Assembly (NCBI RefSeq): GCF_964204865.1 | Contig: NC_135253.1 | Location: forward strand, 3,658,001-3,722,000 | DNA length: 64,000 bases | Reading direction: 5' to 3' | DNA from: Styela clava | Taxonomy: Eukaryota | Shown here: in pieces, positions 1 through 64,000 of the stretch | How positions within the stretch are numbered: position 1 is the first letter of the stretch | How the letters are laid out: each line of letters begins with the position of its first letter | Notes under the pieces: model-generated | Seen by the model: only the letters and a program-made list of their open reading frames with translations | Database searches by the model: none | Told to the model about the DNA's origin: nothing | Position numbers and translations under genes: made by a program

Positions 1-17
1 TTCAGTATAAATATATG

Positions 18-220
18 GTGACCGTACATTTGAACCTACGTACATTTGAACCCATGTGTATATCCGCGGGTTCAATCTATATGCGGGTGCTAAATCCCAT
101 GGGTTAGGGTTGGTATGGGTTCAACTATCCGTAAAACAAAAAAAAATCCATATGTGCAATAGCATGCAGGTGCAATTGTCATGGGTTGAAATGTACGTGG
201 GTTCAAATGTAACGGAACCT
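18..220. mobile_element. MITE with terminal inverted arrays of a ~15-bp unit (cgtacatttgaaccc)
   Basis: Left 'ccgtacatttgaacc' x2 mirrors right 'gggttgaaatgtacgtgggttcaaatgtaacggaacc'; central ggttagggtt motif is shared with other MITEs in the window. Confidence 0.6.
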
Positions 221-344
221 AAATATATACAAGGGAATGGACCTATAGAACGCATGACGAAATCAACAGTCAATGAAAAATAATAAATTGAAGGTATTGA
301 GTCTGAACTCTGAGGTCATATTTTTTTTTCCCGACATGTAATCA

Positions 345-480
345 TTAAAAACTGGCCACACACAACATATGCTAAGATAATAACTGTAAATAGATCTTCA
401 TTTGAATTATGCTTAGAACTAGGCCATGAACAACCTGCCATTCTAACGTGAGTTGCGTCACTTTTGAAATCAGCATACAA
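345..480. repeat. Dispersed repeat, inverted copy at about 6250-6370
   Basis: 'ttagaactaggccatgaacaacctgccattctaacgtgagttgcgtcacttttgaaatcagcat' is a near reverse complement of 'atgctaattttgaaagtgacacaactcaggtttgagtggcatgttgttcatgacctggttctaag'. Confidence 0.65.
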
Positions 481-588
481 GTCAAAATAACGTATATTTA
501 CATTTTTATGTCTGTCTTAAGTTTGACTGCCCTTGCCTAACGTCAATAAACGATGTCAGGTTTTCGCCAGTCCATTAGCTGCATTAAA

Positions 589-702
589 AATGTCCACTCT
601 TAATTTCGGTCAAGTGCTATTAAATCGCAATGCCGTCATTTGTAACCCGAGTAGAGTAGCCCTAATATAATCAAAATCATCACGTCACCATTCAATAGGT
701 CT
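589..702 (+). repeat. Dispersed repeat, direct copy at 6776-6889
   Basis: 'aatgtccactcttaatttcggtcaagtgct...tcaccattcaata(g/t)gtct' occurs at both sites with few substitutions. Confidence 0.8.
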
Positions 703-3700
703 GAGATTGCAAACGAATTATCCAACCCGATCCAAGTAAGAAGTACAAGCGATGGAACTCATATGTAAACAGATTGTGGTCGATAATTCCATTTTAATCC
801 GAGATGCCAACTGAGTGTGAATGCCCACGAGCACATGATGCACTGGGAGTTAAAAATATGTGGATGCGTGGTGTGGACAAAGGAGATGAAACAGGTCTGT
901 TGTAAAGCCGAAATAGGCAGGTTCAATAAAATCTTATTCACGGAGAACAACTGTTTGCTGAATTTCTGCATAACACAATACTACGGCATTTCGGAAAGAT
1001 TCCCAAAGCCCGTTTAGTAAAATTTATTAAGGATTTATATCTGTCTTGCAATGATGAATAAATAGGTATCTCTAATGCAGTAGTTCTTAAACCACTCGTC
1101 GCAACACTTTGGTGCTTCGTTTCCATGTTTCACTTCATTGCGACTCGTACAGTATTTAAATTCTTAGAAATACTGTACTAAATTGAATAAGTTTCAGGTA
1201 TTTTTATTATTATCAGTGTCTGTCATTAGAGCGCAGTTTTATCAATTTGTACACACTATCTGCTGGCACGAATATGTTCGACTTCATTATTACTTAACTG
1301 GGACGATTGTCCACCAAATGAAAAAGCAATCCGCCTACGATTGGCACTGATTCGTTGTATGACTGGGTAAATCAACACGCTGCATTAGTGCTTTTAATAT
1401 ATATATATATAGTATATATCTGTGCTTCCTAACTCTCGTTTAAAAAAAAACCGAGGTCATACGATATGCGGTGATGCCGTATATGAAGAAGTCAATAATT
1501 TAAAGAAAGGTGAAAATTAGTGTTGCAAATATTATGCATAATAGACATTATGAAGATCTTCCAATGCAGGATCATATAAAGATCCCAAAAGTAGGTTTAG
1601 GGGGGAGGTTCTTCATACGATCCTATGCAGGGAAATTATTAACTGCAAAGTATAGCATCTAGTTGATGGATTACCAACTCGGTGGCAGCGGGCACCAAGT
1701 CGCCCGTAAGGAGCAAATCAATCACTCGCAGGTCTATTTCAAAATAGCTCAAATAATGGCGCTCATCAGTATGCTGCATCTATTAATTTTATTATTGCTA
1801 TTCTTGTTCAAACCACACTAATATGAGAACTGGAAAACGATCAACTTATAAAAGACTATAGTAATGTCACGGGTCATTTAAAACTGTTCCTATTATGATA
1901 TCACGCACACTGGGTCAGCTTGAGCCATGCATGTCATTCATTTCTAATTATTTCATGAACATACATACAGCATTAGTTTACACAGAAAGATATCTTCGAA
2001 GATCGCAAGCTTGTTCGGTTCTACCTATCTTTGTGAATCAGCCTTTTCTGACATGAACTCCATCAGAAACAACAACAGAACACGCCTCACTGATCTGAGG
2101 CGTGTGAGACTCACTCAGTGTCAAGTTACACACCAGAGTATAACACGCTGGTGGAGAGTATGCGACACCAGGTTTCCCACTAACTGACAAACAAACAGAC
2201 CAGATTTGGTCCAGATTGAAAATAAGATATTTCAAGATTTTTTAAACATGTTTGTAAAATGTAACGTTTGATAGCATAACAGCTAAGTCCATTATATCTT
2301 GGGCCTGTGCAAGGTGTTTGTTAAAAATGCAGGCGCTTTATGATTTCCTATGCTGTTATAGAAGTGATAATTTGAAACTGTTCAATTTCAAAACACCAAG
2401 TTTGGAACTATAAGATGGTGTTATTGAAATAAATCATTTCCTATTTTGGTACAATTGTTGATAATTTCATGAAAATTCTTTAACATTACCAGTCTCCAGT
2501 GACGAGTCTCCTCATGACTTGATACCATTGAAAGTAATAGTCAAAAATCCATCCAACTGGTAGCCCTTAGCTCAACCCGGTACTCATAGTGTAGCGCTCG
2601 GTTTCATAAAGGTTAATGATACCTGATTTAGTTATTGTATATAACCAGCTCCCCTGTGGTTTGCTTCAAATTCCAGTAATTAATTAGTAAATAAGTCACT
2701 AGAAGCCAATTAAATTTATTTCCTTGCATTTCTGCTGGAGTTGCAGTTATATTTTAATTCATAGAAACACATTTTTCACAATATAGACCTTGTCATTCTG
2801 TTAGCCATTTTTTCAACAAATCCAATGCTCATCTACGACATCATCAGTACTGGCGTGAATTGCTATGGTAGGGTACTTGTAATTTTGATTTGAATGAACA
2901 GGGTGAAGTGTTAGTAGAAGATGTCATATGATTAGTTATCTGACCTTTGTATCCCTAAATTTGAGCATTGCTCTCTTGTTTATATTATAATCCAAAAAAA
3001 TTTGACCATCAATTTATGAGTAATTTTGTTTACATTTTTCTTTTTATTGCAACTCATTCTTAGAAAATTACTAATCACCTATCCAACTATACAGTTAGAA
3101 TATCAGTTATTGGAGGACATATCCACCGACGTTGCCAAATGCCAAACATAGGGAAATTATGTATTTGGAAATCTGCTCGGGTTCGTCTGATATATTCTAT
3201 AAGATTTTATGATGTTTTATATGATATAGAATAATTTTGAAGACCAATGCTTATTTAGCAAAGTAATATGCGCCAATGTCTAGTTGCTGTGAGTGGTGAT
3301 TGAAGGATCGAATTTGTGCTGATTAATATATATTAAACCCATACGGCTTGGCCTAAACACCTACCTAGATTAGAAAAATGTACACTTGATACAACCTTAA
3401 ATTCTTCCTAATTTGTTTTCACATCAGCTGTACAATCTATATCTGTTTTTTATGGAAATTAAACATTTCTAATGGGACGGTAGAGGGCGATGTAAAGCAA
3501 CAAATTTACCCTTAACGCAATGCACAGACAGACTCTGTTATGAGTTACGTGATTCAAATGTTTGAGTAGAATCCGACGTTGAGACTGCAATCCCTGTAAC
3601 ACATTTTTGAATATATCGATAAAGAATCAAATTCGTTTATTGTATCCTGGTACAATTTAAATACCGCCCAACACCAATTAGATTTGATTTTATCGATCTT

Positions 3701-3925
3701 CCAGTTAGAAGAAAATCCAGATGGAAAATGGATATATGTAACTATATGTATTTGATCCGCAATATTTGCAAAAATTGTAGATTACAAAGTACTCTGGCTA
3801 ACTTTATATTGTCATTTGGAGAATCGTAATCTCTGCATCAAAAGTGACGTTTCACTGCATGTTCACTTCAATATTTTATTCCAAAAGAGAAAACGTACAA
3901 GGGAAATAACTCATAACATCCTTTT

Positions 3926-4428
3926 CAGTGACGTAGCAAGACTCTCGTGCCCCCCCCCCCCTCTAAAATAGTTCGTGAAAATGTCCCTAGAACTCCTGGA
4001 CATAAGCTAAAACATAGGTTTTTTTATTTCGTCAAAAAGCATAACATGTCGCTATAAAAAGGCAATGGTAACCTAAAATTTGCCGTTTATCTTGGTTACT
4101 TCAATTTTTTTCATACGTTTTTTTCTCTTCTGCCCTTTTTCTGCGTTTCTGTGCGCCACTGAGAAGTTTTGCTGTCGACATCATTCTGACAGCCTTCGTA
4201 ATTTTGCCGGTGCGATCAAACCACAAGACGCCGAAAATCGACGACTCCCTGGCATTGTTACGTAACAAAACGATTTGTGCAGAACTAACATCAACGTTAT
4301 AAGATGTGCATTACTGGTTTTGCAATGCAGCTTTTGATTTTGCTGCTTAAATTTCTAAATTCTAACCACTTGGACCCCTTTGCGCTGTGGGCGCTCCCGC
4401 GACTGCGGGGGTGGATGCTACGCCACTG
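3926..4428. mobile_element. Non-autonomous hAT-type element
   Basis: TIRs CAGTGACGTAGC / GCTACGCCACTG; 8-bp flanks atcctttt / atcctctt (7/8 identical, TSD). Confidence 0.75.
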
Positions 4429-4827
4429 ATCCTCTTGGTAATCTAGGATTCTAGGGCTAGGCCATCGCCCTTTATTGCTTGGTGTACTCCCTTCTTTTGC
4501 ACATTTTGGCAATTTTGTTCATAAAAATGCTCATATATATAAAACATATATGAGATGTAGTATAACAAAGTAAGACTTATGCATAGTTAGCCTACTCCAC
4601 AGTTGATAAATGATGCGCGAATTGAAGACTACTGGTATTTATTGAATTGATAAATGACAATTTCAATTCTGATATATCAGTCTTCTAATGTTAGAAGAAT
4701 TTGTTGCGTTCACATTAGAGCATAATTACATTGAGGAAAGAAAGTATTTTTTGAGAAAAAAAATGGTATAACATTGTTTTAGTGTACTTTTCGATGCCGA
4801 ATTGAGTTTACCCCAAAGTAGCTAGGG

Positions 4828-5139
4828 CAGGGGTGGGCTCTAGTCGGCGGGCCAGATGTGGAAAAATGAAGTTATCGGCGGGCCAGAGTATAACATGAAT
4901 AGTATTCAATATCTTAATCACATATTTATTCGCTAATGCAAGAAAGAAAATTTTAAATCGCGTTTAAAGTAAAATTTAAACTACAAAAAAATAGAGACCA
5001 AAACCAATAATGAATTTATCATAATTTACTTAAAGAGTAATTATGTAATACCATAATGTACTGATGTACAGTCAGCGGGCCGGTCAAAATCTCGACGCGG
5101 GCCGGACGCCGCCCGCGGGCCGTATGTTGCCCACCCCTG
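4828..5139. mobile_element. hAT (Charlie-like) MITE
   Basis: Ends CAGGGGTGGGC / GCCCACCCCTG with subterminal GCGGGCC repeats; TSD degraded. Confidence 0.7.
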
Positions 5140-7865
5140 CCCTAAGGCCTAATGAATTAAATCATCCCACCGTTTTTTGTTGCATAGTTGATCGTGAGAC
5201 TACTCTCGCTCTGATGCAACCCAAAATATTAAATTTTATTAACACCCAAAATATATTTTAAGAGAACTTTATGTCACCGGTACAGATGACTTCTCTCCAG
5301 GAAATACCGCTGGTCGAGTTTATAAACTGATAGATCCAGCGAGAAGAGGTGATCCTGATTCTTGTACAAATTCCGCTACAACAAAGACAATATTAGCTGA
5401 CGGGACGTCGACTATACCATACAAGAACAACTGAGCTTATAAGCTGATGAATAATGACATATATTCATATATATCAAACTTCGTGCATTTTCTGTCGAAA
5501 AATATTTTCATTAAAATCTCGATAAAATATTGATATAACATGATCTCATAAAAGGAAAATATGAAGTAATATGAAAATGTATTCACAGACAGAAAATAAG
5601 CAATACCGATTGGGCCGATGTGCAACAAGTCCCAGCTTGAATGGAGTTTTATCAGTAAATAAATAATATATCAGCATCTATTGTGTTAACACCTTATGGG
5701 CGAAGTTCAGCTGCAGTAAAGCAAACGACATTGATTACAGTAAATAAAACCTTGTAAAAGAGTTACATGAAAACTTCCAGATGTGCAACTACACATTTCT
5801 AAACCCCGCAATTGATTTTAGTTGACAGTCATCACCTGGCCTCCATGCTATGCATAAGATGAAAGGGATTTTAAGCATTATTTCAAATGATATCATACCC
5901 TTACTTAGAGCCTAAACGAGACGACATATCAATTTGTGGTGAAAACGTCTGACCACAACACGGCTACGGTAGATCATTTGTATTACCCTGGCGGTAACAA
6001 CCACAAACGCCAAATCAATACAAACCTTACCGACTAGACGCAAATTCCATAATAGGCATTGCGATGATAAAAATTACTCAGCCAAGCGTAGAAAGCAAAT
6101 TGGCCCGGTGTCTCGAAACGTGGGTGACGTCATAACAAGTGAAAAATGATGACCTGCCGGAAACCTGGAATCGTTTATTTGTCGATGTTAGGCTTGGGCA
6201 GTCAAACTTCAGAAAATAGGGGAAATGGAAATATACGTTATTGTGACCTGCATGCTAATTTTGAAAGTGACACAACTCAGGTTTGAGTGGCATGTTGTTC
6301 ATGACCTGGTTCTAAGTATAATCTAAATAAAATATCAGGTTACAGCCTACGCTGTGTGTGACCATTTTTTAATGAATATATGCTGTAAAAAATATAACCC
6401 CAGGCTAAATAATATAATTGCCTATATGTATAAAACTTTTTCAATGAATGTTGATTACGTCATGTGTTCTGTTGGTCCATTTACTTGTATATATTTATAC
6501 AGAATAAGTATTTACCATTTTATCAATTATAAACGATATCTACCACCACTATAAACCCATTACACGTATTTTGAACGAGGTCGTAACCCTGACCCTCAAT
6601 TCGAAACACGATACTACGTTCGATCATCGAAAAAGAATTTCGTCATTTTAAAATGAGATAGGAGAAACTATCTTTCATGCGTAGCGATTTTATGCCTTAA
6701 TTGGTCAATGTCCAACAACTAATCTCCTCTTTGCATTGATGACGTCATAGATGTTGAGTGATGCGTAATAAAGCTAATGTCCACTCTTAATTTCGGTCAA
6801 GTGCTCTTAAAGCGCAATGCCGTCATTTATAACCCGAGTACAGTAGCCCTAATATAGTCAAAACCATCATGTCACCATTCAATATGTCTTTATTTTTGTG
6901 CTTTTATTTGCCAACATGAATAACCTAATTTCAATAAGAGACGTATTAGAAGCTCCTATTCGGATTGTGAATTCATATCAATAGTGCAAACTATTTTTAG
7001 TTTTTGCTGTGTCTTTCTTCATTACATTACAAAAATAAGTGCCGCTTCACTCAAACCCGTTAACATTTATTCAATAACTGACTTCGTCTGGGTAAATAAC
7101 CTTTATTCCATGGTCGATACGTGGTGAAAATAGTAAAAAATATAAGAAACTTACAGAATAATAAAATTGTGAAAGTTGTATATGAGTTCGTTTTCTGAAC
7201 AATTCCCCAAATATAGCCTTTACACATGCACATGGTCGTTTTATAGTAGTGTGATTGTTGAGCTACTTTGCTTGGGGACATCATAGTAATAAAATCGCTT
7301 AGTTAAACTGAAGTGGGCCTGATAACGACATCGGAATATAATCATAAAATGGTTTATAACTCGCGCTTTGGAGAATTGATACAGAATTCTAATTTTCGAT
7401 TGGAACGTCTGTGTATGGCTTGCTATATGATACAATACAAATATCAGCATACGGCCTAGTGGTCCAAAATGTTATTTATAACAAACATTTCAAACATATA
7501 AAAGATTTCAAAAAGGTGTTTATAGCGCGGCAAGAATAATATAAGCTCCCATTGCGCTATAATATAAAATTTATACCCAACGCGCTTCACGTCCCGCGTG
7601 AATTATTCGTGCGAGTCCATTTAAACCGTAAATATCTAAGAAAGTGAAATACAAGTCAGAAGCGGCGGGGAAGTTCGACTCATATCCCTTATTACGCATT
7701 TTAAGAAAGAATCACAGAAGCGGAAAGTCACCACTTTCTTTCTTCGTCATTACGAGACAAAATATTTCTCTAAGTTTAGCCAAGACAGGCGTGGGCCGCA
7801 ACTCAGCATATTTTATCTACTTTTTAATAGCATGTCAAAGGTTTGTGGAAAAAAGGTAGAGGCTT

Positions 7866-7871
7866 TATAAA
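7866..7871 (+). promoter_or_regulatory. TATA box of the small secreted-peptide gene
   Basis: TATAAA about 130 nt upstream of ATG 8001. Confidence 0.4.
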
Positions 7872-8000
7872 TGAGGCAACGCCGTAATGTTGACATATCG
7901 GTGTTGAAATATTCAGAGTAGCTCATCTGCAAAACAAACGCGTTACAAAATAACTTCAAAAGAATACGCGTTTATACTTCAAATATATTTTATTTTAAAA

Positions 8001-8744
8001 ATGGATGTTTGCCGGAAGAATATGATTGTTTTCTTTATGTTATTTCTTATTTGCGGGCCAATAATAACAGATGCATTGGTGGTTATAAGCTCTGAAGAAA
8101 TGAACTGTTTCAAGAAAATTCAAATTTCTGGGTAAGTTGTCATTAACATTGTTTTAACATAATATTTTTTTATATGAATATGCATCTAATCAAAAATATC
8201 AAATTTCCATCTGCTTTCATATTCTGATTAGGCAAATTAATTCAAATAGGTAAAATTACATATATGCCATAGAAACTTTGCTAACAATTAAAAATTTGTT
8301 TTGGGTTCAAATCAGATGCCTTGCATATATTTCTGAAAAATGTACAATCCATAAAAATGCTGTTATAGATCTTTACTGAATTCACATATCAGTAGAGTAA
8401 GCATTTACATTAATATTTAATTTTTTCGTGTTCATAAATTCGTCTTTGAGTGATTCGTGCACTTGAATGTACTGCATATCATTACAAATTCTTGTGTTTG
8501 AAAAACAAACATTATTTCGAATTATATCACCGTAGGCAAACACTTCAAACAAAAATCACATTTACTCGTAGTTTATCTATCGTGGGCAAAGAGCGCATTG
8601 AATGTGGTTAAATATTCTATTCTTTCAATGATATTTATATAATAGTTCACTAAACTACCTTCTTGTTTCAGTCATGTGTCTCGTCACTGTAGGAAAGTTT
8701 TACATCTCGGACGTTTGCGACGAAAAAAACACCACAGTCGCTAG
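8001..8744 (+). CDS. Small secreted cationic peptide precursor, 67 aa (exons 8001-8131, 8672-8744)
   Basis: GG|gtaagt donor and ttgtttcag|T acceptor are phase-2 compatible. Product MDVCRKNMIVFFMLFLICGPIITDA-LVVISSEEMNCFKKIQISGHVSRHCRKVLHLGRLRRKKHHSR*, with a signal-peptide-like N-terminus, upstream TATAAA and AATAAA at 8903-8908. Confidence 0.65.
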
Positions 8745-10959
8745 CAGTAGGATGTTTGCTTCAAAAATCCAACCAGCAAAAGTCTTCATCGGGACTAAAT
8801 AACAAACTTGTTCGAGTGATTTCAATTCTGCCATAAAGAATTTATTTAAGCCACCGTGTAGAAGATTTATGACGTTGTGGTTAACATGTTCGACGGAGTG
8901 TAAATAAAAGCTGGCATGGACCATAAGGGCGTACGTTCAAAGCATATTTATCACAGCTTGAGCTATGTAAAGTTCGAAGTCTGTATGTAGGTTTCTTCTG
9001 AAGGCGACTAGAGTTTGATTCATCAATGCCATGTAAGTCAAATCATGTCGCAGAAGTTATCCCCAATTATTGATCAAAATGCATGGCCCGATCAACTGAA
9101 ACTCCCTTTCAATCATCAATATTTTTACTTCTTGTTTTTATCATATTATGCGGCATGTGTAAAAATTCGTATACAGTAATTTTATCGTGAAAGTAAAAAG
9201 TAATTTTTCTTGTGTAAAATCTGCATAAATGCGATATTTTTTATAGCGATATGAGTATATTTTTACTTTGTGTTTTTTCAATATTCATTTATAAATATAT
9301 CAGATGTTCAATAAATTATTTATTCATGATTTTTTGTCAAATATTTTACGTAATACAATATTATGCAAAAAGGAAGTTAAATTTACAGTTCCGAATGAAC
9401 ATAGTTTATCTATAGAACCAATTTCTGATAGAAAATGAGAAAGGGGTATTTACGTTACGCATTTTCGCAAGAATCTATTCAATCTTAAGCCAGATCTTAC
9501 TAACAAACCGTCCATTGTATTGCAAAAATAATCGGTCCTTAAAATATATGCAAGCGTGTCTTTTTATTTTCGATAATAGATGAAGAAATAAACATTTACG
9601 AAATGAAAGATCAGCAATATATTTATACTTATAAGCGTGTATGTAAGTTCTTACTGTGACATACCATGTAACTGTTGATGCAACAAGTTATTTAACAGAG
9701 CAATCAGGAGAATCCATTTATCAAAAATGCCACAGGAGTAAATATAATATTCGTATTACAGACGATCGATCGTCTGTTGTACATGCTCTACCACGCTTTT
9801 AAAACTATACCGATCGAGATCACGCGAGATTGTGGTTAACATAGTATTGTGGCAATATTACGTTCATCGCTGTGCATGATTTATACAAGCTAGGATTAGA
9901 TATGGTTTTGAAGTCACGCAAGTTCAGCTAAGAGCAGCAAGTAAAAAGTTGGAATACTTTGTTGTTAGAGTCCATATTTGTAAATTTGTAATCGATTGTC
10001 ATTACAAGTGGTTTTGAGTCTGAATGTGCGTACTTTCTAATTAATATATTATAACATACATAAGAAATATGGAGCGCCAATGAAGGTATCAAAAAACTCG
10101 GTTTAAATTACACATACAGCGTAATCTCCGACCAAAATGTATTAGAGAAACCAAGGTATGGAAGTGAAGTCCGAAATATCCGTAACGCGTTCTTCTTTCT
10201 TGTTATTCGTATTGGTAAAGATAAATCTCTCATTATTGAATTTACAACCACAAATAGTAAACAATATTACCAGATCTGGACCACAAACATTGCTTTTTAA
10301 CTGTATATTTAATTCAGGGAATCATAGCCTCTAGTCATCAAGAAGGCTGAAGATTAATAATATATTTTCGTTGAACTGCCGTACTGCTAGTTGAGGCAAC
10401 AATGAACGGCGATTATATCTCACTAATGCGCTTATATTTCGGGTTTTTAGATTGCGGTTGGCATGGTAATTTGCAGGCATGCAAAACGCTTCCACTCAGT
10501 TATCGTGCTGTCTATTCAAACGTATGCAATGTAAAAAAAGTATATGTGATATTTATATTACTTGGCATGCTTCAAAGTGAAGCGTACAATGAAATTGTGT
10601 TATCAAGTACCTTCCTGGAAAATAAATGTGTATGGAATATCTTCCTACTTTTAAAAACCGAAATTTGGCGTGTCGATATCTGTTCTTATTTGGTCCAAAA
10701 ATATTTGAGTTACAGTACATGAAGCCATAAAATATCACGCTAAAGTGTGTAAGATTAACATTATTTGTTGCACGTCTGCGTGAAATTTCAGGGTGTCGTT
10801 GAGTAACGTAAGGTAAGTAATATCTTTCCAAGCAACATGTATACATGAGTAATCCAAAGACGAGGCTATTTTTGTCAAAGTACAATAGCAGGAAGGAAAT
10901 GGCGAATTTTTAGGCGGTGAGTTGATGTGAACGTGTCACTCTCATGTTGCTGTTTAAAC

Positions 10960-11623
10960 TAGGGTTGCCATCTTAGTGTTAAACCGTTCCGGGACACCTC
11001 AATGTCTAGAATTTTAAAAATGATGCAACAGAAACTTGTGAAACACGAAAGACATCAAAAGTCTCAGTGCGCGCTGGGCGTCAAAGAGTGATAAGCGTGC
11101 AGCGGTATTTTCGCAAACTCCAAGCTTCTAAATAATTTTATCATAATCAAAGAAACTTGTGAAATGTTGAATCTTTGAGGCATAAATGAAAAAACACTAA
11201 ACAGGGGAAATGTTGCTAAGTAGATTTAATTATTTAACAAACATCAAACACAAAAAACTCAGTGTTTCTGGTATTTAAATTTATAATTTTCTTGTGATTT
11301 TGCGCTTTAAGAAGATATTTGTCTTTGCTGATAAACTCATAGCATGAAATATGAAAGTTCAATTTCATCATCAAGTTTAGTATGTTTTTACTGTTGGTCC
11401 AAAGCGCATTCATAATATTGACGGTCTTTCACAATTCGCGTTTGACACTGAAATTGACAGGACAAATGACACCTTTTCCAGTTTTGAACAAAGCCGACAC
11501 GCTTATATGGCCTTCTATTTTAAAACGCCTTGGTTGTCAGTAAATTCCGAAACAATCGTAGCTCATCACGGGACGCCAGACGTCAATTCCGGGCAGTCTC
11601 GATCGTTCCGGTTGGTAGCCCTA
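10960..11623. mobile_element. Non-autonomous hAT element (Blackjack/Tip100-like termini)
   Basis: TIRs TAGGGTTGCCA / TGGTAGCCCTA, subterminal CGGGAC motifs, 8-bp flanks gtttaaac / gtctaaaa. Confidence 0.7.
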
Positions 11624-13745
11624 GTCTAAAACCCGCCGCACAAACTTCGTAAGTAATATCAGTATGAACCTACATTATACCTCGTCCACAAAGCTCTCCC
11701 CGCACTGGTATGATACGAGAGTGTGCCATTTCATCCAATATAATAAATGAAATGATGCACTCGATGGACAAAACATAAGCAATTACTTCATTCCCCAACA
11801 TCTATTTATGTCAAAATTTTGAATAAAAGTTAAATTTTTTTGTTTGGGCGTGAAAGTTTTTGATTTACAATTTACATGAAACTCGACGTGACTAACACTC
11901 CACAACAAGGTGCATTTTGTAATATTAATTCAGTAAAATAGACGAAAACTCATTTCGCGCCCCTATGTGGAAATTTTGATATAATATGTCATTTAGTAGT
12001 TTATTTTTGTATAACGATTGGTTAGCAGCGTTGAAAGGGCTTGTACGATGCAAACACCACAACAATAGCATGAAACGTCAAAATAGAGCCTGAGAAATTG
12101 TTTTCATGCTTTTATAACTTTGAATAAAGGCAAGGTATTTTAGTGAATACCGAGATGAATGGATAATTTGACAGTTTTGACATCGCACGTTATAAATTGA
12201 AGTTTTAACCTGGGTTTGGCTGTAAATCACTGAAGCTTGAAGGCTTTAAAAAAAACTTAATATGAAGTACACAAGCTTACATTTAAAATTCACTATAACG
12301 GGTGGCAACATGACAAAATCTATCACAAAAAATAGTCGCCTTTCGATAGATAAATATACTAGAATGTCAATGATTTCGAAATCGTTGTCACCGTAGCTGG
12401 ATTGCAAGGTGAGGACGCTCCGGGAGGTCTAGCAGGGTTAGGCTAACATGACAAAAATTCTAGAATTTGATTTAAAGAAGTGACGCTAATTCCTACTATT
12501 TCTATGTTCGATATGGCTAACATTTTCTGAATATCATCATTTTATACGATTGGTCTACATGTATGGAAATCAAAGCCTACCTCGAATAATATGAGAACAC
12601 GTTGGTAATAGAAATAAATCACATCATCTTGGAATTTTGTTTAGTTAAGAATGGATATGGCCATCAACCTAACACAACACACCATGTCATGCAAAACAAC
12701 ACTTTGTAATAACAACCGAGACATTGGCGGAAACTCGTTTGCTCTCTCGAAATGGGCCATCAATACGCGATGATGAAATTCGAATACTTGACGTTGGACT
12801 GTACAAACTTAAATTCAATCAGTATTATTATGAATTCTCAGTAACATAAAAGTTAAAGTAACTTTCAACCAAACATTCAGGTTTGTGACAGGCCTGTTCT
12901 TGCGCAGCAGATGTCTTCACAATTTTATTCATATCATGCTTTTTTAAATGTAATGAAAGAATTAAGTGTTTTAACGGATTATTTGGCTAACCCTAGACAT
13001 GTATTCTACGGAATGCTACATTCAAATATATTGAAATCAGATATCTTGTAGAAAGCCCCCGCCACTAATGCAAAAATTCGAGATTTGAGAAAAACACTCT
13101 CGCCACGTTTTACATGAATTTTTAGAGTTAGGATTAGGGTTAGAACGCTGAATTCAATGCTGTACTGAATTTCATCAATGAATACGATTCCAACTGGATA
13201 ATCAACAAACACTTTTTTTGATCGATGGCGGAGGTGTTTTTTGGGCGGCTTTCTACAAAAGATCCATAATATCTTAAGTATACATAAAATGTAGATCATG
13301 ACAGCTATCACGATGTACGACTTGTATCCAAATCAAATATTTTGGAAAATGGTCCTTTGATAGTACGAATTATATTGCATAGTAAAGTAAAAACCGTAAC
13401 TGCTCTTTACAATAAAACGTGGCCGATTTCTTCGTGATTATCCGTCTGTGGTCTGCGCAGAAATATATGTCAATGATAAGTACTGGATTACAGCAGAGGA
13501 GCACTGAGGCTACACGAAAATAACAATACCCTGAGGGAGAAAATGACTAGTATCGCTCAAAGTGGGCAATCGCTGCAGACTGTTGTAACTGAAGCGTTAA
13601 ATGGTAAAATTGGAACCGATGCATAACAACGTTCTGCAGAAATATAGTGGAAGATATGCCTCAGACATGTTGAAACTTCAATGTTGACAGATATTTTCAG
13701 GATTAGGAGAAGCAAATTTTAAACAAGAACGCTGTACCGGGAAAT

Positions 13746-26852
<13,107 letters not shown>

Positions 26853-28154
26853 TTGTAACAAAATGGATGCTAACAAGAGTTTCAGTATTTGGGTATCTTG
26901 CTATAGCTAACACAAAGCGAATTTTGAATGTAGACAATCACGGTCATCACCACACCATGTCAATATTACCGCGATGTGTGTATTCCCTACCCTGTGATTT
27001 GACGAGCTATGCCAAAACTTTTTCCAATTCTGTACTATTTTTCCATCATTTGTATTCATTCCCAATCAAAGTGTGCCTATTCTATCGTTATTGGCCGCTT
27101 CATACATCGCGGTAATGCACGATAAATGTAACATGACATTGCTTTTAAATTATTACCGATATTTTCCATTCATCATTATATTTTCTGTGTTTTTGAGATC
27201 CAATTGGAACAATATGGAGCAAGGCGCAAAAGTATATCATAAAATATTTTAGAGAGATGTTTTCGTTATACTATAAGACAGTGGTTTCCAAAGTGGTGAC
27301 CGTGAAGCTCTTACGAAGGGTCCATGAGAGAAATCTGTTATATGGCTCATAGCTTGATAATACAAAAAATGAAGTGCTATAATTTGCAAATACACATTTG
27401 CCGCCTTTTGCTGCTTTGCAATCACTGCTGGAGACACTGAATCTTCACTTTCCGGGGAGAGAGTTTATAAAGTTATGCAAGTCCGCTTCCAAATGCTGCT
27501 TTACAACGAAACAAGTGCAACCATCTCGTTAAACTTCGTCATAATATGCTTTTGTTCGTTTTATGTTTTTCACTACATGGCGCATGCGCATTAATTTTTT
27601 GTTGAGACCTTTTAATGTTTTGTTTTAGTGCACAAGGCCGTGGGCGACCACGTTGGTATCCTTAGATCTTATCACTCAATTTCTCACACCATATTACGAC
27701 CTGAGCAGTATATACCAACAAGTATTATTCTCAGTGAAACAAAGTTCATATTTATTACAAGCTTTTCCGAGCCATATATGATCCTGCGCCAATACTAACA
27801 AATCAGGTTGTCGCAATAAGAAAATACAAATTTCTAAATGTAAGCTGAAAAAACGCATAAATGCAACTATAATATAAGTTTTTTTTTGAATAAAAAAATT
27901 AAATCTAGGTTTATCAAATCTATTTAGGACTTGTTGTATTGTAAACGAATAATAGGCATAATGTTTCTATGATTAAATTTTTATAAATGTCACAGCAGAC
28001 AGCATATTTTGAAACTCCATTCAATATTCAAACTGGTTAAATCAATGAAATTGTAAAAGGTTTTCCTTTGAAGCGCCACAGATTCAATTGAACCATCGTT
28101 TTTATAAAGAGAGACTTTTAAATTCCCCCAATGTATACCGGTAATATTTTAATC

Positions 28155-28264
28155 GGACCTCCTGGAGTATGCGCACCAAGATGGTGCACAACCTGAACTC
28201 GGGTTGTGTACCAGGTTAGGGTTCAGGTTATGCGACATCTTGGTGCGCATACTTTAGGAGTACC
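28155..28264. mobile_element. 110-bp MITE in the MAP10 3' UTR
   Basis: TIRs ggacctcctggagtatgcgcaccaagatg / catcttggtgcgcatactttaggagtacc; exact 8-bp TSD TTTTAATC at 28147-28154 and 28265-28272. Confidence 0.85.
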
Positions 28265-28287
28265 TTTTAATCTCTCCAACCTATCTT

Positions 28288-31200
28288 CTATGTTGTGTAG
28301 CCAAGTTTTGTGTTAGGATCCAGTTTTGGTTTTCCATAGTAAGTTTTGGGCCCATCTGAAGGCATATCAATTTTAGGTTTTTGAATATATCTTGCACCAC
28401 TTTGCGAGTCCGTCTCCTCGCTTAATATATCACTAAGGTTTTCCAGATCTTCAGACATCCTAACATTACTTATATCACTAATGTCAGATGGCTGGTAAGA
28501 GCTAACTGAATCAGAACGTCTTATTGGGCTTACTGGCTTCTCAAAATCTGAAGATCCAGAACCCGAACTAGTCGGTCTTGTTTTTCTTCCTGGATGATGG
28601 TAGATCCTTCTAATCCTTTCTCTTGATGATTCTGGAGATGAAATTGGAGAGAACCTCCTTGTAGAAGGAGGAGATGGAGTCATCCTTGAAGGTTTTGGAG
28701 GAGGAGGTTGATTTATTCCTCGCTTTGATGATGGAGGTTCTTTGATTGTCTTTGGAAGATGTACTTCTTTTTTTAGTGACTTTTTCTTTGAATGTTTGGT
28801 CGATTTTGAAGTGAGGCTGTGCTTTTCAGGCAATGGAAACTGCTCTGTGCTACCAGATTCTGTATTGATTGACTGGATAATTGGAGAATCAGAAGGAATA
28901 GGTCCGGGTACCGTAATGTTGCCTACTTTCACATCTCTAGGATCAGATTTTTTCTTCATGAGAGCTGTAACTATCGACCCCTTTGAAACCGACGATGTAT
29001 CGATTGCATCATCAGATGATGTGGTTAGCCTTTGTGCACTTGCACTCCTCAACTCTCCTACTTGCTTTATGATTTCCTCTCCATAACTGTCAGTAAAATC
29101 AGAAGTTCTAGTAGTTGTGATTGTTGAATCAAAGGATTTTGATGGAAATGGTGCAATTGGTTTTCGCTTCTCTTCCGTACTCTCTTCTTCTTCCTCCTCA
29201 TCTTCCTCTTTGATAATCATTGTTGAGTTGATAGGTGTGAGTGCAGAGGGAGTACGATTTGCAGACCAGGTTTTATCATCTTCAAAATCATCTGAATATC
29301 TGTATCTTTCTGATACAGAAACGTCAGATGCTGCCTGTTTTTCATCGGTTTCCATTGCCAATTTCATGTATCTTTCATCTTTCAATTGTTCGTTAGGATA
29401 TTCAGGAGGAGTGTGAAATCCTGCTTCTTCTTCCTCTTCTTCTATTTTGTTTTTCTTGAAAAGTTTTTCTTTATCACTAGAGGTGGATTCCCAATCAGCA
29501 TCATCATCATCTTTACCCAGAGTAAATTCTGTTGATGCAGTTGGGAGGTGAATCTCAATACTTCTCTGGCTTTGTCGACTGTGCACTCTCGGAGTACCTA
29601 GATCTTTTACAATCATGAGATCTTCTATTCCGACATCCACCTCTTTTTCATCTTTGTCCAGTGATTGTTCATATCGAGATTCTGACGTCAGATGACCCAT
29701 CGAGGGAACATCCATATCAGTTGCCTCTTCATAACCTTTGTAATAATGTAAAAAAGAACTTGAAACTTAAAAAAGAAAAACTCACTTAAAACAGGATAGC
29801 AGATAGTGTGACAGATTACTTTAGAAGAGTATATATTCGTTCGTTAATTTACATATTTGTTGGGTTGGAGACAATCGGGCGTGTGATGCCAAGAAACTAC
29901 CTATAATAATCTACACTATCTGAGAAATATTTGAAACAAATCTAAAAAACATCTTACCTGCCATTCGTCCAAGATAGACAGTTTGTTGCTGAACATTTGT
30001 TGCTGGCATTCTGCGATACATGCTGCTATCAGGACCACTCGCAGTCGTGATCATTTTAACATGTTTGCTTCCAGCTGCAAATTGCTGTTTAATTGTGTAT
30101 GTCTGACCCAAGTTTGATTGTTTCACAGATTTCATACTTGAGCGTAAGGGCTTTCGTTCAGGAGTGAAAACATATTGATCTCTTTCCCTTATGGTAGTCT
30201 TATTCATAGCCATTCTGAGACGCATAGAGTTTGTGAGTCCAAACTTGAGTGGTTGTTTACGATCAGGCTGTCTCTTTATTGTTTTCGATCCAGCTAAAAA
30301 TGGTTTTACGGATTTCTTAGTTTGTACAGGTAAAGTGGTTTTCTCCATATCTTGTACATTTGGAACTGGTGTTTCAGGAGGTTTAGATTCATTCAGACCC
30401 AACCTAACAACTTCCTCAACCAATGCTCTTAATATTGGAAAGTCATTGAGAGATGATGATATCCCTGCCGATACACCTTTCTCTGTTTGTGTAGCGTGAC
30501 TTGATACAAATCCATTACGACTTGGAGATTTACAAACAACAGATGAGGGAATGATAATTTTGTTTCTCTCATTATTGTCAAGGTCAGACATTGTCAGAGA
30601 AGTTTCAGGTCTGTATTGTACTTTATGCGATATTGCTTGCTTCTGTTTCTTATAATAGCTTCTTTCTATATCATCAGAATTCCTATCATAATAAAGAGCA
30701 GGAGGACAAAAAATATTTTCAGTAGAACCCAGTGCCTCCCGAGTTGGCTGAATAGGAATTTGGACATACTTCGATGGCATGTTACGTTTAGTTGTTTGTG
30801 TTGCTCCAGATGAAAGCAATTTCTCTTTAGAATTATTAACTTTGTATGATTTTACATTTTCTTTGTTACTGTCATCGTCAAATTTAATTGATTTTGTAAC
30901 CTGACTTTTTTCAGGTGCATGTATATCAAAAATTGGTGAGGAAGCTCTGTCATTAATTTTCTTAGAAGTTGAAAGGCTTTTTTTAGATATAATAGGTGAA
31001 TTTTCAAGTTTTATAGGCTCAGAAATTCCCGACACATGTTGTAACATCATTACTCCAAGACTTGTCAATCTCACACCCATTTCCATTTCACCAACTTTAT
31101 TTCCCATGAGATTATACAACGGAAATACATCTCTCTCTCCATCGGCAGAAGGGACTTCGATGCCAGTTTCTGAAACATTCCGCACAATCCTTCTAATCGC

Positions 31201-31596
31201 GTTTTCAAGGCTAAGGGCAAAAGAAGCAACAAGTCTGGGTGTTTTTGGTAAAACATCCATCAGCATAACATACACAGGGATACTGCATAGACTTTCTTCC
31301 AGTTCAGTTATCTTCATTTTTATTAAACATGATTTCCCATTTGTAAAAGAATAAGTTCCTGTACTATATTGTAACTCCAACATTTGTGGTGTTTTTATTG
31401 TTGAATCAGGATTGTTCTCAACATAGTCTTTCACCTTTTGCAATTCATCATCTGTGATTAAATTCAAGTCAAGCGGCGGATAATCTAGCAATCGAACAGA
31501 AATGGAAGGAATTCGACAAACAACAGCACGTTTGAGAAAAACTGTTTTTACAGCAACCCCAAAGGAAAAAAGTGATGCTGTTTCCGAAGTAGCCAT
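28288..31596 (-). CDS. MAP10: Microtubule-associated protein 10 (KIAA1383)-like, 1028 aa; exons 31596-29958 and 29735-28288
   Basis: N-terminal C2-like region matches the recalled MAP10 pattern (LFSF..V, VRLLDYP, F.NGKSCL, FPLYNLMG.KVG.....RLT.LG..ML.H), followed by a long low-complexity Ser/Pro/Lys/acidic tail. Phase-1 GT-AG intron (GCAG|gtaag...caaag|GT); total 3087 nt. Confidence 0.85.
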
Positions 31597-32576
31597 AGAG
31601 TAGATTTTTAAACTGTTAGGAAGAACAGTGAATAGATAACAAAATTACCGCTAAATAACGTATCATTGCAAAATACAAATGCCCTCACTACCACACTAAA
31701 AACAGTATAAACGTTATAATTTGAATTATTCATTAGTACACTTCTGACAACAGGACAGTCGATGGAGTGCACACTTTTAAGACAAGGTTATGAATTCTCA
31801 TATGTAACATATCGGCCTACATAATTTATTCAGACTGTGTCAGTGTGTACGGATGTATAATGTTTTCTGTCATAGGTTGTTGCTATTTTATAATTACATT
31901 TATATATTACTGGGATAATGTGTTATACCATAATGTGTGGTACCATAGTAATTTACAAAGTTATCACAACAATGCATCTATGGAACCAATTGGGGATTTT
32001 TGTAATAATTTGCAATGTTACACTTTAATGTTCCCTATATTCAAAACTGCATGCTGCCTTTCATCCACACATTTTTTTATTTGTTTTGTACATTTGTTAA
32101 TTGTTCGTGAATTTTTGTGTTTCTAAAAGCAAACTACGTGTCCTAGTCTATATCTTTTCACTTATTTAGATTTGTGCTATACACAGACAGACCCAGAATT
32201 TGCAGCATTCAAAATCAGCTTCATTTATTTATAAATATATATATATAAGTTCTGGGGCTAATTCTGGTAGTCTCTCAATAAACCATAATTGGATATGAAC
32301 ATGTGGATCGTTAAATTGTCATCAATCAAAGACGAAAGAAGTTGTTAGAAGTTTATTACATTTAATTATCTATCTAAATTTTGCTGTTTTTTTAGATTGC
32401 GTTAAAAGTATTGCCATATTCTGAATCGCCTTTACTCTTTGTGTTTACTCTTGTGTTTTATTTTTTTGGTGGGTGGGCATGTACTTGTACGCTTTTTAAA
32501 CTTTATTTCAAGTTATGCTCGCCTCCCAGGTATCTCTGCATTTTGTTTGTATGTTTACTTTTTGTGTTGTTCGGCA

Positions 32577-32909
32577 CGGCCGTGTGGCTCAACGGGCTAA
32601 GCGTTAGGAATATGCTCGCCACCGCACCTCTAATTACTCTGCGTGGGTTCGCAGGTTCGAATCCCATGCAGGGATGGTTATGTGCGAGAGGATTGCTGGA
32701 CTCCTCACCGTCGTTGGGTGGTTCACGTAACCGCTGTTCGGTTACAGCTTCCACCACCACCAAGTCCATGCTTCCGAAAACAAACAATATAACTAATCCC
32801 ATACTCGACTTGGAATGGTAACCGGACGAGAGGCCGTGGTTCGCTATATGGATAAGCCGTCTTATCGGCTTTCCTCTCCCCTGGGATAAATATGTAAATC
32901 CTATCCTAT
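32577..32909 (+). mobile_element. tRNA-derived SINE, full length
   Basis: Pol III A box (TGGCTCAACGGG) and B box (GGTTCGAATCC), ~330-bp body and (atcct)n tail; highly similar copy at 37870. Confidence 0.85.
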
Positions 32910-33540
32910 GTCAGAGAACCGAAATAAAATGATTGATTATAAAAACAGAATTAGGGAAGCAAGCAAAATCTAAGGTCATGTAAGTCAGAAAGTAGCCTAC
33001 CATAGAGAAACAAATTACCGGTAATATTAAAATGATAAACCACACAACAGTTATTTTGCTATAGACTGGGACATGGCGATACTACCAAAGCCACCCCCGT
33101 AGGTACGGTACCTAATCGAAGTCAGCCACCACCCATTCTAGTATATACAATACAGTTATAATCAATTTCATATTGTTAGCATTCGTGCGGCCCTGTTACA
33201 TTTGCCATTCTAGCCGAATGATTATTAAAGAAATAGAGGAATACCGTACGGTATTCGCCCCCCCCTAGATAAATTTATAAATCCTATATCTATCCTACTA
33301 GTACTACAGTGCTAACGCTCATACCTGGCTACGGTTTCATCAAAGTGACTATAACACTATTTGGGTTTCACAGCACATATGAACATTTGATGTCGGCAAG
33401 TTGTGCTTCCTGAACCAGTGAACTGTTACATTGTTTATGTCATAAATGTAGCGGTTATAGGGTAAATGCGCGTTAGTGATCAGAATAGTTTACCCAATTT
33501 TAGACTCTGTTTAAGATTATTCGCAAACAGAAAAATTTTC

Positions 33541-33615
33541 TACCGTGTGTCTTTCCCCGAAAAAAAGACTGGATCATATTTCATTTGTTTTTCGAAAAAT
33601 ACCACTAGTGCTTTG
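33541..33615 (+). mobile_element. pogo/Tigger-like terminus
   Basis: TA followed by CCGTG..TTTCCCCGAAAAAAAGAC; the same family end is seen inverted at about 42500-42600. Confidence 0.45.
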
Positions 33616-34859
33616 GGAAGGGGATATTTTTTTATTTTCATTTATCAAAAACAAAATTACTATAGCCCTCTCCGGGCCCCTTTATCTTTTAGCAGTGTGG
33701 AAAATCTGCTATTTAGTGAAAGCAATAATTTTAGGTCCAATATGATAATTTTTTAGTTCAACTTCTGTCCAGAAAGGACTAATTCTAAGAGATCACATAT
33801 ATGTTGTATAAGGGCGGATTAGGCCCCCTTGGTGCCCTAAGCACTGAAAACTTGTTGTATTTTCCGCATCTCGCGTTTAATGTCGCTTTAAATTATATTC
33901 TTTCGTGACAGATATTACTTGAAATCAAACCAGAAACTGTGGAATGGAAAAGGGGAATACGGTTCCGCCGTGTTTTCCTTATGTCACATTTCTTGTGACA
34001 CTCATTTTATTACGAATTGTTATATTTGAGCAATGAGCATATATACAATGAGTGGAAACTTGCAAAGATTTGCTCATTTTGGTATTGTTCCCTGCATTTT
34101 TACGTCGTCCAGCTAAATGGTTCGTTGCATATTAAGAAAACGCATTTGCTCGCTGCCAAAATCCCTTGCTTCAGCCGAGTCGGGTGCGAAATTGGCCGTA
34201 TTGAGGTCTGTAATTCTTCAATACATATTTGGTTTTGGGTTTCGAAGTATGGTACGCTGAAAGCATACAGCTATGAGCATGTGCTTGTTGTGAATGCATA
34301 TCTATTAGGCAGAAAACGTATCTACAGAACAGAATATGAACCAGTCGCCGAGAGGGGTGCGGTTATTTATGTATTTATTCATTGATATAACATGGGATTT
34401 ACATATTTATCCATGGGAGAGGAAAAACGAGTATAATGCTTAAATACATGGCGAACCACGGCCTCTCACAATCATAGCTCTGTCCTCCATATGAATCACA
34501 TGGCTCTGCGAGCTATTCGTTTACCTATTAAAAATACTGAGTTTAACTATAAATTACTCTGGGATACCTGGTATCTTGCCTTTAAAAACAAAAGCCAGAA
34601 ATTGGAAGAAAATCAGGGAATGAAATGTGTGTATTATGTAATGGAGAACCTGAGTTTGTTTCACATATTTTCATGTATTGTAAAGCACAAAAAATATTTA
34701 TGAAGATTTTGTTTTAGATATATTAAAATTGATTAGAATACATTTTGTTATCAATATGATTCTTGCATATCATTTACTTTTAACGATCCTTTTATGTAGT
34801 CATATAGATACTGTTGGTTTGGATGCAATTATACTTTTGTTATCAATAGTGAGAAATAT

Positions 34860-35270
34860 TTCAGGACTGCTATTAACTATGTGAGCTATTTTTTCTGCAA
34901 TGCAAAATACATCCTGCGTCTGCTATTTACTATGTGAATTAATTTTTCTGTAATGTAAAGTATTTCCATAACTGCTTTTACTATGTGGGCTGTTTTTTCG
35001 GTACTCTTGTAGTATGTGTACCAGGTTAGGTTACGATTCTCCTTATTTTCGTTCTATTAAAAGTTCGGAAATTGTCTGTGTTACACAAGTGAATATCCAT
35101 CCCCCTACCGATAGAATTTAGTCCATTTACACAACTTGATATAAAATAGGCGAACAAAATTAGTTACCTTCATATTGGTACACATACTTCTGGAGCACCA
35201 TTTTTTTGTAATGTAAAATATTTAATATGTGAACTAATTTTTTTGGAATGCAAAATATTTTCTACAGCTT
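34860..35270 (+). repeat. Degenerate ~57-bp tandem repeat interrupted by a MITE (about 34999-35199)
   Basis: Recurrent 'ctgctatt.actatgtg.....tttttctg.aatg.aaa.ta'; the insert has ends ggtactcttgtagtatgtgtacca / tggtacacatacttctggagcacc, related to the 28155 MITE. Confidence 0.6.
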
Positions 35271-36274
35271 CTGTATTTTTTATATGTCACTTTTCATTTC
35301 ATCGATAATACACATGGTCTGGCACATTGTTCATTCTTTGTGAAGTTTTTGGTAAATTTACAGATGGAATAAGACCGACATTCAGCTTTTTTCTGTTTTA
35401 CAACTGTAATACAAATTGAAGTATGTAGTAAACCCAGTTGGTAGACACCGGAACCATGTGTACCAGGTTAGGGTCTACTACATACAAACATTCCCAAACT
35501 TTTCAAGCTGCACCCCCTTTTTAGAATTTGTGAAGTCTTGCGCCCCACCTCAAAATAGTTAGCTAACAATAATAAGCTACAAATAACAGTAGTAACAGTA
35601 AGGCATAAGTACGTTTTATTGGAAAAACAGTTGAAAATACATGGATGGAACGAAATAAATGACAAGTTTTGATATGCAAATATTTACAGTATTTTAAACT
35701 AATAGAGAGAGAGAGTTTATTTCGTTCGTTAAACCATGAACATATATAAATTATAATAAAAAAAAACAGATGCTCAGGTGTTTGACTGGGAGACAACGTT
35801 ACAACATTTGGGGTCATTTAACAGGTTCGGTGTTAAATTCTTCAATAGCTCTCATATACCGTATTCACTATATACATTATTCACAAGAATTTTTGATTTG
35901 GAAAGTACTAAATAATCATGTTTTGTCCTAAGATCATCATTTATTCACCTGATAAGTTGACATGTATTGCATATCAACTGCATAAAAATGGGTTAGCGAG
36001 GATACCTATTATTTGGAAAATATGTCTACTAAAAATGAATGTGATAGGACATGGGCAAAGATGAGGAAAATTCTATTATTATAGCACTTTAATTATAAAC
36101 ATTTGATAATAGTAATGAAATCATGAGTAGATTTCTTTATACACTATAATTTGAACACATCAAATTATAATACTTGATTATGACTGGCAAGTGATTTGGA
36201 GGATAGTGACACACATTAATACATGATCAGGATTTGACCCTTTTCCAGCAGATATATATATATATATATATATG

Positions 36275-36720
36275 AAATAAAGTGCTCATGTACATATCTA
36301 TATTCGGCTACAGAGCACGTATCATAGAATGAATTTTAAGGCGAAATATTGATAATATACTGAAATAGCAATGATAAACAATAGGTTATTTTTAAATAAG
36401 TATTACCGGTACTAAAAAATAAATAAAGTGCTCATATACATATAGATATTTGGATACAGAGCAAGTATCATAGAATAAAATTTAAAGCAAAAAACTGATT
36501 AAATACCAGAATAGCAAGTATAATAAACCTTAAGATACTTTTAAATGAAGTATTACTAAAAAATAAATAATGTGGTCATGTACATAGATATTTGGATACA
36601 GAGAAAGTGTCATTGAATTTAGGGCGAAATATGGATGCAAGTATGATAAACAATTTGATATTTTTATAAAAAGTGTTACTAACAAATAAAATAATAGATT
36701 ATGGAGTTCCAGCAAGTGTG
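36275..36720 (+). repeat. Three diverged tandem copies of a ~145-bp unit
   Basis: 'aaataaagtgctcat.tacata...atatt.gg.tacagagca.gtatcatagaat' recurs at about 36275, 36421 and 36565. Confidence 0.7.
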
Positions 36721-37412
36721 CTCATAACAAATAAAAAGATAGCAATTCATTTACCACAGTGAATTAAATTCATTACACATTACTACTTGCTATAACACGG
36801 CGGGCACATGATACTCATCGTGTTTTAAACTTTTTTAAAGGTTTTGCTCGCTCTCCAGAACTCTCCATTTTTTATTTGTTTGTATTGTCAGATTGTGGAC
36901 TTTTCAAAATAAACTATCTATATCAATGAATACAATATCCCAGGTCACCACTTGGCTGGTTCATATTCTGTTCTGTAGTTAGGTTTTCTGCCTAATAAAT
37001 GGTATGTATTCCCAATAAGCATTACAGTATGCTCATTCGTTCACTCAATGAGTGATTTTAATTACGGTTAATATAAATAAGTTCATATTCCATGTTGCAT
37101 CCATGATTCAGTATTTATTTTGTTTAATTCCAGTAGTAATCCATACCATAATTAGGTTATTTTAATAAATGCATTGATATAAAACAATAAAAATGAAATT
37201 AGTAAATATAAAATACATATCATAAACATATAATTTTCTTTTTGAAATAACGCTTTACATAAATTTTTCAATTCCCTCTCAAATGGGTTGTTTATTCTAT
37301 AATTCTCTATATTTTTCTACATATTATGGCCATTTTTATCTGCTTTTTGAGAAAGGCAAAATGGGGTGTTTTATTTTCGAATATAATAGAATTTCTCATG
37401 GTCAAAATTTTA

Positions 37413-37745
37413 TATCTCACTATTGATTACAAAAGTATAATTGCATCCAAATCAACAGTATCTATATGACTATATAAAGGATCGTTGAAATTAAATAATA
37501 TGCAAGAATCATATTGATAACAAAATGTATTCTAATCAATTTTAATATATCTAAAACAAAATCCTCATAAATATTTTTTGTAAATTTACAATACATGAAA
37601 ATATGTGAAACAAACTCAGGTTCTTCATTACATAATACACACATTTCATTCTCTGCTATTCTTCCAATTTCTGGCTTTTGTTTTCAATGGCAAGATATCC
37701 CAGAGAAATAGTTGAAATCAGTATTTTTAATAAGTAAACGAATAG
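37413..37745 (-). mobile_element. Non-LTR retrotransposon (L1/Tx1-like) ORF2 C-terminal fossil; mirror copy at about 34510-34858 (+)
   Basis: ENEMCVLCNEEPEFVSHIFMYC is the CX2CX8HX4C zinc knuckle found downstream of RT; the mirror copy has FNYKLLW upstream of it. Confidence 0.65.
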
Positions 37746-37869
37746 CTCGCAGAGCCATGTGATTCATATGGAGGACAGAGCTATGATTGAGAGAGGCCGT
37801 GGTTTGCCATATATTTAGGCATTCTTCTCGGCTTTCCTCTACCCTTGGATAAATATGTAAATCCCATGC

Positions 37870-38220
37870 GCGGCGGTGTGGCTCAACGGGCTAAGCGTTA
37901 GGAATACGCTCGCCACCGCACCTCTAATTACTCTGCATGGGTCCGCAGGTTCGAATCCCATGCAGGGATGGTTATGTGCAAGAGGATTGCTGGACTCCTC
38001 GCCGCCGTTGGGTGATTCACGTAACCGCTGGTCGGTTACGGCTTCCTCCACCAACAAGTCCATGCTTCCGAAAACAAACAATATAACTAATCCCATGCCC
38101 GACTTGGAATGGTAACCGGACGAGAGGCCGTGGTTCGCCATATGGATAAGTCGTCTTATCGGCTTTCCTTTCCCCCGGGATAAATATGTAAATCCTTATC
38201 CTTATCCTCATTATCCTAAT
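37870..38220 (+). mobile_element. tRNA-derived SINE, full length, inserted at the tail of a 5'-truncated copy of the same SINE (about 37790-37868)
   Basis: A and B boxes as at 32577; absent from the left arm of the inverted duplication. Confidence 0.85.
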
Positions 38221-39334
38221 AAATACATACCGGTAAATAACCGCACCCCACTGGGCGACTGGTTCATATTCTGTACTGTAGCTACGTTTTCTGTCTAATA
38301 GATATGCATTCCCAATAAGCATATGCTCATAGTTGTATGCTTTCAGCGTACCATACTTCGAAACCCAAAACCAAATATGTATTGAAGAATTAAAGACCTC
38401 AATACGGCCAATTTCGCACCCGACTCGGCTGAAGCAAGGGATTTTGGCAGCGAGCAATGCGTTTTCTTAATATGCAACGAACCATTTAGCCGGACGACGT
38501 AAAAAATGCAGGGAACAATACCAAAATGAGCAAATCTTTGCAAGTTTCCACTCATTGTATATATGCTCATTGATTTGAGTAATTAAGCTTGCAGCTTGAG
38601 CAAGCTTAGTGCCATCGTCAAATACCAACCAAGTATTTCGGGACCTAGCTAAAAAGAAACTGGATTGCGCGTAGTGAAGTCGGCTCTGCGTTTCGTCACT
38701 ACTGTCACATGGCCCATGCTTGAAAACAGATGAGGGTTTTTACTAAAATTAAGGAACAAAGCGTTAGAAAAAGGGTTTGCATCTCGGGATCCCAACCTCA
38801 GTTGAAATAGCTGAAAAACGTTGTGCTATTAGATACAAATATACGCTATAATTGTTCTGTGAGCCGCACGGAATGTATCAGCATGACAGGGTTTGGACCA
38901 CCCTGGTCTACCTTATCAAAAATCTCCCGATTTCGCTGACCACTAGATCGTTGAAATGCGATCGTGGAACCGCCTCATAGTGCAAATAGTTCATTGGTCC
39001 AATTGTTGAGGAAAAAAAAATGTTTTAAAACAAAAATGCAGCAACAATGAGAATACTAGGAAGCGAGGAAAAACAATTTAAGAAAACGACTCATAGGCCC
39101 ATTTCGTGCGTTCAATGAATAAGTTTCAGTTTTTTTTTTTTCAATATAGAAAATTAATATGATACTAAATAAGCGAACATTTTGAAGTTTGAGTCGTCTG
39201 GTGAACTCGTAATATTTTAATGAACTGCAACAAACTATATAAAATTCTGCTCTAAAATTTCTGTGGTGCCCCTTTTTGGTTGGTGCCCTAAGCACGTGCT
39301 TATATTGTTTAATCGTTAATGCGGCGCTGATGTT

Positions 39335-40620
39335 GTTCAATCTGCAATACTTTGTAACATGACCAGTATGTATACCACGATGGTTGAAAATATTGATGGG
39401 ATTCTCAAACTTATTTCATGGCTCAATTCAAAACTTCGGTTATGGTTAAAAGGCGCATTGAAATGCAAACAAACGTCAATATAGATCATGTTTTTGCACT
39501 CAAGGTAGTTTCTCAAGTCAAAATATTTAGAAAATTGAGCGTAATAGTTGATTTGAAGAATATTGTTGACGTTAAGATTTCGTTCGTTGGGAGCAAGGTT
39601 CGAAGCTGTGAAAGCTTTGTCCAACTCTCGGTAGTTCCAATCGATAAAGATTGCCCGAGGAATTGAAATGTAACAAGAGTGTGGTAGCGTTGAATTTCGG
39701 AAAGTTGCGAGCTCTACAAGCTTTCGTATCATCAACGTTCCAGACAAATGTAAACGCACCTTTCCGGCAAAACCCGGAATTGGGTGAGCATTGGCTTAAA
39801 TCAGCTAGGGGAGAGTGAAGTTTTCGTGTTATGTGATTGAAGTAGAGAGGACCCTTCCACGCGGGCCACTAGTATTCATTTTCGACTTGGTTTCTAAAGA
39901 TGCTGCAATAGATGATGATCGACTTGAGAGAAATAAAGTAGATGTTTTGTAAACTTCCGCCAAACAATAGGTCGTATAAATACTGCTGCTTGGAGTAAGA
40001 AATCGGCTTGGGTATATATATCATCATGTTATTTTCTGCGTAACTTACTTTGTCGATAAACACATTTGAAAATCCAGTAATAATATGAAGTTGTCCTGGT
40101 AACTTTAAATTGTAATGAGGCGGATTGATCTGCTGAAGTCCATATCTCCTGATCCGGTTGACACACAAAACATATAGTTATAATATATAGGTTGATAATG
40201 AGACACAAATTTAAAGAATTTGGGAGTTGATGCTTGGAAAATGAAAATACACGAGCGTGAACTCGGGCGTTAAACTTGAAGAGTTGAAGTTGAGTTAGTG
40301 CTGTCTGATCGTAGGAGGTCCTGGTCCAGATTCCTCGTTTTGAGTCAAAAATCTACCTTGTTTTGGCCTTCTTGACTGCTTAATAAATTGACATACCGCC
40401 AAAGACTGCAGTTTGGTTGGTTGCTTGATTCCTGAAATGCTGACGTATTGTCCATTGACTCGGTTAGTGATGAATTTCTTTTCCATTTTGATTGACGAAA
40501 TTCCAGTTGCTGAATTGAAGTTGATTGCTTATTGATCACGTCGGGGTCACCAAAATATAGGGCAACAAAGATTCGACCCTATCTGCGTGTCCACACTCCC
40601 GTGTTATGGAACACACGTTA
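39335..40620 (-). mobile_element. Internally deleted LTR-retroelement remnant with tRNA-Trp PBS and a possible env-like relic
   Basis: Minus strand 40552-40535 reads TGGTGACCCCGACGTGAT, an 18-nt complement of the tRNA-Trp 3' end including CCA. Downstream lie an ATG (40486) and broken ORFs containing HSPLADLSQCSPNSGFCRKGAFTFVWNVDDTKAC. No second LTR found; boundaries approximate. Confidence 0.6.
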
Positions 40621-42499
40621 ACAGAGTGTAACTCCGATCTTGACTCCTTCCGAGGTCAAAAAGCACACAATGTATTGAATGCCAATTGTTATATCGTAAA
40701 GTTGCACAATCGAATTGATCCAAATAACGAATTACACTTGAAACCTTAAAGCAAGTATATATATGTGATGAAACCAAATTTCTAACTAACAAAGAACGGC
40801 AAAGACAAGCTACACTGAGTGAGAGAAATATATCATAAAGGAAATGAATTGGGACAACGACCTTGTTTCAGGCAAATAACATGCACTACTAACAATAAGT
40901 GGTGAAAATATTAAAATACACAGTAACTATCCTTACGTACTTGCTACACTGTTTATTCACAGTTTTACGATTTCGATATTTTTTGGACTGTATGTCTTCT
41001 CTTTTTACCTCAGACTTTCGTTTGAAATTATCGACCGGCCCTGCCCCCACTCTGGAAGACGTTATAAAAACACGGCCAGCGGTAGTTTTCTGCAGCATTT
41101 GTGTTCAAGCCAATTCCATTTTTGTGTATATATATACATTTATTGTTTTGCTCAGCAATTAGTATAGATTTGTTTATGAGTGGATTACAATACCTTCATG
41201 ATGTTGTCCAAAATTCGGAGCACAGAAAAACTGTGCCCCCGAACGTTGAATTAGCTTTCATGTTTATCTGGGTGAACGGCGCCGCACTCGGACTTTCGAA
41301 ACACGATTAGGTTTTAACTCTAGATCAGTTTTTAGTTATTGTCTGTTCATATAAATTCCAACATTCAAAATGCTGAAATAGTCTGATTTTTAGGCTCAAA
41401 ATCTTAGCTACATGAATATCGTTTTGGAAATTACGTGTTTTATCAAGGTAAGCGTCATCATTTTCATAATTGTAAGTCTCAATTGCCTCTTTATCTGAAA
41501 GTGTGGCATTAGAAATACGCGCTAAATCAACGCAATTTCTGCAAAAATTCTACCCTTCGGCATATTTGCAATTATTCTGCTAGATCGCTGAAAATACAAA
41601 TAGAAAATCTGAATCAATTATGAAGCACTTCTCTAGCATTCTAACAGCGTATATATGGCTAATATACTTTTATTTCATTTGGTTATAAACCTGAATCATA
41701 TCACTTGTGCATACTTTATATCACGTCTCCTAATCTTCTGTTTACAGCAAAATTATCGGAAGCCAAATTTTTCCATACTCGGCAAATTCTCATATACTGC
41801 ATCCTAATGAACTTTGTTGTACTTTATATGACATGGGAAACTCATAAACGACGTTATCTGCCCAATAAACCAACATAATTGGCGAAACTAAACAGTTGAA
41901 TCTTAGCTAATTTAACAACCGAAATCCACTTTTGAGGGAAGATGTTGCATCTATATGTAACACTAATTTTAAACCACTTCCTCATAAAACCACATAAATC
42001 GTTCAAGGTTGTAATCAATTTGTACATCTTTTTTACACTATTCCTTTGCCCCGTGCACAGATATGACGAATTCGGTGTATATTAATTGGTATAGTTCCTT
42101 AAAATATGACCCTGGTTAACCAGCCTGACGCGAGCATCGGGGATCGCATCTTTCGAAAGACGCTTGCGTCGTGGTCAGGTGGCGGCAATGCAGAATAGCA
42201 GTTGCATCGAACCAACTAAGTACCGCAGTAGTACGTTGAGTAGAAAAAAGCATTCTGCGGCAGAAAATGTGTGTCATGGCTAGTTTACAATATGTTGTTG
42301 CATACGTGTTACGCATTCCTGGAGTGGGATAGAGAATTACGAGATTTTCGAATATACAAAATATGAAAACCGATATCCAATTACTTATAAATAACACGTT
42401 TTTATTTAAAATACCTGCTGAAACATAGATTATTAATCATTTAAAACATGTAGGAGAGATTTCTTGCTATCGCCTAAATCACAAAAAATTCGCGCTATC

Positions 42500-42600
42500 G
42501 ACTAGGTCTTATTTTGAGGGCATTATATTAAAATCGGTTTTAAAATTCAGGGTAGAGGTCTTATTTTCAGGCTAGGTCTTATTATCGGGAAAACACGGTA
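42500..42600 (-). mobile_element. pogo/Tigger-like terminus
   Basis: Three 'ggtcttatt' repeats ending in GGGAAAACACGG followed by TA. Confidence 0.55.
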
Positions 42601-45600
42601 TTGCAATAATTCAGTTCCAATTTTTTGCAGTGACTTTATTTTACTTGACTTTCCAATGGCTTGAAAAGGAGTGGGCGTGATTATAAAATCCCGAGGTCTA
42701 ATGGTGGCTGACTGTGTGTAGCCTACAGCAAGAGGGCTACGGCGGACCTCGGTCCGAATACGGACCTTCCGAGTAAAAAAATTTGGACCGCAGCTGCTTT
42801 TTGACTTCGAATGCATCGTTTCTTTTAATTTCATAATCGTAATCTATTTTTTGCTTAACCACTGGGTATAAATTGTCATAGCAATTTAAGTTTCTCAGAT
42901 CATCGACTCACTTGTTCATACTCTAAGCATTTACTATCCAGCAAGATCAATGGTGGGGTAAATACTGAAGTTATAGCGCCGTTTGGTTACATTTTTTGCA
43001 TATTTTTAGACACGGTGGTAAACATTAGTCTGTTTTTGTGGCTTTGGATGCTATTTGTCACGTTTTAGTTGTATTTTCGAAATTTAAAAATAGTAATAGA
43101 TCAATGACCCAATTTTGAAGAATAGCATACTCTCACTGGCTAGAAACAAGATAGAAATAGTTGGCACAAACGAAAAAATGTAGTTTCTCAGACTAACGAT
43201 TCACAAATAACTTGCTATTGGACACAGAAGTTTTCAGCATGAAAAATAATTCAAGTCGCTGGAAGACTTCTAAATATATAATATTTCAGATCTTTCGAGC
43301 AAAGTCGGCGCTCAGCTACGCGACTGAACTTCAGTGAAGTCTTGTCATAACGGGACCGAAGCGCGATATTGAACATTGTTCCTGTACTTTGTCAAACGAT
43401 GCATTTGAATAGTTTGCATAGTTAGGACATATTTTTTGGAATGACCTGACCCCGGTAATTTTTTAATTTTGTGTACGGACCTTAGGTGAAAATAGTTGAG
43501 TAGCCTTGGCCTACGGTATTTATTTAGTACGGTAATTATATAAGGTAGGCCTACAGCTACAGGTGAACTCGGAATCGTATTTACTGTGTTGGCAGAGACA
43601 TTGCATGGTCAGGAAGGTATTTTATTTTTCTCGTTACTTTATTTTATTGGACACGATGCGGTGAAGTCATCAAAATTTAAAATTGCGCATCTTGTGGCGG
43701 CCCCGCGTTCGCGATTATTGTGATCTGATAGTCAGACGAGGACCTCGAGACTGTGGTTCTGGTAGTCAACGAGGATATATACTCATCGCGGTAGTCTACT
43801 GTAAAATATTAGATATCCGCACTACTTCGTTTCAGCTTCTTTTTGTTATGGACCTATGGATCGTTTTGTCATTTTGTATTTTTCTTCTTGCTATTGTTTC
43901 TCATTAACTATTAGATCAATTGCTTTAAAATTCAGAGGTTAAAGATTGATGTTGTCGCTTCTTCACTTCGAAGTTTTGTGTGATGATCTCTTCAAAATTA
44001 ATAAAAATTATTTGTAGCGGTTCTATGACCTCTCTCGTGCTGCAAAAGTGTGGGGAGTTTTTTGACCGTACCGCACAGTAGACTAGATAGGGTAAGTTAC
44101 TGCATAAGATAAGGTATACTACTGCTTCGCTATGGCTTTCATGTCCATTTATTCGAGAATCGTTATCATATTTCGCTAGAAGGCTATTACTTTTATTTAT
44201 TCAAAAAAATTCAGTGGGCCCTTTGAGATTCTGTGTGCGATGATGCCATCAAACTTTGAAAATGCGCAGTTTGAGACTGTTCCGGGTTCGCTATATCTGG
44301 TGATCAGGAGAAGTGAAGACTGAGGTAATTATTCCTGGTATTTATTATAACGGCGTGCTAAACAGCACTGGATGAGACCATCGAACGTTAAACGTACGCA
44401 AAGATTACTGATATTGTTACGTTCTGGACTTCGTTTGTGATGTTGGCGGACCGCAAACGATGCCAACGTCGTCGGATTACTTCGGCCCACTAAATTCAAT
44501 CGTTCAAAGCGCTATCTTTCCCAAATACAGGAGACCAATAAATAAAGGTTATATGCTGTAAAGTTCAGTTATATTTTTGTATTATTTGAAATAGAAATAT
44601 AATATATTTGTATGTTATAAAATGGGTAGTGTATTAGTGAATATCATAAAGAAATACTTGCAAGCAGCATAGAAAGTTCAGCATAAATCAAACAGGGTAA
44701 GTTACATTTACAGTATCCGTAAGTATGCGCATCTATTTTATTCCGCATCACCGCAATATACGTGAATTTTAAAAACTAACCAGAGCGTCATCCACATGAA
44801 ATAAAAATGAAAAGGAGTAATGTTGTAACCAGTAATAAAATGAATCTTGTACGGTTACACTGAAAATTCCCACTGCCTTGTCAACGACTTGCCAGTCGCA
44901 ACCGGTTTATAGTAGTGAGTGCAGAGGCGATTCTTTATCGAAATAATATTTATAATATATATATATTTAGTCTTCGGTAACGTAAACACGGTCTGGGTAG
45001 CATATGATAGCAGCTATATATGTTGTTACAGTTGAAACGTGCAGAAATTTTAGATTTCGTTCAAAATTGCAGTAGCTTACTTTACAATCGCGTACAGGAC
45101 GGATGCACAAAAAAAATAAAATGTACAAAATTGTTTCATGTACTACATTACAGAAATTAGTAACCCATTCAAAAAGCGTAGTGTAATGTGAAAATAAAAT
45201 AAGAATACATTTCTCGTATCGCAATTTGTATCTTGAAACATGTGGGTCAAGTCAACACAAATTTTCGAGCACCTTTTGTATAAAAATCGAAAGCGGCACA
45301 ATGAAAGGAAACTAAAACTTTCTTCTGCATAATGCAAATTTAACAATGAATTTGAAGTAATATAAAATATATAGAATGTAACAGCGTTTAGGGTAACTAA
45401 ATAACCATTAGTGGAAGACGTATTTGAGTAAACAATTTTAACGGTATTTTGTATACTTATTTTGGTCCCGTATTTTTGAAACTTTCGACAAATTAATGCT
45501 AGGTTCAAGGGCGTTGGTTTTTAGCATTTATTACTCGAATAACGTTTTTTCTTAAATCTTGTTCAACAAAGCTGATGTGAACGTAAATCATCAGCTTGAA

Positions 45601-45919
45601 TTTTGGAACCATCAAATGCATACAATATGGGAAATTTCAATTAATGTAAATTAGAAAACAGATTTGAGGTAAGATCTGCTATCAAAATTGATTAATCGTA
45701 CTTGAAATATAAAATCGTTAATTAGATAGCACCTTGTCATAAGTATTTCTTAAGAATATAATATCCGTCAGTGTCTTTTCTTGAAAGTATTTTCAATAAT
45801 AAAAACTATAAGAAAATCATATCCTTTCATCACCATTTTTATACATATTCACCATACATATATGGTGTGTTTCTGTGATCGATTGTGGTCACCTGATTAG
45901 TATTTGCTTCCATATCCAA

Positions 45920-48900
45920 TCATCCAAGACTGCTGCGATTGCTCTTTCTGCCTTCGCCGTCCTGTGATTTGTGTTTTTCTGCGTATTCTTTTTGTTTATC
46001 TCCTTCAAACAAAGGTAAGAGTCGTAGGTTTGTATCTTTATCCAAGACGCAACGTTGCATTAGATCAAGATATGTCAGGTTTTCTTTTGTGTTAGGATCG
46101 AAAAAACCTTTCGTGTCATCAGATGGGTCTTCTAGAATTTTCTGCAATCTTTCGTCAAAAAGTCCTCTCTCAAATGCAACTTCAACCGGGAGTCGATGAT
46201 TGGCTAGCGGGTCAATGATTCCTGAAATCATATTGAAATTGAAAAAAAAAGTTTCAGTGATACAAAAGAACGCAATACCAATAATTGTGTATTTTTCAAT
46301 TTTATTGTTTCATTTCATTCACAGTTATTGAAACACTATGCTTTGTTCTGCAATGTGCAGTTAGATAATATGATATATATATATATATGATTAGTTATAT
46401 ATATTGACTTTTTCTTGTCGTTACAAATTTTTGAGTAGTACTAATGTTAAGAGGGCTCGCCAGAAGCTACAAATTACTAAATAATACTTTATTTATTTTT
46501 AAATCAACATATATTACTAAATTTAAAATACCTCCTGTGGCAATTTGTGCTTCCAATAATCTTATTCCGTGATTTTCAACAACAAGCTTCCTTTTCATGG
46601 CTTCAAATAAGGACAATGGTTGAGGGGCAAGTCGTGATACATAACCATGTACTGCGCGCTCAGCTCTTTGTAACACAACTTGAAACTGTCGATCAACAAG
46701 GTCTTCCTCGACAGCGTCTTGAACAGACATTTTTCTTGCCGTTACAGGGTTAATAATACTCCCAGTAGCGGCTTGTGCCTCAAGCAAGCTGAGTGCTGTT
46801 CCTCGTCGGATAATTCCCTTTCTGCAGGCATCCAGTAGGGACATTTTTTCTCCGGTATCGACTTTAATCAAACCAGCGATAGGTTCGTCTCCAACCAGAT
46901 ATTGCTTGAGACCTTCCTGTACTTCTTCTTCGGTGACTTCCCCAAACTCCAACTTTTTGACAGTCGATTCCAATATCAATCTGGCTCGTATTAAATCGAG
47001 TAATTTCACCGCCTTTCTCCAACCCGATGTTAGGACAATGTCGTCTCGCTTTTTACTTGGTGTCATTCTAGGTGTCTCGGGTGCCTCGTCTTCAGACGAT
47101 GACGAACTTGATGACGAAGATGATGTTGAATCGCGGCGTTTTTCTGCTTCTACCGATGGAGCAGCCTCTACTGGTTGCACTGTTTCTTCTACAGGTTCAG
47201 GCGTATTTTCTTCTTCCTCGTGTCCAGATTTAGATGATGCACTGGATGAGGAAGATGACGTTGAATCGCGACGTTCTCGGTCAGCTTCCACTGGTGGAAG
47301 GGCTTCTACCGCTGGCAGCTGTTCCTTCTGGTGTTCATTATGTTTGTCTTCATCTTCTGACTCAGAAGAAGAACTAGAGGAGGTAGAGGACATAGAATCG
47401 CGGGGGCCCTGTTCTGCTTCTGATGTTTGTGAAACTTCCAATTTTTGCGTAGTTTCTTTTTTAGACTCATTAGATTCATCCCCGTTTTCTGAATCAGACG
47501 ACGAAGAAGACGATCCGGAATCCGGAGGTGTTTTGCGTGCTTCCACAGTTGGAAGAACATCCGGCAGCACTGAATCCTCCAGCGATTTGTCTGGTTTCTT
47601 ATATTCATTTTCCGAGTTGCTACTAGAACTGCTGCCTGAACTGGTCTTTCTTTCTTTTGATCTAAAAGTTTGTGTTGGTACAGCGATTGTTACTTCTGTC
47701 TCCGAATCGCTGCTACTTGAAGAAACAAGCGATTCTTTATTTGGCAGATCTTGAGCTGCGTTGCTACTAGATGACGAGACAGTTCTATCTTTATTTTGTG
47801 GACTTTTATTTTCAGCTTGAACAATCTCACTATGTATTTCTTCTTTAACTTCGTCGTCTGATTCACCTGAACTGGAAGAAGATGAAGAATGACCCGATTT
47901 TTCAGAATAGTTAATATCCTCTTTGTCTGCGGCAAAGTTTCCATTATCTTTGGTCTGGTCGATCTCGTCTTCCGATTCGCTGCTACTGCTGCTTGAAGAC
48001 TTTCCCGCGGAAACGAGTTCACCAATTTTTACATCAGTTTCCTGTTTAATTTGTTTATCACCATCGCCTTTGGTGCCATCGTCTTCAGATTCACTACTAC
48101 TGCTCGAAGAAAGTTTATCTTTAGTTTTAACGTCTGGAACAATTTCTACATCAATATTTTTATTTTCACCATCAGATTCGCTGCTATCACTACTACTGGA
48201 CGATTCTTTTTGTTTTGGAAATTCCGATGACTCGCCACCCGTTATTGGTTTCTTCGTAATATCATCGATTTCTTTTTCGCTGTCAGAATCGCTACTACTG
48301 CTAGAAGAGAGTGGTTGATCCTTTTCAGTAGATTTTTGACTCTTGGGCTCAGAATCCAAATTCTTTTCGTTCTCCGATTCACTGCTGCTCGAAGATGATT
48401 CAGTCGCCTTATCTTTCTGCTGGACATCTGAAGAAAGCTCTTGATCAGTTTTAATTTTCTTCTCGTTGTCAGACTCACTGCTGCTGCTGGACGATATTTT
48501 TTGGACAATGTTTTTTGGTGATATGCTTGCAGGCCCATTTCTTTGTCTTCTGGTTTCGTCATCAGATTCGCTACTACTGCTACTCGATGACATGCCCACT
48601 TTTGCTTTAGTCTCTGATTTATCAGATACAATTTCGTCTTCACTGCTACTTGTTGACGACGTTCTTGCTTTCACCAACTCTTTATCGGGTAGCAATATAA
48701 CAGGTTGTTTGCTATCATCATCGGATTCCGAACTTGAAGACGATGAAGAATGTTTTTTCTCCAAAGCCCTCTTATCACCAAAAATCGGCACCGCTGTCTC
48801 TGCGTCGTTATCTTCACTGGATGACGAAGAAGAAGATTTGATAACATGACTCTCTTTTTCCATTGCTTTCTGTTGAATTGGAGGCATTTGTTCATCTTTT

Positions 48901-51900
48901 TTGTTATCATCATTTTCCGACTCTGAAGATGACGAACTTGATTTTCGATTAACAGCTGCTTCGAGTTGACTGTCTTTTTTATTCGAATACCTTTCTTCAT
49001 CATCAGATACTGAAGATTCTGATGACATTGACTCTGCATCAAGGCTAATTTTTTTTGGTGCCACCAATTGTATGTCAGCGTTATCTTTAACTACGGGTTC
49101 ATCTTTTGTATCTTGCTCCTTTTCAGATTCACTGCTTTCGCTGCTACTACTCATTGATTCGTGCACATCGACAGGCTTCATGTGCAAGGTTTCTGTTACT
49201 CCAGGTTTAGATTCATTTTTTTCGTCTTCCGACGAAGATGAGGAAGAACTGCCATCACATTTTGGGGAGGTTAGCACTTGATCTTCTATCTTTTTCGTTT
49301 CACCTTCGCTTTCGGAACTACTGCTCGATGTTGTTTGTTTGTGTGGCGATTGATAAGATGTAATAGTCACAGTCTCTTCAATCGGAATATTCGGGGTTGC
49401 AGTGATTGTTTTGCTTTCATCTTCTGATTCCGACGAAGTACTACTTTCTGAAGACATTGATACATCTTCCTTCTTTTCACTCTTTGTTGGATTATCATCG
49501 TCGACAACCACGTATGAAGAATCACCAGAAACAACAATTTCTTTTTGTTCGCTATCGTCACTAGAGGAACTAGAGGTCTTTCGTTTTGTCGGCATTGACT
49601 CGGGTTCGATTACTACATTGATTTTTTCATCATTATCAGATTCACTGCTTGACGACGACGTCTTGTCATGTGTTTGCGGCGGTTCCTTGACAACCATGAC
49701 AAAATCTGGTGATTTTGTTTCTCTCTCAATTTTTTGAGATTTTTGTGAATCCGAATCAGAGCTGCAAGATGAAGAGGATTTCGTCGACCCACCAAGTAAT
49801 TCCTTGCTTGCGGCGTCACAGTCGTGATTGGAATTTGTTTTCCCTGGTTTCTCATCATCAATAATTACAAACGAATCTAGAGATTTTGGTTGCTCATCAC
49901 CGCTTCCTCTTTTTGGGGACGCTATATAGTTAAAGTCTGAACTTCCAGAACTGCTTGACGAAGTTGACTCCTTTCTTGGAAAAGTTGGTGCTGCGTGTTC
50001 TTTCTCTACATCATCGACAGAAACGGGATAAATATTTTCTTCTTTATCATCGCTGCTGCTGGATGAACTACTACTACTTCTTTTAGCATATGTTTTAGGC
50101 TCTATTTGGGGGTCATCAAGCCTATTTTCTCCCGCGCTAACGTATGAATTCGAACTGTCAGAGCTGGGTTTCTCAGCTTTAATAACTGGTACAGTAGTCG
50201 ACTTCTCTTCATCGCTAGTACTGGATGATGATGACTGTTGAAATAGGAATAATAAGTTAATATATGTCATATTAACAAAATAAAGAACAAATGTTAGGAG
50301 TTTGTGTAAATAAATAAATACCAATAAAATTATTATTTATTGAACATGTAACTAAGGCTAAACATGTGTTCGTATGCGTATTCCAATGTAGCCTAGTAGA
50401 TACCTTTGTTGATGATTTTTTAATAGACCCTGGACTCGTGCTATGTTTTTGTAATAACTTCATATCTTCTGGATCATCAAAATCAACCTCTCGAGTGTGT
50501 CCACCTTGCTTGAAAACTACTCTTCCGTCTCTATCGGTGGTCACGTGGGGTTCATCGACAGGAGATGGTGTTCTGTGCAAAGTCAATTATTGAATATGAT
50601 ATCGTTAAGCAATCAATCGTACTTGACATATGAAAAAATTTGCGAGCTACTGAACATAATTTATGTGGCATAATTTACCTGCTTCGAGATTGTACCGAAT
50701 CCTGCTCATCTTTATTAGCGGCCAGACTTTCAAAATACTTTTTTCTTCTTGAAACTCGACCCTTAGAAGTTTGCTTTGCAGATGATGACGATGATCCACT
50801 TGAAGAAGGTTTTGAATCTGATTCTGAAGAAGACGAACTTCCTTCTTTAGGTAACCTAGTTATATAAATCATTGTGAATATAATTAAATCGGAATAGAAA
50901 GAAAGTTGAACCACGACAGCTTATACATTAGGATCTTGTGAACTTGATTGTATTCCTGTCCCCAGTTCTATTTATCACCACGAATTATATTATTAGCCAA
51001 GCGATGCCAGAAACATGAGTCTCTTATTGGCAAATGTGGTGTAATTTCACGAATAACTGTTTTATATTTTTACTCATGCTTTATGTTGAAATATGAAGTA
51101 TTGTATTTTTCTTTTGTTCTATAAATTATCGTAATATTTTTTGGTAACATATGCCACCAACCTTCCAGTCTTGGGTTTTTTCTTTGTTAACCTCTTTTTT
51201 TTACCAGAGGACCCAGATGACGACGACGATGATGATAATTTCTTTGGCGCAGACTGTTCACTACTTTCTTCGGCCAGTGGTACATTATCAGACCTAGTAT
51301 TTTGAATTTACGACATTATTAGTATAACAAAAGAAAATAAATGAAACCCGTTTTAATGAACGTAAATAGTCAAATGAGCCTGATCCATATCATGAGAAAA
51401 TACATATCATAAGACACAATAAATACATAATTTTCCAATCATTATTAAATGTTAGAATAGTAGAGGACTTGGCTAACCTATAAACCGAGGAGGCTGAGAC
51501 AACTGATTCAATGCAAATACTGCAATTTACTGAAATAAACGAATAATTTTATCATAGAAAAATAATAACCAACTGAGAAATTTTACATCGCTGTGAAAAT
51601 CAGCGATGATTGTGAGCGAAAAAACACAAATAGCTTGCATGGCAATTTTATATCGCTGTGAATCTCAGCGGTATTGATATATTGTGAGTAGAAATAAGAT
51701 ATCAAACAGATGCCTCACATCACAAATGGGCACAAATAACTCACACGAAATAAATGAACAGGTGTATCAGAATTAAAGTAAAAAAACTTTGGATTCGGGA
51801 TCGTGTTCGACTGTACATTGATGAATTGTCCTCACTTGTGCGGCGTTAAAGATAAATAACCAAGCTCAGAAAGCGAAGATAACATCGGCAAGTTTATAAA

Positions 51901-54900
51901 ACCATACATTTTTATATTTGGTATAATAAGGCCATAATGCAACACTTATGTAATACTTATGTAACAATGAACCTCTTATTAAAGATTTGCGTAATTTACC
52001 ACACTACGCCGGAATTAAGCCTATTTCATCGATGAAACGTCAAGTAACGTTCGACAAGGATGATGAGAAGCGGCCTGATTGCCTTTCCCCATTCCTTTAT
52101 GACATATAGGTATATAGCAAAGGAAATATTGCTAGTCCGATAGGATTTCCTCAAATTTTAATCTATACACTAAATAAAAAGAACTGATATCATACCAGTG
52201 AGATTCTTTACATACTATATATATCGTTTGAATACTAAATAATATTTCACCTTTTCAAATTCGCTTCCGGGTCATTTTCTTGCCTGCCTAGTCCGGTATC
52301 TGTAGACATTGTGTGTTGCAAGGTGTTAGTGTGTTTGTCGGTTGCGTCATCGGACTTTATTTGAACAGGCAAACTTTTCACTGAAGTTTTCTTCTCTTTG
52401 TTTTCGGAATCTTGATCCGAACTCGAAGAAGATGACGAGGACTGACTCGAAGACCTAAAAATTAGAAAAGAAATTTATTGTCGATGATTTTCGGGTACCA
52501 CTTTACTAATCGATCTCAGCGGTTGTGTGATCTCAGTTATTTTAGTATTAACCTAACCAAACGATAACAGCGTTAGAGACTGAATCTATGAGATGTCTTT
52601 ATGAGATTAAACGCATACCAAATTGCGTGACACTTTGGTATGCGATTGAGTTCACGTTAAGCAAGTGATATCACATACCAAAGTAGTTTTATGATGCTGA
52701 GATCGCCTTCCAAAGCAGAACCAATTTTTAATCTGTTTACGAATACCTAGGAAAGTTTCCTTTGCGTTATCATATGAGAAATCGGGAATAAAGTTGAAGT
52801 TAGTCAGTATCGGATAATCCCGTAAAACACGATTCATTTATTACTCATCAACTTGGATTTAATTTTATCATGTTACTGTTGCGTCGAATATGTTTAATTC
52901 ATTTATCAGCTCATAAAGCTGTTGCTTGGTCGAATTTCAACGAGTGGAGATACACACAATTGTATATTCGCTGAGAAAAACTGCTTTGAAATATTCGAAA
53001 CATTTTTATAAAGTAGTGTGTGGTACTCTAAGAAAAATTTCTATTCACTTGATCTGTTCTTCAGGAATCTCTAAATCTTCATCTTTTTCGAATTTCCTTA
53101 CAGCTGGCAATGGTGCAGCAGTTTGTTTGGGTTCTTCACTGACAATAAATGGCTCGTAATGCTCTATTGGTTCTTCAACCCTTCGAACAACTGGTAGTTC
53201 ATCCGCGTGGTTGGATTCATTTTCTTTGTCCGAATCTGACGACGATGATGATGAAGACGAAGACGTTGATTCTGCAGATGAGTAAGCATGCAAATGGAAT
53301 ACTTCCAAATATAATAAATAAAACTAATACCTATGAGCAGAAACCAATTATGTTACGATTTCTTTATTCCCGCTGTTGTATTCAACGAATGACAATAACT
53401 GTGTTTTAATTATATGATGTCTAAAATCGTTGTGTATCGAATTACTAAAATATTGCAATAACTTTACATGATCCTCAGACGGAAGATGCAGCGAAAGACG
53501 AGAGAGTATATTACTTTATGACCGAGTTCTTAGAAATAAATACGATTAGACATTTTGTATCATGATTTTACACGAACACGAGCGGCAAAATGATGAAATG
53601 TGCCTATGTTTTGTTACGACGATGATGCTGACGCAAAGTCGAAAACTGGCACACCCTCCCTGCGTAGATTTCCTGGATTGAATATCAAGAGCTATAAGCT
53701 AAAATTCATATACACTCGAACAGTGTCTTGAAAAGTCTTCCCGAATATTCAGCCTGAAGCTTCCGTGAAAATATCACGCAGCGATTTTCCATCTCGAACC
53801 ATTTAAGAACGTTAATCAATACGAGAGAATAAAACTCGATAGCTCTTTACCTATCAATGCCTACCCAACCAGAGCATTTTCCAGGGCAAAGGCTTGATAA
53901 AACTCTCACAATAAGAACACCAAGACACCGAACGATAATCAAACCAACTTCAGTCGTTAGTTTTACATAGTTTAAATTGACTTTACCAGTATACGGATAA
54001 AAGAATGATGTGCATTGTTAGGAAGCCAGACAAAAATTAAAATTGACTTTCAGTTCCTTCACCCAGTAACCAATGTCAAACTAACGTTTGAGTGGTATAA
54101 ATTCAAAACACCCGCCACTAAATAAATTATTGGTGCATCCAGTGTTATTATTTAACTAATATGATCATGCGCTGGTGTGGATACCGACATAGCATCAGCA
54201 AGTTTGCTTCGATTTTAGACTGTTACCGTAGCCTTTCCACCGCTTCTCGCACTAATAGCCCAATTACATAATAACACCCAGAGATTGTTATTTGGAAAAA
54301 ATTTAATTATTCGATATTTGATTAATATCATGACAGCAATATTAATGTTAAGCATTATTTGAAAATATTAATGATAATCTGCATGCCATAACCAAAAAAA
54401 TTGAATTATATATAATGAATAAATTAATGAAAATAATGCAAATATTTATGATATGACTGTCGGTTTTATGTTGAATAAATAAATTATGGTTCCAGAGTGC
54501 AAATATAATATATATAAATAATTATGAAACATGTAAATAACAGCAAATAGGCGAGAAGCGGCAGAATATAAAAGGCATTTGACAAATCTTATAATGCTAT
54601 GACTGAAATCAACTACTTTGATTGGTCGAAAAATTTAAAAAAAAATGGCGATTGTAAGCGTTTCTAGTAGTAGTGTGCAACTCCGAGACTAGGTATGGTA
54701 ACGTATTATGCCAAATAGAGTCGTGATGAAAATTGTTGTCAAATGCAAGTGGCGTGTACATGCTTTTCAATAGTGAAAATGTTCGATTATTCATGCTGAA
54801 AATTTATGCCTTTGTAAAATTATTTGAGAAAACAGACGAAAAGACATCACAGTATGTTCAGCAAAAAAGAAACAAGGTAGGTTGGGAGACATTAATTATA

Positions 54901-57900
54901 ACTTTTAGTAATGTGCGCACGACTCCGAATTTAGCATTGATTTGAATTGTAAATTATTAGGCTAGTCAAGCCGTAAAACTTGAGCCAGTTACTTGAAAAT
55001 TGTTGGCAATTTTGATGCGATAGCATGGTAATCTCATGGTCCGAATTGAAGCTAACATTAAACACGCGTTGACAAAATATGAAAATAACAGAACAAATCA
55101 TTAAAATTTCGCCCCCAGTTTCAAATTAAGAAAAGCTGCAGTTACTGGTCAATAACTCAATAGCGTATTTAATCTGGTCTGTTGTTGTGAACAATACAGA
55201 AAAATAGACCCAATTTTCTATCCCCCATGCAATTATTTCGCTTGCCAACATTAGACATAGGACTCCAACACTGCCACCAGAAAGTAGTTAAAGGAAGTAA
55301 CGAACATGCAGGTTTAAATTCACTCATTATAGGAAAACGAAACAGAGGAAAAGAAAGTGTGAGAAGGTCACTGTTATTAATATAGTGTCCCAAAACGTCG
55401 AAGAATTAGGCAGCGCCTACTTAGGTATTCATTCCGAACCTTTCTCTTTGACGTCGTCTAGCGGCTTTTCGTTTGTTTGATTTTCTTTGACGATGCTGAG
55501 TGGCGTAATTATTTCCTGCTCTTCTGGTTCAGGTTCTCTTTCATCATCTGATGAAGACGAACTTGAACTTGATGACGGCACTTTTTCAACACTAACTTCA
55601 GCCTCCTGTGTAGGCTTATCGACCTATAAAAATAGGGAAAAAAGTCCAAAATTATATCTTCACCCTAAAGTCTAAACCAACCTTTCTCAACTGGAAAGGA
55701 TTTCTTTTTCAGGAAGGAATTTCGCAGTTCTAGAGTAGGAATTCTGATTTGTATTAGCTGTAGTCTTACTAATATTTATTATTTTTTCTATTATAAATAT
55801 AAAACTTATTCATGAAAACATAAACAACTTAAAATGCACAAAAGCGGAAGTAAGAAATGAAGATTTCAGAAATAGGCAAAGGGAGGAATTTAACAAAGAA
55901 AGATTTGGAGCCAACGCCTTGAACTTTCCGATTTAATACAACTTGTTTTTTTCCACTTGTTGCAGGTATAAAAACATTTCACAATGAAATACCATTGAAC
56001 CACAGCGCGAAAAAAACATAGCTATTTTACCAGTAATTTTATATGAATATTTAGATTTTCGAAATGAGATAACATTTTTCTTCCATCTATCAATTATTGT
56101 CAGATCAGAAAATAAATTTGTTAATACAAAATTCACTTTGAGACAGAATAAATTAAATTACAGCATATTTACACTAAATAGGTTGAGGTTTTAACAATAC
56201 AAGATGCAAGATGTCTTCATGTTGTTAATATCAACCAAACAAAAAACCACACAATAGCAATCCCTCATTGTTAGATGTTCATTGTGTGTGCGTGTCATGG
56301 CCGCAGCTGCCATGCAGCGTCGATAAATTAAACGACATGGGAATAAATGTAGCGCAGGCAATGCTTTTGCAATTAATAATCTGATAATCGAAAAACGGCC
56401 TATTTATATATTGATATCAGATTTAGATTTGGATTTGGATTTTATGTTTTAAACTCCAAGTAATGCTGTATACACGTATAGTCAGTCATTCACATGTACT
56501 AGGTAATTAGTTCAGATTAACCTGCTAGAAAGATGACGGTTCATATAATAAGACACAATAGATTCCAGCAGCTCCTTACGTATCAACTATCAGTGGTACC
56601 TAACTTTTTCCGTTGTGAAAAAGGTAAAGACGTCTCACGATAACAAATAAATATTCGTTTTAACCGAGTTAATATATAACACAAAATTAATACATTATCG
56701 GAACGTGCCATGCATGGACAGCGATACCGACCACGCAAATCAGGGTCAATATCCCTACCATATTCGTTTGTCAAATTCACTTGAAATCAAGCCTGTCATT
56801 TGTCATGGTTGTTTCAATATGTGATATATATTCATGAAAATTGGGATTAGCATTTATATTATGTATATCAGTCAGATTGTCTGTCACCATTCAGGTCAGA
56901 TTACATGTTTGTTGCAATGCTGTAACCAAATTCGAATGCATAATAAAGGGTATTTCAATAACATGATACGAAGCTGAAATAATATATGAGACTGTTAGAA
57001 TGGCATATTTGAAATATTTATAACTGTGAAAGCACGTTAGCACAAAACGATAAAACCATAAATTGTATGAATGCTATGAGCTACTTTTCAACTTCTTGTG
57101 TATTTTCTAGAAATATTTCGAAATTTACTCGCAATAACACAATATTGAGTGTGTGTTGTTTAACCTGGCTGGGATCGAATACTGAATTACGTTTTAGCAA
57201 CGGAAAATGTGGTTTCAATGAATGCCCGATGAATACCACTGGAATCCGGTCCACAGTTTTTGACAGTTTTTTAAAAACAAAATAAACGCGCTGATTCACC
57301 TCTGAAAAATCTCGTTTAACGAAAGGGTAAAATAAGTATTAGGCATGGTATTAGAAAACGTCGTGAACCGTATCTGAACTGAAAAACACAGCAAGCTTGA
57401 CATTTCGTTTTTAAAATGAAGAGTCGAACAGACGTGAAGGCAATTACATACACACAATATATCGTAAATAAAGAGTAAATTATATGCTTCTAAAGAACAT
57501 CAGACGGCTCACTGTGTGTTCCAACTCCCAAAACTGTGATAAATGGTTAACAAAATTATATGTCACGGTGCAGAACCCATAAGTTATATAAATGTGACAC
57601 AATAGCATTGGATTTTCGGTCGGTTATGAGGAAAACCAAAAAAATGGTTTATAATCTCATAATATAACGTAATTAAATCCTAAAATGGGCTTGATAAATA
57701 TTTTAGCGATATTTTCACCTTCTTCTCTGGTGACTTTTTGCTCTCCCGCTTTTCGAGCTGTTTCTGTAGTTCTTCAACAAATGGATCTGACTTCTGAGCA
57801 AAAAGACAGAACGAGTATCAACATGTATTTGAATGGGTCGTATTAAAAATGCAGTCTCGAGTTGAAATGGAAACGATCGATACTGTTTCACATATAATAT

Positions 57901-60900
57901 TATTCCCAAATTCAGTGAAATATATTGCGAAATTACGAGTTTTTATCATGTTGTTAAAATACAGCATAGCAATGAAAGCTATATAAAATTTACTCTGAGC
58001 AACTGACAAAAATGAGAGTTATTAAAATGCGCTAAATGTGTCGTACCCAAAGTTGGCAAAATATTGTCCTTGAGCTAATGCACCAAATTAATTAACAAAC
58101 ATTTGAGTTTTCAGAATAGCAATGCCACACGTTTTTGTAAGACTTGGCAGTAAAAGACGACAAAACAGGTCACATGACGAGACGATTTAGTCGGTTCGAA
58201 TAAATTATTCACTACATCCAGTCCTATAGATATGAGTAGATCAAGGCATATCCATTCATATTATCGCGCATAGCTCATTTATATCAATCGTAGGCCTTCG
58301 ATCTCCACAATACTTACTGATTCATCGGCTCCCGGCATGAGATGCTTTTTCCCTCGTACAAGACTGATGGCCACTTTATACGGTGCCGCATAGCTCAATA
58401 CGTTTAACGCGTCTTCATACGATATTCCTTCGTAAAATACTGTAACACTTTCAATGATATCACCTGTGTGTGAGAAATTGAAATTTAGTTAACAAATTTA
58501 CTTCCTCGCACATTTTTTGTTGTCATAAATATATATATATATAAACTTTTCGATAGAGTGGAATCAATTTTTGCTTACCTGAATTGCAGTATACAATTTG
58601 TTTAGCTCCCGTAAAAATTGACCCCGCTATATATATGAAAGCTCAATAGCTCAATGTAAGAATGAGGTCATTCAAATGGCGATTGGAATCATATATATAT
58701 ATTTGATATTTATGAGGCATGTATAATAAATCGAATTCTTCTAATTATGTTCTATTTATTACAACAGTTAATATCCAATATGAAATTTGAGATGTGTAAA
58801 GGTGAATCCATTTTTAATGGTATTATTTGACTTAAATGGCTATCTCATGTTAAAACCATGACTAGACGTGACAAAGATGAAACAACATTTAATGCTTCCA
58901 AATCTAAACGCATTTACTATTCCAAGTTGAATTTAAATTGGCACAATTCGACTCATTATAATTAACGATATACCTTCCAATAATTTTCCCTGTGCAGGAC
59001 CATCTTTTCTGATATCACGAATAAATATATTTCCATCCTTATCCGCGACTATGTTGAATCCATTTGTTGAAGTTTTCTTGTTCAATACGATCGTATGAAC
59101 TTGGTCCTGATAATAGAATTTATTTATAAAAAATTAAATACTCATTTCATATCAATTACACAACTTTTAGAAATGAATCACAAAATTTAATGCACCTTGC
59201 TTCCATCTTCCGTTTTTATATGACCATTTGCTGGAATGCCTTCAACGTCCACGGCGCGTTCTTGAAAACCCTGAAATAAGTATTCTGTATTTTCATCATG
59301 GAATTTAAGTTTTAATCGAGAAAAGCATGACGCTATAAAGTTTGACTTAACAGTTCATATAACATAGTGTCTTGAGGATTTGATTAGAATTACAAAATAA
59401 TATTTGACTTATTGTTGTGTGTCACAAAACAAAGCCAACAACGGGAAATTCTGAAAGGCAACATATTGGATGATACTCTCATGAGTGGACAGAGCACCCC
59501 ACTTCTTTATAGATGTCGCATCGTGCCTTACTCAACAAGATTGTTTGATTCTCTCATTTGAACTAATTTACAAATGATTGTTTTATTGATGCTCGAGACC
59601 ATGACGTAACGTATAATTTTTTTTAAAATACTGACAAATTTTATAATGATTCAAGGAAGGAATATCCGTTGCTGGCAATAATTTCAGCGAGATAAATGTC
59701 TCTTTGTTATGCAATAGCAAAACCCATGTAAATACCCCAATCCCATCATAAAATGGATTGATACGTTGATCGAAAAAAGACGTATCAATGTTTTAGAGCA
59801 GTGATTCCCAAAGTGGGCGATATCGCCCCCCGGTGGGCGAAAATGATACAGAAGGGGCGAAAAAGTCGAAGGGGGCGATAGGGGGGCGATTTCGCGAAAA
59901 CTGGTTCTGCTCGGCGCATCGTGCACTTGATTACTGTGCTATGCGTGCTTTCGTGGGTTTGAATCACATGGACGATGTCACACGCGAAGGGATTGCTGTA
60001 CTCGTCTTCGCAGTAAGGTACGGTAGTTTGCGTATCCCAGTGATCGGGTAATCTGGCCAGGGACGCTGAATGGACCTTTCCCCGACCTTTGACCCCGGAT
60101 TCCCCCCCGGAAATTCTTCCCATACTTTACCATTCTAAAATTTTCGATGCTTATTTTAGGAGTGGTTTCGCGAGTTGTTGCCTATAAAGTGAAGGATTTG
60201 TTTCAAACTATCATTCTAATTTATACCATTCAACAATCTGTTTTTTAAAAGTACCAGTAAAGAATTTTAGCCTAGTCTATCACAGCTATTTCTACACTAA
60301 TTTTTGATTACTGCAATTAAATTAAAACTCCTAGGAGGATAAGGTGATCATTGAATTATTTTTATTTAAATTTCCGAAAAACAACTAAAAACTAACGAAT
60401 ATAATTCAAAATCGCAAAAATGAGGTAATGTTCACGACCACGCCTGAAAGTCTGGCTGAGTGAGGAATGTGTCTGAGTGGATGCGAAAGGGGGCATTGTT
60501 ACGTTTATTTTTGCATCTTGCTGATTGGCCAATGTCACCAAAGTAAACAAGGAAGTCTATGCCAGGGGAAACATCCAAAACGGCGGTTTTACCGATGAAT
60601 TAATTTTATTTATTATCTACGCTCGAAGAGTAAATTACATTTTTTACGTAACAGAATTTATCGTGAGACACGTTTAGACTAAATTTTATCATATCCTAAA
60701 AATTATATTGAACAGCTACTCGTTTAACGAGCCTACAATTTAATTACAATGAGACAAATGAAAACACGCAGAAAAGTTGATGCTGAGTGCAGGGGTTTAA
60801 TAGCGCAGTGAATATTCGAATATATTACAATGCAATAGGGGAAAAAATTCATATTCTATTCGAGAGATTCATCACTGCTTAATTTTTGTAAGAATGTATC

Positions 60901-63900
60901 TTTTTAAAGAAAATCTTTATCAAAATTTCACAAACCATGCAAAAACATTCACTTCGATGTTTGGAAGTACATATTTGGGCGAACAAATATTTATTAAAAT
61001 GGACATTACAAAGAACAAGCAAAGAACTAGGATTAGTGACTAGGATTTAGAAAATCTTCCAATCTTGGCGTCGTAAAGCTATCAAGCGTGATGCTGCAAC
61101 AAGACAGTGTCACATTAAATGTCATTGTAATAATTTTTTAATAAGACGACTGAGTTGAGTTCACGAATTGTCGGAGTTTTTGCACGATGTTCCGTTTTTA
61201 ACTTTCAAAAAATATATGCGATTCGCAAAAGAATAGCAACCCTAAATTTTGTCCCGCGAGCGACTCAAAATTTGCCGACCCCTGAGCCATCCGAGTCCAC
61301 AAATCCAAAACAAATGGCTGATTAATTCTATGGACTGGTGATCGGACTGTAGGACGTGGTAGGATGAGGAATGGGGATGACTTTTACCGAATACCGTTAT
61401 ATATCATGTATTTTGGTGAAGGTCATCAGGCTGTAGGGATGAATGGGATGTACCTAAATCATTATTATAAGTTTTGAAAATTTAATTTTGTTTTCATTCC
61501 TTTAATTTGAAACGGGGTGAATTTAGGGAGTTAAATGCTATAAGGCAAGAGTACGCGGCGGTTTTTAAGGAGGTAGAACCCTGGATTCTTTCATTTCCGA
61601 CTTTTGATATGTTGAAAAAGGGGTTTTCAGCCGTGACACTATTGCTATCAAAACAACTAAATCGCCTTTCCATCAGTAAACGGGGTAATTTTAGATATAA
61701 TAAAAAACTCGCCGAAGAACACCAAGCTCATCAATCTCATTGAAAAACACTATAAACTATGATTTGTCTTCTTATTTGGTCTGTAATATATTCGTTTCAG
61801 ACTTTCAATTTTTTTTGCAGTGCCGGGGGGGCGATGAAGTTGTATAAACTAGTTTAGGAGGGCGGTGGTACAAAAAGTTTGGGAACCACTGTTTTAGAGG
61901 ATGTGTGGATATGCAAATAATCTGTCGAATGTCATCAATGTGAATGTGTTTTGCTGGCAACAAACTATAAGCAAGCGAAAAAATAATTAGTGTTGAACAG
62001 CCAATACCTCATGTTGGAATGCTTGAGCGGGTGGTTCTGACCTATTCGGTTCAGTAACAACTTCTTGAAGTTCGCCTTCCTCCACTTTCTGTGCTTGACC
62101 ATTTTCTGCAAATGAAAAAGAAACATTAAATTTGTGAAAGATTTGTACCGAGGTAACTTCGTCAATGTTACTTGGCAAAACAACTTTTACAACCGATGCT
62201 TTAGAAGGCAAAAAGTTGTAAAGTACTGTTTTCATGCTGATGTACATGGAAGTACATTACGAAACTCAGTGTGACGAGAATTTTGGATGAAATATTCACT
62301 GCTACACAAATAAATACAAGTACCAAAAAGGCTTGAGGTGCACACTTCAAAATTGAATTAACAAAACAGAGGGATGGAGCAATATATTCTACAGCATGTC
62401 TGTCTAACATTGACTCGTTAAAGATTTATTGATTTAAGGGTATTTGTATTTTTAGAAGCATGCAGGTTAAACAGGATAGATTCTAGGAAAGTAAAAGCAT
62501 TGTTGAAAAGAAATAATATTGTGTAATATCACTGTAGATATAAGAAAAGAGTAAGGGAGGGAAAGTTCTGGGCTCATTTGTTCTAAATCTAAATATTAAT
62601 GTAAGTTTAACATTTATCATAATATAATTATATCATCGTTTGCGATATGCATTGGGTCGCAAAGAAAAAGATTAAAAAATGTTAAGCAAGTAGTTTGTGA
62701 TATTAATATGGATGTTTGATACATGTAATATTATAATTCATATTTTCATGAAAAAAAATCCACGAGAGATTCTGGAAATTCAGAAAACTTGGTCGTTGCT
62801 TTGAAATTTTCTTCATCTGATTCAAATTTACGGTGACATAACGTTGGGTACTTTTACTTTACTTTTAGCGCAGTATGGAAAGTCACATAAATTCTATATT
62901 TGTCTCATGCTGTTCAGCCTAATAGTTTCTACAATGGGCGTTAGAACTATTCGCATCACTGATATTTACGGTATGCCTACGCTAAGTTTCGTTTTTGGGC
63001 AATTTTGGTATGTTTGTTCATCGTACCTATTCAAGCATAGACAAGTAATGCCATTATAACAATGCTGTTTTAAGAGATTTTACCTGCAAAAACGTTACGC
63101 ATATCAACATCCATATAAATTCCTCCGATGTGAGGGATTAAGAACACTGGGTATAGTTGTTTTTTGACTTATTTATGCAGATAAATGGGTTCATGATAGC
63201 TAACATTTGCATTAATAGCGTGCATTGGTGAAAAAATTTAGTTTTTTTTTTTTTTATAATGTTCTGTATTGTTTACATCAAGACGTTTCATTTATATTCG
63301 CGTAAACCCACAATGTCAGACTTTTCTTTGACAGATTTCTTCAAATTTAACCACACTTGCATTATTGCAATACACACCACTTAAATATGTCAGATTTTTA
63401 CATTCAATCGCACAATGGGACCCTTTCACCTTTTTCCATGAGTCCTATGAATACGATTTAACTACTCAGAAAAAATTCTGAATTTGAATCAAATCGAATT
63501 AGGAAAACAGGAGACCACATATTCAGTATTGCATATTACGCTTGTTTGTTTTATTAAAATTAGAAAACAAACCGCATTATGCATACATAACGACAATGCG
63601 GTACAAATGAAAACGAGTGTCAGATTTAAACCAAGTCGATGGGATAATTGTTAGTGCTTGGATGAAATTGAAGAAATACCAATGTATAGGATAGAATCAT
63701 AATTTTTTCACATTTTTTGTATTTAGTTGTTGGAAATTACATATAGCAGCATGTGATTCAAACTTAAATAACATAGTAAAGGTTATACTACTAAAACCAA
63801 TGAGTGAATTAGTAGTTTGCTTGTTATGGCATTGACGACAAATTTAAGGCAATTCCTTTTTACAAAAATAAATAGAGTAACGTGTACTGCTTTTTGTAAA

Positions 63901-63925
63901 TCTTACCGAGAAATTCAAAACTCAT
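45920..63925 (-). CDS. PDZ (AHNAK/periaxin-type) + poly-Ser/acidic repeat + plakin-repeat-domain protein; 14 coding exons, about 1879 aa
   Basis: Exons (- strand) 63925-63907, 62105-62008, 59270-59196, 59106-58974, 58463-58318, 57793-57719, 55623-55440, 53271-53049, 52454-52251, 51293-51162, 50855-50679, 50572-50404, 50234-46532, 46221-45920; all GT-AG, phases consistent, total 5640 nt; in-frame TAA directly before ATG 63925. The first exon is the least certain. Confidence 0.85.
46010..47045 (-). other. Single plakin (plectin) repeat domain with its preceding linker-like segment
   Basis: [49 protein letters not shown]...[14 protein letters not shown]|[47 protein letters not shown] are canonical plectin/epiplakin/desmoplakin PRD motifs. 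Confidence 0.92.
58318..59106 (-). other. PDZ domain of AHNAK/AHNAK2/periaxin type (two exons)
   Basis: [43 protein letters not shown]|[36 protein letters not shown] resembles the recalled periaxin/AHNAK2 pattern (GIFV.....DSPA....LQEGDQLLS..VFFEN.KYEDAL..LQ..EPYKV.F.L.R). Confidence 0.8.
59799..61891 (+). mobile_element. Deleted hAT (Charlie/Buster-like) transposon in an intron of the PDZ-plakin gene
   Basis: TIRs CAGTGATTCCCAAA / TTTGGGAACCACTG; exact 8-bp TSD TTTTAGAG (59791-59798, 61892-61899); C-terminal transposase relic at 61507-61743 (FPT....[21 protein letters not shown]...HQAHQSH). Confidence 0.9.
60749..61284 (+). mobile_element. Nested second hAT remnant (GTF2IRD2/EPM2AIP1-like transposase family)
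   Basis: N-terminal relic [10 protein letters not shown]-terminal relic [27 protein letters not shown], right TIR TTTGCCGACCCCTG ending at 61284; left end not identified. Confidence 0.7.
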
Positions 63926-64000
63926 TTAAAATAAGACCTAACCGCTGCAAATGGTGTTGCTACTGATATGCATGCCTATGCTGTGACTTGAATAACTTTC

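What the first reader, a model, noticed from the sequence alone, without database searches (positions are those of the whole stretch)
7866..8908. Hidden two-exon gene for a small secreted, Cys-paired, His/Arg-rich peptide
Seen: TATAAA, ATG 8001, consensus splice sites, stop at 8744 and AATAAA at 8903. Neither exon appears in the ORF track. The 67-aa product has a hydrophobic leader ending in TDA, and a 42-aa mature part with C-x13-C and a strongly cationic tail (HLGRLRRKKHHSR). Established: ascidians make His-rich cationic antimicrobial peptides (clavanins, styelins, halocidin), and Gly before basic residues is the amidation/convertase signal. Inference: an unrecognised antimicrobial peptide or amidated neuropeptide/hormone precursor; I do not recognise it as a known family.
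Basis: partly seen in the sequence, partly recalled or inferred. Interest (0 to 1): 0.7.

Follow-up and report, generated by a model that had tools for sequence, protein, structure and literature searches.

The report
Orphan looped cationic sea-squirt peptide gene
A sea squirt (Styela clava) has a spliced, expressed, single-copy gene, not found in the protein collections searched, for a 67-residue protein predicted to be secreted as a strongly positively charged peptide with one cysteine loop, which likely serves host defence, though a hormone role is nearly as likely and neither is tested.

Summary
The gene is real. The 8131/8672 GT-AG junction stands in 6 of 6 RNA-type runs laid (three studies) and 0 of 2 DNA-type runs. 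The neighbouring HHIPL1 gene has its own leader exon, so the alternative-leader refutation fails. One correction: transcripts run 300-720 bases past the AATAAA at 8903; AATAAA 9587 fits better. The genome is Styela clava. The 67-aa product is single-copy and has no credible homologue (exons searched separately). All 3 itemised coding variants are synonymous. The predicted 42-aa mature peptide has net charge +9, five His and a Cys36-Cys50 loop. It is not a clavanin or styelin: no acidic tail, and helical amphipathy no better than shuffles. It fails natriuretic and MCH membership tests, though it shares some MCH features. The proposed amidation needs a cut at a single basic residue and is weakly supported. 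Best reading: host-defence peptide (0.45); signalling ligand next (0.33). The scan holds no look-alike of it, but has noted other orphan secreted peptides in this genome.

The parts
7640..7649 (+). IRF-type 10-mer (GAAANNGAAA class) upstream of the gene; function untested
   Evidence: 13 such sites in the window, 8.4% of 400-bp background windows hold one
7722..7731 (-). kappaB-like site, one mismatch to GGGRNWYYCC; function untested
   Evidence: this motif class is at chance level in the window (54 found, 53 expected)
7866..7871 (+). TATA box
   Evidence: bridging contigs begin 7916-7927
7916..8131 (+). exon 1 (5' end at or before 7916): 5' UTR of at least 85 nt without ATG, and codons 1-43 plus two bases of Gly44
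8001..8075 (+). predicted signal peptide, residues 1-25 (hydropathy peak 3.5; Thr at -3, Ala at -1)
   Evidence: SignalP not available, cleavage site inferred
8076..8105 (+). residues 26-35, short spacer with net charge -2 before the first loop cysteine
8106..8690 (+). Cys36-x13-Cys50 loop, split by the intron at Gly44; disulfide inferred
8132..8671 (+). 540-nt phase-2 GT-AG intron
   Evidence: joint in 6 of 6 RNA-type runs, 0 of 2 DNA-type runs
8672..9624 (+). exon 2: codons 44-67, stop 8742-8744, and a 3' UTR of up to about 880 nt
   Evidence: the UTR folds no better than shuffles (z 0.52)
8691..8741 (+). basic tail, residues 51-67 (8 Lys/Arg, 3 His, no acidic residue), with Gly57 and a furin-type R-x-R-R at 58-61
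   Evidence: allele CGA to AGG at codon 61 keeps Arg61
8903..8908 (+).
9587..9592 (+). AATAAA that best fits the longest contig end (9624)

Best explanation
This spliced, expressed, single-copy Styela clava gene encodes a 67-aa protein that is predicted to be secreted as a 42-aa cationic peptide with one disulfide loop and that likely acts in host defence, by binding anionic microbial surfaces. Shown: transcript, splice, reading frame, charge (11 Lys/Arg, 2 Glu, 5 His, pI 11.4), single copy, only synonymous itemised coding variants. Inferred: cleavage after Ala25; a Cys36-Cys50 disulfide, which fits a hairpin turning at Ile42-Ser43-Gly44 with Ile40 facing Val46; residues 44-59 as a modestly amphipathic segment; the basic tail as the part that docks on LPS, teichoic acid or membranes, with His adding charge at low pH; possible trimming after Arg61; induction through the IRF-type and kappaB-like sites. 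Killing would rely more on charge than on a hydrophobic helix, so it may be weak in full seawater salt, and the peptide may work as an immune signal as much as a killer.
For: Net +9, 12% His, 36% hydrophobic residues in the mature part. Signal followed almost directly by a short cationic peptide, in a species known for His-rich cationic defence peptides (PMC10817596, PMC10608444, passages) whose genes are in this genome. No dibasic site and no long pro-region before the loop, unlike most prohormones (established knowledge). No detectable homologue, as is usual for fast-evolving defence peptides (PMC7387483 part 1). IRF-type plus kappaB-like sites within 400 bp occur together in 1.3% of 2472 background windows, and an IRF-type 10-mer also lies upstream of 2 of 3 styelin genes; S. 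clava has IRF and Rel-domain factors (PMC8122590, passages).
Against: Best 11-residue helical moment 0.79 is reached by 276 of 2000 shuffles, against 4 of 2000 for clavanin; its mean hydrophobicity is -0.54 against +0.12. No Trp or Tyr and one Phe in the mature part. No acidic C-terminal piece (last 20 residues 9 basic, 0 acidic; clavanin 2 and 4). Single copy, whereas clavanins and styelins are multi-copy. 0 amino-acid changes among itemised variants where about 3.5 are expected at UTR density (P about 0.03), which suits a receptor ligand. The promoter evidence is post hoc (8 motif classes tried), the kappaB class is at chance level, 0 of 4 clavanin-leader promoters have the IRF-type site, and the styelin genes are paralogues, so not independent. 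No tissue, induction or activity data.
Confidence: 0.45

Rival explanations
1. It is a signalling ligand (peptide hormone, neuropeptide or paracrine factor). The disulfide loop would be the receptor-binding part, and convertases would trim the basic tail at Arg51-Lys52, Arg58 or Arg61, in one version leaving an amide at Leu56.
For: Single copy; 3 of 3 itemised coding variants synonymous, among them a two-base change that keeps Arg61, the last residue of the furin-type motif; several basic sites in the tail; weak amphipathy. Shares with MCH-type peptides a Cys pair and a basic residue penultimate to the second Cys (PMC4772807 section 3.1.2), Val three residues after the second Cys and Met two before the first as in teleost MCHB (PMC6901935 passages); shares Phe after the first Cys with natriuretic peptides (PMC6878697 section 5).
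Against: No dibasic site before the loop; no Gly-Lys-Arg or Gly-Arg-Arg; loop of 13 fits neither family; PF00212 and PF05824 searches of the genome do not return this locus (both run exon by exon, so the split loop is at a disadvantage); the intron lies inside the loop, whereas in PMCH it splits residue 4, before the ring; MCH receptors reported absent from Ciona in one survey (PMC2396169), putative in another as cited in PMC6901935.
Confidence: 0.33
2. It is a matrix-bound peptide: the basic, His-rich tail would tie it to sulfated glycans or metal ions in tunic, mucus or granules, with a structural, adhesive or packaging role.
For: Tail 51-67 has 8 Lys/Arg and 3 His in 17 residues, a low helical moment (0.16) and 24% hydrophobic residues, the make-up of a heparin-binding patch (established knowledge). 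Ascidians are rich in sulfated glycans (recalled).
Against: No repeats, no Tyr for cross-linking, very small size; nothing tested. Glycan binding is also compatible with the two readings above.
Confidence: 0.14
3. The RNA is real but the ORF is not translated, or gives a non-functional or membrane-retained microprotein.
For: No homologue in any search; no protein-level evidence; one allele (X9, 4 differences in 7916-8130) was not itemised, so amino-acid changes there cannot be excluded.
Against: First ATG in a strong context, longest sense ORF, frame kept across the splice, 0.08% chance in simulations, synonymous-only itemised variants; Asp24 in the hydrophobic stretch favours cleavage over a membrane anchor (inference).
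Confidence: 0.08

Closest known systems
Clavanins (Pfam PF05452) and styelins (PF17562) of Styela clava
   Same: Same species; small TATA-driven (clavanin) spliced genes for a signal peptide followed by a cationic, His-containing peptide.
   Different: No sequence match; different leader; other contigs (C1, C10 against C4); they are multi-copy, end in an acidic piece, and clavanin forms a significant amphipathic helix without Cys; this one is single-copy, ends basic and has a Cys pair.
Halocidin and dicynthaurin (Halocynthia aurantium)
   Same: Ascidian cationic defence peptides with a single disulfide (PMC10817596, PMC10608444, passages).
   Different: Their disulfide joins two chains; here two Cys in one chain would close a 15-residue loop. 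Sequences were not compared.
MCH-type peptides (vertebrate PMCH, Pfam PF05824; starfish ArMCH)
   Same: Cys pair; Arg penultimate to the second Cys; Val three after it; Met two before the first Cys as in teleost MCHB; invertebrate rings are longer than vertebrate ones.
   Different: 13 residues in the loop against 8 (vertebrates) or 10 (ambulacrarians); Phe, not Met/Ile, after the first Cys; no dibasic site before; 17-residue tail after; intron inside the loop; precursor 67 aa against 88-180; no PF05824 hit.
Natriuretic peptides (ANP/BNP/CNP, Pfam PF00212)
   Same: One disulfide ring starting Cys-Phe, basic tail (the tail likeness to BNP is recalled).
   Different: Loop 13 against 15; no Arg at loop position 7 (Ser here); no pro-region; a chance-level genome hit (E 0.65) elsewhere fits the family motif better.
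Ciona linear cationic antimicrobial candidates (Ci-MAM, Ci-PAP; Ohtsuka and Inagaki 2020)
   Same: 50-100 aa secreted precursors with Arg-rich segments, many uncharacterised, some without an anionic helix (PMC7387483 part 1).
   Different: That class is defined as Cys-free and amphipathic-helical; this peptide has a Cys pair and would have been filtered out.

Membership tests
Clavanin/styelin | match to PF05452 or PF17562 | tested here: not met
   the families hit other loci at up to 119.6 and 41.6 bits, not this one
Clavanin/styelin | acidic C-terminal propiece | tested here: not met
   last 20 residues 9 basic, 0 acidic
Clavanin/styelin | Cys-free amphipathic helix | tested here: not met
   two Cys; moment reached by 276 of 2000 shuffles (clavanin 4 of 2000)
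Clavanin/styelin | signal peptide plus cationic, His-containing mature part | tested here: met
   (hydropathy and charge; SignalP not run)
Cationic host-defence peptide (functional class) | antimicrobial activity; haemocyte or epithelial expression | not testable with these tools
   run tissues are not given; no assay
Natriuretic peptide | 15-residue loop between two Cys | tested here: not met
   13 residues; criterion from PMC6878697 section 5
Natriuretic peptide | Phe at loop position 1 | tested here: met
   Phe37
Natriuretic peptide | Arg at loop position 7 | tested here: not met
   Ser43; no Arg in loop positions 1-11
Natriuretic peptide | match to PF00212 | tested here: inconclusive
   no hit, but both searches saw the two halves of the loop separately
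MCH-type | Cys pair with basic residue penultimate to the second Cys | tested here: met
   Arg48, Cys50
MCH-type | Met or Ile after the first Cys | tested here: not met
   Phe37
MCH-type | peptide at the precursor's C-terminus, preceded by a dibasic site | tested here: not met
   no dibasic site in residues 26-36; 17 residues follow Cys50
MCH-type | ring of 8 (vertebrate) or 10 (ambulacrarian) residues; intron before the ring | tested here: not met
   13 residues; intron at Gly44 inside the loop
MCH-type | cognate MCH-type receptor in the genome and its activation | not tested
   literature on Ciona is split; no receptor search was made
Alternative leader exon of HHIPL1 | splice from 8131 to 15203 | tested here: not met
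   15203 joins 13840 in 3 of 3 RNA-type runs laid there; HHIPL1 has its own ATG 13746 and leader

The most novel reading that the evidence does not exclude
The Cys36-Cys50 loop is a highly diverged tunicate MCH-type (or, less likely, natriuretic-type) ring hormone with a five-residue insertion, the missing ligand of a family known from vertebrates and ambulacrarians but with no tunicate peptide in the papers read here.
Probability: 0.06. Interest if true: 0.75.

Novelty: new variant of a known kind. Interest (0 to 1): 0.38.

Why it matters
If it is a defence peptide, it adds a single-chain, disulfide-looped type without an acidic propiece to the Styela repertoire, which in the reviews read is linear and helical, and it is of a kind that Cys-excluding screens of ascidian genomes discard by design. 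It is short enough to synthesise and test at once. If it is a hormone, it is a candidate ligand for orphan tunicate receptors and bears on which ring-peptide families the closest relatives of vertebrates kept. It also shows that a well-supported spliced gene can be missing from a protein collection that holds its annotated neighbour. As one of many orphan secreted peptides in ascidian genomes, without function data it is of moderate interest.

Tried and rejected
Alternative leader of HHIPL1: rejected. End at AATAAA 8903: read through. Paralogues: none by DNA or by either exon in G000 (1 candidate each), none above noise by tblastn in the window, 60 kb upstream and the other loci then held (best other E 0.14); diverged paralogues elsewhere could be missed. 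Homologues: exon 1 found no candidate at 23-76 aa and 1 candidate, not scoring E 10, at 77-2000 aa; the 1.84-billion search gave 1 hit, an 825-aa repeat-built sequence matching only the leader through 9 summed stretches, rejected as spurious; Pfam 0 families for either exon; PDB 0 for residues 24-43 and 45-67; Atlas no usable hit for exon 1, which shows neither absence nor novelty. Exon 2 (23 aa) is below the size limit of the large protein searches, and the joined peptide was not searched against any outside collection, so orthologues conserved mainly across the loop or in the tail remain possible. No other tunicate genome is on hand. PF00212, PF11037 and PF05824 searches of the genome: 3, 0 and 4 sub-cut-off hits, none here (one search's control rang nowhere, so it is uninformative). 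No listed run is on record as RNA: no RNA holder listed by record; tissue and level cannot be read from contigs. 3' UTR structure: none above shuffles. Two perfect CRE sites at 6125 and 6740 (4 in 124 kb) lie 1.2-1.8 kb upstream, one beside a local repeat; not used. Structure prediction was not run, as the loop spans the intron. Print: four short motifs of the peptide found in 0 papers (main texts of the CC-licensed PMC set and bioRxiv, no figures or supplements); listings showed no paper on it; supplements of S. clava genome or transcriptome papers were not seen and may list it.

Full report
Observation. The splice is real. A 540-nt GT..AG joint stands in contigs of X1, X5 and X9 and of X2, X3 and X6: 6 of 6 RNA-type runs laid, from three studies, out of 9 listed, and 0 of 2 DNA-type runs. 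The RNA label is a guess of the tool, but X1, X5 and X9 also skip the HHIPL1 introns and leave intergenic bins empty where the DNA run does not. Four bridging contigs begin at 7916-7927, just after the TATA box. They end at 9462, 9513, 9519, 9525 and 9624, and at 9209 in X6, so the AATAAA at 8903 is read through; AATAAA at 9587 suits the longest.

The alternative that exon 1 is a leader of HHIPL1 fails. The exon at 15203 joins 13840 in 3 of 3 RNA-type runs laid there; that upstream exon has its own ATG (13746) and hydrophobic leader, identical to the start of the annotated protein. That protein is named HHIP-like protein 1 of Styela clava and lies on a contig of the same length as C4; clavanin and styelin genes are in the genome. 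This also serves as a control: the collection holds the neighbour's annotated protein, yet no protein of 23-76 aa shares three words with exon 1, so the small product appears unannotated there.

Coding evidence. The frame opens at the first ATG of the bridged transcript and is its longest sense ORF. Simulated transcripts gave a first-ATG ORF of 60 aa or more with a signal-like leader in 0.08% of 5000. In one search the itemised differences account for every difference in the coding part of four runs: three positions, all synonymous (8048; 8721 with 8723, a two-base change that keeps Arg61) against 17 in 781 bases of 3' UTR; about 3.5 amino-acid changes would be expected at UTR density (P about 0.03). 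This is modest evidence: two of the three share a codon, and four differences in exon 1 of X9 were not itemised.

Anatomy. Residues 1-25 look like a signal peptide (hydropathy peak 3.5, Thr at -3, Ala at -1; SignalP could not be run). The 42-aa remainder has a 10-residue spacer of net charge -2, a Cys36-x13-Cys50 loop split by the intron at Gly44, and a 17-residue tail with 8 Lys/Arg and 3 His; overall net +9, pI 11.4, 5.0 kDa. Written as a hairpin, Cys36 faces Cys50 and Ile40 faces Val46 with the turn at Ile42-Ser43-Gly44, a register compatible with a cross-strand disulfide (inference; no fold was predicted). Basic sites lie at 38-39, 51-52 and 58-63, none before the loop. Gly57 precedes Arg-Leu-Arg-Arg: a furin-type cut after Arg61 and trimming would end at Leu59, so amidation at Leu56 requires a monobasic cut and is not the default outcome (inference from established rules).

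Relatives. None found. One copy in the genome by DNA and by each exon; nothing above noise nearby; no Pfam family, no PDB match, no usable Atlas hit, no credible hit among 1.84 billion representatives (1 hit, a repeat-built sequence matching the leader only), none among longer proteins. These outside searches saw the exons separately, the two largest only exon 1, more than half of which is signal peptide, and no other tunicate genome could be searched, so absence of orthologues is not shown. The scan holds no look-alike and no note nearby. Four short motifs occur in 0 papers of the held library.

Comparison with the species' own defence peptides. Clavanin exon 2 has no Cys, ends acidic, and has a helix whose moment is reached by 4 of 2000 shuffles; styelins end in an acidic exon. 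The present peptide ends basic, has two Cys, and its best moment is reached by 276 of 2000 shuffles at much lower hydrophobicity. It is therefore not a member of either family; it shares only the signal-plus-cationic plan. Upstream lie an IRF-type 10-mer (7640) and a kappaB-like site (7722); both within 400 bp occur in 1.3% of 2472 background windows, which include this promoter, and an IRF-type site precedes 2 of 3 styelin genes but 0 of 4 clavanin-leader genes, which are GATA-rich. Eight motif classes were tried, so this is a weak hint. The gene lies between an RNF213-like gene and HHIPL1.

Comparison with ring hormones. Natriuretic peptides need a 15-residue loop with Phe at 1 and Arg at 7 (PMC6878697 section 5): only the Phe is met, and a chance-level hit elsewhere in the genome fits better. 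MCH-type peptides have a Cys pair, Met/Ile after the first Cys, a basic residue penultimate to the second, a dibasic site before and a C-terminal place (PMC4772807 section 3.1.2): the Cys pair and Arg48 are met, and Val53 and Met34 match positions described in PMC6901935 (passages); ring size, the residue after the first Cys, the dibasic site, the position and the intron are not. PF05824 does not return the locus. MCH receptors are reported absent from Ciona (PMC2396169, passages) or putative (as cited in PMC6901935). The resemblance was first noticed from recall and has no statistical support.

Papers seen: passages of PMC10817596, PMC10608444, PMC9966394, PMC5818035, PMC4772807, PMC6901935, PMC2396169, PMC8122590; passages and section 5 of PMC6878697; part 1 of 5 of PMC7387483; all others as search listings only. 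No supplements were read. Notes of other agents named the species, gave the leads on sea-squirt natriuretic-like genes and on basic tails as glycan tethers, and show that orphan secreted peptides are common in this genome; only the species and the styelin layout were checked here.

Verdict. A real, expressed, apparently unannotated orphan gene for a likely secreted, looped, strongly cationic peptide. I put host defence at 0.45, signalling ligand at 0.33, matrix-bound role at 0.14 and no functional peptide at 0.08; the first two are not exclusive. It belongs to no family tested, but works like known kinds: a new variant of a known kind, interest 0.38. The boldest reading left open, a tunicate MCH-type or natriuretic-type hormone, has probability about 0.06.

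Noticed in passing
L014 (G000:C10, about 21158150, minus) and L015 (G000:C1, about 22047950, minus): Two genes start with the clavanin leader exon and a TATA box at -71 but have no PF05452 match for exon 2. About 1.1 kb downstream their open frame lacks the His-rich helix and holds about ten or more tandem copies of an 11-16-residue Tyr/Trp-containing unit resembling the clavanin acidic tail, running off the fetched DNA. They may be multi-copy precursors of short Tyr-rich peptides; splicing not checked.
   Followed up: no
window 13585-26852 (+): HHIP-like protein 1 of Styela clava (P0002, 721 aa, folate-receptor-like, GSDH and SRCR domains); seven introns bridged by RNA-type contigs.
   Followed up: yes
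L009-L006 (G000:C4, about 3,601,000-3,637,000, +), upstream of the window: RNF213-like gene (E 2e-174 to RNF213 structures for one exon), followed by degenerate transposase-like and LINE-like frames (by eye) before the window.
   Followed up: partly
L025 (G000:C2:14929914-14929952, +): Best PF00212 hit in the genome (E 0.65, below cut-off): a short Cys-Phe-Gly...Asp-Arg-Leu ring of nine inner residues before a stop, right after an acceptor-like site. Likely an off-frame reading of another gene's exon; expression not checked.
   Followed up: partly
window 8214-8700: Low-depth (2-4) unspliced intron contigs in the RNA-type runs, consistent with pre-mRNA; one allele has a 28-base intron deletion at 8370.
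   Followed up: no
window 6969-7191 and up to 7549: Faint contigs (depth under 3) in two RNA-type runs upstream of the promoter; may be DNA carry-over or a weak transcript.
   Followed up: no
window 28288-31644 (-): Two long adjacent ORFs (577 and 492 aa); the first holds a MAP10 N-terminal domain. Probably one gene, tail to tail with HHIPL1.
   Followed up: partly
window 45920-50336 (-) and beyond: Plakin-type gene with plectin repeats and a 1289-codon exon rich in Ser/Glu/Asp runs.
   Followed up: no
window 24430-25708: 16-bp-period tandem arrays in an HHIPL1 intron, with a related unit at the window's first 220 bases (by eye).
   Followed up: no

What the first reader, a model, noticed from the sequence alone, without database searches (positions are those of the whole stretch)
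45920..63925. AHNAK/periaxin-type PDZ fused to a plakin repeat domain through a long poly-Ser spacer
Seen: 14 phase-consistent exons give one ORF of about 1879 aa with an N-terminal PDZ, about 1400 aa of low-complexity Ser/acidic sequence and one C-terminal plakin repeat domain (PRD). No actin-binding CH domains, spectrin/plakin domain or coiled-coil rod were found. Established: PRDs bind intermediate filaments in plectin, desmoplakin and epiplakin; the PDZ of periaxin and AHNAK2 is an atypical homodimerising module with the VF(F/Y)E..YEDAL..L....PYKV signature; the AHNAK family is characterised mainly in vertebrates and lacks PRDs, and classical plakins lack PDZ domains. Inference: this is an undescribed cytolinker that dimerises or docks at the membrane via the PDZ and tethers intermediate filaments on a long disordered arm, and it may link the evolutionary origins of AHNAK/periaxin and epiplakin-like proteins. 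Automated annotation would probably label it only as plectin- or dentin-sialophosphoprotein-like.
Basis: partly seen in the sequence, partly recalled or inferred. Interest (0 to 1): 0.9.

Follow-up and report, generated by a model that had tools for sequence, protein, structure and literature searches.

The report
Sea-squirt PDZ–plakin-repeat cytolinker gene
A real, expressed sea-squirt gene joins a periaxin/AHNAK-type pairing domain to a desmoplakin-type filament-binding domain through about 1,400 disordered serine-rich residues. It probably starts with a membrane anchor, and I found this combination described nowhere.

Summary
On the minus strand, two small exons (59106-58974, 58463-58318) encode a PDZ. 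Its only clear solved relatives are AHNAK2 and periaxin. Seven Ser/acidic exons follow. A 3.7-kb exon then runs from Ser/acidic sequence straight into a complete desmoplakin-B-type plakin repeat domain, which the last exon finishes.

RNA-derived contigs from three studies show GT..AG junctions from the exon before the PDZ through to 53271. One 3.2-kb contig must reach the giant exon.

Three points need correcting:
A phase-compatible exon 4.3 kb beyond the window encodes a signal-like segment plus a transmembrane helix, and it matches the N-terminus of the one named relative, a 341-aa Ciona protein labelled "pinin-like".
- Read-through of intron 7 yields a roughly 320-aa PDZ-only isoform, as in S-periaxin.
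- The plakin repeat domain is 78% identical (local pieces) to one in a PDZ-less tandem neighbour. The fusion therefore looks like ascidian exon shuffling, not an AHNAK–epiplakin ancestor.

Most likely this is a membrane-anchored, PDZ-dimerised tether for intermediate filaments. Filament binding, membrane topology and the 5' end are inferred, not shown. It is a new variant of known kinds and of moderately high interest.

The parts
63907..63925 (-). It is phase-compatible, but nothing supports it.
   Evidence: Sequence read. No homology. The RNA loose ends cannot tell it apart from the external exon 1.
62008..62105 (-). Exon 2 (98 nt, phase 1 in, phase 0 out): [13 protein letters not shown]...AFQHE.
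   Evidence: AG/GT boundaries and phases. RNA contigs run 171-175 nt (X1, X6) or 246-248 nt (X8, X5) beyond 59108. 171 nt equals exon 3 minus 2 nt plus exon 2 exactly.
59196..59270 (-). Exon 3 (75 nt, phase 0-0): [25 protein letters not shown].
   Evidence: In all four runs the loose-end consensus next to 59108 is the reverse complement of ...ATGGTCATATAAAAACGGAAGATGGAAGCA (sequence).
58974..59106 (-). Exon 4: N-terminal half of the PDZ ([20 protein letters not shown]...GKLLE).
   Evidence: Joint 58461|58972 (CT..AC on the plus strand) in 4 of 4 runs. Periaxin 4cmz E 0.034 and DLG PDZs. 43% identity to Ciona P0126 residues 104-150.
58318..58463 (-). Exon 5: C-terminal half of the PDZ with the AHNAK/periaxin signature ([33 protein letters not shown]).
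   Evidence: AHNAK2 4cn0 E 1.2e-7 and periaxin 4cmz E 3.4e-5. 68% identity to Ciona P0126. Single copy in the window's own genome. Joints confirmed.
57719..57793 (-). Exon 6 (75 nt, phase 0-0): [25 protein letters not shown].
   Evidence: Joints 57793|58318 and 55621|57717 in RNA contigs.
55440..55623 (-). Exon 7: the first Ser/acidic exon.
   Evidence: Contigs X5 record 11 and X8 record 22 carry exons 3 to 7 in one piece.
54296..55439 (-). Read-through part of intron 7, giving an alternative 3' end for a PDZ-only isoform of about 320 aa. The stop comes 3 codons after the donor (...KEKGSE*).
   Evidence: Contigs 54545-55469 and 54490-55469 are continuous with exon 7. Their depth is 18-50% of the exon's, against 0-7 in the other introns. 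ATTAAA lies about 10 nt before the end of cover.
53049..53271 (-). Exon 8: Ser/acidic.
   Evidence: Joint 53271|55440 in X6 and X8. X8 record 19 (3,227 nt) runs a further 3,125 nt past 53200.
52251..52454 (-). Exon 9: Ser/acidic.
   Evidence: AG/GT boundaries, phase 2 in and phase 2 out, open frame. Not seen directly in RNA.
51162..51293 (-). Exon 10: a Ser run followed by a basic stretch ([11 protein letters not shown]).
   Evidence: AG/GT boundaries, phase-consistent.
50679..50855 (-). Exon 11: Ser-rich.
   Evidence: AG/GT boundaries, phase-consistent.
50404..50572 (-). Exon 12.
   Evidence: AG/GT boundaries, phase 2 in and phase 0 out. No Pfam family.
47028..50234 (-). Giant exon 13, linker part: about 1,069 codons of Ser/Asp/Glu/Lys-rich sequence.
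   Evidence: One frame is open for 1,289 codons. Composition. No homologue found. No tandem repeat.
46532..47027 (-). Giant exon 13, PRD part (plakin repeats 1 to 4, ending ...LLEAQIATG|G).
   Evidence: Desmoplakin 5dzz E 1.8e-65 and 1lm7 residues 4-167 E 8.5e-38. Pfam Plectin.
45920..46221 (-). Exon 14: the end of the PRD ([21 protein letters not shown]...LLPLFEG), a 27-aa tail and the stop codon.
   Evidence: 1lm7 residues 169-245 E 4.9e-39. Phase-1 acceptor restores ATGG-IIDP. The neighbouring gene has an intron at the same position.

Best explanation
This is one ascidian gene of 14 exons and about 1,950 codons for a modular cytolinker. Its parts, from N- to C-terminus:

(i) Probably a signal-like hydrophobic segment and one transmembrane helix, followed by basic residues. 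This would leave only about 8 residues outside the membrane and the rest in the cytoplasm.
(ii) A juxtamembrane PDZ of the AHNAK/periaxin type, which pairs two chains as an intertwined homodimer.
(iii) About 1,430 residues of disordered Ser/Asp/Glu/Lys sequence with about 100 CK2-type sites. This would act as a long, probably phosphorylation-tuned, flexible arm.
(iv) One complete desmoplakin-B-type plakin repeat domain, which holds intermediate filaments.

The dimer would thus hang two filament-binding heads from a membrane. A second mRNA reads through intron 7 and ends early. It gives a PDZ-only protein of about 320 aa that could pair with the long form and lower its valency, as S-periaxin does with L-periaxin.

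Shown: the domains, the splicing of exons 3 to 8, expression and the read-through.
Inferred: exon 1 and the membrane anchor, dimerisation, filament binding and the regulatory role of the short form.
For: Domains.

One transcript: RNA contigs carry exons 3 to 7 in one piece and show the joint to exon 8. X8 record 19 runs 3,125 nt past 53200. Even unspliced, that ends at 50075, inside exon 13, which starts at 50234. The linker and the PRD share one 1,234-codon exon. All phases and splice sites are consistent.

Anchor: the exon at G000:C4:3726315-3726555 has a phase-1 donor that matches exon 2. Its hydropathy reaches 2.67 over 19 residues. It is 44% identical over 45 aa (E 9e-8) to the N-terminus of Ciona XP_026689828.1, which has signal peptide/TM, PDZ and Ser-rich tail in one model. 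AlphaFold2 gives that helix pLDDT 80-92. The tandem neighbour also starts with a TM exon with a phase-1 donor.

Dimer: ipSAE 0.67 against a best control of 0.00. By calibration the mark was reached by 21 of 30 homodimers and 0 of 23 monomers. The runs agree in at least 89% of contacts and pLDDT is at least 73. Periaxin and AHNAK2 PDZ domains form intertwined dimers (PMC7072810, citing Han and Kursula 2014).

Ligand present: intermediate-filament genes lie at 6 or more loci. Envoplakin groove residues K1901 and R1952 are kept as Arg (PMC4782060).

Short isoform. The Ciona 'isoform X2' of 341 aa has the same layout.
Against: - Exon 1 was never seen joined to exon 2.
- Our exon 1 has 30 residues before the hydrophobic core, which is unusual for a signal peptide.
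- The junctions of exons 8 to 14 were not observed.
- The dimer pass was obtained on the Ciona orthologue, not on this protein. It may also reflect the model's memory of 4CMZ and 4CN0.
- The PRD has a net charge of about -5. Two of the four mappable groove residues are not basic (R1895 to V, K1994 to L), as in the weaker B-type domains.
- No orthologue with a PRD could be shown in another species.
- The monomer fold of the Ciona PDZ was of low confidence (pLDDT under 50).
Confidence: 0.6

Rival explanations
1. The same PDZ–linker–PRD protein, but soluble. It would start at the reader's mini-exon (63925) or at another non-TM first exon, and reach membranes only through PDZ-mediated or other protein contacts, as AHNAK and periaxin do.
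For: The mini-exon has an ATG, a GTAAGA donor and phase 1. Contigs in X1 and X6 stop at the 5' edge of exon 2, which could mark alternative upstream exons. AHNAK and periaxin have no TM segment (PMC10682155, PMC7072810).
Against: The mini-exon has no homology support. The TM exon matches the Ciona protein at E 9e-8, and in Ciona it sits in one model with the PDZ. The paralogous neighbour also begins with a TM exon of the same phase.
Confidence: 0.22
2. The PDZ and the PRD rarely or never sit on one protein. The main product would be the short PDZ-only form. The Ser/PRD part would be made from an internal start or be a separate transcription unit.
For: The read-through of intron 7 is abundant, at 18-50% of exon depth. 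The only database relative is a short 341-aa form. Ascidians trans-splice (own knowledge), so internal 5' ends are possible.
Against: The spliced joint 55440|53271 is present in two runs, at depth 73 in X8, on a 3.2-kb contig that must enter exon 13. Exons 8 to 13 have no in-frame start context, and their phases continue the upstream frame.
Confidence: 0.08
3. The architecture is right, but the PRD does not bind intermediate filaments. The protein would then be a heavily phosphorylated acidic scaffold, for example at the ER or nuclear envelope or as a Ca2+/cation buffer, with the PRD used for another partner.
For: The PRD has a net negative charge, and two groove positions are non-basic. PRD-A and PRD-B types have weaker grooves (PMC4782060). 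Plakin repeats in fly Shot act at adherens junctions in an animal that lacks cytoplasmic intermediate filaments (title of PMC2173965, plus own knowledge). Ser/acidic tracts resemble Nopp140- or pinin-type phosphoproteins.
Against: The last-exon segment of the PRD is roughly 70% identical, counted by eye from the alignment, to human desmoplakin PRD-B. Desmoplakin PRD-B binds vimentin in vitro (own knowledge: Choi et al. 2002). The genome encodes intermediate filaments.
Confidence: 0.1

Closest known systems
Periaxin (PRX), AHNAK and AHNAK2 (vertebrates)
   Same: The PDZ is of the same subtype; these are the only solved PDZs with E below 1e-4. The PDZ sits near the N-terminus and is followed by a disordered tail of more than 1,000 aa. 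The gene layout is small PDZ exons followed by one giant exon. A long form and a PDZ-only short form arise by intron read-through (PMC7072810, PMC10682155). A homodimer is predicted.
   Different: It has no 128- or 165-aa AHNAK repeats and no PEVK or AHNAK2-homology regions. The tail is Ser/acidic and ends in a PRD. It has a probable TM anchor. It comes from a non-vertebrate. The linker has no detectable homologue.
Desmoplakin, plectin, envoplakin and epiplakin (plakins with PRDs)
   Same: It has a complete 4.5-repeat PRD, colinear with desmoplakin PRD-B. The top database hits for the PRD are vertebrate epiplakins and plectins at 41-50% identity.
   Different: It has no plakin (spectrin-repeat/SH3) domain, no CH domains and no coiled-coil rod. 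Dimerisation would be by a PDZ instead of a rod. It has a single PRD. Epiplakin itself is reported absent from Ciona and lamprey (PMC8782857).
Ciona intestinalis XP_026689828.1, 'pinin-like isoform X2' (341 aa)
   Same: The order of parts is the same: signal-like segment, TM helix, AHNAK-type PDZ (68% and 43% identity to the two exons) and a Ser/acidic tail. Its size is close to that of our predicted short isoform.
   Different: This model carries no PRD. Whether a longer Ciona isoform carries one could not be checked. It is not annotated as a PDZ protein (Pfam PDZ 17.7 bits, below the 23.2 cut-off).
Tandem neighbour, G000:C4:~3735962-3758850 (outside the window)
   Same: It lies on the same strand. 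It has an N-terminal TM exon with a phase-1 donor, the 'ERAVDV' motif, Ser/acidic exons, and a PRD 78% identical (local pieces) to ours with the same intron position.
   Different: It has no PDZ and three PRDs instead of one. It is a signal-anchor type without a separate signal-like segment.

Membership tests
AHNAK/periaxin-type PDZ | Sequence closer to the AHNAK2 and PRX PDZ domains than to any other PDZ, including the VFF(E/D)x(I/F)xYEDAL...(E/A)PYKV signature. | tested here: met
   Exon 5: 4cn0 E 1.2e-7 and 4cmz E 3.4e-5, with the next hits at E 0.6 or worse. Ciona orthologue, whole domain: 5.9e-8 and 2.6e-7, against 0.03 for DLG1. No tree was built.
AHNAK/periaxin-type PDZ | Intertwined (domain-swapped) homodimer. 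| tested here: inconclusive
   The model of the Ciona orthologue (residues 100-192, two copies) scores 0.67 against a best control of 0.00. It has about 250 contacts, and strand 153-160 pairs with its twin. This is a prediction, may come from the model's memory, and was not run on the window's own protein, because the exons were not joined.
AHNAK/periaxin gene family (orthology) | Small PDZ exons, then a giant exon; long and PDZ-only isoforms. | tested here: met
   Exons 4 and 5 (133 and 146 nt), exon 13 (3,703 nt) and the intron-7 read-through. The comparison rests on PMC10682155 and PMC7072810.
AHNAK/periaxin gene family (orthology) | Central AHNAK repeat units or periaxin repeat/acidic regions; shared intron positions within the PDZ. 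| tested here: not met
   The linker finds no homologue at E 1e-5 or better and has no tandem repeats. Intron positions in the vertebrate genes were not compared (not tested).
Plakin family (PRD-containing cytolinkers) | A complete plakin repeat domain (4.5 plectin repeats). | tested here: met
   Pfam PF00681 is over its cut-off in both exons. The domain is colinear with 1LM7 residues 4-245.
Plakin family (PRD-containing cytolinkers) | An N-terminal plakin domain (spectrin repeats/SH3), with or without CH domains and a coiled-coil rod. | tested here: not met
   No such Pfam family was found in any exon at E 0.1-1 or better.
Plakin family (PRD-containing cytolinkers) | A basic groove that binds intermediate filaments. 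| tested here: inconclusive
   Of the envoplakin residues that could be mapped, K1901 to R and R1952 to R are kept. R1895 to V and K1994 to L are not; desmoplakin PRD-B also has L at the K1994 position (PMC4782060). Binding itself cannot be tested with these tools.
Single-pass membrane protein | A hydrophobic helix of about 20 residues followed by basic residues, on the same mRNA as the rest of the protein. | tested here: inconclusive
   Helix VVASVFGTLGFVFLVALIVYLI followed by RRSLK (Kyte-Doolittle 2.67). It is conserved in Ciona (pLDDT 80-92). Its junction to exon 2 was not observed.

The most novel reading that the evidence does not exclude
Ascidians have a small family of single-pass transmembrane plakin-repeat proteins: this gene and its tandem neighbour. 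These would tie intermediate filaments directly to a membrane, without the integrin/cadherin-plus-plakin adaptor chain of vertebrates. This member would also be the pre-vertebrate representative of the AHNAK/periaxin lineage. That would show that the dimerising PDZ, the giant-exon layout and the long/short isoform switch are older than vertebrates and older than myelin.
Probability: 0.35. Interest if true: 0.75.

Novelty: new variant of a known kind. Interest (0 to 1): 0.62.

Why it matters
Plakins and AHNAK/periaxin are treated as separate families. AHNAK and periaxin are described essentially only in vertebrates, and the epiplakin study I read found none in the sea squirt.

A natural protein that replaces the plakin rod with an AHNAK-type PDZ, and probably adds its own membrane anchor, offers two things:
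- a simple test bed for how dimerisation and spacer length set filament tethering;
- an outgroup for the origin of the periaxin/AHNAK PDZ and its long/short isoform control, which matters for CMT4F and PRX-linked cataract biology.

It also shows that automated names such as 'pinin-like' hide a PDZ that scores below Pfam's cut-off.

Tried and rejected
- PF26220, listed on many fish 'epiplakins', is not this PDZ.
- Searching 1.84 billion representative proteins with PDZ exon 5 gave only 8 hits. None was long and none carried a PRD.
- The Ciona protein found only itself among proteins of 188-597 aa.
- The linker found nothing.
- The PRD search was swamped by multi-PRD vertebrate proteins, so single-PRD orthologues could not be seen.
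- The single-sequence AlphaFold2 model of the Ciona protein was too poor in the PDZ (pLDDT under 50) for a fold search, so none was run.
- The ESM Atlas gave only generic PDZ clusters.
- No Rfam family was found in 45000-64000.
- tblastn found no second PDZ at the other PRD loci that I fetched.
All searches were exon by exon, by reference.
- The organism name Styela clava comes from earlier notes of this scan only. I checked merely that the closest named relative is from Ciona.
Full report
**What is there.** The window is G000:C4:3658001-3722000 of a 377-Mb assembly. The genome is AT-rich, at about 35% GC. Earlier notes of this scan call the organism the ascidian Styela clava. I did not verify the name. 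The closest named relative of the gene is from Ciona, which fits an ascidian.

On the minus strand between 62105 and 45920 I find 13 exons. With one more exon outside the window they make a 14-exon model. Every intron is GT..AG and the phases are consistent. The model is 5,862 nt, or 1,953 codons.

**The three modules.**

- *PDZ.* Exons 4 (59106-58974) and 5 (58463-58318) join at a phase-1 junction (..KLLE-G-DIIES..) and encode a PDZ.
  - Exon 5 alone hits AHNAK2 (4cn0, E 1.2e-7) and periaxin (4cmz, E 3.4e-5) among all PDB chains, and nothing else of note.
  - Exon 4 hits periaxin and DLG PDZ domains weakly.
  - Pfam's PDZ model stays below its cut-off. This explains why automated annotation misses the domain.
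- *Linker.* Exons 6 to 12 and the first 1,069 codons of exon 13 give about 1,432 residues.
  - Composition is 25% Ser, 21% Asp+Glu and 10% Lys. There are 33 Ser runs at a median spacing of 37 residues and about 100 [ST]xx[DE] sites.
  - There is no DNA tandem repeat, no other Pfam family and no detectable homologue.
- *PRD.* The last 165 codons of exon 13 plus exon 14 form one complete plakin repeat domain.
  - It is colinear with desmoplakin PRD-B: 1LM7 residues 4-167 (E 8.5e-38) and 169-245 (E 4.9e-39).
  - PRD-A, PRD-C, plectin and envoplakin score lower.

**One transcript?** Thirteen public runs hold the stretch. Five hold about 18-19% of its words, which is about the exonic share.

I laid four runs from three studies on 53200-59199. 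Their contigs show these joints, all CT..AC on the plus strand:
- 58461|58972 in 4 of 4 runs;
- 57793|58318;
- 55621|57717;
- 53271|55440.

Single contigs (X5 record 11, X8 record 22) carry the upstream exons together with exons 4 to 7.

X8 record 19 (3,227 nt) starts 30 nt inside exon 7, crosses into exon 8, and runs 3,125 nt beyond 53200. Even without any splicing this ends at 50075, inside exon 13, which starts at 50234. If spliced as modelled, it ends near 47940.

The linker and the PRD share one 1,234-codon exon. So the PDZ, the linker and the PRD lie on one mRNA unless there is an unseen internal event. I could not look at junctions E8 to E14 directly, because read laying allows one call of 6 kb.

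**The 5' end.** It fits the phase but has no other support.

The whole-library search with exon 5 found only eight proteins. The one with a name is Ciona intestinalis XP_026689828.1, 'pinin-like isoform X2', of 341 aa. It has a signal-like segment, a TM helix followed by KKKKKR, an AHNAK-type PDZ and a Ser/acidic tail. Its PDZ matches the PDB as follows: AHNAK2 5.9e-8, periaxin 2.6e-7, next best DLG1 0.03.

An exon 4.3 kb beyond the window (G000:C4:3726315-3726555) encodes MLRSN...FTGIFLLCNVGSAFAQCPSVAVPVVASVFGTLGFVFLVALIVYLIRRSLK. The evidence for it:
- It is 44% identical over 45 aa to the Ciona N-terminus (E 9e-8).
- It has a strongly hydrophobic 22-residue helix.
- It ends with a phase-1 GTAAGT donor that fits the phase-1 acceptor of exon 2 (62105-62008).
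- RNA contigs extend 171, 175, 246 and 248 nt beyond 59108. 171 nt is exactly exon 3 (minus 2 ambiguous nt) plus exon 2. This supports those two exons but not the identity of exon 1.

I rate the TM start as likely, at about 0.6, but not shown.

**A short isoform.** Contigs continuous with exon 7 run on through its donor to about 54296. Their depth is 18-50% of the exon's, against 0-7 in the other introns. The frame stops three codons after the donor (..KEKGSE*), and an ATTAAA lies just before the end of cover.

This predicts a PDZ-only protein of about 320 aa. That is close to the 341-aa Ciona model and analogous to S-periaxin and the 17-kDa AHNAK (PMC7072810, PMC10682155).

**Context in the genome.**
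- The PDZ type is single-copy.
- Plectin repeats occur at 6 or more loci.
- One of these loci is a tandem neighbour on the same strand (C4:~3735962-3758850).
  - It starts with a TM exon (MEGW-VIAVVVILALLMLGISGLVGYLLY-RPRH) with a phase-1 donor.
  - It shares 'ERAVDV' with our exon 3.
  - It continues straight into Ser/acidic sequence and has three PRDs.
  - One of those PRDs is 78% identical (local pieces) to ours and has the same ATGG|IIDP intron.
  - It has no PDZ.
- The two PDZ exons form a 279-nt cassette in phase 0-0.
- Intermediate-filament genes lie at 6 or more loci.

Taken together, the PDZ was most likely gained or lost by exon shuffling between local paralogues.

**How it probably works (inference).** A membrane anchor places the PDZ next to the bilayer. 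The PDZ pairs two chains. The homodimer model of the Ciona domain scores 0.67, against 0.00 for the best of three controls. The calibration marks were 21 of 30 dimers and 0 of 23 monomers. The runs agree in at least 89% of contacts and pLDDT is at least 73. The pass may come from the model's memory of 4CMZ and 4CN0.

The Ser/acidic arm acts as a long spacer that can be tuned by phosphorylation. The B-type PRD binds filaments. Two of the four mappable envoplakin groove residues are kept as Arg (PMC4782060), while the domain's net charge is about -5. The short form could cap the long form.

**Known or new.** No paper in the library combines an AHNAK/periaxin PDZ with plakin repeats. A plakin study reports no epiplakin in Ciona. 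No database protein with both domains surfaced, within the limits of those searches. I class it as a new variant of known kinds.

Noticed in passing
G000:C4:~3735962-3758850 (L003-L005), 14-37 kb beyond the window's end, minus strand: A tandem paralogue. It has an N-terminal TM exon (phase-1 donor), a PPYSP motif, 'ERAVDV', Ser/acidic exons, three PRDs and a C-terminal tail, but no PDZ. Together with the gene studied here, it suggests a family of membrane-anchored plakin-repeat proteins.
   Followed up: partly
window 54296-55439 (-): Read-through of intron 7 with sizeable RNA cover and an ATTAAA near its end. It gives a PDZ-only isoform, parallel to S-periaxin and small AHNAK.
   Followed up: partly
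window 55453/55440 and 57790/57793 (-): Minor alternative joints in single runs. X6 shows a donor 13 nt upstream, with 8 foreign letters. X8 shows an acceptor shifted by 3 nt, with TTT in between. These may be alleles or assembly noise.
   Followed up: no
P0127 and P0128 (unnamed Logan assemblies): C-terminal halves of an AHNAK-type PDZ (..YEDALTILSYA(A/S)PY..) followed by a shared HPVYRSxS motif. They point to further unannotated carriers of this PDZ type, from organisms that are not known.
   Followed up: no
G000:C9:22902065-22903445(-), C6:13905854-13906198(+), C6:5972542-5975175(+), C19:1313237-1337789(+): Other plakin-repeat loci in the same genome. They include single-PRD genes whose pre-PRD segment (..SGWRRTVKLTELIRAKLIVE..) resembles this gene's, and a large multi-PRD gene on C19.
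   Followed up: partly
window 59785-60123 (-): A 112-codon ORF in intron 2, inside a locally GC-richer patch. It is probably a repeat or a relic.
   Followed up: no
window 62101-62008 (-): Exon 2 holds an out-of-frame ATG in a good context (AAAATGG), which opens a short overlapping frame. This matters only if some mRNAs start at exon 2, for example by trans-splicing.
   Followed up: no
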